From contig NW_027192201.1 of assembly GCF_041956535.1 (NCBI RefSeq), forward strand, positions 44,475-96,661: a stretch of DNA of 52,187 bases, written 5' to 3'. This DNA comes from Calcarisporiella thermophila CBS 279.70 (lineage: Eukaryota > Fungi > Calcarisporiellomycota). The notes under the pieces were generated by a model. That model ran no database searches, was not told the DNA's origin, and saw only the letters and a program-made list of their open reading frames with translations. The position numbers and the translations under genes were made by a program. Each line of letters starts with the position of its first letter. Within the stretch, counting starts at the first letter, position 1. Positions 1 through 52,187 of the stretch are shown piece after piece.

Positions 1-378
1 GTGGAAACGGGGGTGAGGGTGTTGTTGCGGTATATCAGTACACTCTGTGACCTTTGCAACTAAGCTCGGGGGTAAGTTGAGGTAACGGAGCTCCCATCCA
101 AGAGAACGGCTGCAGTATCGGCGGTGGCACGCGTTCCTTAGCTTTTCAGTAGGGAGCGCAGAGTATCTACGCTCCAATTCCGATTGCCTTCCAATATTCC
201 TGTCAAATAAAGCTTGATTATGGAGCGATCTGCACTCGATTTGTCCTCCCCAGCGTACGAAAGTTAGTATCTCATTGAGGAGGTATGGCGGTGTTGGGGC
301 AAGTTCCTATCAAGTTTGAGATTTTCGGTGCTATTTCTCCACATTTCCTAAATTCCACATAACAACAAAACGCAAATA

Positions 379-450
379 TCTTCGGTAGTATAGTGGTTAG
401 TATTCCCGCCTGTCACGCGGGCGACCCGGGTTCAATTCCCGGCCGGAGAG
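379..450 (+). tRNA. tRNA-Asp (GTC)
   Basis: 72-nt cloverleaf: acceptor TCTTCGG/CCGGAGA, A box TAGTATAGTGG, anticodon loop CTGTCAC, T loop GGTTCAATTCC; T-rich tract downstream. Confidence 0.97.
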
Positions 451-704
451 TATTATTTTACTTTTATTAACTGAAGCCTATATTTTGAAGTCTAGCTCTT
501 TATATTTAAATCGGTTTGTTTTATTAACTTTAATTATATACTTAAATCGACAAACATCTCTTAATTCCTAAATAAACTAGAAATTATTACATAACAATAG
601 GATAGCGGCGATAGTATAATCAAGGAACTAGTAGGGGTGAGGAGTTCAATATCTTGTCAATGAAGGCTCCGAAGCAAATTCAAAACTAATTTCCCTACGC
701 TTGA

Positions 705-2217
705 TTAAGCGGAGCCCCGTGTAGGCTTTGCCTTTGAAGGAGCCTTTTTCTTTTGATTTTTGCGTTGGGCATTAAAAGGGTCAGTCGAGAAGTTGAGGTG
801 CACATTCTTTTGCTTGTAAGGGATACGGGCCACAAAATCGCCAATTCTAGCCGTCACCACCGAGTCGAGATCAACCTCAATACCCTCTGGGTGATTATTG
901 AGGATATCAATTAATACTTCGTCAGGGGCGGTAAGTTTTGTCTCGAGAATCTGGGATTTTTGCTCTTGATGCGATGGGATAGTCATATTGGTGTCCTTAT
1001 ATTAAAATAAAATTTAGAATCGAGAATTGATAATGATATGATTGTGTCTAACCATACCTGGTCAACCTCTCCTAGCGGACCATTCTGGTAGGTGATATTG
1101 GCTTTCATGTGTGTGATGGTAAATGCGGTATCAATTGGATTGTACAGAACCACCGTCGAGTTAGTCCTAGATATTTTATAAGTAGTTAATTGCTTTGTTT
1201 TCGGGATAAGCGGCGCATCTTCGTAACTACTTACTTCTTATCAATAATAGCATCTATACTGGCGACTGCAGTTGCATTACGGATCAGCTTTTCTGTAACC
1301 CCTGGTACTGCGGCGGGGATCCTAAGGGTATCGAGTCCATCCTTGAGCGACTCGATAGGGGTTGAGTCCTTTGAACCGACTACCAGCATATCAGATGTTA
1401 TACCTTCAAGGAAATTCTCGAGGGCCTTCTCGCCAGCTGCAGCACTATCTCCCTTGGGATTAAGTACAAATCGCCCAGTGAGTTTATTTTCGCCGCGTTT
1501 AAGTTCCAGTGCTTTAAGGGAAAGCCCGCCGATATTTTTCTCTTGGAAGTGCACACCAAAACTAACATCACCGAGGTTCAGAGCGATATCAGACGGGTTT
1601 TGAAGAGTAGATGCCATGTCAATTTGGATGCCATCAGCAGTTCCACCTACAACTTTGACACTGTCAACCTTAAGTGGCACGGAAGTTAACCCGCTCATTC
1701 CTTTGAGCGGTAATTGGCTCGGGGGAACTTGCAAATTATTAAAAAGTCGCTCCCCTGACGACGTCTTGGCGACCACATTCGCACTACCGTGTAGGACAGA
1801 CGTAACCAATGCGTCAGTTGTAAATTTCTTGAGAATATTTCGAATTTGAGCATGTTTATCAGCGGCTCCGACCAGCGGAACATTCTTAAATTTGATAGCG
1901 ACCACCCCCTTGGCAGGATTTTCTGGGTTCTCTTGAGAGAGCTGGATGGTTGCAAGATCATCATTCTCATATTTAAGAGTGGTACCGGATTGGAATTTCA
2001 AGACAGAAACATCACCCAACTCTGCCGATGCGGTGTATTTCACAGTGACAGAGTCGGAAGAAGCTAGAGGACTATAAGCATCTCCCTTTGTGAAGTCGAG
2101 ATCAATGTATTTTATCTCCACTTTATCAATCTGAACCTCATCGGCTCGCTTTGGAGCGGCCTGGCAGAAAGTCAAGAGGCCAATCGCAGCAACTATAGGG
2201 GAAAACGCGAACTTCAT
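705..2217 (-). CDS. Secreted beta-rich protein, DUF3712/LEA_2-like repeats (3 exons)
   Basis: ATG at 2217 gives signal peptide MKFAFSPIVAAIGLLTFCQA; LQNPSDIALNLGDVSF and LYNPIDTAFTI motifs resemble DUF3712/LEA_2; GT-AG introns near 1170-1235 and 998-1058 join ORF 1231-2349 to ORF 705-986. Confidence 0.7.
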
Positions 2218-4563
2218 ACTAGGATAAACCGTTTGTTTGAAAGAAGTAAAAGGAGTAAGGGTGTGAACAAAAAAAAATGAAAACTTGAAATATAGGTGTA
2301 AGAAAGAGGTGGAATCACGTCCGCTATTTATAATAATTTGAAGACCCAACGCTCACTTTTCGTACACTTTCCAACTAACATCACAAAAAGGTATAAATTC
2401 GGAAATGTTTTTTATTTGAGGCGTATGGCATGTTTTTTTCAAGGATTCACCTTGTATTTGTGAATGATTGTCGAATAAATCTATACTGTGTTACGAAACA
2501 CGATATACCCATATGATTGAGTATGTCAAGAAAATAAATGAAATGAGATTATAAGTTTAGATATGCGTTCATTTTAGTTGCCATTTTAAACACTCTTACA
2601 AATCCGAAGTTTGAGCTAACAGGAGTATTAATAGTGAAGACTGAAATTCTTCAATAAGAAACTAAATTTCACATGTCTGAAGGTTGCACTATTAGACAAA
2701 GTGTAAAAAAAATTTACAGTTGGCTGATCCCATTTCAGAGGCTGCATTTGCGGTTGCGAAAATATGTGATCTCTTCACTTATCATGCCGAATAATAGGCT
2801 GCCACATTATTCCTTTCTATATAGTCCACCAAGATTCAAAACCATCTCTTAGAGAGCCTCCACATATACGTGCTTTTAAATGAGTTCTGATGCGATAATT
2901 GGTACTAGGCCTACATAATTTTGTATTATACATTCCCCATTCGTACTCTTTCTAGCTAGAAAGTTTTGTGATTTTTTTCTTCCTACTTCCTATGGTTAAT
3001 ATGTGATAGAATAAAACTCTATGTATATACTCTCATCTAGGACTAAAATTTGCATCCTCTGCTCATTGATGTCTAAGAAGAACTTAGGCACAAAAGGAAA
3101 TTTCATTCATTGCCATTCCTCGAAGAAGTTTTTAACACTGGATATTGCGCAGGATATAGTATTATTAAGAGAATATACCTTTCACGTGTAACAAACCGTG
3201 TTCATAATTATATTGGTAATGTACTATGCCAGTTTTGATAATGTTCGAATGAGATCAATCCAGGTAGTGTAGTTATGGCTGAATTTCCATCACGTTGATT
3301 TAATTGTTTTCGATATAATATAACCTGCAATGACGGCTAGCTCAGAAGATTGTTTGCGAAGCATACAGTAGAGGATAGAGGGTCCAGAAAGTGTCCTCAC
3401 TTAATAATCTCTATGTAATTGCGTAAGGAGTAGTAATAAAGGCTCCCACGCTTAATTGGATGAAAGAACACAATCACAGTACATTTTCATTCAAAAAATG
3501 GATGAAGTCGAAAGGCCAATTACGTTTGAGGAAGACAAAAGGAGTAATGATCAACACTTACAGTTTAAAGAATATAAACTTTAGACAGAATTTACGTGGG
3601 ATAGCAATACATATCCGCGATCTACACCTCTGTGACTCATTCCCTTTTTCATGTTTACAGTTCATTAACCTTCATTATACTTCATTATTTGCGCAAATAG
3701 ATGCAACGTAACAGAAATCAGCCGAAAATACGCCCTAACTAGCGCATTATTATATAATATATGGTTCAATTATATAATATTATGCTCAGAAAATATTTCG
3801 CAGAATAGATGTCCTTAGGCAAAACGACCACATAGCTATTTGGAGCTCCATAGTTTGTAAACGCCTACAAATCCCCTCTGGGATTCTAGATGATCTCACT
3901 CAACTATTCAGAGACTTATTGCGTCTGATAAGAGAAATTAACACTGTTAAGCATTGAGAAATTTTATCTAATATATTCATTAAAAGGAGAGATTAGAAAG
4001 TTCGAATAAGGCTGAATATATTTATTCTTCTGATGAAGATAGAACACGTATGCGCTATTTTTTCACTAAAGTAATTTCTGTTATTGCCGGCGAAAACATA
4101 CCGTCACCAATGCATATCCATAAATGACACAAAATTATAACAAGATTTCAGCATGGTCCGATAAGATGATATGCTCCTATAGATTTTTGCAAAAAAAAAA
4201 ATTCCCATTCACAATGGTCTTGAGTTTCGTCTTGATTGTTTCATATAGGCTTCTCAGTTCCATTAGACTAATCTATAACGCTTCATTCTAGGAAACCATT
4301 GCTTCTCTTTAATCAATGTTCGATCTTAACTTCAGGCTTTTTGGTTTCATTTCGTTTCAAGCAAATAAGTATTAGCAAAAAAAAAAGAATAGATGGGAAA
4401 ATTCCCTCTTCTTACTGATATGCAGTGTTTATCCCTTGGGCAACAGAATAACAAAATGCTGTGTAAATGGTATCGCGGTTTACCCAACATGTTGATTACT
4501 TGAGAAAAGGGGGGAGGGGGGAGAATCTCCATTCAACAGAATTGCTGAATTAACCAAAATTTA

Positions 4564-4961
4564 TTAGACAATTAAATTAGAAGTGGTAGTCGAAGTAGTA
4601 GGTTTCGGTTTGCTGATTTGCTGTCTTAAGCTTCCGCCTCCTTCACCAGTTTCTGTCGAATTCACTACATTATTCTATTAAATACCCATAGTTAGATCTG
4701 ATATTTTATGCGTGTGAAGTTTGTTTTCCATACCGTTCCGATCTGCTGGTGTCCCGCTACTGTAATATTTCCTTTCACACTTATGGCACGCTTTTCCAGA
4801 ATTTCCTGAGCCAGCTTGTTAAGTATCCTCTTGCTATGGTTTACAATACTGTTAACCCCGGGCCCAATTAGTGACCTGTTTAGTGGAGCACGTCGTGGCA
4901 ATGCATAACTAACTGCAGAAATGAGCAATATGACTATTGCTAAATGTAAAAAACATCGCAT
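4564..4961 (-). CDS. Small secreted protein (about 113 aa, 2 exons), unknown function
   Basis: Signal peptide MRCFLHLAIVILLISAVSYA; phase-0 intron GTATGG...TAATAG after QQIGT; exon 2 NNVVNSTETGEGGGS...NLIV*; dibasic KR/RR sites. Confidence 0.6.
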
Positions 4962-5642
4962 ATTGCAAGCTATTATTGCAGAATGGGAGTTTCATTTTTA
5001 AGATTGGCGACGATACTTATATTTTGTTAAGCACCCCGGAGGCTCACAACATGACCCTGCTCTAACGACCAGACAACAGCTCAGAGAGTAATTTTATTTC
5101 TGCCCGTCCGCGATGCGCCGAAATGTTTTGGTTTTAGAAACATGTAGTATAACCCTTGCAATTTTAGAATGAATAAGCAATTATAGGAATATAATAAAGA
5201 GCAAACTATATTGAATAGGATTACGATTCATTTTGATTGGATAATTTTGTAATTGTTCCAAAGTGGGGGTAAATATATGAATTAGCACATCGACAAAATG
5301 CCTTAAGTACCCCTGTATTCTATTAATTGGTCTACTACAACTGCATCCAAAGAATGGTTTTATCTTGAGATGCAAATATTATTAGCTGTGCCGAGTCTAG
5401 TTTGTTAGGTAATGTTATCTGGAACTTCGATCTTGTTGCATTATAATGTTTTATAAAATTTGCAAAATACGACTCTAGGCAGTATTAAAACGCAAAAAAT
5501 ATATATAAGAAGATTTATATATAGAAAGAAAGGATAGTCTCAACAGTCAGATATTAACACGAAATAAAAAGAAAAAGAACAAGCGAGCAAAAGTAACATC
5601 CGCAAAAATACGATAGAGAGAAGGAAACAATATAAGATTAGG

Positions 5643-6389
5643 TCATCGCATATGTCTAATTGCGGCTACTTTCTTATCTTTTCCTGGCATGGGAGCAAAC
5701 ATGCCCATAGATGAAAGAGTAGCTGAAGCTATAATTGGGGTGTTGACATTCGTCTTCGTAGTAGCATCATATTTTTTCTTGGCTGGCTTCGATTTTTTCT
5801 CAGGTAATAGAGTAGATCTTTGATGAGAAGGGGCCAAGTTCTCTGTACGCTGAATTATAATCTCAGAGCGGGATGATTTGGACATCCTCGATCGAGGCCT
5901 GGGTGCAAGAGGAGCACGATTGACGAGATTTCCCTGGCTATTCATAAGCTGAGGCTGTTGTTGAATTTGATCTCTTTCTTGCGTCTCATTCTGCTCTTGA
6001 GTTTCAACAGTAATTGAGGTGGTGGCGGAGGAGGAGGTAGTCAAGGATGATAATGGGGATGCTGAAGATGATTCAGCTGAATTGTCCGAAAAGACAACAA
6101 GCTCCGAATTCACCATCAGCTCAGCTTCCCTTCCTTTCGGTAGCAACACCTCTTTAAGCGGTACTCTCGTCCCAGAGCTAGATTTGTGTTTTGCATTACT
6201 AGCAAACTGCTTTACATTAGTTGATTTTATATCAGAGAGATCCTTTATGTTGAGAATGCGTGCAAATGCAAGTGTCAGAGGATCGACATTCTCTTTGTCC
6301 CAAATGTGACGGTGATGTTCGATGGAATCGTAGGAATCGTACGCAATTTTGGCACTGTGTTCAAAACTGCGGGATCTTGCGGCAGCCAT
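5643..6389 (-). CDS. Disordered protein with KEN box, D-box-like motifs and C-terminal MR tail
   Basis: 248-aa ORF; DKENVDP, RVPLKEV, RAPLAP, C-terminus AIRHMR*. Confidence 0.75.
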   Translation of the reverse strand: MAAARSRSFEHSAKIAYDSYDSIEHHRHIWDKENVDPLTLAFARILNIKDLSDIKSTNVKQFASNAKHKSSSGTRVPLKEVLLPKGREAELMVNSELVVFSDNSAESSSASPLSSLTTSSSATTSITVETQEQNETQERDQIQQQPQLMNSQGNLVNRAPLAPRPRSRMSKSSRSEIIIQRTENLAPSHQRSTLLPEKKSKPAKKKYDATTKTNVNTPIIASATLSSMGMFAPMPGKDKKVAAIRHMR

Positions 6390-6888
6390 GTTAAACTGGA
6401 ATGATATTTATAGAGCATGCCAATCAGCATTTCCCGATAAAGATAGATAAAAAGTATATGTAAAGGTTAAACTCACCGATTGGATGTCAGTTGTAGAAGC
6501 TATAGAAATAAATTATTAAAGCGAAAGGAACTTAGTAATTCAATAGTAGAACGATGGGATGGAGAATGTGGAGTAAAAAAAATGAAAGAAAGATCAAACC
6601 ATTATCAGTAAAAGAGAGAGAAATAAATGGATTAGAGATTGGAAGGGAGATGCAATCACGGAAAAAGACAGAGTTAGGTCTTTTTACGTTTCAACTTTCG
6701 CGTTTTACGCGTTGTTCTACCTGCACATTTGAACCATTTCCGAATATTCGTTTTCTAAGCCATATATTTCCGATTTGAATATTTTGTTCTAGCTAAATAA
6801 TTAGCATATAAAATTGGGATCCAAAATTCATAGACCGCTAGGCATCTTTAGGCAAACATCCCATCAATTAATCCATAGCTTATACAAA

Positions 6889-8357
6889 ATGGATAATATC
6901 CCATCTCCGGCTCCCGCTGGCGTGGAGGCGGCACCAGAGCAAAGCATAACGCCCCAGAATTTCACTACACTATTACCACCGGAGATTCTCTCCCGGATGT
7001 CACCTGAAGAAATTGCAAGGTAAGTCCGCATTAAGCAGCAAAGCTCACCAACTTACGAATGTCAATTGAAAATAGATTTGAGCGGGAGCAAAAGTTTCTC
7101 AAGGAGCATGCAGGTAAAATCTATTTTATGTTTTTTTGTTGTTGTCGTCCTGCCTTGCTGAATAACAACTAATGTATCTATATAGGACATGAAACAGCTC
7201 ATAGTCTTATGATCCTCATTTTGCTATTCACATTAATTGCTTTCCAATTTATTATTATTTTTTGGAAGCGAAAACATCCGTCATCCTATCAGATTATAAG
7301 CCTAGGAGGATTGTGGTTAGTATATTGTGCATCTCGTTGAATTATGATGGATCTAAACTCTTTGCTTCATAGGATAATTCCGCTCGTGATCGGCTTCATA
7401 GCAAAATGGTGGCGATTTTTGGTTATCTGGTCTGTTTTTTCAGTAGCAAATAGTTGGGGTAAGCAATCGGTTTTTACTCTCTTTGATTCATGAATGTTTT
7501 ATTCTACTTTTTATGTAGTCCTACGCAGAGCTATGCAAATCCCCCAGCATCATACCACACCAAGGTACTTTTGCCTTAGGCCACCTTTTTTTCCCACTTT
7601 AACTGTATCTTCATATTTGATTAGAATCGTTTATAAATTCTATTTTTGGGTTTATTCCATCTCATTCGCCGTGGGTGCCTGTGGATATCTCATCGTGATG
7701 CTTACCCTCTTCAATGTTACGCCCTTGTTTGTTTCGGGAGATTCTGCGATAGATATTGGCATAGTGCTGCTTTGCAATGGGCTCTATTTTGGGTAAGCCA
7801 ACGCTTAAATATTGCAAGAAGAGGGAACTTCTAACACCTCTACTCGTAGTGTACTTGGACGGGATATCGTGGAGATTATTTCGGTTCGAATGGCTTCGAA
7901 TCTGGGCTATTACTCAAAAGAAGGTAGGTTGAATGCTTCTTTATAGATTATGATTTGAGTTTTCATTCGCTAAAACCTACGTTTAGGATTTCCACGCAAG
8001 CATTTACGAGGAAATACCTGCGCCATATGCGGCGCACCTGCCGGACCAGCTGGTTCAACCCCAATTACACAGGAGGAGCCTGCCTTGCAGGAGCTGCAGC
8101 ATGAGCCAGTTCACCAACTCAATTGTAAACACATGTTCCACGAACTCTGTATACGCGGCTGGTGCATCATTGGCAAAAAGGACATGTGTCCATATTGCAA
8201 AGAGAAAGTGGATCTCCGTGAATTCCGAACAAATCCTTGGGACACGCAGCAGCAACTCTACCTCTCCTTGTTGGACGGGATCCGATATTTGGTTGTATGG
8301 AATCCCATCATCTTTGTGGTGCTGCAAGCAGCATTCTATGTCATGGGGCTGAAATAG
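6889..8357 (+). CDS. Transmembrane RING-H2 E3 ligase, RNF121/RNF175-like (about 8 exons)
   Basis: Spliced product has EHAGHE followed by TM helices, LYFGVLGRD, CAICG...LNCKHMFHELCIRGWCIIGKKDMCPYCKEKVDL...NPW, the RNF121 signature; seven GT-AG introns. Confidence 0.92.
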
Positions 8358-8659
8358 TGGATATCCACTTATAATTTGTACTTTGAACGAACCACCTCAT
8401 CTTTATACACATTACCACCCATAGACTGATATTAAATCCTTTATTTTATTTCCCTACTTTACGATTAAAGCATGCCTCTTCCTCTCACACAAATCCGCCA
8501 CAAAATTAGGCCAAATAAAGAATGTAATTTTTGAAACTTGCCATTATAGAACACACCGAGATAATAAAGCAATATGGATATGCAAGTACTCGTAGATAGA
8601 GTCCCATGAGGGTATATTAGAATAGATAAGCAATTGGAACGCTCTTCATAAGATTTTGT

Positions 8660-9436
8660 TTAGAGATAATACGGGGCAATCGCAAGAGCCAAGCATACAA
8701 TTGTTCCCGACATGACTGGCTGAGAGTTCTTAGCACTTCCGATAAGGGTAGGCACATGAATACCAGCGGGTCTGGGACTAGTTATAGTTGCGACGGATCC
8801 ATTCGGAGCCACTATGGTAACAAGGACCACATCCTGGGAGGGCAACGAAGTTGGAGATGTGGCTTGTTGTGGAGGGATATATACCTGAGTTGCCGTGGTG
8901 AAAGCCGTCGAAGTCGCGGCATCCAGTCGCGAAGTGGCTGAGATCTCGCTAGTACTTCCACTTGGAGATGTCATGGGGGACGAGGACGTGAGCGTGCGGC
9001 TGCTCGAGGAGGATGCGTCCGATACCGAGGAAGGCGGAGAGCTGGACGGCCCTGAACTTGTGGGTGGCGATGTCTCGCTGTTTGCAGATGTGGTTTTGGG
9101 TGAATTATCTACCGATGAAGAAGCCGTGGTGGGAATGGTCCCAGTGGGAGCCGAAGAAGTTTGTAAACTACTCTCAGCACTCTCGGCTCTTTCATCTTCA
9201 GTAGGGTCGCTAGTAAGAGTTGTGGGATCGCCTTCCACATTACTGTCGTTACCTTCACTGGAGGGCGCTTGGCGACGCCAGAAAAAGAAATGAGGAAGGC
9301 CTCGATTCACTCCATTTTTCTCTATCCATTGCTTCAGCTCTTGCTGGGTTAGAATACTCGACGAAGCCTCGGCAAAAATAAGTAAACATAAGGCGAATAC
9401 AAGCAGGCCTATCGTTTTAGGCGTCATTGCCAACAT
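8660..9436 (-). CDS. Ser/Thr-rich secreted, probably GPI-anchored cell-wall protein
   Basis: Hydrophobic N-terminus, long S/T/P-rich body, hydrophobic C-terminal tail after GSAKNS. Confidence 0.8.
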   Translation of the reverse strand: MLAMTPKTIGLLVFALCLLIFAEASSSILTQQELKQWIEKNGVNRGLPHFFFWRRQAPSSEGNDSNVEGDPTTLTSDPTEDERAESAESSLQTSSAPTGTIPTTASSSVDNSPKTTSANSETSPPTSSGPSSSPPSSVSDASSSSSRTLTSSSPMTSPSGSTSEISATSRLDAATSTAFTTATQVYIPPQQATSPTSLPSQDVVLVTIVAPNGSVATITSPRPAGIHVPTLIGSAKNSQPVMSGTIVCLALAIAPYYL

Positions 9437-9681
9437 CGATGTTCGAGTAATTAGTCTCACTCGAGAGCCGAAGAGAAAGGAAGAAAAAAGAGACCAAAAG
9501 CACAGATTAGGTAGTATTTAATAAATATACATACATATTGGAGGCGAGGCAGGAAGTGTGCGGAAAAAAAAAGCTACGAAACAAGAGTAAAAAAGGAGGC
9601 ATAGCGTTAATGCAAATTGCCACTGAACCCTAAAATCGGTATTCTACGTTCTCACTCTTTGTCCCACTCCCATAATTCATT

Positions 9682-12600
9682 ATGTTTGGATGGTCCTCCC
9701 GAGCAGCCACTTCGTCTAAAGGCTCTAAAGCGCGTCAGGAGAGATTCGAATATACATCCGATAGCTTCGGGATTGGCTTGGATGTCGGAGAAGAATATAC
9801 CGATGCCGATTTGAATGATCCTGATCTACTTGTAATTAATTATCTCTTTACCTTTTTTTCTGGATGATCTACTGGATACCTCTAGAATTATCCAGCTGAA
9901 TGCGTATCGCTTTATCATAGTTTAGTGAATTTATCTAACACAATATTGTTACATATAATAGAGACAACTGCAAGCTCTTACAGTCTCCGAAGATTCAAAG
10001 GCTAAGCCAGCACCAAAGCCCGCGCCAAGACACAACACGATTGCCAACAGACAACCCGACATTGATTGGAGCACAGTTAATGCTCTTTTAGATGGCGGCA
10101 TAGAGAAAGATATTGGAGATGTAGTCCTTACGGAAGCAGATGAGAATGATCCTGATCTCTTAGAACAGCTGAAGCTATTACAAGAAAATATGAAATTAGG
10201 GGAGGAGGAGATTCTGAATGTGGAAGCAAATGAGGAGAAGAATCTAAAGATGGAGAAGCCATCGGAGAAATTGATAGAGGAAAAGGTGCATGCTGAGGAA
10301 AAAGAGATAGTAAAGAAACCCGACATTCCTAAAGACTTGATCTCGTTTTCCTCAGTGGCCGAGAAAACACCGCCTCCAGTGACGAAACCACCCGAAACGC
10401 TGACTGACATTGAAGACGTGCTTCAATGTACTGACCCCGATGTTCTTGCGCACCATATTCAAATGGAGCGAACAAATGCTGTGTTGAAGAAGCGAGGCGG
10501 GGATAGAGAGGGTGCTTTAACAGCAATGCGCAACTATAAACGTATGCAAGCGCAGCTAGAAAAGTTATTGGACAATAGCGATCATGTGGAGACGAATCAT
10601 TCTAAGGCTTCAAGTGAAGAGAAGGCGAACAAAGAGAGCTCGAGTGGTCCTACCGTCGACGTACCTCAAAATCTCACCACACAGACGCTAGTAGACACGC
10701 AAATATCATCATCCACAACCTCAGATCTACTTTCCTCTCTAGTATCAACCCAAGATGCTACATCTGAACCTATGATGGCGGCATTTTCTCCTCCTCCGAA
10801 ACCAGAACAGCAACATGTACTATCATCAATGACATCTCTGGACAATTTACCAGAAAAAGCCGCTTCAGCTTCTGGTACGAGTCAGACCTTTGAAGTCACA
10901 TCGAGTGCAAAATTTGACTCTGCTGGTTTAGATGAGCTGACGACACTGCAAACTCGTCAAAACCAGTACAAGAAGGCCGCTGTACATTTTAAACGATTGG
11001 GAAACATTGTACGTGCCAAACAAATGCTTTCTATATCCAAATCTATCACAGTGGCCATCAGTCAACTGGAATCAATAGGAACTCTACCCCATGACTTTGT
11101 TGTTCCAGACGAGCCACAACTTGACTCCCTATCGGACCCATCGGATATTACACCTCCAAATGATTTACCGGCCTCCCCCTCCTCAATGTCGCCTTCACAA
11201 TTGCCTCCCACGCTCGCGACCGATCCAACTGAATCAGAGAGCAAAAGGCTTAAGACGGAGCCGCAAGGACCAACCGAAACCTCTGGTCTTGGCAACGGCA
11301 AAACTGAGGAGGGGATTGAAGGAATTAGGAATGATAATGTTTTAGTATTCGAACCATCCACACTCTCACGAGAAGAGCAATATGCTAAACTCATTCTCCA
11401 GCTCGAGGAGCAAGTTAAATCGTGCCTCTCAGTTGCAGGCCATTACCTCAGATGTGGCCAGCGCCAGCAAGCAGTTAGCTTCAATCGCCTCAAGAAAGTA
11501 TTCGAAGCTGATTTGCAGTCACTTATTTCCCACCGCGACCACGGGCGGCCAGTCCCTGCATTCCACTACCACTCCATCTGCTATGAGGTGCAAAACACTT
11601 TCCCAGATATTGACATGGGCCAGGTGGAGGTGGAGGTGATACGTGGAGTGGAGCTGGGATCACGCGAGGTGCCTGGTAGAGAAACGGAAGCGTATGTTGT
11701 ATTCGATTTTGGTTGGCCGCCCGAAGGCAATCCTGGTTATGGGCAGGGAAAAGAAACGTCTTCCGTTGCGAAGCGAGGACCCAATCCAGGTACGTTATAT
11801 ATCCTGCGGTAGCACTGTACAGCATATTGTATTGACAAATTGGAGATTTAACATGATAGAATTCTCTGTGAAGAAGCGTATACCGATCGATCGAAACAAG
11901 GCATTTCAGCGGCATCTTGAGCGGAAGAAAGCTACCTTTGAGGTATTCCATTACCGCGGATTTTTCCGAAAAGCCGTTTCACTCGGGCGTGCCCAGTGCA
12001 CTCTGAGTCCACTGCTGCGGCAATGCGAGATCCATGAAGTGGTGGAGGTATCTATGGCACCCGTTTTTATTTTCAAATTCTTCAGCTCTCCATCGCATCT
12101 GATGCTAACTTTATATTTGGTGAATTTAGCTCTTAGACAATAATAAACGACCTACAGGTGGTCGACTCGAGATCCGCATATGCCTGCGGACACCACTACT
12201 AGGAACAGAGATTTTGCGAAAGACCGATAAATGGCTTGTGATTGACGAGTTCAACCCTGCCAATCCGATACCACCTGAGATTTCACTTATCCCTCCAGCT
12301 TCTTCACAATCTCCCGGCATGGCTACCGGCGCTACCACCTCTAGGGAAAATCCCACTTCTAAACCTTCTACCCCTGTCTCTACCCCATCGAAAAATTCGG
12401 CCCGTACCGGCTCAGCATCTCAATTACTGACTTCGCCTTCCGGCTTCAATAGTTCACCCATTCCCTCAGCTCCCTCCACCCCTCTCCCTGCACGCCGACT
12501 CGCCGAAACCGCGACTCCTACCAAATCCTCCCCCGCCAAATCAGCCCCTAGCCAAGAATTGGAATCGGCCCTTGCCGAGTTCTATAATCCCGACACCATC

Positions 12601-12972
12601 GCCTCCAACAATGTGCTCGAGCATGAGATTGGGCTCATCTCCTCCAAACTTGCTGCAATGGACTCAGGAAGTGCCGAGTATGAGGACCAACTTGACCGTA
12701 AGCAGGCCCTGGAAGTCAAGATGAATCTATTGGTCTTGCAGGTGCAGATGGGTCAGCTGACGATGGAGGCCTATCTCGATCAAGTGCGGGTCGCAGCGGG
12801 AAAGGCAAGAAGATTGGCACTCTTGCTTAAAAAGCACAATAAGATAGAGGAGGCGAAGCAGTCGCTGCGGAGAGCGAAGATCATGGAAGAGGAGGTAGAG
12901 GAGGCCGAAAAAGCCATCGCAGGTGGCGTTGTGGGCGGTGAGAATTTGGATGAGCTTACGGCCGCAGATTAA
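9682..12972 (+). CDS. Coiled-coil DM14-repeat + C2 domain protein, CC2D1A/B (Lgd/Freud-1)-like
   Basis: DENDPDLL N-terminal motif, DM14-like LQTRQNQYKKAAVHFKRLGNIVRAKQML, C2 domain (VEVEVIRG...KATFEVFHYRGFF...LG, RPTGGRLEIRICLRTPL), C-terminal SNNVLEHE helix; introns near 9832-9961, 11790-11860 and 12048-12130. Confidence 0.85.
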
Positions 12973-13252
12973 GGAACTACCAAGCACCCACAAATAAAGA
13001 AACATACACTGATATATTTATCATAAATTCTTTCGTTATCGATGGAGTACACACCTCCACGAATAATACATGGCAATTAAAAATCGGCAATTAAAAACAT
13101 ACAATATCAAGACAAAGTTATAGATAACTAATTCCCTATGTATAAGAGTGGGGAGAAATATTTTAGCTATACGAATAATATCTGTCAGAGTGATCCTATC
13201 TGCTCATCGGCTCGCTTACAACATGGCCTTCTTACCGTCCGAGAGCAATACT

Positions 13253-14875
13253 TCAATCCTCAAAAAACCCCCATTCACTCTGCTTCACAACATCACAGGT
13301 CATCTCCGCTGCTCGCAAAAACAACTTATCCTCGTCGCCGAAGTCTTCCGCATCCTTTTTCAGGGCACGAATTACCTTGGGGAAGTGCTCGTCAGGATGG
13401 TTGATTGCGAGCTCTATAGCTCGGTTCCATCCCCAGCTCTCCTCGTCCTCACCTTGGGGGAGGGTAGGTGAAATGTATTCCAGCACTTTCTGTGCGTTAA
13501 TGGCGGGGCGCTTCCGCGTGATGTAGACGGCAACTAAAGCGACAAAGTGTACACGAAGCAGCTTGACACGGTCCTATAATAAAAAATGATAATCCCTGCC
13601 ATTGTCAGTATTGCTTTTTGTTGTGTCCAATAATAGAGGCCACCGACCTTAATCGACAAAAAGGGTATAAGTACCCTCACTGCGTGCGATGATGTCAACA
13701 CGTGCATCAGGAAGAAATCCAGACGAGGACTATCCGTCCAAGAAGAGGCATAGACCAACGCGGATGCACGAAGCAGTTCTCGCAACTTTTGATTCACTAC
13801 GTTGACTGGATCAGCAGGGAACTCCCACTGTTGAAGATATTCCTGCAAGACAGGCCCTCCCAGGTCGAGGACGCGCTGGATGTGGGACGACAAGCGCATG
13901 GAATTCCAATTGTGCGTGTATATCTTGTCGATGCGAGGGTCCTTGTGAATGGCGTCGAGGATCTCGAGGATGGATTTGCCGCCAGAATGGGTACTGCCAG
14001 AAGACGTGCTCCCAGTCTGATCCTCGTGCTCAGGGAAGGTCTGGACTACCACCGTAGCGTATGGAAAATGCGTAAACGCTGCAAATGCAAGTGCTAGAGC
14101 AATACAATGAACCAATGAATAGTTTGCTAAGGACTCGAAATAGATTCCTCGTTTTACCTTCGGCAACAACTAGCTTATTGTTGAATTCCATTCCAAATCC
14201 CAGGTGAATCAAGGGATGGATAGCCTGCCCGATTGAATATGGGAAGAAGCCCGGTCCATACTTGTCAAATACCGCTTTGATGCCCTCTTTTTCGATCAGG
14301 CGGTCAAAGAAATCGAGATAGTCGCGATAGTGTCTATTCAATTGGGGGTTAATTAGACATCGATACTATGGAACAGAGCTTAAGTGGGGACTTACTCGCG
14401 CTTTCCCAAGTATTTATCAAAGTTGTCTTCATTGATCTCAATCTTAGGTTGCGGGAGGGGATCGAGGAAGGACTGGAAATGTTTATAGATTTCCTCGAGA
14501 CGTTTAGGAGTGGCTATAGAGTGATATGTTTATTCGATACTTGTCTCAAAGTAAAGCATAGAATACCCACCCCCAAGGGCGTAGGTTGTCAAGAGCGTGT
14601 GAACCGCGTGATTGGAGAAGCGCCTAAAGTTTGGATGCGTTCAAGCTACCAATGTGTCTTTCATTAGGATTATATTTTCTCAAGACGACGACATACCTAT
14701 CCCCATTGTACTCGATATGATGCTCATGGTGATTCTGCTCCAACAAGCGCTGGACTGTCGCGCGCGATTGCTCCAGATGGAGGGGCTTCGTCTGGATGTG
14801 AGACTTGGTGGCCGGAATGCCAATGGCCTCAACATCGGTTGGAGGTTCGTGAAGGTAGCGCTGGGCGTCAATCAT
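13253..14875 (-). CDS. Questin oxidase / HypA-AflY family oxidoreductase (DUF4243), multi-exon
   Basis: LLEQNHHEHHI, FSNHAVH, YRDYLDFF, AIHPLIHLGFGMEF...VAEG, LDFFLMHVLTS, DEHFPKVIRAL motifs across spliced ORFs; TATAAATA about 70 bp upstream. Confidence 0.85.
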
Positions 14876-15010
14876 GCTGGTACTGAAGGGTTGATTTATG
14901 AATAGAACGCGATTTCTCTGCTTGATACCCTGACCACAGAGAGTGTATTTATATGCCTTGCCAAAGGTATGATGACTAAGTCTTCCCCACAAGAGTTTCT
15001 TATGCGGGGA

Positions 15011-15332
15011 CATTTGGTGTTTTCCCGTATTTCCGAAGCCTTAAATTTTTTTCTGCATCACCCTTTTTGGTACCATTTGGATGGCGCGGGATCAATGCTA
15101 TAAAGTTGCCACTTTCCTTTTTCCTCTCTCGTTATAGATCATGGGAAAAATGTTCACACTTCGGAAAATGACTATGCCTTCTTAAACTCACCCAAGAGAA
15201 GCTAAACTGTTTAGTGCAGCGAAGGGGCCAGGGAGGGCATCGGCAAGAAGCTTGCCGACACTCTGATACTTTTGACGAGCCTCCTCGATTTTTCATATCT
15301 CCCTACTTTGACCCCATTTGGTGTTTTCCCGT
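15011..15332. repeat. 18-bp exact direct repeat CATTTGGTGTTTTCCCGT (15011-15028 and 15315-15332)
   Basis: Read directly; the copies start 304 bp apart. Confidence 0.9.
15240..15258. promoter_or_regulatory. Palindromic CGG-N11-CCG site (Zn2Cys6/Gal4-type spacing)
   Basis: TCGGCAAG-AAG-CTTGCCGA perfect 8-bp inverted repeat, about 365 bp upstream of the oxidoreductase ATG. Confidence 0.4.
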
Positions 15333-16330
15333 GTAGCAAGTAGTTTGATAGACGTCTTCATCCTATACCCTATAGGCTACAGTGAAAAGTTTCCCACTCC
15401 GATTAACTCAAACAAAATCGACTCTGCGATGCTCAACACGAGTCTAATTGACTATATTTACTAAACTAATAAAAAGGAGGAGAAATGGATAAAGTGAAGG
15501 CCAAACAATGTATATATACATGTTGAATTTGGGAAAATAACCCGCTTTTGTTAGTATACAACGATTACATGAGTCGTAAGTAGCTTGTCGCGATAATACG
15601 AGTTTGCCTCCTGAGAACAAGAGATGACTGATGTGTAAACAGTAGCCATAGAGGACTAAAACTTATCAATTCACTGCATCGGACTAGATGTAGTATCCAG
15701 TTAAAGCGAGCATGCAGTACAGCGGAGTAAAAAAAGTAGCACAGTTTTCATTTGGCATATGCTTTTGCACCTATGCAGTTGTTATGAAGATTCCTTTAAA
15801 TTTGAGCACTATTCTTCGCTTAAAATGGTTTACCAAAATATAAAATCAAGGCCGCCAGAGACATGGTATAGAATAGATGGACATATTATACGCATTAACA
15901 CGGCCCCATCAACCCCTACTCTATGAGTCTCAATGCTGGGTTGATAATCCGCCATAATGCAGCACACTCCCGCAAAGTCTTGTGGCCGCGTTTGTATCCT
16001 TGTCTCCTCGAAGATTGTTCACGACAACGGTATTGGTATTCTGACTAAATGACAATAGGGCAGTACTTTTTCCCTTTATTCGAAAAGCAAGAGCGCCCAA
16101 TAGAGGATTTTCTGAATCTGACCCGTCATCTTCCGCTACACCACTGATTTTCTGTAACTATGGATGAAGCACGATTTGGGCTCCGAAGGAGCAGATACCA
16201 TCCAGGGAGAGAACCTTGGGTTACCATTGTAAAATAAAGTAAAATAAAGTCTATTAAAAAGAATCGCTACAGTGCATATATTCACAAAACAGTTTTGTTG
16301 TGCAAAAAATCTTTCAAATATTATTGGGGA

Positions 16331-18665
16331 TCAAATCAAGCTACCATCTGACAGTTTGGCATTCCTAATGAAATCGAGCCCATCGATATCGGCAACAGAT
16401 GCTACTTCAAAACATAATTCACTTGTATCGTGTCCGTCAGGGTATATAGAGTTATAGTACACTCCATTACGTATACGTTGTTTCTTCTTGAGGATTTCTA
16501 CATATGAGGCAGGCCTAAGTATGAACACTACTCGGAGTTGGTTATAATTGCCATTGATGTAGTAATTGCAGAACTTTCGTGCTTCATCCATTTTCCAGTT
16601 TTTGAATTCCCCTGCGATGCCTTCGGGGGCCGTCATTTTGACTTGCACAAGCACAAGCTCGTCAGTTTGAGCGATGGGGCCGCGGCGGAGAATCGCATAG
16701 TCAATTGCCTTATAATTCTTCGTTGTAGGTATAAGGAGGTAGTTTTTAGACCTCTTCTCAGGGGTGTCAAACTTGTCGTTAATAAATCTAGAATTGCGTG
16801 CGTCTGGGTTTGTAGAAGTATCAAGAGTGTCCACATTGCCTTCTTTCAAAGTGTAAAGCTCTTCCCGAACTAGATTATTAAAATTGATATGACCTACAGT
16901 ATGAATTAGGTTGGAGCTGTTGTCTTGCTTCAACTTAATAGTGTCAATTTTAGCACACCCTAATGTTTTGGCTTTTTGTAAAACGAGCCATTCGACTCCC
17001 TGGCCAAATCCAGAGCCCAACATAACACCAGCTAGCATGAGGGTTTTGAGTGAGTTGAGGAGGGCGTTGAGGTTGCGATCGTAATAGGATCGAACTCCTT
17101 CCATAAAAATTGGATTGAAAAACTTGATTTTAGCGTAGCGAGAAGAAGGCGACAGCTCCTCGTACATGTACTTCCGGTCGAGCGTGTAAGTGCCGGCTTC
17201 AATACCAATATCCATTATCGCGGCAGTTGCAGCTGCCTTCACCCTTTCTGCGTCAACGTGCACAAATCTCCCATTTAAAAACCAGTAGTGGTTTTCAAAA
17301 ATATCTCCACGAGTTTTAGTAGCGAATGCTTCCGTACAATTCTTAACCCAGTCGAGGCGATAATTTTCTGACACTTCGCTTAATTCTCCTTCTTTTAACG
17401 ATAAGATAAGATGCTCGCACAGGCCAGAGAGCAAAAGTGGATAAAACAAGGTAACCTGCCGCATCGCATCAAACTCTTGTTCAGTTGGAAATGCTTTAAA
17501 CCTGTTTGGAGTGGTTTCTATTTGTCGTGCGATAGAAGCAAATCTGTTTTCGATGAACATTTTAGCCTCGAAATCATCAAAGGGATTCATAAAATGAAAT
17601 GACTTGAAACCACTTATCACGTCTGGGAGTTTACTCGTGTTGTTGCTAGATGAAGACAGAACCACAACGTGTCCATACTCTTTAAGTACCGTCTTATAGA
17701 CTACAAATGGATACTCGTCGTATTCTTCCTTCAACTTGTTGAGGTCATCGATAATCCAGATTGGGATAAGCTTCTTGGAGTCGCATATGGTATTGAGGTC
17801 GTCAAGAAAGAGTTCAGTCTCTTCTTCAAGATTGTAATCCCGATACATTCGTGTCATTCTGTAGAGTTTATCGACAAGCATATGCACTTCTGTGTCATCT
17901 GGAAAAGCCATCATAATGTCATGTAGTAGGAACCGAAGTCTTGCGCCGTAGCTCTTACGAGTTTTCCAAACCTCACAATTACTGATATAAATTACTCGGT
18001 AAGTAGGCTCGGTTAGTCGAAGATAGGCAGCAATCTGGAGCAATAAGTGGCTCTTGCCAACGCCCTGTGGACCTTGGACATAAATTCCCACATCGTCATT
18101 TGATTCAATATCAGAAGAAGTTGAAGCAGAGTCACTCTCTGCGGTGGTTGCCATATTGGACCTGGTTGGAAGTACTTGATCTACAAAGGCTTCTTCGTCT
18201 AAATGCATGCCAGAGTCGTCAAGTAAATCTTGCTCACTATTTGCAAGATGTTGTGCGCGTATGTTTATTTCATTAAGTATGGATTCGGCCGCCCTGTATC
18301 GATAAAGTATCTCATAGAATGTAAGACTAGAGCGAATTTTACCCCTTAAAAAATGCAAAACGATTTGAAAGGCGCTCATAGGCGCAGTTGGCAATAATGG
18401 CAAATTTGGATTCATGGAAATCGGCCTTTTGAATCCTGGAAATAGCAATCTTGCGCGAACGCGAAGAAAATATCAGTTGTTTGACTTCTAATCAAATAAA
18501 AACATCGAAGAAATATACAACAGAATTAGAACCGCCAATGTAATATCAATGGAAACGATGAGGAAATATGGAGAATAAAGAGAGGCTGGGCTCACCTTTA
18601 CAAAAACCGGTGCATTCACTTGAACTTATATCCGGAAATTCAAGGGTTCTTTTCGATGATGACAT
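16331..18665 (-). CDS. Crinkler-type effector-like protein: P-loop NTPase + C-terminal restriction-endonuclease-fold domain
   Basis: Walker A GPQGVGKS, Walker B WIIDD, C-terminal LIPTTKNYKAIDYAIL...LVLVQVK (D...QxK); a 70-nt first exon 18665-18596 splices in frame (phase 1) to 18435. Confidence 0.8.
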
Positions 18666-21046
18666 GCGCAAGCCAAATAAGGATCAGATTACCACGACTT
18701 AGGAAAGTGAAGAAAAATAGTCGATCAAACTTTGTTGTAAGTGATGAAGAAAAAAAAATAATGAAAAGTTAGGCGAAAGGACGATGGCAGAGTGAAAAGA
18801 GAAACGAGCGGTGAGAAAAAGAAAAGGTCTAAGAGTTTTGAATTGAGATTCCAATCTTGATCAGACATACTGGATTCAGAAATTGAAAAATTAAAGTTTC
18901 ATAAATTTTCGCTACTATTAATATTTCCTTCAAAAATTCAATAAGAGTAATAATTCTCGAAGACTTTTACATATCTCAACTTTTCATCATATTTTTATAT
19001 CTATTATATTCCAATTAATATACCTTATATATCTTACTTTTATATCCATTATGACATCTCTTTCCACTTCCATTCTCTGGTTTGTTTCCCAGTTTGATGC
19101 TGGTTTTATCTCTATATAATGCTTCGCGGAAGAATAGCAAGAAGGCTTTGAAGGTAACTTCATCTTCTCTTGCTTAACAAAGAGCAATTGGGCAGCATTG
19201 CTTACTTCTTTTTCTATTCTCGAGATGGAATGCTTTTATTTTCTCAATTTTTGGAACACACTGAAAACCCTTACTATCATAATCTAAGGCAGCTTGCTAT
19301 CCTTCAAAGGAGCAATAAAAGTGAAATAAGGAAAAAAAAAACTTACTGTTCTCTGTAGTTTCTGAGTAGTTTCCACGGGAATTTCTAAGACGACTGGGCT
19401 TGAGATTTAACAATAACAAATCGCGTACTGCTCGGTGGGAGGCGCCAAAATCTGTATCGCATTCCTGACAAGGTATTATCGAGTTGACAAATAAAACTAT
19501 TATCTTTACTAATTTATGGGTTCCTATGTTATACAGGCGGTACACGAATGTATGTGGGCCAGTCGAATAATCAAGAGAGTGCAACTCTCACTCCAAAAAT
19601 AAATCGAGCAGTAAAGTGTAAACCAGATAACTAGTCCTTCTGAAAATTCTTAAAAGTACATTAGTCTTATTCTGAAATCTGCTTGATTTAAAGCCAAATT
19701 GAGACAAAGCAAAATCTTTTCCCCTTTGATGTTTTCCTCCTACCTTCAAACGCTGTTGCAGACCTCTCTATACTATTTAATAAAGTGTTAAGAGGGTTTA
19801 AGAGTGGATAAAAATGCCGCCAGCACAACTAACTATATTATAGGGTTTCAAGTATGGCTTAAGGAGCGTATTATTGTAAGTATAATGGTAAGTATTAGGT
19901 TATATATTAAGATAATTATATTAAATATCGAGGTAAATATTAGAGTAAGTACTGGAATATTATTGGGAAAGTTTTAGGCTAGAAAATAGAGTAAAAGTAG
20001 TGGAAAGGAAATTATTAGCTCTCAAAGATTTTACTATAATATTGGAGATTTATATCTATATTGTTGCAGTCGCATCGAGATATCTGCAGTGTTACATATG
20101 TTACTTTCAGATCTTCTTAATCTCTGTGTCTACGTAGTTACGTCATCATTTATTGGATATATATACGTACATATGAGATTGTAATAAATCAATAAGGAGT
20201 TAAATCTTTCTCCAACTAAAAACCCCCGTCACATGCAGGACAACTAAACTAAGCCACGTATTCCCTCATGCCCTGCTATTCGGAGCATTATCGAAGCATT
20301 ATCAAGTAATCGTTGTAGTGTAATTCTTTTAGTATATATTGAACAGAACTCTCACTATAGTAAAGGGGAGACATCCTAAGTTCCAGATAGTATTCTTGTT
20401 TAATAAACCAGTAATTATCCTAACTATCCTCGCATGTATTACGCAGATTCTAACAATATAGTTTGGCCCGAACAAATTTACTTAATTGATATTTCTAAAT
20501 CTTTGATTCTGTCTGATTTTTTGTGGAAACTCCTGGAAGTAAAATATTTAGCGGGTTATAATATCATAAGCTAATTATTTTATATTCAGATTAAGTTTGT
20601 ATTATATTAAAGGATGTACAAGAATGGAAACTCTGCCGAAAACTAGATACGATCAAACAATTCTAGTGCAATGGATGCTTTATTATGCTCCCTCTATTTG
20701 ACTCTTTGCGTTTATCAAGAAAGAATCAAGACTTTAATGAAACGGCCGCTGAGTTGGAGTAATATCAGAGCTTGCTCGATTGCCCGCCAGTTTCTGCCAA
20801 GAAGCTTTTATATGAAATTCTAAGCTATCTCGAGTGGAACGGGCTGAGACTAAAAAAAAGAAACGTTGAATTTTCCATTTTTATGGTCATAGGGAGCCGA
20901 AGAGAAGATGCCAAAAGCATCGAGTTTACTTATTGGCGCCTGATTTTCCTCCCTCGGAGCCTCCCTCCCCCCGTCTCCTTGCTTTCGATTACCTAACCGT
21001 TTCCAGACAGGAGAGTCCTCGATCTCTCTTGTTTCTCTGAAAGCCT

Positions 21047-24018
21047 ATGGCCTTCAACAAAAGATCCCTTTTTCTCTTGTTGGGGGTGCTAGTCTTTGCT
21101 CAGTGCATCACTCTAAGTTCCCGTTCGGCCTTCTTTGTGAAGCGAAGTGTGTACGATGCATTAAAGGAGAATGTAGGTGGATCGCCTGTGGCTTTTGGTT
21201 TTCTCTTGATACTAACCATCCAAGACACTAGTGCCGGGCGTTGCACCAATCCCCAGACACCTGCGCATATGTTCGAGATAATTGTCGAGGCTTTACGGAC
21301 GGCTTGATCAATTACCTGGAACTCTACTACTGCCGATTCAATAACCTCGAACCGCTGGGTTATCTGCTACTGGTAATTGGCTTGATTGATTTAATTGTTG
21401 ACAAAATTCTTATGCTCGTGAGTTAACTTTCTCTCTCGTGCCTAGCTTTTCTGGCTTTTTTTCCTATTTGGCTTTGTTGGCATCGCCGCCTCAGACTTTT
21501 TCTGTAAAATCAGATCCTGCTTAGCATAACGGCTCCTTTTGCTTTTTGTTTATATCTTTCAATGTTCTATGTCTAGGTCCGAACCTTGCTACGATATCCT
21601 CCAACCTCAACCTTTCCGAAAGTGTTGCCGGTGTCACTCTCCTTGCCATTGGAAATGGCTCTCCTGATCTCTTCAGCACCTTCAGCGCCATGAAATCCAA
21701 TAGCGGCTCGCTTGCAATTGGCGAGTTGGTTGGAGCAGCCGCGTTTATCGCCAGTGTGGTTACCAGTAGCATGGCGCTGGTCACCTCCTTTACCGTTAAC
21801 AAAGCGTCATTTATTCGCGATCTGCTATTTTTCTCCGGCGCCCTTTTGATCATTGTGTTGATTGTTTATGATCAAAAGCTCTATTTCCACGAGTGTGCGT
21901 TCCTGGTGGGCTATTATATAACCTATGTCATCACGGTAGTGTTTGGCGGATATATTTGGGACCGTGTGGTCCGTTTCCGTGATCGCTTGGCGCTCATCTT
22001 GAATCTTCGATCGGCGGAAGAACCCCAGCCAGAGACGGAACCCTTGGGTGAAAACGAAGGTAAGAATTAAAGCGAAAAAAAGCGACAAACCTACCGCTCT
22101 CGCGCGATTGAACCAGGCTTGATTCTCTTTTTCTCTGCCCCTCTTTATCCAGAGCCAAGACCAGTGCCGCCAATACTTCGCATCCAAACCTCGGACTTGT
22201 TCGATAGCAATGGCAATCCAACCTTTGCAAACAATGATGCAGCCTGCCGCCCTAGTGCCGATTCGCGCCACTCGCAAGGGACCACGTTCTCATTCCGTAA
22301 CCTGCCCTATACTGCCTCGGCCGCACAAAACTCGATGGATGACTTAATCCCCAGTCCTTTGCGGCGCCAAAACACAACTTCGAGTGACCAAGGGAGCGTG
22401 CATTATCCCATCACACCTCGCCCGGGCATTCGGCCGTCTTTCTTCTGTGCCATCGAGTTTCGTGATATGGTCAATAATCTACACAAACAGCAGCCCTTGA
22501 GACCTACAGACCTTGAACGAAGCCAATCCTCTATCGAAACCGGCTCTCATCATTCTCGAAGCCCAAGAAGCCCGCTTTCCCACCTCACGGCGGGGCTACC
22601 TGGAAATCATTCCTCATCTTCGCGGCCCGGGGAGCTTGCCAGGTCCCAGTCATCCATCGACAGTAGCTCCGTTACCTCTCGAAGCCCCAGAAGCCCCCAC
22701 TCGCCGCGCTCTTACCTCGCTGTAACTACGTTTCAAAACTACCAACCCCCCTCCGACGGCATCCCCCATGAGCGCAGGCCTTCGAACGAGCATACGGCAC
22801 TGCTTGTCTCTACACAAGTGCAAGATGGTGCACGCGATTCTTCAAAGGAGCTCTCGCCCGCGGAAGCGTCCATCGGTGATCTGACCCATCAGGTCTACGA
22901 CGAACGGGATTCCCAAGGAGAAAAGAAGGGATGGAACAGGTGGCGGGCCTTCCTCATGGAGCTTTATCTAGAGCTTTTTCCGTCGCTCTTCGGGTGGCGG
23001 CAAAAATCCCTGTTTGCCAAGCTGATCTCCATCATCGCTTGTCCAATATACCTCGCATTAACCCTTACCCTACCTGTAGTAGAAGTTCCAACGATACCCG
23101 ACGAGCCAACAGAGTGGCTGGATCCACCAGCGGATAGGAATAATACTCTTCCAGACGTCCCCGGTCACCCACCGATGGCTGCAGAGCCGCCCCAAGGTCC
23201 GGCCGAGCCTGCCGAGGAGAAGGGGACCGTTCGATGGTGCCGGTGGCTGTATTCATTGCAACTTTTATGCTCTCCCGTGTTTGTTGCGAGTGTGCTTTCC
23301 GCAGTGGGAGGATTCAACCCCAAGATCATTCCCATTTCGGCCGGGGTCGGCATTGCCCTCTCCGCATTGCTGATGGCCACTACCAGCTCGAGTAAGCCGC
23401 CGTCGCATCTCCATCTGATTTGCTATCTCGGCTTTGTCACCGGCATATGCTGGATCTACATCATGTAAGTCGCACGTCAACACCCCTCTACTTTGAAGTA
23501 GATGATTAACGAATGCTCCCCCCTCCCCCCCCCTCTCCACTTTTCGCCTCTCTTCACTTGATTTTTCTCTCAGTGCGAACGAAGTGGTAGCGGTGCTGCA
23601 GTCCACTGGTATCATCCTTGGCCTGAGCGAAGCCATCCTTGGCCTCACGATCTTCGCGATGGGGAACAGTCTTGGCGACTTTGTTGCCAACACCACGCTG
23701 GCTCGTATGGGCTTCCCGACGATGGCCTTCACCGCATGCTATGGCAGCCCCCTTTTGAATACCCTTCTTGGGATCGGCCTCGGCGGCTCCTATATGACCT
23801 GGCCGGGAGGAGGGATGGAGTATTACAGTTTGCTGCTCTCCCGATCCATCCTCGTCACCGCCCTCGGGCTGATGCTCGTCCTGATTTTAACCCTCATCAT
23901 CGTTCCATTGAATGGATACAATGTCACAAAGCTTTGGGCCGTCCTTTCGCTCTCCATCTATTTCACGTGCATGGCGATCAATGTGGTGCTGGAGATCTTG
24001 GGTCAGAACGCAAAATAG
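21047..24018 (+). CDS. Cation/Ca2+ exchanger, CCX/NCLX family (Ecm27-like)
   Basis: alpha-1 repeat AGVTLLAIGNGSPDLFS, alpha-2 repeat LGLTIFAMGNSLGD, CYGSPLLN, large cytosolic loop; several GT-AG introns. Confidence 0.93.
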
Positions 24019-24559
24019 TCGGCGGTTTTGGGGAGGGGGAGGGGTGTGGGGGCAGACGGATGCAACTCTTGTGTATGAGATGGGCCCACCTTCCTGAAAA
24101 AGTTTCTATTCCCTCCCCTCTCACCTTTTCTTTTCTCCTCTCCTTTCCCGAACATTTCCTCCTTAGTTTGTATTCAATATTGTTTTAGTCCCCTAATCTT
24201 GCGAACTTTTCATTCTGCGATATCGTTCTCTTATGTTTCCAACTCAAACCCTATGTCTCCGTAATGCTTGCTTATATATATTTATCCTTCTTGCCATCTG
24301 GACTTTAATTATCCCTTGTCTATTTCTTAGTGCGTTGGTGCAACTTATTTAACAGTGATGTTTATTCCAGTGATGTAAAGATGGTCACTACAAAGAAAAA
24401 AGACATCCAAACGCAATCGAATTTATACAAAAATATTTTGGCCATGTAGAAAGAGGGAAGGGGAGGAAAAGAGGGAGTAGGAGTGGAGGATGCAAGGGTG
24501 AGGAGGAGAAGAGGCGAGAGAGGGAGAAAAAAAAAGAGGAGATATTCACACTAAGACAT

Positions 24560-25319
24560 TTATACTAAGAGCATAGCCAAGATCACCATGAAGACGCCAA
24601 CCACCACCCCGCTCATTCCTCTCCCGGCAGCGGAGTTGGTCGACCTTGGATCTTCTCTCCCCTGCTTTTCCCAAGGCCCACTACTTGTCTGCTCCAGAAA
24701 GTATCTTGGGCTCGTCTCCACGCTCTCCACCCAGAGCCCTGTTACGGGGCCACTGGCGGCACCGCATCCCCACCATCTCTCGCATGCGGTGACGCACTGC
24801 CCACGCTCACCGCGAGAAAGGCAATTCCGCACACAGGCAAAGTGCTTTCCATTGCATTCCTCGATAGCAACGGGCCATAGTTGTGGCGGCGGTAGGGAGA
24901 CGGATGAGGCGCACTGGCATGTAAATGCCATCGAGGTGGCGTTACTGCAATCATGATTCAAAACGAAACGCGGTAAGCCTGAGACTCAAGCCATCGAGCA
25001 CAAGGAGGCACTTACCAGAAGTTTGCGACAGGATCAGGGCAGCTTTGTGCACAATAGCTCACCTGTCGTTTACAAAGGTTGGCTCTGACAGACTCATCCA
25101 TTTCAAGGATGGACCACGAGTCCTGTGGCAACTTGTCTAACAGTAGACCCGAGCAAGCGATCAGCAACTCAGAAGACAGGGATTCCAGAGATCAATCTTA
25201 CTATAAGCATGCTCTGAGGGGGGATTAGAGCGGCGATCGGTGAAATAGGGTATCTGCAAGTGGAGCGCCTGCGCCGTCGCGAAAAGGATGAAGATTAGGC
25301 AGAAAAGATGCATCGGCAT
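24560..25319 (-). CDS. Cys-rich secreted, probably GPI-anchored protein (3 exons)
   Basis: Exon 1 MPMHLFCLIFILFATAQA; exon 2 RANLCKRQVSYCAQSCPDPVANFC; exon 3 CQC...CNGKHFACVRNC...CVTACERWWGCG; hydrophobic tail after NSAAGR. Confidence 0.75.
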
Positions 25320-25478
25320 TCTAATTATAGCCCAAAGGGACGTGTGGGGATATCAGAAAGAGGGGGATGTAGGGATATCAGAAGCAAACTAGGTGGAAAG
25401 GCTCAAACTAGAGACAAGGTGTTAAGAGGGGCGTCGGATAATGAGAGTCAGAGTCAGCGGATGAGAATCAAGATCATT

Positions 25479-25505
25479 GGGAAGGGGAAGGGGAAGGGGA
25501 AGGGG
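25479..25505 (+). repeat. (GGGAAG)4 GGG purine tract
   Basis: Read directly; about 160 bp upstream of the minus-strand gene starting at 25319. Confidence 0.85.
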
Positions 25506-25831
25506 TGAGGAGGGAAACCCCAGAGCTCTGCGCATAAAATCTATTGCCGAACATCCCTCCCAAAATGGTTAGATTTGTGGCTTCCTCCATTCAAGCTCCG
25601 AAAATAAATGATTTATTAAAAAGCAGGTGGAGAGAGTGTAAAACAGCGGGAGAATAAATAGAAAATAAAAAGAACATGGAACCGAGGCTGAAATAATCTT
25701 ACAGTAAAAAGAAGAGGAGGAGGAAAAGGGGGAAGAGATGAGAATATAAAATAGCACAACTGAACACTGAAAAACGAAGTGGAATGTTCAAATACAGTAG
25801 AAAAAGGGGAAATAAACTAAAGCATGATTAA

Positions 25832-27060
25832 TTAGAAAACATACGACAGAAGCTTGTCATACCACCTCTCATTTTCCTTGATGTCCTTCTCTGCCATGCT
25901 AGAGACATCCAGTCGCCCCGTGTCCAGATCCACCTCCATCAGTGGAATCAGCTTCGTCTTCTTCACGATCTTGTAGCCCAAGTAGAGTGCAGCGAACAAA
26001 ACAATGCCGATATAGGATGACAAAAAGGCTTGGACATCAAAGGGTGCGAATGATTTCCACCCTCCTCCAAGGATGACCACGACGCACAAGGTGAGGGCAA
26101 ACAGGGGCGCCACTGGGTAGCATGAGGCGCGATAGGGTAAATCCTCGAGCGAGCGGCCCTGGGCCACGTAGGCTTTGCGGAAGCGGTAGTGCGTTCCCGC
26201 AATTCCTGCCCACGAGATGTAGCCGGTGATAGAGGTAAGGCTGAGGAGCCAGGTGAATACCTGGCTGGCCTGGAATACGGCGGCAAGCATGCAGAGCGCA
26301 CCCAGCAAGCACGAGGCGAGGAGGGCCCACAGGGGAGCACCCCAGCGCGTCACACGGCCGAAGATGGATGGGGCTCGTCCCTCACGCGCCAGGGCACACA
26401 GCGTTCGAGAAGCGGCGTAGAGCGATGAGTTTCCAGCAGAGAGAACGGAGGTCAGCACAACGGCATTCACGATGTGGGCGGCAATGCTCCACCCCGCCTT
26501 GTTGAACACAATGGTGAACGGCGCGATGGCCACGTCCTGCACGTTTCCGGCATTCAGCAGGTTCGGATCGTCGGTGGGGATGCAGAGGCCAATCATCAGG
26601 ATGGCGAGGACATAGAAGAGCAGAATCCGATAGAACACGCTGCGGATGGCACGCGGGACATTTTTCTTGGGGTTCTGCGACTCACCCGCGGCGACACCGA
26701 CGATCTCGGTTCCCTGGAATGAGTAGCCCGCCACCAGGAACACGCTGAACACCCCCACCGCCCCGTTGTTGAAGGGGGAGTAGGGATCGTTCCAGTACCG
26801 CGCCCCAATAAATTCTCCGCCCGTCGCCCCCGTGTCCACCAAGATTCCCACGATGATGAAGACGACGCAGGTGATGACCTTGATCAGCGAGAACCAGTAC
26901 TCCGTCTCACCGTAGCCCCGAACGCCCAGAGCGTTGATTCCAAACAGGAGGCCGAGGCCGATCGCGCACCACACGACCGAGTGCACCGCGTTGGTCCAGA
27001 ATTCAATCACGAGCCCGGCCGCGGCAAGCTCCGAGGCCATGGTCACCGCCCACTAAAGGT

Positions 27061-27099
<39 letters not shown>

Positions 27100-27647
27100 A
27101 GTGTGAGTCAACCCAGGGCCCACCCGAAAAGTCGCCCTAAGCGGCGGAAGACTTACCGAAAAGAAGTAGTTCCATCCTAGCGCAAAGCCGAGAGCCGGAT
27201 CGACGAATCGGCCACTGTAGTGGTTGAACGACCCGCTCAAGGGCATGAAGGTCGCCATCTCGCCTATCCAGGGGAAAGAGTTAGAGTGGTTGAGAGAACA
27301 GCCGCAGCCAGCCCGCCCCACTTACCGAGTGACATCATCATACAATACACCATTAGACCAATAATGGCATAGGCCACCAAAGCGCCGGCCGGGCCTGCGG
27401 TGGCTACGGAATTTCCAGAGGCAAGAAACAGCCCAGTCCCGATGGTGCCGCCGATAGAGATCATGGCAAGATGCCTTGCCTGCAGCCCTCGCTTGATGCC
27501 GTCCTGGAGGTGCTCGCCGTGCGGATCGCCGTTCACCTGGAACCCCTTCTCGAGGGTGGTATCGTCGGACCGGTCCCCATCCTGCGTGTATATTTCTATC
27601 TTGTCGCTGCTTTTAAAATACGGAGGTTGTGATTCCCCTGCTGCCAT
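25832..27647 (-). CDS. Amino-acid permease, APC/YAT family (LysP/Can1-like), 3 exons
   Basis: LQARHLAMISIGGTIGTGLF, GEMATFMP, FQGTEIVGVAAGESQNP, LSAGNS, HYRFRKA motifs. Confidence 0.96.
27064..27095 (+). repeat. (GA)16 microsatellite inside permease intron 2
   Basis: Read directly; forms a (TC)n polypyrimidine tract on the sense strand. Confidence 0.95.
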
Positions 27648-28676
27648 ATTACTTAGACTATGGGTGATATAGCTATGTCAAAAGGGGGGTATCTGAAGGG
27701 AGAAAGCGGCCGAGGGGGGGGGGGGGGAGGGAGAGAGAGGAAGCAGAAGCAGAGAAGCTGGGGAGAAGAGAGAGCCGAGAAGCTTGGGGAAAAAAAAGCA
27801 AAGAGAATAAAAAGTCAAGAGTAAACAAAGCAAAAAAATGGGGTGGGAGAGAAGAAATTTATAAGACCCCGGGTTTTATTGAAAAGCGTGGGCTTTGGGC
27901 CAATTTCCGAGACAAGTGTTGAGGAAAAACATTAGGGGAGGGGAGGGGAGGGGGGGAGGAGTCATATAATAAGAAGACGCAAATTAAACCCCGAACCCAG
28001 AACAAATCGTCGGGGCTGGAATCCCTCAGCGCAAAGGCTGGTGTGGAACCAACAGCATCACTTCTTTATCAAAATCTATCACGCGACAATTGGGACAGAT
28101 CCAGCGCTTATTTGTTGGCACCTCTCGACCGCCGCCGCTTATGGCAAGCGGAAGAGATGCAATCTCCCCTGGAAGAATACAAGCTCTTGATAATCTCTCT
28201 TGCTTGAGTCTCCGCCTTAAATGGCCGCGCGCTTCTGGCTCGCGGCCTTCTTACGAGAAATATCGCTCGCCCATCCCGGCCGGCCCTGCAGCGACACAAA
28301 CTATCGATGTCATCCGGCTGGGATGCAAGAGCGATTTATTTGTTTATAGTAAGGGCTATCGGCCCTCTTATCGAGCCGCCATGCCACGAGCCTCGTTTTG
28401 TCAAGTGCGTGCGCAAATTAAAAAAAAAACTAGCTCAAAAGCACAACCCAGCTTATGAATGGACCAGTTTCCTTTGCTTGTGTTTGTGAGGAAAGCAAAT
28501 GAGGGATTATACTAAGCGACTTCATTTTATGGTTACCGTGGTTACAACGGTTCAACCTTTAAATGAGCGGTAAAAATACAAGTAACGAAAAGAGAAGCTA
28601 GTCTACACACATTGAATCTTGCATGGATAACGAAAAGAAACGCGGGAAAAGTACAATATAAGTATCAAGAACAAGA

Positions 28677-30588
28677 TCATCGCCGATACACCCTTGCCAA
28701 CAGCGGGCGCCGCATCGGAAGGGTGAGGCTTATGCCGTATCGTGGCGTATCACCCGCAGCGGCCTCGATTTCGTAATGGCGTGGGGAAAATTCAAAGCGA
28801 AAACGCTTGAGCAGGTAGAACGAGAGGGTGAGGGACTCTAGGGTGGCGAACTGCTGGCCTAGGCAGGTACGCGGACCCATGTGGAAAACGGGGAACTGTA
28901 CAGCTCATCGTTAGCGTGGGCGCCGGAGAATCCCGTAAAGCAGGGCTAGCTCACTCACCTGACTAGGAGGCACCTTAAGCACCCCCACCACGTTTCCCTC
29001 GCGGTCCCGCTCCAGCCATCTATCCGGACAGCAATGCAAGATCGTTAGCCCCATCCAGCATCCCGCTCCCATGGCCTGCAACGACGCTGTGTGCGCTTCA
29101 CTTACCTCTCGGGCTTGAACTCCTCGGCATCCTCGCCCCATATCCTCTCGTCCCTCCCAAGGCAGTAGGTGGAAAAGCAAATCATCTCCCCCTCCTTCAC
29201 CACCGTCCCATCGGGGAGAACGTCGTCCCGCGCGACCTGCTTCATGTTGAGAGGCACGGGCGGATGGAGCCGCAACGTCTCGTTAAAGGTGGCCATGGCA
29301 TACGAGAGGCTCTTGATGCTATCGTAGGAGAGCTTATCGCCATTGGCCATCAGCTCCTCGTAGAGCCGCTGCTGGACTTCCGGCTGCTCCATCAGCCGGA
29401 GATATTGCCAGGAGAGTTGCTGGGCCGTGGTGTCCCGCCCCGCAATGATGAAGTTGATGACGACATCCCGGAGCTGCCGGTCGGAGAGCGCCTCCCCCCT
29501 CTCGTCTCGATAGTCCATGAACATGTCCAGCAAGTCATGCTTTCTTGCGCCGCGATGCTCCGCGGACTCTTTGCGTCGGTCGCGGATGATCTCGTAGCAG
29601 AAGTCGTTCAAGACCCCGACGGCTTCCTGGAACCGCCGCTGCGTGCCGGACAGGAACTCGGTGATCCGCCAGAAGGGGTTGGTGAAGCGGTGGTCCAGCA
29701 CCCCCTGGGCATAGTCAAAGCTCACCGCAAAGGGGATGGGCGCGTCTGGGTTCTCGAGGCAGCGGAAGCTCTTGCTGAAGGAAAGCCTATCATCAGAGAG
29801 GTCAGCCACCCTCTCTCTTGCGGGTTTAGGTATGGAGAGCATCGACCCACCTTCCGAAGCTGTCCAGTGTGAAGCAGAAAAAGAGCCGCTGCAAGTCGAT
29901 ATCGGCCTGTTGATCCGCGGCGCGCTCGAGGATCTGTACAACCCGCGCGGATTCCTCCTTAAACACGCCCTCGACCAGCTCGCGGAAGATGCGCACATTG
30001 AACACATGCGATGCAGTCTTGCGTTGAAACCGCCACACGTCTCCATCGGTGTTGAAGATGCCATTGCCCAGCACCTGTAGAATCGTAGAGATTGCCATGG
30101 TTAGAATCGAATGGAGCGGGGGACCGCCCAGAACTTACATCATGCAGCGTGTGGTAGATGTGGGGGCCCTTGATGTAGTTGTCGAAATGCGTCTTCAGCA
30201 CATGGGCTATCTGTTCCGGCGTTCGGAGGAAAAAGAATCGCCGGAAGGGAAAAGTGATGGATGTCACGCCTTCCGACTGCCGCATGCCATCCAACAGGAA
30301 ATCGTACTGCCGCTCGCGTCGTCTGAAGACAGACGGCAGATTTCCGATAAGCGGGTAGGCGCCAAAGCGAACCGTTTTGGGGCTGCGTCGCGTGCCGATG
30401 CCACGATCATGGTAGTAGAGGGCGAGAAAGGCAAGATACACCAGGGGGAGATGGCGTGCGGAGGGGACATACGAGAGGAGCCGATGGAGACGGCTGCTTC
30501 TGGGGAATGTCCGACGCTTGAGCAGGGCAAGCACGGCCAGTAGCACGGGGACGAGGGTGTGGATGGAATACGGGCTGGGTTTGGCCAT
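28677..30588 (-). CDS. Cytochrome P450, fatty-acid omega-hydroxylase-like (resembles CYP86/94/704 and CYP52 types)
   Basis: LGNGIFNTDG.WRFQRK, I-helix AGRDTT, ETLR, KPERW, heme motif FHMGPRTCLG; several introns. Confidence 0.95.
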
Positions 30589-31542
30589 ACTGGATAAATC
30601 GCAGATCCTGGGCCGCTCTGCACCATGTAAATATAACGGATCTTGGCTTGCAGGCCGTCTTGCATGTGAAACTAAAACAGAGTTGCCATCCATTACGTGT
30701 TGCGAGTGCATTTCCGCGGGGAAGCATCGCGGCGGCCTTCCCTGGCCGGATTCCAATGGAACGGGAGGCCCCTTGTTAGCTTGAGGCGCCCGGTGGGGTC
30801 CCCAAGGCGCCCTTCCATCGAGAACCGCCCTCTATCCCAGAGGGAACTCGTCGATTCTCGCCCCTCGGGATCCTATAAAAGGGCATGCTTTCAAATGCTC
30901 CAAACAGAGTAATCCGCTTCGCCCAAATGAATAAAATTTGCTTTCCATATCGACGGATGCGGATTTGCTTCTTTGGCAGAGTGGCTTTACCCCCAGCCAG
31001 TGAGACGGCGGGCTCCAGGAGCGATCCACGCTCGACTCTTGTGCCTGTTAGTAGCATAAGCGGGCGGGCCTCCAAATATATATTTCGCGGGTGAGCCTCG
31101 ATCGGATGCTGTGAAACCAGGCCTGCACCATCGAAGTAATTACCCAAGGTACACTAACAAAAAAAAAGAGGATTCTGTCCCCACTCTCTTTCCCACTTTT
31201 CCACCGCAATCAATGGGAATTGCCGTCTTCTTCCCTGGCCCTCTCTCTACGCGATACATTCTTTCCCACCCTCTACTTAACTAGCTATATCCCATTCTCC
31301 ACATCGATACTCTGGCCATTGCCTATCGTTTGATTTCTCGATCGAGCTGTTGGGCAAACCCGTGCACACATAGGGAAGAGTGAACGAGGGAGCACCAACA
31401 AAGAGACTTGTTGAATCGGTTTGTCCCTGGGTGAGTTTGCAAAGCGTCCTCTCATCCCCCATCGCATAGTCCATTGACTCGCATTCCCTCTATTTTATTA
31501 TCCATCAGCATATGCTTCATACCCTCATTACTTCGTAACAGG

Positions 31543-34101
31543 ATGCCATTGGTGGAACGAACAAGGATGTTAGATTTTATGGAACGCTGTGAGGTCAATT
31601 TCAACAGACGGTGTCTGCCAATGAGGAAGAGAAAGCGGCAGGATGACGAAAAGAAAAAAGAGGAAGAGCAGGAGCGGCGAGAAGAGGAGAGAGAGAGAAA
31701 GCAGGAGGAGCTGGAGAGGCAGCGAGAGGAAGAGCAGGAGAGAAGAGAGGCGGAAGAAGAACGGCGGCAGGAACGGCTGGAGCAAGAGCGTGAGAGAAAG
31801 GAGGAGCAAGAAGCGGCCCAGCGAGAACTCGGGAACAACGGGAGCAACCCTAGAGCGCGACCCGGCGATAGGAATCGGGGGCAACCCAATGGGAGAAAGG
31901 ACAACAGCACGCGCGGGAAGAATGACGACGAGCGAAGAAAGCGCATTGGTGAGCAAAGAAGGAGAAAGCAGCAGCAGCAGCAACAGCAGCAGCAAGCCGA
32001 GCAGGAGAAAAGGAGAAGAAAGCAGCAACAGCTGCAGCGACAGCGGCAGCAGCAACTGAGGAATCAAAACCAGGAGAGAGAGAGAAGAAAGAAACAAAAG
32101 CAGCGAGAGGAGGCGCGAAGGAGGAAGGAACAAAAGCTACGAGAGCAAAGACAGAGGGAGAAGGAGAAGGAGAAGGAGAAGGAGAAGGAGAAGGAGAAGG
32201 AGAAGGAAAAGGAAAAGGAAAAGGATAAGGAAAGGGAAAAGGAACAGCTTAACGAGAAAAACAATGACAAGAATCGCGGAGACAAGCCAACCAAAAATGA
32301 AGCTCAGGGACTCACATCTACTACCACACAAGCTACCCCATCTCGAACGCCGGAGCTTCAACCCACTGAGACAGAAACAGAACAACCTCCCTCGCGGGGT
32401 CCCCTCCAAACCAGCAAGTCCACCTCGGACTCGGACTCGGACTCGGATTCCGTTTCCGACTCCAGCTCTAGCTCCAGCTCCAGCTCCAGTTCTAGCTCTA
32501 GCTCCGGTTCCAATTCTGACAGTGACTCCGATAATGATTCTGGCTCGGATGCTGCCAATTCAGCTAATAACCAGAGTGACATCTCTAGTTCTGAAGCAGC
32601 TGTGAGGTCGCAGAAAGAGGCGTCGATTCCCACCCAGGTCGCTTCCGATGTGTCGAATAACCCGCCGGCCGGCCCGGGTTCCAACCGGCCACCCGCCATC
32701 TCCCCTCTCTCTCCCACCTCCTCTTTGGCTGGAGCATCCGCAGGGGCGCGCTCTACTGATGGCCAGGCTGGACGGACCCCTAGTAGTGTCTCCCCCATCG
32801 GCCCTCCTACCCTTCTCCCCACCACCATATCGAACGGGATCTCTGCCTCCCCGGGTATCCCTTCAGAGCTCCCCATATCCCCACCTCCTCGGGGTATCAC
32901 TCCCAGTTTTGTCCCCCCCCTTCCTACAGGCGGTACTAGTGCGGAAGCTAATGAGAATGCGGTGGCGGTGCAGCCATCTGAGTTCGGCTTGGTCGTCGGC
33001 GTCACCCTTGGATCTATCTTTGCTATTCTGTTGGTGGTCAGTATTTTCCTTTACCGGCGCTTCCGATACCGAAGCCTCGCAGCGCCAAGGAGCAACGACC
33101 CACAGCCTCCTGCGGTCACCCCCCCTGCCATGACTGCTGCGCCCGTCTACCTCTCTCCACAAGATGAGGGCACGATAGGACTGATGGCAGTGAGTAGGGA
33201 GAGCGACGGGACATCGCATGCCTTCTCGCCGTCGCCTGATACATCATTTGCGTCTCAGCTGACGCCTCTACCGGTGGAGCTCCCGCCCTCCGATATATCG
33301 GGCTCCTTCGAATTCTCCTCCGGGATATCCGAGCGAATCGACCCATTTTCGGATAAGAGCGCAGTACTGGAGTATAACAACCTTCGGGCTATTGAAGAAT
33401 CCTGGGAGGGAGAGGCCGAGGAGACGAGGGAGGAGCAAGGGGGAGAGAACATGGTGGAGGAGGGGGAGGAGGACGAGGAGGAGGAAGCGGAGGACGAGGT
33501 GGAGATAGGTAATGAGACGGGGGAGGTCCAGGTCGGCACTCCCGACCATTCCCGCTTGGCCACGTCGCGCGCCCTATCGAGCCGCCTTCCCTCCTTCACC
33601 TTCGATCCACCCGGCCTAGGCATCACTTCCTCCGAATCCCCCATTCCCCCCATCGAGGACACCACGATATCCAACACTCTGGCAAGCAACAGCCGATTCT
33701 TTTCCAGCACAAACGATACATTCCGATCCTCATACCATAGCAGTTCCATTTCTCACTCTCAAGCCTATTTCTCCGAGTTCGCGGGCTCTTCTTGGCGCGA
33801 GAGCGACATCCCCAATCCCATCTTCCAAATCTCCCATGGCCCCCTGGCCTTTAAACCCATCGTCAACGCCAACGATCAACGCATTGCAAGTATGGCCGCC
33901 TCCATTGGCGGAGGCAGCGTAAGAACGCAGGGAAGCGGGGGGTTGAACAGCGGGAGTAGCGGGACGGTCCACTCCGATGAGTTCAATGAGGGCGCTGTCA
34001 TCAAAATGGCCGGCGATTCTCCAGAGCTTGGGGGGGAAAAACCAGCCAACACGTTTGTCTTCCCGGCCCCTCCCAATGCTGCTTCGCGGCCATACCAGTA
34101 G
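31543..34101 (+). CDS. Low-complexity single-pass membrane protein (E/K/R/Q-rich, Ser/Pro-rich, TM, disordered tail)
   Basis: 875-codon ORF; TM GLVVGVTLGSIFAILLVVSIFLY followed by RRFRYR; first ATG after a putative acceptor at 31541; true N-terminus unresolved. Confidence 0.7.
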   Translation: MPLVERTRMLDFMERCEVNFNRRCLPMRKRKRQDDEKKKEEEQERREEERERKQEELERQREEEQERREAEEERRQERLEQERERKEEQEAAQRELGNNGSNPRARPGDRNRGQPNGRKDNSTRGKNDDERRKRIGEQRRRKQQQQQQQQQAEQEKRRRKQQQLQRQRQQQLRNQNQERERRKKQKQREEARRRKEQKLREQRQREKEKEKEKEKEKEKEKEKEKEKDKEREKEQLNEKNNDKNRGDKPTKNEAQGLTSTTTQATPSRTPELQPTETETEQPPSRGPLQTSKSTSDSDSDSDSVSDSSSSSSSSSSSSSSSGSNSDSDSDNDSGSDAANSANNQSDISSSEAAVRSQKEASIPTQVASDVSNNPPAGPGSNRPPAISPLSPTSSLAGASAGARSTDGQAGRTPSSVSPIGPPTLLPTTISNGISASPGIPSELPISPPPRGITPSFVPPLPTGGTSAEANENAVAVQPSEFGLVVGVTLGSIFAILLVVSIFLYRRFRYRSLAAPRSNDPQPPAVTPPAMTAAPVYLSPQDEGTIGLMAVSRESDGTSHAFSPSPDTSFASQLTPLPVELPPSDISGSFEFSSGISERIDPFSDKSAVLEYNNLRAIEESWEGEAEETREEQGGENMVEEGEEDEEEEAEDEVEIGNETGEVQVGTPDHSRLATSRALSSRLPSFTFDPPGLGITSSESPIPPIEDTTISNTLASNSRFFSSTNDTFRSSYHSSSISHSQAYFSEFAGSSWRESDIPNPIFQISHGPLAFKPIVNANDQRIASMAASIGGGSVRTQGSGGLNSGSSGTVHSDEFNEGAVIKMAGDSPELGGEKPANTFVFPAPPNAASRPYQ
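32158..32223 (+). repeat. (GAGAAG)8(GAAAAG)3 coding repeat, poly-EK
   Basis: Read directly. Confidence 0.9.
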
Positions 34102-34946
34102 GCACTTAATGGCACGATCTGTAAACTAGGCTGAAAGTGTAATTGTTTTACCGAGTTTTTATTTTTTTTTTCCCTTTCCTCTGCTCTTCTGCTCTATTTC
34201 ACCTCTTTTTTATTCATGCATTTATTTTTGTACATTTCCTCTATTTCCATTGCAACTTCAAGTTTTTGTCTGAAAAAGCCCTCTCATTATCACTATTATG
34301 CATCTTCACGACTCTATTGACACTCTTTCCATTCATTTCGATCTACTCTAGCTATTTTTTCTTTTTCAAGCCTGTGTATTCTTTTTTTTTTCATGCCATC
34401 GATCCTTTCACCCTATTTAAACCTGTTCGTCTTTCTTATTCTATTAATATATTCTCTATCACACCTTCTATCTTTTTATCAGTTGGAATTCAGTGGGACT
34501 GAGCCCCCTGGATATCTCATTATCAGTTCGCGTATCCAGATCAGAGGGTTCAGATCGGAGCCCATCGGATATCTCGAGACAGGGGATTAGCATAATGAGT
34601 CAAATCCATCCAACATGCTCTTCCGAAACAGACTCTAACTCTCAAGAAACTAGGCAGAAGGCCACCTTTATTTACAAGAAGATATACTAAAAATGACTCA
34701 TAGCGGCAAGAAAGAAATAATAGATACAAGATTGAGTGGGTAGTATTTTTTTTTTTCAGAGAAGCTCTGCTAATGGCCATATCGGAGGGGAGAATCCCTA
34801 GCAGGGGGTCCATGCGTAAGAGCCCCAAAATCAAAGGAAATTCATGAATAGATAACAACAAAAAAAGGGGGGGGAGGCAAGGAAATAGGAATAGAAAGAT
34901 ATGTACAAGTAAACAAATAGAATAAAACTTGCCTTTTGGCTGGTGG

Positions 34947-35497
34947 TTAAAAGAAAAAGAGTCGCTTTCCTTGCTGCTGTTGCAACTGCAAACTCTCCAT
35001 GCACATCTTTGCCATGCTGTACCCGGTGGTGGCAAGTTTAGCACCGTTGGGAACACAGGCTTGGCCTAGGGAAAAGTTGGGTGGAGAGATGCGCGAGGAG
35101 GGTCGCATTATCGTGAGGGCGGGAGGGGCCAGTGAAGGAGATGTGGTGATGCATTCAAAGGTTGGAGAGGAAAAGGAGGAGGTGGTGGAGGAGGATGGAC
35201 TGGGACTTGAAGAGAGAGACGGAGATGTGGATAACAAAAGGGAGGGGTTAGGCGACGAGTATGAGATAAGCGGCGAGCTGGGCACCGAAGGGGGAAAAGC
35301 ATTCAGCGCATCAGCATTGGCACATTCTTGGGAGCAGTAGAGCTGAAGGGAGGCAAGGGAAAAGGGGGGTTAGGATGTTATTAGGCTTCTTTTCTCCTCG
35401 GCATTCTCGGACGAGAAGAGGGGGAGAGGAGACTTACCGAGTCTGAAGGGCCAAATATCTGCTTCCCACAGAAGCACCAGTTCGTGTCCAACTCCAT
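34947..35497 (-). CDS. Ecl1-family zinc-binding protein (2 exons)
   Basis: Spliced N-terminus MELDTNWCFCGKQIFGPSDS|LYCSQECANAD matches the Ecl1/2/3 C..C...LYCS..C...D motif; continues in frame into ORF 34947-35285. Confidence 0.8.
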
Positions 35498-37173
35498 GAC
35501 AGATGTGAAGAGCCCCTCGTAATGTTCTAGCGTTTCTTTAGAGATTCCTTGTGTTCAGGACGAAGCGGAAACGGTGAGGAAGGGCGGGCCATTTTATACT
35601 CGCAGGAATTTCTTGTCGGGTGGCCCCAACTTTATCTCTCCTGCTTCCCTTCCTATCGAATATCTCGAATTACAACATGCGCCATCAGAATGAGTCTGCG
35701 TGGCACGAAGAAAGAGCTGTTTTTTTTCCTCCTTCCTTTCTTAAATTCCGCCTCTCCCCCGTTTTCTATTAATCAATTAATCACGCCGGAGATGCAGGCT
35801 TTTTTCGTTTCAAATAAATCACAATAAAATAATATTAACCACAACAATAATAACAACGGCAATCCCATTGAAAGAGCAATGATTGATAATCAATATGAAT
35901 TAATTACCGCTGCTCCACAGCGGATTGCATTGCAAAGCCGGGGAAATAATGAGCTAATCCATGTAGCAAGCATTGATCCTTTTCCGGCCTATCCTTCCCC
36001 CCTATCGCTCAAGTCCCGTAGGGGGATCGCGAGGTCCCCGGCAAATATGAGAAGATCCAATGGCGAGTGAAAAGAGCTTAATCTTAACGAGAATGCTATT
36101 TTTCGACGTTATCTGCTTTCGTTATTTCCCTCTTCGCCCCGTCCTCGAGCCGGGATTCTCTTGTGTTCACTTTTTGCCATGGAACTCTCTCTTTTTTTCC
36201 CACCGGAAGCATTGTCGTATAAGGTAGGGAGGGGAAAACAATCACGCTATTTTCAGGACAACTCGTTTTCTGTGGTCCTTTGCACAGCACAAGGAATATT
36301 AATTGCCTTTATTTCTTGATGAATTACGGAGATTGTGTCAACACAATGCTTGTTCCTCTATTTTTTGATTCCTGCTGTTCTAATTGCAGAAAACAAGTAC
36401 TAGGCGATAAATTACAGGACAAGAGTAATATAGGGATGAATAAAGCCCGTGACCGCTAAGGTACTTTTTGTACTCCGAGCTAATTTTTCATGAGAACGAA
36501 AATTGGCGAGATTTTTTTTGACGTATCCCCGTCGGAGGATATGTCATGGGCCCTCTCCCTTTAGTGGAAGGAGGCCTGTTTGCTCGGAGGGGGGATTATT
36601 GCGCGGGCGTTGGGGAGCTTGTCTCAAAACGGGGCCTCCTCCGCGACGTAGTCAAGACGAACGAGTGCATTGCCTCGAAGCATATTGCGGGGAGGAGGGG
36701 AGAGATTGACATGCTACTGACTTGCATGACCGTGTCATTATGATACGACCCCACACCACCCCCATCGGATTCCTTTCCGTGGATATTCTGCCCTTCTCCC
36801 CCAAATTAATGCTGTGTCTCATTATGAGCCAGGGGCTTTGGCAGTGCGACCACTGGTCGCCGCCTAGGCTAGGCTCGTGCTTTTTCCCGACGCGTGAATT
36901 CCGTCGATGGCGGCAGCTTCTAGACTCCGTTTCTAGGCCCGATCAAAGCTATGAATAGCTTGCTGCAGCGGAAATGGGGAGGCAATTTTGGTTATTAAAA
37001 CTCGAGATGAAAAACCGGATCCTGATGATGCGATAAATTTGAACTCTTTTTTTTCTCTTCTTAGTTTGTGCATGCGCACTAGCCGCTTTTGCTCCATGGC
37101 ACAGAAAACAAGCCATACTCTCCTCCATACATGGAGCATTGTATTCAGAGAGGACAAGCAAGGCCAAGATTAT

Positions 37174-37197
37174 ACAACAACAACAACAACAACAACA
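37174..37197 (+). repeat. (ACA)8 microsatellite
   Basis: Read directly; downstream of the aldolase stop codon. Confidence 0.9.
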
Positions 37198-37260
37198 TAT
37201 CAACAGCCGTCGGCCATTCTTTCTTTGTAAGCAGCTTTGGATAAGGGAAACCAAACGGGT

Positions 37261-38269
37261 TTATTGGCCGGCCTCGGCCAAGGTGTTCTCGTATTCAACC
37301 ACCTCCTTGCACGCATCGGCCACCCTTTCTCTGTGCTCTTGCAGCGGTGGCAAGAGCGGCGCCCGCGGGTTCCCCCCGTAGCCATAGTACGCGTCCAGCG
37401 CCATCTTCACCCCGACGATCCCGAACCACCGCCCCGTCGCGTCATCGGGGAGCACGAGGGCCTGCTGGAGTTTGCGGGCCTCGTCCAGTTTGCCCTCGCG
37501 GAAAAGCTTTTCCAGGAGCACAACCGAGCGCGGGAAGACGTTCCCCGATCCCGGAACACATCCTTTGGCTCCGACGGTAAGCGCGGGGAGGTATACGTCG
37601 GATGCACCTGCAAGAACATGGAAGTCGGGGCCGACACGCCCGATGACGTTGGCCATCTTGCCGATATTGCCGTCGGTGGCTATCCAAAAACACAATAAAG
37701 CCTGATAGATGCATTCCAATTCCTTTGCTTTTTTTTATGCTCGCTTTACGACTCAACGAAAAAGTACCTTTTATCCCAACGATGTTGGGGTGCGCGCTCA
37801 GAGCCACGATGGTGTCCGCGTCAATGTCGATCCCGTGGGTGACGGCGGGAAAGTTATAAATCAGAAGCGGTATCGGCGATTGCTCGGCAACCTGGGTGAA
37901 ATAGAGGTGGATGACTTCCTTCATTCTTCCGCCGTAGCTGTAATAGGTCGGTGGCAACACTATGGCGTAATCCGCCCCCGCCTCCTTAGCCTGCTTGCAA
38001 TTCTCGACCGTCTCCTGGACTGTCGGCGCGCTGGCGCCAGCAATCACCGCAAGCGGCGAAATGGTTTGTTTGGCCGTGTTAATGACCGTGGCGCGCTCCT
38101 TTGCTGTGAGATGAATGGCCTCGCCATTAGAGCCGAGCGCAACCACGCCCGAAATGCCCGTGGGCTTCAGACGATGGAGATGGTGCCGAAGAGTGTCGAG
38201 ATCGAGGGCGCCATCGGGGTGGAAAAAGGTTGGAACTGGAGGATAAACACCGGTGGGAGCTTGCGGCAT
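37261..38269 (-). CDS. DHDPS/NAL-family class I aldolase (HOGA1 or keto-deoxy-sugar-acid aldolase-like), 2 exons
   Basis: GVYPPVPTFF, LGSNGE, IYNFP, HPNIVGIK (Schiff-base Lys), phase-1 intron, then ATDGN...GAKGCV...YGGNPRAPL. Confidence 0.92.
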
Positions 38270-38576
38270 GAGTCGAGCGGTCGATTTACCAATATGAGCC
38301 TGGGCAAGAGAGGGTTGGGAAGGCCCAATTTTTGTTAGATGAGCGAGAATATGGACTCGGGAAACTTTATCATCCCCCCCAGATAAACGCCAGAGGTTGC
38401 GGAAAAAATATATGCATCTATTTTATTATTGCCCGCGTGACGGAATGTGTTACAAGGCGAGAAAAAGATGGGGGGCCATCGACTGAGAAAGAAAAGGCAA
38501 GACTCATCCGGCGCCTTTTATCCCCCGCCCATCCCTCGTCCTATGGGAAACTGGGAAACCTCGCATGGAAGGAAAC

Positions 38577-40466
38577 TTACTCTTGGGCTTCTCTCGTAAT
38601 CAGTGCCTTGAGTGCTGTTGTTTGTGGATTCTCGTATGTTCTCACTATTGCGTATCAGATTAGATCAGAGGCATTAAAGTCCCTCCTCGAGCTCGGCCTT
38701 TGTCCCTTTGTCGATGGTTAGAGAAGAAACTTACGTTCCACGGCAGCGTGTTGAGGATCGTACGGCTCGGCGGTTTGCACAAAACTCTTGGGGATTTCGC
38801 CAAAAGCCATGCTGCGCGCCCATTCCCGGTTTGCGCGCAATCGACTGTGGAAAGGCCAACACTCAGGGGTCAGTTCTCAACTCACACTAGAGGAAAGAAA
38901 ACAGAGTACAAGAGAGCAACCCCTACCTCTGAATGATCGCCTCGTCAGGGAGGGCCTTTGGCATCCTCTCCAAGCTTAGGTATTCGTGATAGGTTCGAAG
39001 GATGGCAAGCCACTCTTCGTCGTACGCAAACTCATGAGGGCCTTCCACGTCAGGGAAATCCACGATCTAATCAAACCTCTCCTGTGAATAGGCTTCATTG
39101 TAAAAGGTCTGAAAAACGATATGCTCACCTGCAAAAAGTCCCGGTTGGGTAGACACTTGTCCAGAGCTAAAAACCGCGTCTCCTCACTCCCTTTCCGAGG
39201 CTGTGATTCGTGCTCAAGATTCGAAACACCCAGCGCATCCCCCTTTTGCACTTCTTCTTTGACTCCTTCTTGGGGCGTGGCTTCGGCTTCCTCGTCGCTG
39301 ATCTCGAAATCGATTCTGTCGGGGTTTTCCACCTCCTCCAAATCATCCACATCCAGGGCAATCTCGTCCGGATTGTTCTGGGTGCCGGCATCATGGCGTA
39401 CAATGGCTGCAAATTTAACGTGCAAATGTGCAGAAAACCAGTAGCGTGGTCGCAGGGTATCGAGGAGCAAGCGAGCCGGTGGGGAGCCTAGCGTGTTAGA
39501 CTCGACCTAGCTCCAGCCAAAAGCACTCGTTGTAGAATGACACGGGAAATGGAGCGGAGGAAGTAGATGAGAAGTGTTTACCTCTTTACGGAAAAAGGGC
39601 TTCCCCCGTAAAAGACGCTGCAAATTGCCATGCTGCTCGATCCCTTGCGGCCAGTCATGCGATAAAAATACATCCAGCGGCTCTCGAATCTACAACAATC
39701 GAGATCAAAATGCGGTGGGAAGTGCAGGCAAGTGTCCGGGCATACCCACCTTCAGCAGCTTCTCGATCTCGTATCGTCGCACGTGATAAATACTCCTCAT
39801 ATCCCCCTCACTGTAGGGCATCCGCTCAAAATAGCCTTGGTGGTGGTGGTTGGCCTTATAAATGCCCGACAGCCCCCCTATCCGCAGCCCACCGAAACGG
39901 ACCACGCCTGAAAAACCCAAGAAATAAATGTTTTCGCACACCCATCCGCCATAATATCTTCAATGTTCACAGATATTAGCCCCATCTGGATGCGCGGATA
40001 AAATAGAGTGTTGTGTAGAAAAAAAGAGGCCACTTACAGCTCCCAGAGATAATTGCTCGCTTCATGATTACCTCCAATGAACAGAGTCTTAACAGGTGCC
40101 TTCTTTCGACCGGAATAGTATTTGTGGAATGAGCCCATATGCCGATATTTGGGAGGGCAAGCTAAACACAGCATGTCTGCCTCATTTCGGAGAGCCTAGT
40201 TAGTGTAGCTAATTAATCCACCCAGTTTGTGTGCTACCACTTGAATAAAATACGTGCCTGGAAGTCTCCACAGATTAAAAGTAAATCGATGGAAATGTTT
40301 TCGACCCGGGCCAGATGCTGCAAGGAAGCATAGATTTCGTCGAGACACCCATGGCCACATCCCACGACCGCGATCTTATGGGAATAAAAGGAGCGATGAG
40401 TTTCAACCATAAAGAGGCCAATGCTTTTGGCCAACGTATTTAACTACACCATCAGCGCACCTTCAT
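38577..40466 (-). CDS. DBR1: RNA lariat debranching enzyme
   Basis: MK|[16 protein letters not shown]|[50 protein letters not shown]-terminal NPQT; multiple introns. Confidence 0.95.
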
Positions 40467-40647
40467 ATTTTATTTGCTATTCAATCGCGAAATCAATAAC
40501 TTAGCACTTGCTTCTCAATGACTTAAATATCCGATCGAATATCTGATTGAACGATATCCGTTTTCTCTCTCCTAATTTCTTCGTATTCAAAAAGCTATTG
40601 CGCGCCTTTCTCGTGGCGACTCGAGCAATCGGAGAAAATATAAGATA

Positions 40648-42014
40648 ATGCGCTTACAGCTTGCTTCTCTAGTAGGATTATTCTCGTTGGCGTTTGGTAA
40701 TCATGCCCATGTTTGTACCTGATCCCCGTCTCGGGAGTTAATTCTCCATCTCTCAAATTAGCCGCCACTCCTGCTACCATCTACTTAGTGACCGACCCTT
40801 CCGCTCAGCATCGCGCACAGGATTTCATTCCGACTCTTCCTTTTACCACTGCACCCCTTGTCCTCTCCCACCTTGCCGGAGTCTCACGGCATGTTGTTCT
40901 CACGCACCAAGACGCGCTCAATGCTGCCCTTCCTCACCGAAGCATGTTCGAGGGCGGCGGAGATAACGTGGTGGTGCTTGTAGAGGGAGCGGATGAACAA
41001 TCTAGATGTAAGTGCTCTCGAAATGGTTCCGAGTCACTGTAGGGATTTTCACCACATGGATCCTCCATTGCAACCTTACTACTAGTACTTCCTGTACACG
41101 ACCCCTCATTTCGCATTGAAGAGCCTCCGAATGTGAAGGAGTTCGACAAGATCCTAGGCGAGGTCTCCAAAATGGTAGAGCACGAGACTCCTGGACTGCG
41201 GCGAGTGGAAACAGATGTGGGTTATTTGGTTAGCGAGAGCGAGGTAGAAAATAACCCTTTTTTCACCGAGTCATATGACCGTTAACCGTCGTGGCTATAG
41301 GATTTGGTGAACGCCCTTCCCAAAAAGAAGAGCCCAGCGGATGCTTTTGCTGCACTCAAGGTCAAATACGCCGAGCTAGACGTCAGCAGTCTGGACCCTG
41401 GAGCGCACCCTGAGACCTCGGACTTCGTGACCGAGGTGGAGGCGCTCGCAGATCTTGCATCCTCCTTCTCCAAGCACCGACCCACGGAGTCCTCGAAGGC
41501 GAACTATATCACCTACCGCATCAGCGGTCTGAATCAATTTTCTCGCCAGAGTCAACAATACAAAACAGCCTCGAAGGTGCTCAAGGACCTGTTCGAGAAG
41601 ACGGTGATCCCGGATTTTAATCAAGGAGCCCATTCGACGATCGCGTTTATTTTGGTGCCCCCCGACGCGGGGACCCATGCCTCTTCTTCTCCAAATCCCC
41701 TTTCGCGCCGCCAGCTTCCCACCTCCCCCGGTCCCCTATGCTATGAGAGCCAAGCAGACTGCGAGGCAAAAACGAACAAGTGCTCCGACCATGGCTCGTG
41801 CAAGTCCGTGGGCAAATGCTTCGTATGCCAGTGTGAGGGTGCCTACGGCGGGGACGCATGTGAACTGGCCAATATCATGCCTGAGTTCCATATTCTACTC
41901 TGGACCTCGGTGTTCCTGATATTTGCGGTCGTAGGATCCACCCTCTTCCTATGGCGCATGGGCAAAGAGGACCACTCGAATATGTCGGGCGGCCCGAACT
42001 TGAAGCAAGAATAA
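40648..42014 (+). CDS. DUF3844/Vps3844-like type I membrane protein with Cys-rich juxtamembrane domain
   Basis: Signal peptide MRLQLASLVGLFSLAF; CYESQADCEAKTNKCSDHGSC...CQC...YGGDAC followed by TM FHILLWTSVFLIFAVVGSTLFLW. Confidence 0.75.
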
Positions 42015-42309
42015 ATGCAAGCTATACTTTCTAGTCATCAGGTTCCACTCGTACGAAGAGGAACCTGCTTCTTGTCTTATTTCGTGTTATTTTCTTTGTT
42101 TTCCTCTTTCTCCCTAATCAATATACACCAACATTCATGTAGCGAAAATGACACGGCGTTCTTACAGATGGTGGGGAAGAAAAAAAAATCCTAGTTAGAA
42201 CAAATTTAAGGCTGATCTAAATCCAAATAAATAGTGTACAATGGCATGAAAAAACAATACTCTTTATACAGTAGGGAAAGATTCATGTCTAGTAGTTGAT
42301 GGCACAGGG

Positions 42310-43434
42310 TCATATCGAGGAAACGTGAGATCTTGGGAGCCTCCAATCTAAAACCAATATGGAGACGGCAAAAGCAGAACTAGCCACGGCGAGCCAAGGC
42401 CACTCTGTTAGGCGAGAGCCAGTGGAACGGAACATGGTGGGCGTGGTGGGTGTGGGCGACCGTGCGACAGAAAGAGTGGGGACGTGATCCAAATCACGGG
42501 TCGTCACCGATATACTCGGCAAGGTGGATGCTCCTAGCGGTGCGTGTAGAAACTGGTCGATCACGTGGATGACACCGGCCGTGGTCAACATATCCGTCCG
42601 TATTAGGGTTGCATTGTTGATAGTAAAGCTGTTATTCTGCATCTCCAGGGTGACCAGCTCTCCCGACATGGCGTGGGCCTGCACTCCCTGCCTGAAATCA
42701 ACCGTGCGCCATATCCCTTCGACCATATGGTAGCGCGCGTTGTGCAGCTGTAGAGCGTCGGTCAGATTGGTATAATTGGCCGCCACCATGGCCTCGTTGG
42801 AGGGAATAAAGAGGGTATTTCCTCTCATGTCAGCAATGCCCGTCAAGTTCCATTTCTTGACAAGCTGCGCGAAGAGATCCGTGTTTTTAATGCCGGGCAG
42901 AGTTTTGGAGGGCGATTGCGGAAGGCCGCACACCCCGTCGATGACGTGAAGAACCCCGTTCGGAACGGAGATATCCGCCTTCACCACCCTGATGGGATCT
43001 TGCGCTCCGCAGTAGAGCATGGTGACGCCTCCCTCTTTCTTTAACTTGACCGATTGCACTGCGCCAGGGGTGTTCACCGTCTTTGTGTCATAAAGGGTGG
43101 GGAAAAACTGGCCCCCCACCTCCAACTTATCCGTAGTGACCATCTGGGGTAGAATATGGTATGCCAGAACTCGGGTCGCGGAATTTTGTTGAGTAAGGTT
43201 GATGAGATCGGGGGCGGCATTAATGGCGCTGTCACTAGGCGCGAAGAAGGTAAAGCTTGGCTGTGAAGTAAATAATGTGCGCAATGCAGCGTATTTTTCT
43301 GTGGCCAGAGCTGTAGAGAGTAATGTTAGCCCCTCGCTCGAGAGTTTGTTAGCGACCGAGAGGAAGTCGGCCGCTAATGCTAGAGAGAAAAGGGCTAAAG
43401 TGAAAAGCGTGGAAATCAAATGGAATGGCCTCAT
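42310..43434 (-). CDS. Fasciclin (two FAS1 domains) cell-surface protein
   Basis: Signal peptide; TFFAPSDSA, YHIL, NGVLHVIDGV; TLFIPSNEA, GVIHVIDQFL; hydrophobic C-terminal segment. Confidence 0.93.
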   Translation of the reverse strand: MRPFHLISTLFTLALFSLALAADFLSVANKLSSEGLTLLSTALATEKYAALRTLFTSQPSFTFFAPSDSAINAAPDLINLTQQNSATRVLAYHILPQMVTTDKLEVGGQFFPTLYDTKTVNTPGAVQSVKLKKEGGVTMLYCGAQDPIRVVKADISVPNGVLHVIDGVCGLPQSPSKTLPGIKNTDLFAQLVKKWNLTGIADMRGNTLFIPSNEAMVAANYTNLTDALQLHNARYHMVEGIWRTVDFRQGVQAHAMSGELVTLEMQNNSFTINNATLIRTDMLTTAGVIHVIDQFLHAPLGASTLPSISVTTRDLDHVPTLSVARSPTPTTPTMFRSTGSRLTEWPWLAVASSAFAVSILVLDWRLPRSHVSSI

Positions 43435-43900
43435 GAGCTCTTTTTCGGGATGTAGGGTGAGATTCAAGCTCAATCCTCAACTGAATTCGAGGGCACAGCA
43501 ATAATGTCGAGAAAGAGAATAAAGTGGGGCAAACTCGTTGAGACATTCAGAATTCCCGTATAAAGTCGAGAAGCGGAACATGAAATTTTCTGACCATGGT
43601 AGCATATCAAATTATCCACGCAGGACCATCAAGGGTAGGATCACAAGAAAAATACCAAGAAACACAAAGACCGAGGGCCCATCCAGAAAGATTATCCGCA
43701 GAAAGCCCACGCTAATGCAACGAAATCTCGAGCAAAAGCCTCTGCCTAGCATGAGCATAGTCATGATCGGCGTCCTCGATCAAGCCATCCTTACCCGGCC
43801 TTTGCTATTGCCGATGAACTCTGTGGCTTGTTTCCCTCAATTTTGAATCGAGTTCTGGCTTCATTCTGTGAACGTATGACATTCGTGAGAGCAGTCCATA

Positions 43901-44584
43901 ATGTTCCGACTCTATCCATCCCTTCCAAGGCTCTGGGTCCGCACGCGTCCAAGCCCGTGTTATAGGTTCTTGGCGACGCGCTCATCCCTCTCCTCCTCCC
44001 AATCCACCCCTCAAGCAGCCAAACCCCCTGCCAAAACAGCGGCTCCCCCCCTAAATCGCCCTCGCCGAGACGAGGAAATTACCGCCCGCAAAATCCAGTT
44101 TGTGAATGCTCAGGGTGAACTGGAAGGCATCAAACCTTTGACCGAAGTCCTTGGCTCCTTCGATCGCTCTACCTATTGGTTACTTGAGGTTGATCCTCGG
44201 GCTCAACCCCCAGTCTGCCGTCTTGTCACCAAGAAAGATCTCTATGAAAAGCAGCGCGCACGACGCAAAGCTACCAAGCCCACTGCCAGTGTGTTGAAGG
44301 AACTCTCATTTGCATGGACGGTGGCCCCCCATGACCTGGCGCATAAGATGGAGAAGGCGCGCGAGATTTTGTCCAAGGGACATAAACTTGAGTTACGGAT
44401 AGTGAGCAAAGCGGGGAGAAGAGTACCACAGCCAGAGCAGGAGAAGTTAATGAGCCAGATATTGGGAGAATTAGACGAATATTCGCGAGTCATCAAACCT
44501 GTGACCCTGACGAAGAGTGTGGGCATGGTGACCTTGCAGGGCAAAGCAATAAGCAAGGATAAGCAAGGGGAGTCCAGCGAGTGA
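43901..44584 (+). CDS. Mitochondrial translation initiation factor IF-3
   Basis: Arg/Ser-rich presequence; RDEEI...IQFV, PPVCRL, LKEL...APHDLAHK...LSKGHKL IF3 motifs. Confidence 0.88.
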   Translation: MFRLYPSLPRLWVRTRPSPCYRFLATRSSLSSSQSTPQAAKPPAKTAAPPLNRPRRDEEITARKIQFVNAQGELEGIKPLTEVLGSFDRSTYWLLEVDPRAQPPVCRLVTKKDLYEKQRARRKATKPTASVLKELSFAWTVAPHDLAHKMEKAREILSKGHKLELRIVSKAGRRVPQPEQEKLMSQILGELDEYSRVIKPVTLTKSVGMVTLQGKAISKDKQGESSE

Positions 44585-44984
44585 AAATGGACGCTTAATG
44601 GCGGTTTACGTTGCGGTCATGGGTGGGGATCATCCGGGATCTAGAAAAGAGACTTTCTCTCCATACCTTCTTTCTTTATGTATATGTATAGAGGACGGAC
44701 AATACATATATTTATATTTCATAAGGATCCTGAAAATTGTTGAGGGCGATTCACCCAGAAAGTAAGCACAAACTGAGGAGGGCTGGATACTCCAACTCTA
44801 TAGATCTCTTATATAAAACTAAGATCGTGAGGACCCACTCCCCCTCTTTCGCTCATCTGTCCTCTCCATCGATCATCTCCGCTCTACCTTTGCCTTTTTT
44901 TCCATTTTTTCGAAAATCGCCCTTGTTCTTCTCCTCACGCGGTCGGTGATACCGCTTTTATCTCGTCCCTTTTCCATAAACGGG

Positions 44985-45875
44985 ATGGTAATGCATCTAG
45001 CCATTTTTCGCTGAATCGATGGTGTTAGGGGAAGAGTCTATGGACACTCAATGAATCTCGTTTTGCCATTGGATAGGGTCAATCTATGATTATTCAAGTG
45101 GCGTGGAATCGCCAACTCTTCGAGATCGATCTCGGTTCATCAAGCGATGTCCTCTCCCGTACAACAGTCGCTGACCTAAAGTCGAGGATAAAAGAGGCCA
45201 CCGGGATGCCCATCAATTCAATGAAGCTCATCTATTCCGGAGGTAAGTGCTTCTTGTTACCTTGCTATTACTCCCCGTGCATGGATCGATTTGTAGTGTG
45301 CTAATTCTCGCCTCTGCTGAGCAGCCGTTATGAAGAATGATTTAGTACCGTTATCACAATATGGTATTAGAAATCGGTCAAAAGTGATGCTGCTGACTTC
45401 AATGCCGGATGTAGGCCTTCCTCCTGTGTTCAGTCCACATGGCTTATGTTTACTCACTCGTTTTTTTTCCTTCCAAATTGCGTAGGGTGGAGTCGCTAAT
45501 CGGCAAGCGCAGGACGAGGATAGCGAGGAACAGGCCCTCCTCATACGCGTTCAAAACCTGGTTGCTCAAGTGACACGCACGCTTATCCCCCAAATAGAAT
45601 CCTATGAACAACAAGTTGCTGGCTATTTTGCTGCACCCCCACTTCCCCCCGATGCCGACGCCGCATCCCGACAGAGATTCGAAAAGACACACCGGGAAAT
45701 CTCCGAGCGGCTGATGCAAGCCCTCTTTGCCCTCGACTCAATCGTGTGCCCTGAGAATGCTCAGCGCGTGAGAGAAAAACGTCGAGAGGCGGTACGGTGG
45801 GCCCAATCTTTACTTGATCGGGTGGATCGGTGTAAGGAGCAGCTGGCCCAGGGGTTAAGGGCCAGAAACAATTAG
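44985..45875 (+). CDS. BAG-family co-chaperone (ubiquitin-like + BAG domain), BAG1-like
   Basis: UBL: TVADLKSRIKEATGMP...KLIYSG|AVMKND...LSQYGI...KVMLL; BAG: ISERLMQALFALDSI...REKRREAVRWAQSLLDRVD; probable ATG-only first coding exon at 44985. Confidence 0.88.
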
Positions 45876-46262
45876 ATTAGAGAGCATCCCTTCGTATAAG
45901 CAAAACTTTGTTTTTTTTTTGGTGCCGTATATATACATATATATAAAATATATATGTTGCTATAAATGCCTTTTTTTTTTCTTTTATTGAACTTGGACGA
46001 GATTGAGTATTAGAGTGCTGGAGAAAGGAAGGAAGGAGAAAAAAATAGGGGGTTGATATAAAACTACAACAAAATACGTGGGATGAAAAAAAAAAAAAAT
46101 AGAACAGATAATTAAACCAAAAAAAAAAAAAGAAAATAGTAAAAAGCGAAATCTAATCACAGTATAAGGAAGATTGATATACCGTCAGAGTGAGAAATAA
46201 TAGGAGATATCATAGAGAAACAAATTTGAAGAGTAGGAGAGAGGAAAGGAAGATGTGCCTAA

Positions 46263-46964
46263 CTAATGAGTTCTCTGGTGATATTGATTCAGAGTTTGCT
46301 TAAAGAAGTCATTTCCTCCAGGCACACTGCTGAACCGGCTGGTTGAAACCTCTTCTTCATCCCAACCCGATTTTGATCTACGAGTGAGGAATTTTGTGGT
46401 CACGAATGCAATGGCTCCCAACACGATGACTCCTCCCACAGTCGATACTGCAATAATGATAGTTCTCGTGTTCGTCCCACCCCCTTGATCCGTTTCTGGC
46501 ATGACCGATGCGGAGGGCGAAGAGGCACGTGAGCTTGAAGTTGGGTCAGAGGGGGGTACCATTGTAGTGGAGGACGACTGGATATTCTTAGTGGTTGTGG
46601 AGGTTAAGGTGCTATGAGAGGTTGGCGGAGCCGTTGTGGAAGGCTCGGGAGGCGGAGTGGTGGATGGGGTTGGCTGGGAAGAAGACGATGGTTCAGGCGG
46701 CTTGCTGGAAGAAGAAGGGGGGACAGAGGACGAGGAGGGGGGGTCGGATGAGCTAGGGGGATTGGAAGAAGACGGGGGATCCGAGGAGGTGGGGGGGGAA
46801 GGAGGGGGAGAGGTGGGGGGCTTCGTTGGCCCCTCGGAGGAGCCAGGAGGGGCGGTTACATCCCCTCCCTTGCTAATGCTTCCCTGGCGTTTCTCGAGCC
46901 CATTCGCCTGCACAATGGCAGACAGTAGACATATTAATAGTAGTGAGCTGATATTGATGCGCAT
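46263..46964 (-). CDS. Mid2-like Ser/Pro/Thr-rich type I membrane protein
   Basis: Signal peptide, KR site, S/P/T-rich stalk, TM IIIAVSTVGGVIVLGAIAFV, short tail ending FKQTLNQYH. Confidence 0.8.
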   Translation of the reverse strand: MRINISSLLLICLLSAIVQANGLEKRQGSISKGGDVTAPPGSSEGPTKPPTSPPPSPPTSSDPPSSSNPPSSSDPPSSSSVPPSSSSKPPEPSSSSQPTPSTTPPPEPSTTAPPTSHSTLTSTTTKNIQSSSTTMVPPSDPTSSSRASSPSASVMPETDQGGGTNTRTIIIAVSTVGGVIVLGAIAFVTTKFLTRRSKSGWDEEEVSTSRFSSVPGGNDFFKQTLNQYHQRTH

Positions 46965-47639
46965 TCCCACACGGTGTTTTTCTTAATTAAAATGCAGGCA
47001 AAGTAGCAGAGTCAGTGGAATGGACCAAAGCAAAAATAAAAAACGCCGGAGGGTTATAAATAACTCTTATCAGCAATCAGACGTCTGAAGAAGCAACCTT
47101 AACTTTATCCCAGGTACGAAGCTGGGACGAATAGAAACGATTCGTGGAATGAAATCATGCGTCTCAAGCCACCCTTGGCTTCTTTCCATTGTTTATTGAG
47201 CGATCGATCCGATTTGACAACTTCACGGTGGGCCGCCAAAGCAATTAGGGAAAAGAGGCTAGGTGGGCAAATTGGTGTGATCCCTTTCTATTACTCTCCT
47301 CTCTCTTTCTCATTTCTTTACTCTTTTGCAACCATAGGATATTTAATTCTGTTTTACCTGAGGCGGCAAATGGCACTTGTGACCGTAGCGGCGGCGCTAA
47401 AAATATCCAGATCATGACTTTTATCAATTTTGATAAACATATCATTATTCAATCGTCAACAAGGAATATGCAATAGCCGTTCTTATCAAGGGTAAAAAAG
47501 AACGAAAAGCAAGGGAACTATTAGATACAAAAGAAGGAGAGAGAGAGTAAGGGAGAGAGAGAGAGAGAATAAAAAAGCGAAGCTAAACGAATAGAAATAG
47601 ATAATATATATATATTTTGCTCGCACACATAAATATAAA

Positions 47640-48677
47640 CTAACAAGATCCGCCGCTTCCACGCTGCCCGCTCCAGACAATCGTGATGGTTTCGCCTTCA
47701 ACAGCGCCCTGGGTGTCCCAATGCACGGGGACAATCACATCACCCTCTGGGGTGACTGGGTCCGACTTAGAGTCATCCTGCTCCAATGGAGGCGACCGTT
47801 GAACGCTGGTGATGATATTGCTAGTATTACCCTTCTTCACACTGTCGATTCGAACAAGGTGTGGCTTTGCTCTTGTTAAGGTGGTGGCTTTGATGGGCAC
47901 ATCCACCTCAGAGAGCGCGCTCTTACGCAGGTCACTCTGCTTGTCAGGGAGCTCTGCTTGCTGCTGGCCAACGTGGAGACGGTTGCTGGTGGAGGGCTGG
48001 AAGGCGTGGGCATCATCCTCACCCATTAAAGTGGGGGCATCACTGGCCTTTGAGTTGCGAACCGATGGAATATAGGCAATGGGGACGATGGCCGAAACCG
48101 ATTTCTGCCGAGTCAAGCCGGATGGTGTGGCCGTATTCACCGCCTCCTCGGAGCCAAACGAGGGGGCATTCCCTTGTTCTGAGGTAGGGGGACCCATCTC
48201 GAACCAAAGGAACCTGTTCCCGCTCTGACGGCATTTCCGGTAATGTCTGTAGGTCAGTCCGCCCACGGCCAATACAACCACAGCGGCAGCGACTCCGAGC
48301 ACGCTTGGCACAATGATTCCGCCACCGCCTCCATTATTCACCGTCTCTGCGCCTCCATTGAGTGTGCCCAAATTGTTCTGAGGGCGACACACTGCTTTGG
48401 AGCATTCGTTGCAAGTGCGAGTTACCAGCACGCATACTTGTCCCGATGGGCAAGAGGCGGGGCATTTGGGGGGAGGACAAGAAGTGACGCATTGTTCTGG
48501 TGCAAAATTGGCTGCGATATTCTCCAAGCGACGATGGAGGAACACCGTGCGACGACGGGGCGCGGGTGTAAAATTGGCATGAGGATGCTGGTTGAGAGCA
48601 TCTACCACCGTAAGGGCCAAGAAACACAAGAAAAACAAGAGCCAAATACGATGTGAAAATCGGTATATCGACGACAT
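47640..48677 (-). CDS. OPY2: Opy2-like membrane anchor (HOG/filamentation MAPK pathways)
   Basis: Eight-Cys domain CVTSCPPPKCPASCPSGQVCVLVTRTCNECSKAVC, single TM, cytosolic IVPIAYIP motif as in Opy2. Confidence 0.8.
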   Translation of the reverse strand: MSSIYRFSHRIWLLFFLCFLALTVVDALNQHPHANFTPAPRRRTVFLHRRLENIAANFAPEQCVTSCPPPKCPASCPSGQVCVLVTRTCNECSKAVCRPQNNLGTLNGGAETVNNGGGGGIIVPSVLGVAAAVVVLAVGGLTYRHYRKCRQSGNRFLWFEMGPPTSEQGNAPSFGSEEAVNTATPSGLTRQKSVSAIVPIAYIPSVRNSKASDAPTLMGEDDAHAFQPSTSNRLHVGQQQAELPDKQSDLRKSALSEVDVPIKATTLTRAKPHLVRIDSVKKGNTSNIITSVQRSPPLEQDDSKSDPVTPEGDVIVPVHWDTQGAVEGETITIVWSGQRGSGGSC

Positions 48678-49143
48678 GGCTTCAGTGTAAGGAAAGGAAG
48701 GGGGGGATAGAGATGAGGATGGGGGATGACAGCTAAAGGTCTAGCTTACGACAGTAATTGATTAGTTAAATTCTTCCTAGATTCAGCGTGTGGGGGCGTA
48801 TGGGAAAGAAATGAGAAAGAGTGTGGTTGATGAGGCTAAAATTAATTTATAAAACAAATCGCCATGTCAAAGCAAGGATGTTTGGGAAAGCTTGAGGAAA
48901 AAGAAGAAAATTCTAATATTAGCTCCTCCCCCCTTTTTGTTTTTTTGCTCGGTACCAGCCGTTGCTGAGGAAAAACTCAGGTAATAGGATTGAGAAAAAA
49001 TCCGATATATAAGGCTTTGATTAGATGCAATTTTCTTTCCATACGTCACACAGTACCCATTCTGAATTTTCGCCTCTGACAAACTTCACCAATCAGCCCG
49101 CGGGAAGGGTTATAGGAGAAATCCAAAATCACTAAAAGCGAGA

Positions 49144-51555
49144 TTATGTTGGGACAAGTGATTGTTCATTTTGCGTCCAGAAGCCCAGTGGATCCTGAGC
49201 AGACCATAGAAGAACCTGGAATGACTTGCGTCGCATCCATTGTAACATCTGCGTAAACGGCCTGACGCTACGTGTGCGAGAAGGAAAGATAAGCGGATCT
49301 GCATCGAAATAGGGATCAAGATAGGGATCGGTTCGAGCGCGAGAAAACCTGGCAGGCAGAGAGAAGAGCGTCTTAGCAAAAGTAGAGGAAAGACCCGTTT
49401 TCCAAGCCCATGATACTATACCCGAAGAGGAGGACTAATGCGAGCATCTCCACTATAATTAAGAAAACTAGAACCGTGACGAGCCGTCTTGAAGAAGTGG
49501 TTGCCGGCAGGGACGGTGGTGAGCTTGATGCCTAAAAGGTAGTAAAATTGGTTGGGTCTAGCCAAAGAGGCATCCAAAGGCAGTTGAGAAACACATACTT
49601 TGGCTTCCATTTCACCCTTGAGTTTTCGGACTCGCTCAAGAGTCTGCGTGAGCCGTCGATCTATCTCGTCCTCCTTCTTCACCCTACTAATGACTTTATC
49701 CTTCAAGGATACCAACTCATCCTACCCAAACGTATTTAAGCAATCATTCTCAAATTATCCCATAATGCATAGAGTGGTTTGGCTTACGTTTGATTTAAGA
49801 ATTTCCTCCCTCATACTCTCCATCTCCTCTGATAAATTTTGCCATCGCGTCTCTTCTGCGCGATGAACCTCCTGCCTAACCACCTCGCTATCATTGGAAG
49901 GATTTCGATCTTCTTGCTGTGGTGAAAAAATACTCTCTACCTGAGGCTTCGACTTGTAGGGTGTAAAATCGAGTGAGGAGGTCACTTGTTTGTTGCCCTG
50001 AGTTTGCGATTTCTGATCAACTGGGGTAGTGTTGGAAGAAGGCATTGGCACTCTGCGCGGTGGAGAGATTTTTGAGATATCCAACTCGGCGGATGTATGT
50101 GAAATATCGGTTCGAGTAGAGTTCCAACGGCTATCCAGCTCAGGGACAGGAAATGGCACAGGCTAGATATTATAATTTGAATACATATGCACTTCAATCA
50201 AGTTTAAAGGCATCGAATTATTACCACGTGAAGAGAAGGCAAATCTTCCATGTCCTTCTCGTCTAAAGAATGATTTGCTACATCAGTGGATTGCTTGGGC
50301 ACCAATTGAGATGGCTCTTCGTATGAAGTAGAGACTTGTGCCTCATCCTCTTCCGTAATGGCGGGCAAAGTAGTTTGGAAAATATCAGACGCTAATAGTG
50401 ATTAAACTTCAGCAGAGAGATAATAGGTGGCATTCATGGGCATTATTACCGGTTGCATCTAGAACCCTGTCCATCATAGGACTCGATTGCTCCATTGTGA
50501 TAGCTTCGTGTGTTGAAGGTTGGGACTGTGTAATCGTGTGAGAAGAGGCCGTGAGTCCAATGCGGTTGTTGAAAGTGGATGGGCGAGTATCGGAAGTGTT
50601 TGGCACATCCAGCGTATCATCTGAAGCTCTTGGCTAAATAGTAGGAAAATTCAAATGGATAGTTAGGGGTTGCCTCCTAGATGCATGTTGAATTATACTA
50701 ACAGAGGTGAGCTTGGAGAGCCGACGCAATAGGCTGTGCGGTGTTTCTTGAGTTATCCGCTCTTTTGGAGTGAAGTGTTCCAGAGATTTCACCTTATCGC
50801 CGCTCTCTTGGAGTTGTGATGGCGATCGAAGTGGGCTTTCATAAGAGGCAATCTCACCTCGTGAGAATAGTTTCTCTGGCCGTACTGGCGCAGGCGTTAT
50901 GCTTAATTCGATCTAACAAAAAGTATCAGTAGCCTATTTCTTATATTGGATATCAGTGTATAATTCATACCTGATGTCGCGAAGCACTCTGATCATCAAG
51001 TCCCGTCTCATGTTCTGAAGCTTCTGGAGTTTCTACGCGTCCATCTATGGGTGGACGCGTCAAAAACTTGGAAGATTTATCCAATGATTGTGTCGACGCT
51101 TTTATATCCATACTTGTGGTTGCAGTTAATCTAGTTCTTCCGATATTTTCTGCATTGAAGCGTGCGCGCTGTGATGGTGTAAGAAAAATGTTGGAATTTA
51201 AATCCCTCTATTCAGATAAATAAGTGAGACGATGAATCCTTGAACATGCAATATATATTTCTGAGTATACTTTTCGACGTGTAACGCTATTATCAAAAGG
51301 AGAACGGGCTAGAAAACTAGGTTGGCTATCCTGAGAAGTCCCTTTAGGTTCTACATTTTCAGCGCTGGTGGTGAAGTCTCTTGGATTAGTGCGGTAGTGT
51401 TGAGAAACTGGAATTTTGCTTTTTGACTTGTTTGCATTATCATAAGGGCTAATCGCGTCAGCAGTCTTACCGTCTCTCAGATTAGATCGAGGAAAGGCTG
51501 GAGTGTAAGCGGGGGAACGGTAACCCTGCAGGGGCGATGTATATGTCTGTGACAT
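49144..51555 (-). CDS. Multi-exon disordered/coiled-coil protein with C-terminal TM and LVPT end (KASH-like candidate)
   Basis: ORFs 51208-51555, 50409-50606, 49755-50159 and 49416-49715 are separated by GT-AG introns; penultimate exon gives RRLVTVLVFLIIVEMLALVLLFG; last exon ends NEQSLVPT*. Confidence 0.65.
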
Positions 51556-51657
51556 TCTATTAGATTAGAAAATATAAGTGCGTAAATGAGAAATGAAAAA
51601 AAAAAATAAAATAAAATAAAATTATATATTCAAATGCCGCAAAAATGAATAAAAAAC

Positions 51658-51730
51658 TGGAGAACCCGGGTATCGATCCCGGTGCCTCTCGCATGCTAAG
51701 CGAGCGCTCTACCATTTGAGCTAGTCCCCC
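51658..51730 (-). tRNA. tRNA-Ala (AGC)
   Basis: Reverse complement GGGGGACTAGCTCAAATGGTAGAGCGCTCGCTTAGCATGCGAGAGGCACCGGGATCGATACCCGGGTTCTCCA; G3:U70 pair; T6 terminator follows. Confidence 0.97.
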
Positions 51731-51806
51731 AATTCCTGAGAATGTCGTGTGCTAGAGAAGGGATATGCTGTAAGCTAGGATAAATAGGCGAATAGTAGCG
51801 GTTTCA

Positions 51807-52074
51807 TAATCGAAATGGCGCGGGTTCGAACCCCGCAATCCCCACCAGCACTCGCTTCTTGAGATTGCTGTCCACTTGCCCTTTGGCTCTAACACGACAA
51901 ACACGACTTTCACGATAAACACAACAATAACGACTATTACTGACGCAATGAGCGATGCTCGTCAACATGACGTGGATAACTTACTTCGCGTCAAGCTCTT
52001 TCACGTCTGCTTCTTGTAATATTGGGAACTATTAACCTAATAAAAGTTTCCATTGATTGATCAAAAAAAAAAAA
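51807..52074 (+). mobile_element. 5'-truncated tRNA-headed retroposon (SINE-like) with poly(A) tail and target-site duplication
   Basis: T arm GCGGG-TTCGAAC-CCCGC, then AATCCCC-A-CCA; AATAAA 52039-52044; A12 52063-52074; flanked by (A)GCGGTTTCA at 51797-51806 and 52074-52083. Confidence 0.75.
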
Positions 52075-52088
52075 GCGGTTTCACGGAC

Positions 52089-52187
52089 GGGGGAGGGTTA
52101 GTGTAGTGGACTATCCCTGGTATGCCGACGAGAACGGCGTGGGTTCGAATCCCACTTCCCCCACCAGCACTTACTCTTAGTTTGTGG
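52089..52187 (+). mobile_element. Second related element: full tRNA-like Pol III head with encoded CCA, runs off the window
   Basis: Acceptor GGGGGAG/TTCCCCC, A box TAGTGTAGTGG, B box GGTTCGAATCC, ACCA, then the GCACT..TCTT trailer shared with the first element; no canonical D-arm/anticodon-arm geometry. Confidence 0.65.

Follow-up and report, generated by a model that had tools for sequence, protein, structure and literature searches.

The window, the whole stretch of 52,187 nucleotides of Calcarisporiella thermophila DNA that we analyzed, contains a tRNA-Ala(AGC) gene on the minus strand at positions 51657–51731 (identified with ARAGORN). This Pol III gene marks the landing site of the insertions described here, whose features all lie on the plus strand. 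The DNA that hosts both SINE insertions of the window is repeat X, a 280-bp LTR-like repeat whose initial 64 nt are present here (51743–51806). At the end of this segment we found the upstream copy of a target-site duplication (TSD), GCGGTTTCA (51798–51806); the A at 51797 is indistinguishable from poly(A).

The inserted unit begins with positions 37–292 of SINE family A (51807–52062). This segment opens with TAATCGAAATGG, lacks an A box and is built up, in order, from a partial anticodon-like arm, a T arm, the acceptor 3' strand, ACCA, a unique body and a 3' hairpin. The T arm contains a perfect B box (51823; GGTTCGAACCCC), and the acceptor 3' strand with the encoded ACCA occupies the region 51843–51848 (CCACCAGCACT at 51842). 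The 3' hairpin, identified by folding, is marked by AATAAA at 52039, followed by GTTTCCATTGATTGATC at 52046. A poly(A) tail (A12, 52063–52074) and the downstream TSD copy GCGGTTTCA (52075–52083) complete the insertion. The sequence GCGGTTTCACGGAC (52075–52088) doubles as the upstream flank of an older insertion, a family B SINE. The first 99 nt of this full-length copy are present (52089–52187), and the element continues past the window end.

The unit at 51807–52074 measures 268 bp and corresponds to positions 37–304 of the 305-bp family A SINE. A distance of 75 nt separates its first base (51807) from the tRNA-Ala 5' end, with unit and gene arranged head-to-head on opposite strands. An earlier analysis of the bare letters, referred to here as the sequence-only reading, had described a tRNA-like 3' half, a body, AATAAA, A12 and a direct repeat, and all of these were located again at the same positions. 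Full-length family A copies (e.g. L001:1465-1769) carry 36 further bases at the 5' end, comprising the acceptor arm, the D arm and the A box, so the window copy is 5'-truncated, as had been supposed. The junction shows a microhomology of 2 nt (CA), the end of the upstream TSD being identical to SINE positions 35–36. Since the unit occurs at five other places with 99.6–100% identity, other flanks and other TSDs, it is no chance resemblance. Its match to L001:1499-1768 is 100% identical. Single-copy status had been named as the outcome that would speak against a retroposon; the unit proved to be multi-copy, each copy with its own TSD. Judged from its sequence, 51807–52074 is a dead-on-arrival, 5'-truncated family A SINE copy of C. 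thermophila.

A 23-codon ORF is present inside the family A body (51948–52019). In the alignment with family B it is not conserved, and for this reason it is taken as probably a chance occurrence.

SINE families A and B

The copy census comprises 47 SINE copies in fetched loci (72 loci in all, chosen by SINE or LINE similarity). Genome-wide coordinates are those of the matches listed, which are not exhaustive. Family A (305 bp) is represented by 6 copies with a divergence of 0–0.3% and identities of 99.6–100%. The other 41 of the 47 copies belong to family B (~340 bp), for which L009:1220-1560 served as the reference. Family B copies are 92–99% identical to this reference and 1–6.5% diverged; the full-length ones (n = 28) differ by 1.2–6.5% from their majority sequence. 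Both families are spread over many contigs. Full-length copies with a fixed 5' end, a complete head and both A and B boxes number 4 for family A and 28 for family B.

Such full-length elements consist of a head with A and B boxes and ACCA, a body, a hairpin with AATAAA followed by TTGATTGATC, and poly(A). The A box reads TGGTGCAGTGG or TAGTGTAGTGG and the B box GGTTCGAAC/TCC. Family B has its own tRNA-like head, shares the ACCA-GCACT junction with family A, and continues with the core GCTGTCCACTTG and a different body; the last ~45 nt are again common to both families. The tail motif GTTTCCATTGATTGATCAAAAA occurs 164 times in the genome when up to 2 mismatches are allowed (73 exact occurrences), compared with 0 for the reversed control. 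The family B copy in the window (52089–52187) is 98% identical to positions 2–99 of L009:1220-1560, and its head contains an A box at 52099, a B box at 52142 and an encoded ACCA.

The heads of L001:1465-1769 (family A) and L009:1220-1560 (family B) fold as near-cloverleaves ending in ACCA. ARAGORN reports the family B head of the window (52089–52187) as an anomalous tRNA with a 2-base anticodon, and the Rfam tRNA-clade score of the SINE heads is below threshold. Such heads give rise to false tRNA calls, including false calls of a tRNA with a giant intron, and tRNA counts are inflated as a result. The sense strand is free of TTTT in both families, which fits read-through by Pol III. It is the one observation in support of a putative transcription of full-length A and B SINEs by Pol III. 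Among the public sequencing runs listed, none contains the stretch, each sharing just 0.04 of the words.

The 5' truncation points vary among copies (positions 37, 48, 63, 86, 144, 175, 185 and 227); the second 5'-truncated family A copy, in L006, starts at position 63. TSDs were found for 30 of the 47 copies and nearly all of them differ from one another. They are 12–18 bp long except for those of two 5'-truncated family A copies, which measure 7–9 bp (window) and 11–15 bp (C24). Poly(A), locus-specific TSDs and variable 5' truncation agree with the origin by target-primed reverse transcription (TPRT) that the sequence-only reading had assigned to the unit.

ACCA is encoded in the heads of A, B and a third family (L028, L051), which suggests that the heads derive from mature tRNAs, for example if the reverse transcriptase (RT) switched templates; an origin from strong-stop DNA appears less likely. 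This feature of the three heads is relevant to the long-standing question of where tRNA-derived SINEs come from. None of the 38 tRNAs compared as possible sources exceeds 66% identity to the heads. A metagenome scan for the head/ACCA/GCACT motif returned one contig, which is unrelated.

Further repeats were observed at these loci. The third family (L028:1150-1215; L051, reverse, ~913–1050) has a different tRNA 3' half with ACCA, followed by GTRCTAGAGATG, and possesses its own A-tail and TSDs. Another short poly(A) family ends in AATAAAGATCCATAAATCTC(A)n (L048:2560-2745; L028 ~960–1150) and is a further component of these tRNA-gene stacks. At L046:4007-4275 an insertion of ~270 bp with inverted ends (CCCTATAGG...CTTATAGGG) interrupts a family B 3' tail and is MITE-like.

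Position and orientation at tRNA genes

The SINEs and their L1-like LINE partners land almost only ~65–80 bases upstream of tRNA genes, facing away from them. For 26 SINE copies out of 47, the distance between their 5' end and that of a tRNA gene encoded on the opposite strand is 73–88 nt, and no tRNA-adjacent copy departs from this orientation (26/26). With distance and strand both fixed, the targeting of tRNA upstream regions that the sequence-only reading had postulated is borne out. The targeted genes represent many different isoacceptors. A binomial model that allowed 1,500 tRNA-like loci in 28.16 Mb and a 16-nt oriented window gave a chance of 4e-4 per insertion and P ~3e-75 for 26 of 47. 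Most of the remaining copies are found in same-orientation stacks behind younger insertions or have no readable flank.

The TSDs were used to place the two nicks. The first falls between -60 and -73 on the tRNA-sense strand, with a median of -66, and the second between -73 and -88, with a median of -80. Base preference at the nick (A before, T/G after) is at most weak and is partly produced by the poly(A) boundary itself.

All five assessable family A copies are at tRNA genes. In every stack the family A copy is the one nearest to the tRNA gene (window; C24; C44:71251/71572), as expected if new insertions keep their distance and displace older ones outward.

Two exceptions concern family B. 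One copy is inserted in another SINE (L028). The other (L018:1501-1835) is found on the strand opposite to a 38-nt fragment of a family A head (L018:1917-1954), 80 nt upstream of this fragment, and no tRNA gene was found near it. Its position beside an isolated head fragment hints that SINE heads may attract insertions and act as landing marks. At loci without a tRNA gene, no other Rfam families were found. Four 5S rRNA genes were located (C31:280129-280655, C53:18771-18889 and C5:1186735-1186848 in G000); among the matches listed, no LINE or SINE tail lies beside them.

Two tRNA loci are described here in their own right. L001 contains a divergent pair of intron-containing tRNA genes (870–960 and 1297–1388), probably tRNA-Tyr GTA. 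ARAGORN misses both with default settings and, in intron mode, calls them tRNA-Asp with an intron. A separate family A copy is situated 78–80 nt upstream of each gene. Within the window, the tRNA-Asp gene at 379–450 has an upstream stack (G000:C11:42522-44474) that includes a truncated family B copy on the opposite strand.

Repeat X allows the choice of site to be followed at single-nucleotide resolution. It is 280 bp long, begins with TGTCGTGTGC, has inverted ends and adjoins tRNA genes at -10 to -14; besides the window, it is present upstream of a tRNA-Ala gene (L004) and a tRNA-Pro gene (L007). The same 13–14-nt TSD, GCGGTTTCACGGAC, flanks a family A copy in L004 and a family B copy in L007. 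In the window, family B occupies this very site of X, and family A was inserted later via the same first nick. A and B elements are therefore found at the same nucleotide of X beside three different tRNA genes. An X copy without a SINE (L049:6800-7079) contains a single, uninterrupted GCGGTTTCACGGAC and represents a paralogous, not an allelic, empty site. The reuse of one nucleotide by different families at different tRNA genes indicates a very precise choice of site. X may represent a solo LTR whose parent, a Ty3-like element, would likewise target tRNA genes; in that case a second class of retroelement would be present at the same genes.

The distribution could in principle also arise from random insertion, either with selection purging the copies elsewhere or with duplication of tRNA-flanking blocks. 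A compact genome of 28 Mb and the occurrence of several other repeats in tRNA flanks, the LTR-like X among them, would suit such a scenario. However, a 16-nt window, a single orientation and the reuse of a nucleotide by different families go beyond what selection can produce, and family A copies with a divergence of only 0–0.3% are already at tRNA genes wherever they can be assessed (5/5). Block duplication is ruled out because TSDs and tRNA identities differ between the loci. We regard random insertion as highly improbable and interpret the distribution as targeted integration.

Proposed LINE partner and mechanism

Fragments of LINEs occupy the same stacks as the SINEs, in the same orientation. 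Of the tRNA genes with LINE-coding matches up to 3 kb upstream, 20 have them on the opposite strand and 4 on the same strand; a neighbouring divergent tRNA gene explains three of the latter, and the remaining one goes back to an artefactual tRNA call.

The LINE architecture was assembled from fragments of several copies. A fragment of ORF1 (L057:2928-3524, minus strand) contains a CCHC zinc knuckle and begins 67 nt from a tRNA-Gln gene; it has no match in Pfam. Fragments of ORF2 show an AP-type endonuclease (PF03372), an RT (PF00078) and a zf-RVT domain (PF13966), and Pfam detected no RNase H domain in the LINE fragments. Aligned with human L1 ORF2p, ORF2 yields an E-value of 1e-78 over 750 residues, compared with ~1e-24 for R2 proteins. 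By this alignment the partner LINE is L1-like. At least two LINE lineages are present with ~40% mutual identity, each with subfamilies that are 65–90% identical.

The best database match of ORF2 is an NCBI protein of C. thermophila itself (99–100% at G000:C12, in two exons), by which the genome was assigned to this species; an exact-protein search with a gene of the window gave no result. The nearest relatives outside this species are 30–35% identical, and two of their contigs (L073, L074) carry no tRNA gene. An ESM Atlas search returned only generic endonuclease-RT clusters. A 1002-aa ORF in C24 was considered as a partner and discarded, as it belongs to a gypsy-type LTR element.

The connection between LINEs and SINEs is provided by their 3' ends. 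One LINE subfamily ends in ...CGGAAACTAATAAAAGTCTCCGTTGATTGATC(A)n and is 83–86% identical to the last ~60 nt of family B; LINE 3' ends resembling B were found in L048, L004, L011 and L044. The SINE tail GTTTCCATTG and the closest LINE tail observed, GTCTCCGTTG, differ at two positions. All tails fold into a hairpin with AATAAA in or beside the loop. The stems are CGGAAAC/GTCTCCG in the B-like LINE subfamily, TGGAAAT/GTTTCCA in family B, GGGAAC/GTTTCC in family A and GAGTCTT/AAGACTC in another LINE subfamily (L021, L044). The stem sequences thus vary yet stay paired, which is the pattern expected of a 3' element recognised by an RT. The shared tail suggests that the SINEs may be mobilised in trans by an L1-like LINE subfamily with the same 3' end.

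The sequence-only reading had left the choice between a SINE and a deleted LINE. If the unit were an internally deleted LINE, it would have an mRNA-like layout with a small ORF and would have gained a piece of tRNA at its 5' end. The shared LINE 3' end and the 23-codon ORF at 51948–52019 are compatible with this idea. So are other 5'-truncated retroposon units that start with tRNA 3' fragments plus CCA, which imply that the RT can join tRNA to other templates. Yet among the LINE sequences compared, only the last ~60 nt of the unit are LINE-like, the small ORF is not kept in family B, and the lack of TTTT on the sense strand suits read-through by Pol III. Moreover, the head is complete, with both boxes, and its 5' end is constant in 4 A and 28 B copies. 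Full-length copies of 305 bp with a complete tRNA-like head settle the earlier choice on the side of the SINE; the deleted LINE, with LINE similarity confined to the last ~60 nt, was dropped. Although it is the least unlikely of the three alternatives weighed in this study, it is very improbable.

The last alternative starts from an LTR retrotransposon. Here the head would be a primer tRNA, its CCA included, that stayed joined to strong-stop cDNA, and a Ty3-like integrase would have inserted the element next to tRNA genes. ACCA encoded directly after the acceptor stem, the location of the LTR-like repeat X (-10 to -14) next to the tRNA genes concerned and the gypsy-type elements in the genome would be in keeping with this. 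On the other hand, poly(A), TSDs of variable length (12–18 bp) and frequent 5' truncation are signs of TPRT and not of an integrase, the 3' end is common to LINEs and not to an LTR, and the SINEs land elsewhere (-66/-80) than the LTR-like repeat. The strong-stop route may nevertheless account for the head. We consider an LTR origin of the element as a whole the least probable of all and retain that of a SINE mobilised by a LINE.

Starting from the observed anatomy, copy number, TSDs, distance, orientation and shared LINE tail, we propose the following course of events. Master SINEs would be transcribed by Pol III from their internal A and B boxes. The ORF2 protein of the LINE would then bind the 3' hairpin and A-tail of the SINE RNA in trans, and a LINE protein would dock on the TFIIIB/TFIIIC/Pol III complex of a tRNA gene, by analogy with TRE5-A. 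In the next step the endonuclease would nick the DNA at about -66, just outside the stretch presumably covered by TFIIIB, and reverse transcription would be primed on the A-tail. A second nick ~15 bp farther out (at about -80) would generate the TSD. Contact with the Pol III pre-initiation complex in the docking step is presumably how the ~66/80 bp are measured. The element would end up head-to-head with the tRNA gene, and new insertions would reuse the landing pad and shift older ones outward. Such reuse would explain why the young family A copy of the window is situated between the tRNA-Ala gene and the older family B copy.

Taken together, we consider it highly likely that the window contains a dead, 5'-truncated copy of SINE A, which would have arisen from a Pol III RNA by LINE-driven TPRT at a measured distance from the tRNA gene. 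A wider proposal is that an early-diverging fungus independently evolved a tRNA-targeting non-LTR system with several L1-like lineages, at least three SINE families, measuring of ~66/80 bp, template-switched heads and heads serving as landing marks. Toward this proposal as a whole we lean with considerable reserve.

Comparison with known systems

The host, C. thermophila, belongs to the phylum Calcarisporiellomycota, an early-diverging fungal lineage. In build, its SINEs correspond to stringent LINE-SINE pairs such as eel UnaSINE1/UnaL2, in which a tRNA-like head and a unique body are followed by a LINE-like 3' hairpin and a repeat or A-tail. These pairs also show TSDs and 5' truncation, and their SINEs are dispersed and not aimed at Pol III genes. 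The composite build is alike, whereas the encoded ACCA and the aim at tRNA genes are particular to the C. thermophila elements.

Among fungal SINEs, AfuSINE of Aspergillus fumigatus comprises short elements with tRNA-related heads, and TSDs of 4–14 bp are given for the tRNA-related families in the part of the description considered here (PMC5063351). The same part of that description reports no targeting of tRNA genes for AfuSINE, in contrast to the SINEs of C. thermophila (PMC5063351).

Fungal elements listed as targeting tRNA genes are of the LTR type only (PMC5006619, PMC5911963). Ty3 of S. cerevisiae and Tj1 of S. japonicus are LTR elements for which Pol III genes serve as safe havens (PMC5911963), and Ty3/gypsy elements of Rhizopus oryzae co-localise with tRNA genes (PMC2699053). 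A 2026 review gives Ty1/Ty2 as the sole example of integration upstream of tRNA genes. The Ty3, Tj1 and Rhizopus elements differ from those of C. thermophila in that they rely on an integrase and not on TPRT, insert directly at the Pol III start site or close to it, in a single orientation or in both, and produce short TSDs of fixed length. We found no published fungal LINE or SINE with tRNA-gene targeting in the literature on Calcarisporiella, Mucoromycota and site-specific SINEs.

Non-LTR elements that target tRNA genes are listed from dictyostelids only, namely TRE5, TRE3, NLTR-A and NLTR-B (PMC5006619, PMC5911963). NLTR-B of Polysphondylium pallidum and NLTR-A of D. purpureum are non-LTR elements unrelated to the TREs and integrate 39–64 bp and 2–6 bp upstream of tRNA genes, respectively (PMC5006619). 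They acquired this habit independently, which indicates that it evolves convergently. They differ from the C. thermophila elements in host group, distances and the presence of an RNase H domain, and no SINE partner has been described for them.

The closest analogue is TRE5 of Dictyostelium discoideum, and in its behaviour the C. thermophila system is TRE5-like. TRE5 elements insert ~44–54 bp upstream of tRNA genes in opposite orientation (PMC5911963, PMC5006619). The ORF1 protein of TRE5-A binds TFIIIB, and targeting requires the B box (PMC5911963). Both systems share the upstream position, the opposite orientation, an ORF2 with endonuclease, RT and zinc finger, an A-rich 3' end and the reuse of the landing zone. 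They differ in distance, as the nicks in C. thermophila are placed at about -66 and -80 and not at 44–54 bp, and on this account we do not count the system among the TRE members. Furthermore, the host is a fungus and not an amoebozoan, tRNA-headed SINEs are abundant and ORF1 carries a CCHC knuckle. TRE5-A uses 5S genes as well, whereas in C. thermophila none of the matches listed lies beside a 5S gene.

If our interpretation is correct, C. thermophila would provide the first LINE/SINE system of this kind beyond the dictyostelids, together with the first case of a tRNA-derived SINE homing to tRNA genes. The stacked insertions serve as a natural time series, and the elements would offer a second, independent system in which to see how an endonuclease-RT machine reads the Pol III complex. 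Compared with TRE5, the same orientation rule combined with another distance in a fungus would constitute a clean case of convergence on a safe haven.

Follow-up and report, generated by a model that had tools for sequence, protein, structure and literature searches.

A tRNA-like head with an encoded CCA on a SINE family found upstream of tRNA genes in Calcarisporiella thermophila

The end of a 52,187-nucleotide stretch of the Calcarisporiella thermophila CBS 279.70 genome (contig NW_027192201.1, positions 44,475 to 96,661, forward strand; this whole stretch is hereafter called the window) carries a sequence that resembles a tRNA and ends in a genomically encoded CCA. An earlier note, made from the letters of the window alone, described it as a tRNA mimic heading a second element and proposed that its structure, and not just its promoter boxes, is being conserved. 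This raises the question of what kind of element the sequence belongs to, and whether it is the RNA fold or only the boxes that is kept. The best explanation overall, with an estimated probability of about 0.85, is that positions 52089-52166 represent the tRNA-derived head of a recently active SINE, mobilised by a LINE and with a fold under selection as RNA.

The tRNA-like head and its element

The head constitutes the 5′ end of an element designated SINE family A. It measures 78 nt (52089-52166, forward strand, as for all of its parts) and contains, in this order, GGGGGAG, a long 5′ hairpin, a short linker, GCCG-ACGAGAA-CGGC, GTGGG-TTCGAAT-CCCAC, TTCCCCC, A, and CCA. GGGGGAG and TTCCCCC form an acceptor stem of 7 bp with one G-U pair (52089-52095 and 52156-52162), followed by the discriminator A (52163) and the CCA (52164-52166), with an invariant GCAC directly thereafter. 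The T arm (GTGGG/TTCGAAT/CCCAC; 52139-52155) is perfect and is abutted by the small hairpin, in which 7 nt separate GCCG and CGGC (52124-52138). Two putative internal promoter elements were retrieved, namely a box A (TAGTGTAGTGG; 52099-52109, +11 of the head), which matches TRGCNNAGTGG at 10 of 11 positions, and a box B (GGTTCGAATCC; 52142-52152, +54 of the head), which matches GGTTCGANNCC at 11 of 11. The acceptor, discriminator with CCA, T arm, boxes, and hairpins of the earlier note were all recovered at these positions. The long 5′ hairpin proposed there (GGTTAGT/ACTATCC) is present too, but it contains one T-T mismatch and competes with the 7-bp acceptor. Indeed, in the minimum-energy fold of the family-A head (-34 kcal/mol, z = -2.25; equalled by 2 of 200 shuffles), the long hairpin (52094-52118; head positions 6-30) takes positions 6-7, leaving an acceptor of 5 bp, and ACCA is unpaired.

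Boxes A and B, the T arm, the acceptor, and ACCA would also be found in a genuine, unusual tRNA gene or in an organellar or bacterial tRNA insert, and ARAGORN does report a tRNA-like object at this place. However, that object is a tRNA-??? with a 2-nt anticodon, a 7-nt anticodon loop carrying an anticodon not being found, and the Rfam tRNA model scores the head below its gathering score (<29 bits). Similarly, an Rfam clan search returned tmRNA as the best match, with 21 bits versus a threshold of 47 and with the acceptor, T arm, and ACCA as the only parts involved. Neither ARAGORN, the Rfam tRNA model, nor the clan search yielded a normal, organellar, or bacterial tRNA match for the head, in agreement with the earlier note. 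In addition, more than 100 copies occur in the genome, each continuing into one common body with poly(A) and lying between target-site duplications. This copy anatomy already refutes a genuine tRNA, the probability of which is practically nil.

The multiplicity of the element was apparent in several ways. Comparison of the 112 bases around the head with the 28.2-Mb, 116-contig genome gave at least 40 scored matches (125 candidates), 40 of 40 being 95-100% identical. A 21-nt pattern from the head matched the genome 107 times and its reversed control not once, which is far beyond chance, a 19-nt tail pattern matched 164 times versus none in the reversed control, and a covariance model of the head retrieved 126 places, the heads and tails being spread over many contigs. 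The first nucleotide of the element coincides with +1 of the tRNA-like fold, the upstream flanks varying among the copies and diverging exactly at GGGGGAG. Full copies measure 332-341 bp and end in ...AATAAAAGTTTCCATTGATTGATC(A)n, thus combining AATAAA, a short stem-loop, and poly(A), an anatomy that was read over the whole length of two copies. Family A is short and presumably non-coding; its 334 bp could encode at most about 110 amino acids. In the window, the head is followed by the start of the body (GCACTTACTCTTAGTTTGTGG; 52167-52187, forward strand), the element running past the window end. Of the 21 copies in which a tail was recognised, nearly all lie between target-site duplications of 12-19 bp (for example, TTATTTTTTCTATTATT in locus L010 and TAGATTTAGTGGCTTAC in locus L012), the copies outside those 21 having an incomplete sequence or a variant tail. 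A non-canonical tRNA-like fold, devoid of a normal anticodon arrangement and heading a separate retroposed element, was what the earlier note had proposed, and the copies with their body and duplications bear this out. Judged by its copy number, boxes, duplications, and poly(A), all features of the sequence, the head belongs to a tRNA-derived SINE, which is a known kind of element. The earlier note had neither named such a high-copy SINE nor connected the head with a fixed place of insertion near tRNA genes.

As needed for a unit transcribed by Pol III, TTTT is absent from the sense strand of 38 of 39 full copies, compared with its presence in 87% of composition-matched shuffles, which, together with the consensus boxes, gives indirect support to a putative Pol III transcription of family A. 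Among public sequencing runs, none was found to contain the stretch, the shares being 0.05 at most and probably due to conserved words such as those of the tRNA-Ala gene. A few copies contain one to three extra G between the target-site duplication and the head, and the copy in L064 near 1200-1300 (G000:C9, about 860150) has its first 13 nt doubled at the 5′ end (GGGGGAGGGTTAG twice). These extensions may be junction artefacts of reverse transcription or reflect the nature of the RNA 5′ end; the extra G in particular could hint at a capped template not made by Pol III, or simply at slippage in the G run. Given the 95-100% identity among the copies, the element may still be active and, if so, amenable to experiment.

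Alternatively, RNase P and an end-processing activity may release the head as a stable, tRNA-like product of about 75-78 nt with a CCA end, which would have a function of its own for the host or the element. Such a role would be analogous to that of mascRNA, which, like the head, is a tRNA-like fold within a longer transcript (MALAT1), its acceptor/T-arm stack being intact and its anticodon region reduced. The stack of the head is indeed intact and conserved, and there is a weak resemblance to the Rfam mascRNA model, but its 15.5 bits are far under the gathering score of 42.5. Moreover, mascRNA is cut out and receives its CCA afterwards, whereas the CCA of family A is encoded and the head is joined to the body in the retrotransposed RNA. 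Full-length copies begin at +1 with both head and body, indicating that the RNA was uncut when it was retrotransposed, and an encoded CCA normally inhibits tRNase Z (PMC3161902), making a processed RNA quite improbable.

Insertion upstream of tRNA genes

The window contains a tRNA-Ala(AGC) gene on the reverse strand (51657-51731; ARAGORN; 54.5 bits with the Rfam tRNA model), which has no CCA after its discriminator and is the Pol III gene whose upstream region holds the SINE landing site. An LTR-like repeat (TGTCGTGTGCTAGAG...; 51743-51806, forward strand) starts 12 bp upstream of this gene and contains the SINE target site; the repeat is uninterrupted in L005 and L016. A SINE was inserted at the identical nucleotide of this repeat at three loci, namely a member of family A in the window and in L002 and a member of family B in L038. 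The repeat beginning TGTCGTGTGCTAGAGAAGGG (window positions 51743-51806 and 52084-52088) lies at three different tRNA genes, including those of L002 and L038, each time about 10-14 bp on the upstream side. A distance of about 10-14 bp upstream of tRNA genes is the landing place of Ty3- or DGLT-A-like LTR elements.

Between the tRNA-Ala gene and the family-A head, a 5′-truncated SINE copy was found (51807-52074, forward strand), which has an AATAAA and closes with 12 nt of poly(A) at 52063-52074. Its distance from the 5′ end of tRNA-Ala is 76 bp, and of its head no more than the last 41 nt are left (51807-51847, the CCA occupying 51845-51847), followed by the body. The earlier note had taken it as the first copy of the element to which the head belongs, with a T stem that reads GCGGG/CCCGC versus GTGGG/CCCAC and with both copies continuing CCCCACCAGCACT. 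Whereas these differences and the common continuation were found as described, the two are not the same element, for the truncated copy is a member of a sister family, B. Only six genomic copies of family B exist, with an identity of approximately 100%, and the full-length ones start GGGGAGAGGTGG... (GGGGAGAGGTGGTGCAGTGG...) and possess their own complete tRNA-like head, ending ACCA-GCACT.

The duplications at this locus allow the order of the insertions to be reconstructed. The left duplication of the family-B copy (GCGGTTTCA; 51798-51806, forward strand) is repeated at 52075-52083. The left duplication of the family-A copy (GCGGTTTCACGGAC; 52075-52088, forward strand) was deduced by comparison with L002, its right counterpart lying beyond the window, and its first 9 nt double as the right duplication of the family-B copy. 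The paralogous locus L002 contains the family-A insertion with GCGGTTTCACGGAC on both sides and no family-B copy, the uninterrupted ...GCGGTTTCACGGAC representing the empty site. Since L002 is empty for B, family A landed first, at -81 of tRNA-Ala, and family B later, at -76, between A and the gene.

This position is not particular to the window. Among the loci examined, 50 distinct full heads were considered, 32 of which begin at a distance of 76-99 bp (median about 84) from a real tRNA gene, measured between the two 5′ ends; 16 amino-acid families are represented at these 32 heads. One further head lies at 215 bp, and all 33 heads with a tRNA gene within 400 bp are divergent from it (head-to-head), none being in tandem. 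As to the remaining 17 heads, other insertions were present between head and gene in several of those read. Upstream of one tRNA gene (L079:1-1600; G000:C26:154100-155700), five poly(A) retroposons have been inserted serially, namely a SINE-A, three headless elements, and one old, diverged SINE. A copy of the target, CTCGAGAGCGGGG, separates neighbouring insertions throughout this stack, indicating that the landing site is regenerated by every insertion. A first-pass search of the genome with a tRNA model gave 1459 candidates, a rough count that includes SINE heads, and tRNA genes are often clustered on the same contigs (for example, C8, C29, and C24).

Truncated LINE fragments lacking their 5′ part and encoding reverse transcriptase (RT) occur in the same stacks and in the same orientation as the SINEs. 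These sites are also taken by LINE 3′ fragments and poly(A) retroposons that have no head, so that targeting needs no intact head. The co-occurrence of tRNA-like heads and tRNA-gene targeting in one retroposon community might suggest that the head itself guides the element to tRNA genes, for instance by binding Pol III factors or tRNA-handling proteins. Yet the family-B copy of the window lacks the 5′ half of its head and is still found at -76, and the targeting of TRE5-A, a Dictyostelium element, is ascribed to contacts of its ORF1 protein with TFIIIB (PMC5911963). The head as a targeting device was rejected because of the headless and truncated copies at the same sites, and guidance by the head is regarded as very improbable.

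Conservation of the fold and descent of the heads

The heads of families A and B fold independently to the same four-helix shape (z = -2.0 to -2.4). This common shape comprises a 5-bp acceptor, immediately followed by the long 5′ hairpin, a linker of 4-5 nt, a hairpin with a 7-nt loop that abuts the T arm, and the T arm itself, and it ends with two unpaired bases and ACCA; an anticodon arm is absent. Covariation was assessed with a model built from family A, to the structure of which 33 heads were aligned. In this structure-fitted alignment, in which the number of independent lineages is small (essentially A against B, with two or three minor lineages besides), pairing was found in 91% of the cells versus 86% in shuffles, and two-sided changes occurred in 14 of the 22 pairs versus 6.3 ± 1.6 in shuffles (0 of 500 reaching 14) and 2-7 in slid controls. 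Double changes were present in 10 pairs after removal of a real tRNA and a fragment from the alignment. Covariation among the copies, as the earlier note had anticipated, was thus found above the level of the shuffles.

Family B accounts for six two-sided compensatory changes, distributed over all helices, and only one of its 22 pairs is broken. These changes concern the acceptor (G-C to A-U), the small hairpin (G-C to A-U), the T stem (U-A to C-G), and the long hairpin (A-U to G-C, G-C to A-U, and A-U to G-C). Further double changes come from two minor lineages, and old single copies contain 2-7 broken pairs, as decay after insertion would give. Within family A, four of the five variants common to at least three copies are located at unpaired positions, the fifth turning G-C into G-U. 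Private variants affect 17 paired and 9 unpaired positions, which is near the make-up of the head (44:34), as expected by chance. The compensatory changes between A and B indicate that structure is conserved and not the promoter boxes alone, and substitutions at the subfamily level avoid breaking pairs, both of which agree with the proposal of the earlier note. The evidence favours selection on the RNA fold of the SINE master copies.

A competing explanation is that only the promoter boxes in the DNA matter, the fold being a reflection of tRNA ancestry, with heads A and B captured independently from different structured tRNAs. It would suit the small number of lineages behind the covariation and the structure-fitted alignment, as well as the joining of tRNA 3′ fragments to different bodies and the existence of a family F, the head of which is quite different and ends in ACCA too. 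Against independent capture, heads A, B, and C are mutually 67-71% identical (67% for full A versus B) and at most 63% identical to 43 sampled real tRNAs, a comparison in which unrelated real tRNAs reach 64% at the 95th percentile. In addition, the junction ACCAGCAC is identical in A, B, and C, and body and tail motifs are common to A and B. Further, A and B depart from the cloverleaf in the same way, without an anticodon arm and with the 7-nt-loop hairpin abutting the T arm, and the common variants of family A spare pairs whereas the private ones do not. An effect of the boxes alone is therefore considered rather unlikely.

Heads A-C most likely descend from one ancestral head, and the decayed single copies D and E probably do so as well; the junction ACCAGCA is invariant across all seven aligned head types. 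Heads C, D, and E are single old copies with poor folds (z about 0), which are taken as decayed and as neutral on the structure question. A parental tRNA was not found among the 43 sampled tRNAs (best identity 61-63%), so that the designation tRNA-derived rests on the boxes, T arm, acceptor, and CCA. A class II tRNA as the source, with the variable arm as the small hairpin, was rejected, as lengths and stems do not fit, and the same applies to tRNA-Ala and tRNA-Met, suggested by an anticodon-like TGC or CAT.

The family-F head consists of an acceptor, one long hairpin, and a T arm, and it ends in ...GGTTCGATTCCCGGYGACGGCA-CCA (ACCA), followed by GTACTAGAG. It has 14 genomic matches (among them L026:2551-2630, L081 on the minus strand at about 430 and 706, L009, and L063), and truncated family-F heads are joined to at least two different bodies. 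This separate head ending in ACCA indicates that CCA-ended tRNA-like heads were acquired more than once in this genome. Such repeated acquisition would fit an RT able to jump onto the 3′ ends of mature tRNAs.

Origin of the CCA, relation to known systems, and candidate partners

An encoded CCA is abnormal for nuclear tRNA genes, as the earlier note had put forward. Indeed, 0 of 47 sampled real tRNA genes have CCA after the discriminator, so that the CCA of the head is a real departure. Its origin from a reverse-transcribed mature tRNA, also proposed in that note, is plausible, and the CCA may be either a relic of birth from a mature tRNA or a retained function. As CCA generally inhibits tRNase Z (PMC3161902), an encoded CCA would keep the head joined to the body, as SINE RNA needs; this block of tRNase Z is hypothetical, and the CCA could equally be no more than a relic. 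Of the roles proposed in the earlier note (RNase P/Z processing, RNA stability, or priming), priming is unlikely for the 5′ element of a poly(A) retroposon.

Models of SINE origin derive the heads from mature primer tRNAs, through strong-stop DNA or template switching. They would explain an encoded CCA directly after the tRNA-related part, as in family A. In contrast with these models, no LTR-element sequence follows the CCA of family A, and with a poly(A) retroposon at hand, a jump of a LINE RT onto a tRNA 3′ end would fit better.

Under the preferred explanation, the internal boxes A and B would let Pol III read through the whole element, which is free of T4 terminators, and the polyadenylated SINE RNA would enter the genome through target-primed reverse transcription, carried out by the enzyme of a LINE with endonuclease and RT that chooses a fixed distance from Pol III transcription complexes, in the manner of Dictyostelium TRE5. 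The acceptor/T-arm stack would permit tRNA-type handling, such as 5′ trimming by RNase P, protein binding, and stability, which is the preferred reason for the fold, and the encoded CCA, as an anti-determinant of tRNase Z, would protect the junction between head and body against cleavage. Most likely, the CCA itself would date from the birth of the superfamily, when RT added a copy of a mature, CCA-ended tRNA to the 5′ end of a retroposon RNA.

A more far-reaching interpretation, which is tentative and has less than an even chance, extends this to the whole retroposon community, which would share a single landing pad some 80 bp upstream of tRNA genes. The community would include several SINE families, headless short elements, and endonuclease-plus-RT LINEs, and the system would be convergent with TRE5. 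The heads would have been born through the LINE RT, which would have jumped onto mature tRNAs, abundant where RT works. The four-helix mimic would be selected as RNA, its acceptor/T-arm stack still recruiting tRNA-handling factors, and the CCA would block tRNase Z.

Among fungal SINEs, Magnaporthe MgSINE and Aspergillus fumigatus AfuSINE2 are tRNA-derived and resemble family A in having a 5′ tRNA-related region with boxes, a tRNA-unrelated body, and duplications. A table of the AfuSINEs marks a "5′ tRNA-related CCA end" (PMC5063351), indicating that an encoded CCA is not new in itself. However, the MgSINE head folds as a cloverleaf (PMC5063351), whereas that of family A is a non-cloverleaf, four-helix structure without an anticodon arm and with compensation between families. 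Also in contrast with both SINEs, family A is high-copy, young, and specific in position and orientation upstream of tRNA genes; the text of the same paper does not contain the phrase "upstream of tRNA" (PMC5063351).

With respect to targeting, TRE5 of Dictyostelium inserts 40-54 bp upstream of tRNA genes in opposite orientation, its ORF1 protein binding TFIIIB (PMC5911963; PMC5006619). D. discoideum TRE5-A and P. pallidum NLTR-B resemble family A in their fixed distance, their use of many tRNA genes, their opposite orientation, and their repeated insertion at the same loci, and both belong to the non-LTR elements that have poly(A), an AP-type endonuclease, and RT (PMC5911963; PMC5006619). The present system differs from TRE5 in its distance (76-99 bp instead of 40-54 bp), in its host, a fungus and not a social amoeba, and in involving a non-autonomous SINE with its own tRNA-like head. 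Since family A is non-autonomous, it would be TRE5-like only through a partner. A review table lists tRNA-targeted non-LTR elements only in dictyostelids, with no SINE and no fungal non-LTR element (PMC5911963), and a full-text literature search retrieved no fungal case of such tRNA-upstream targeting.

Seen against these systems, the ordinary part is that tRNA-derived SINEs are common and that heads with an encoded CCA have been noted before. The variant features are the conserved non-canonical fold, the CCA inside the element, and, for a fungus, an insertion upstream of tRNA genes that resembles that of TRE5. It is less ordinary that, in young sister families, compensation in every helix allows selection on the RNA fold of the head to be seen, which is relevant to the long-standing question whether SINE heads serve as promoters only. 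The targeting context matters more, as a fungal LINE/SINE system operating at another distance would represent a new, convergent case of "safe-haven" targeting, and the first with a SINE.

As for possible partners, LINE ORFs in the genome carry endonuclease and RT domains, but the SINE-A tail or body was found in none of 12 RT loci. Elements of an RT-encoding LINE of the L069 type (L017:1849-2374; L077, reverse strand, 254-2230) have landing sites upstream of tRNA genes, as the SINEs do. The 3′ end of this type, the sole LINE 3′ end read, is pyrimidine-rich, with neither poly(A) nor the SINE tail, in contrast with the SINEs stacked beside it. The family-C head is followed by approximately 1.8 kb without an ORF. 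Another poly(A) retroposon, family J (L059:2402-2620; for example, G000:C17:674854-675094), is about 220 bp long, has no tRNA-like head, and occurs in at least 50 copies, some of which contain an internal insertion. Its last approximately 45 nt resemble the SINE-A tail; family J was nevertheless rejected as the partner LINE of SINE-A, for it shares the tail but measures only about 220 bp.

Several retroposon families have in common a 3′ stem-loop located 12-18 nt ahead of the poly(A), with AAUAAA within or adjoining its loop, as found at 52030-52074 of the window and in families in L002, L059, L063, L080, and L081. The stem sequences differ (for example, ATGGAAA/TTTCCAT, ACGGAAA/TCTCCGT, and GAGTC/GACTC), and the common stem-loop is probably the element recognised by the RT. 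Apart from the retroposons, the genome shows its fungal nature by 45 Zn2Cys6 domains and by an Opy2 domain encoded in the window.
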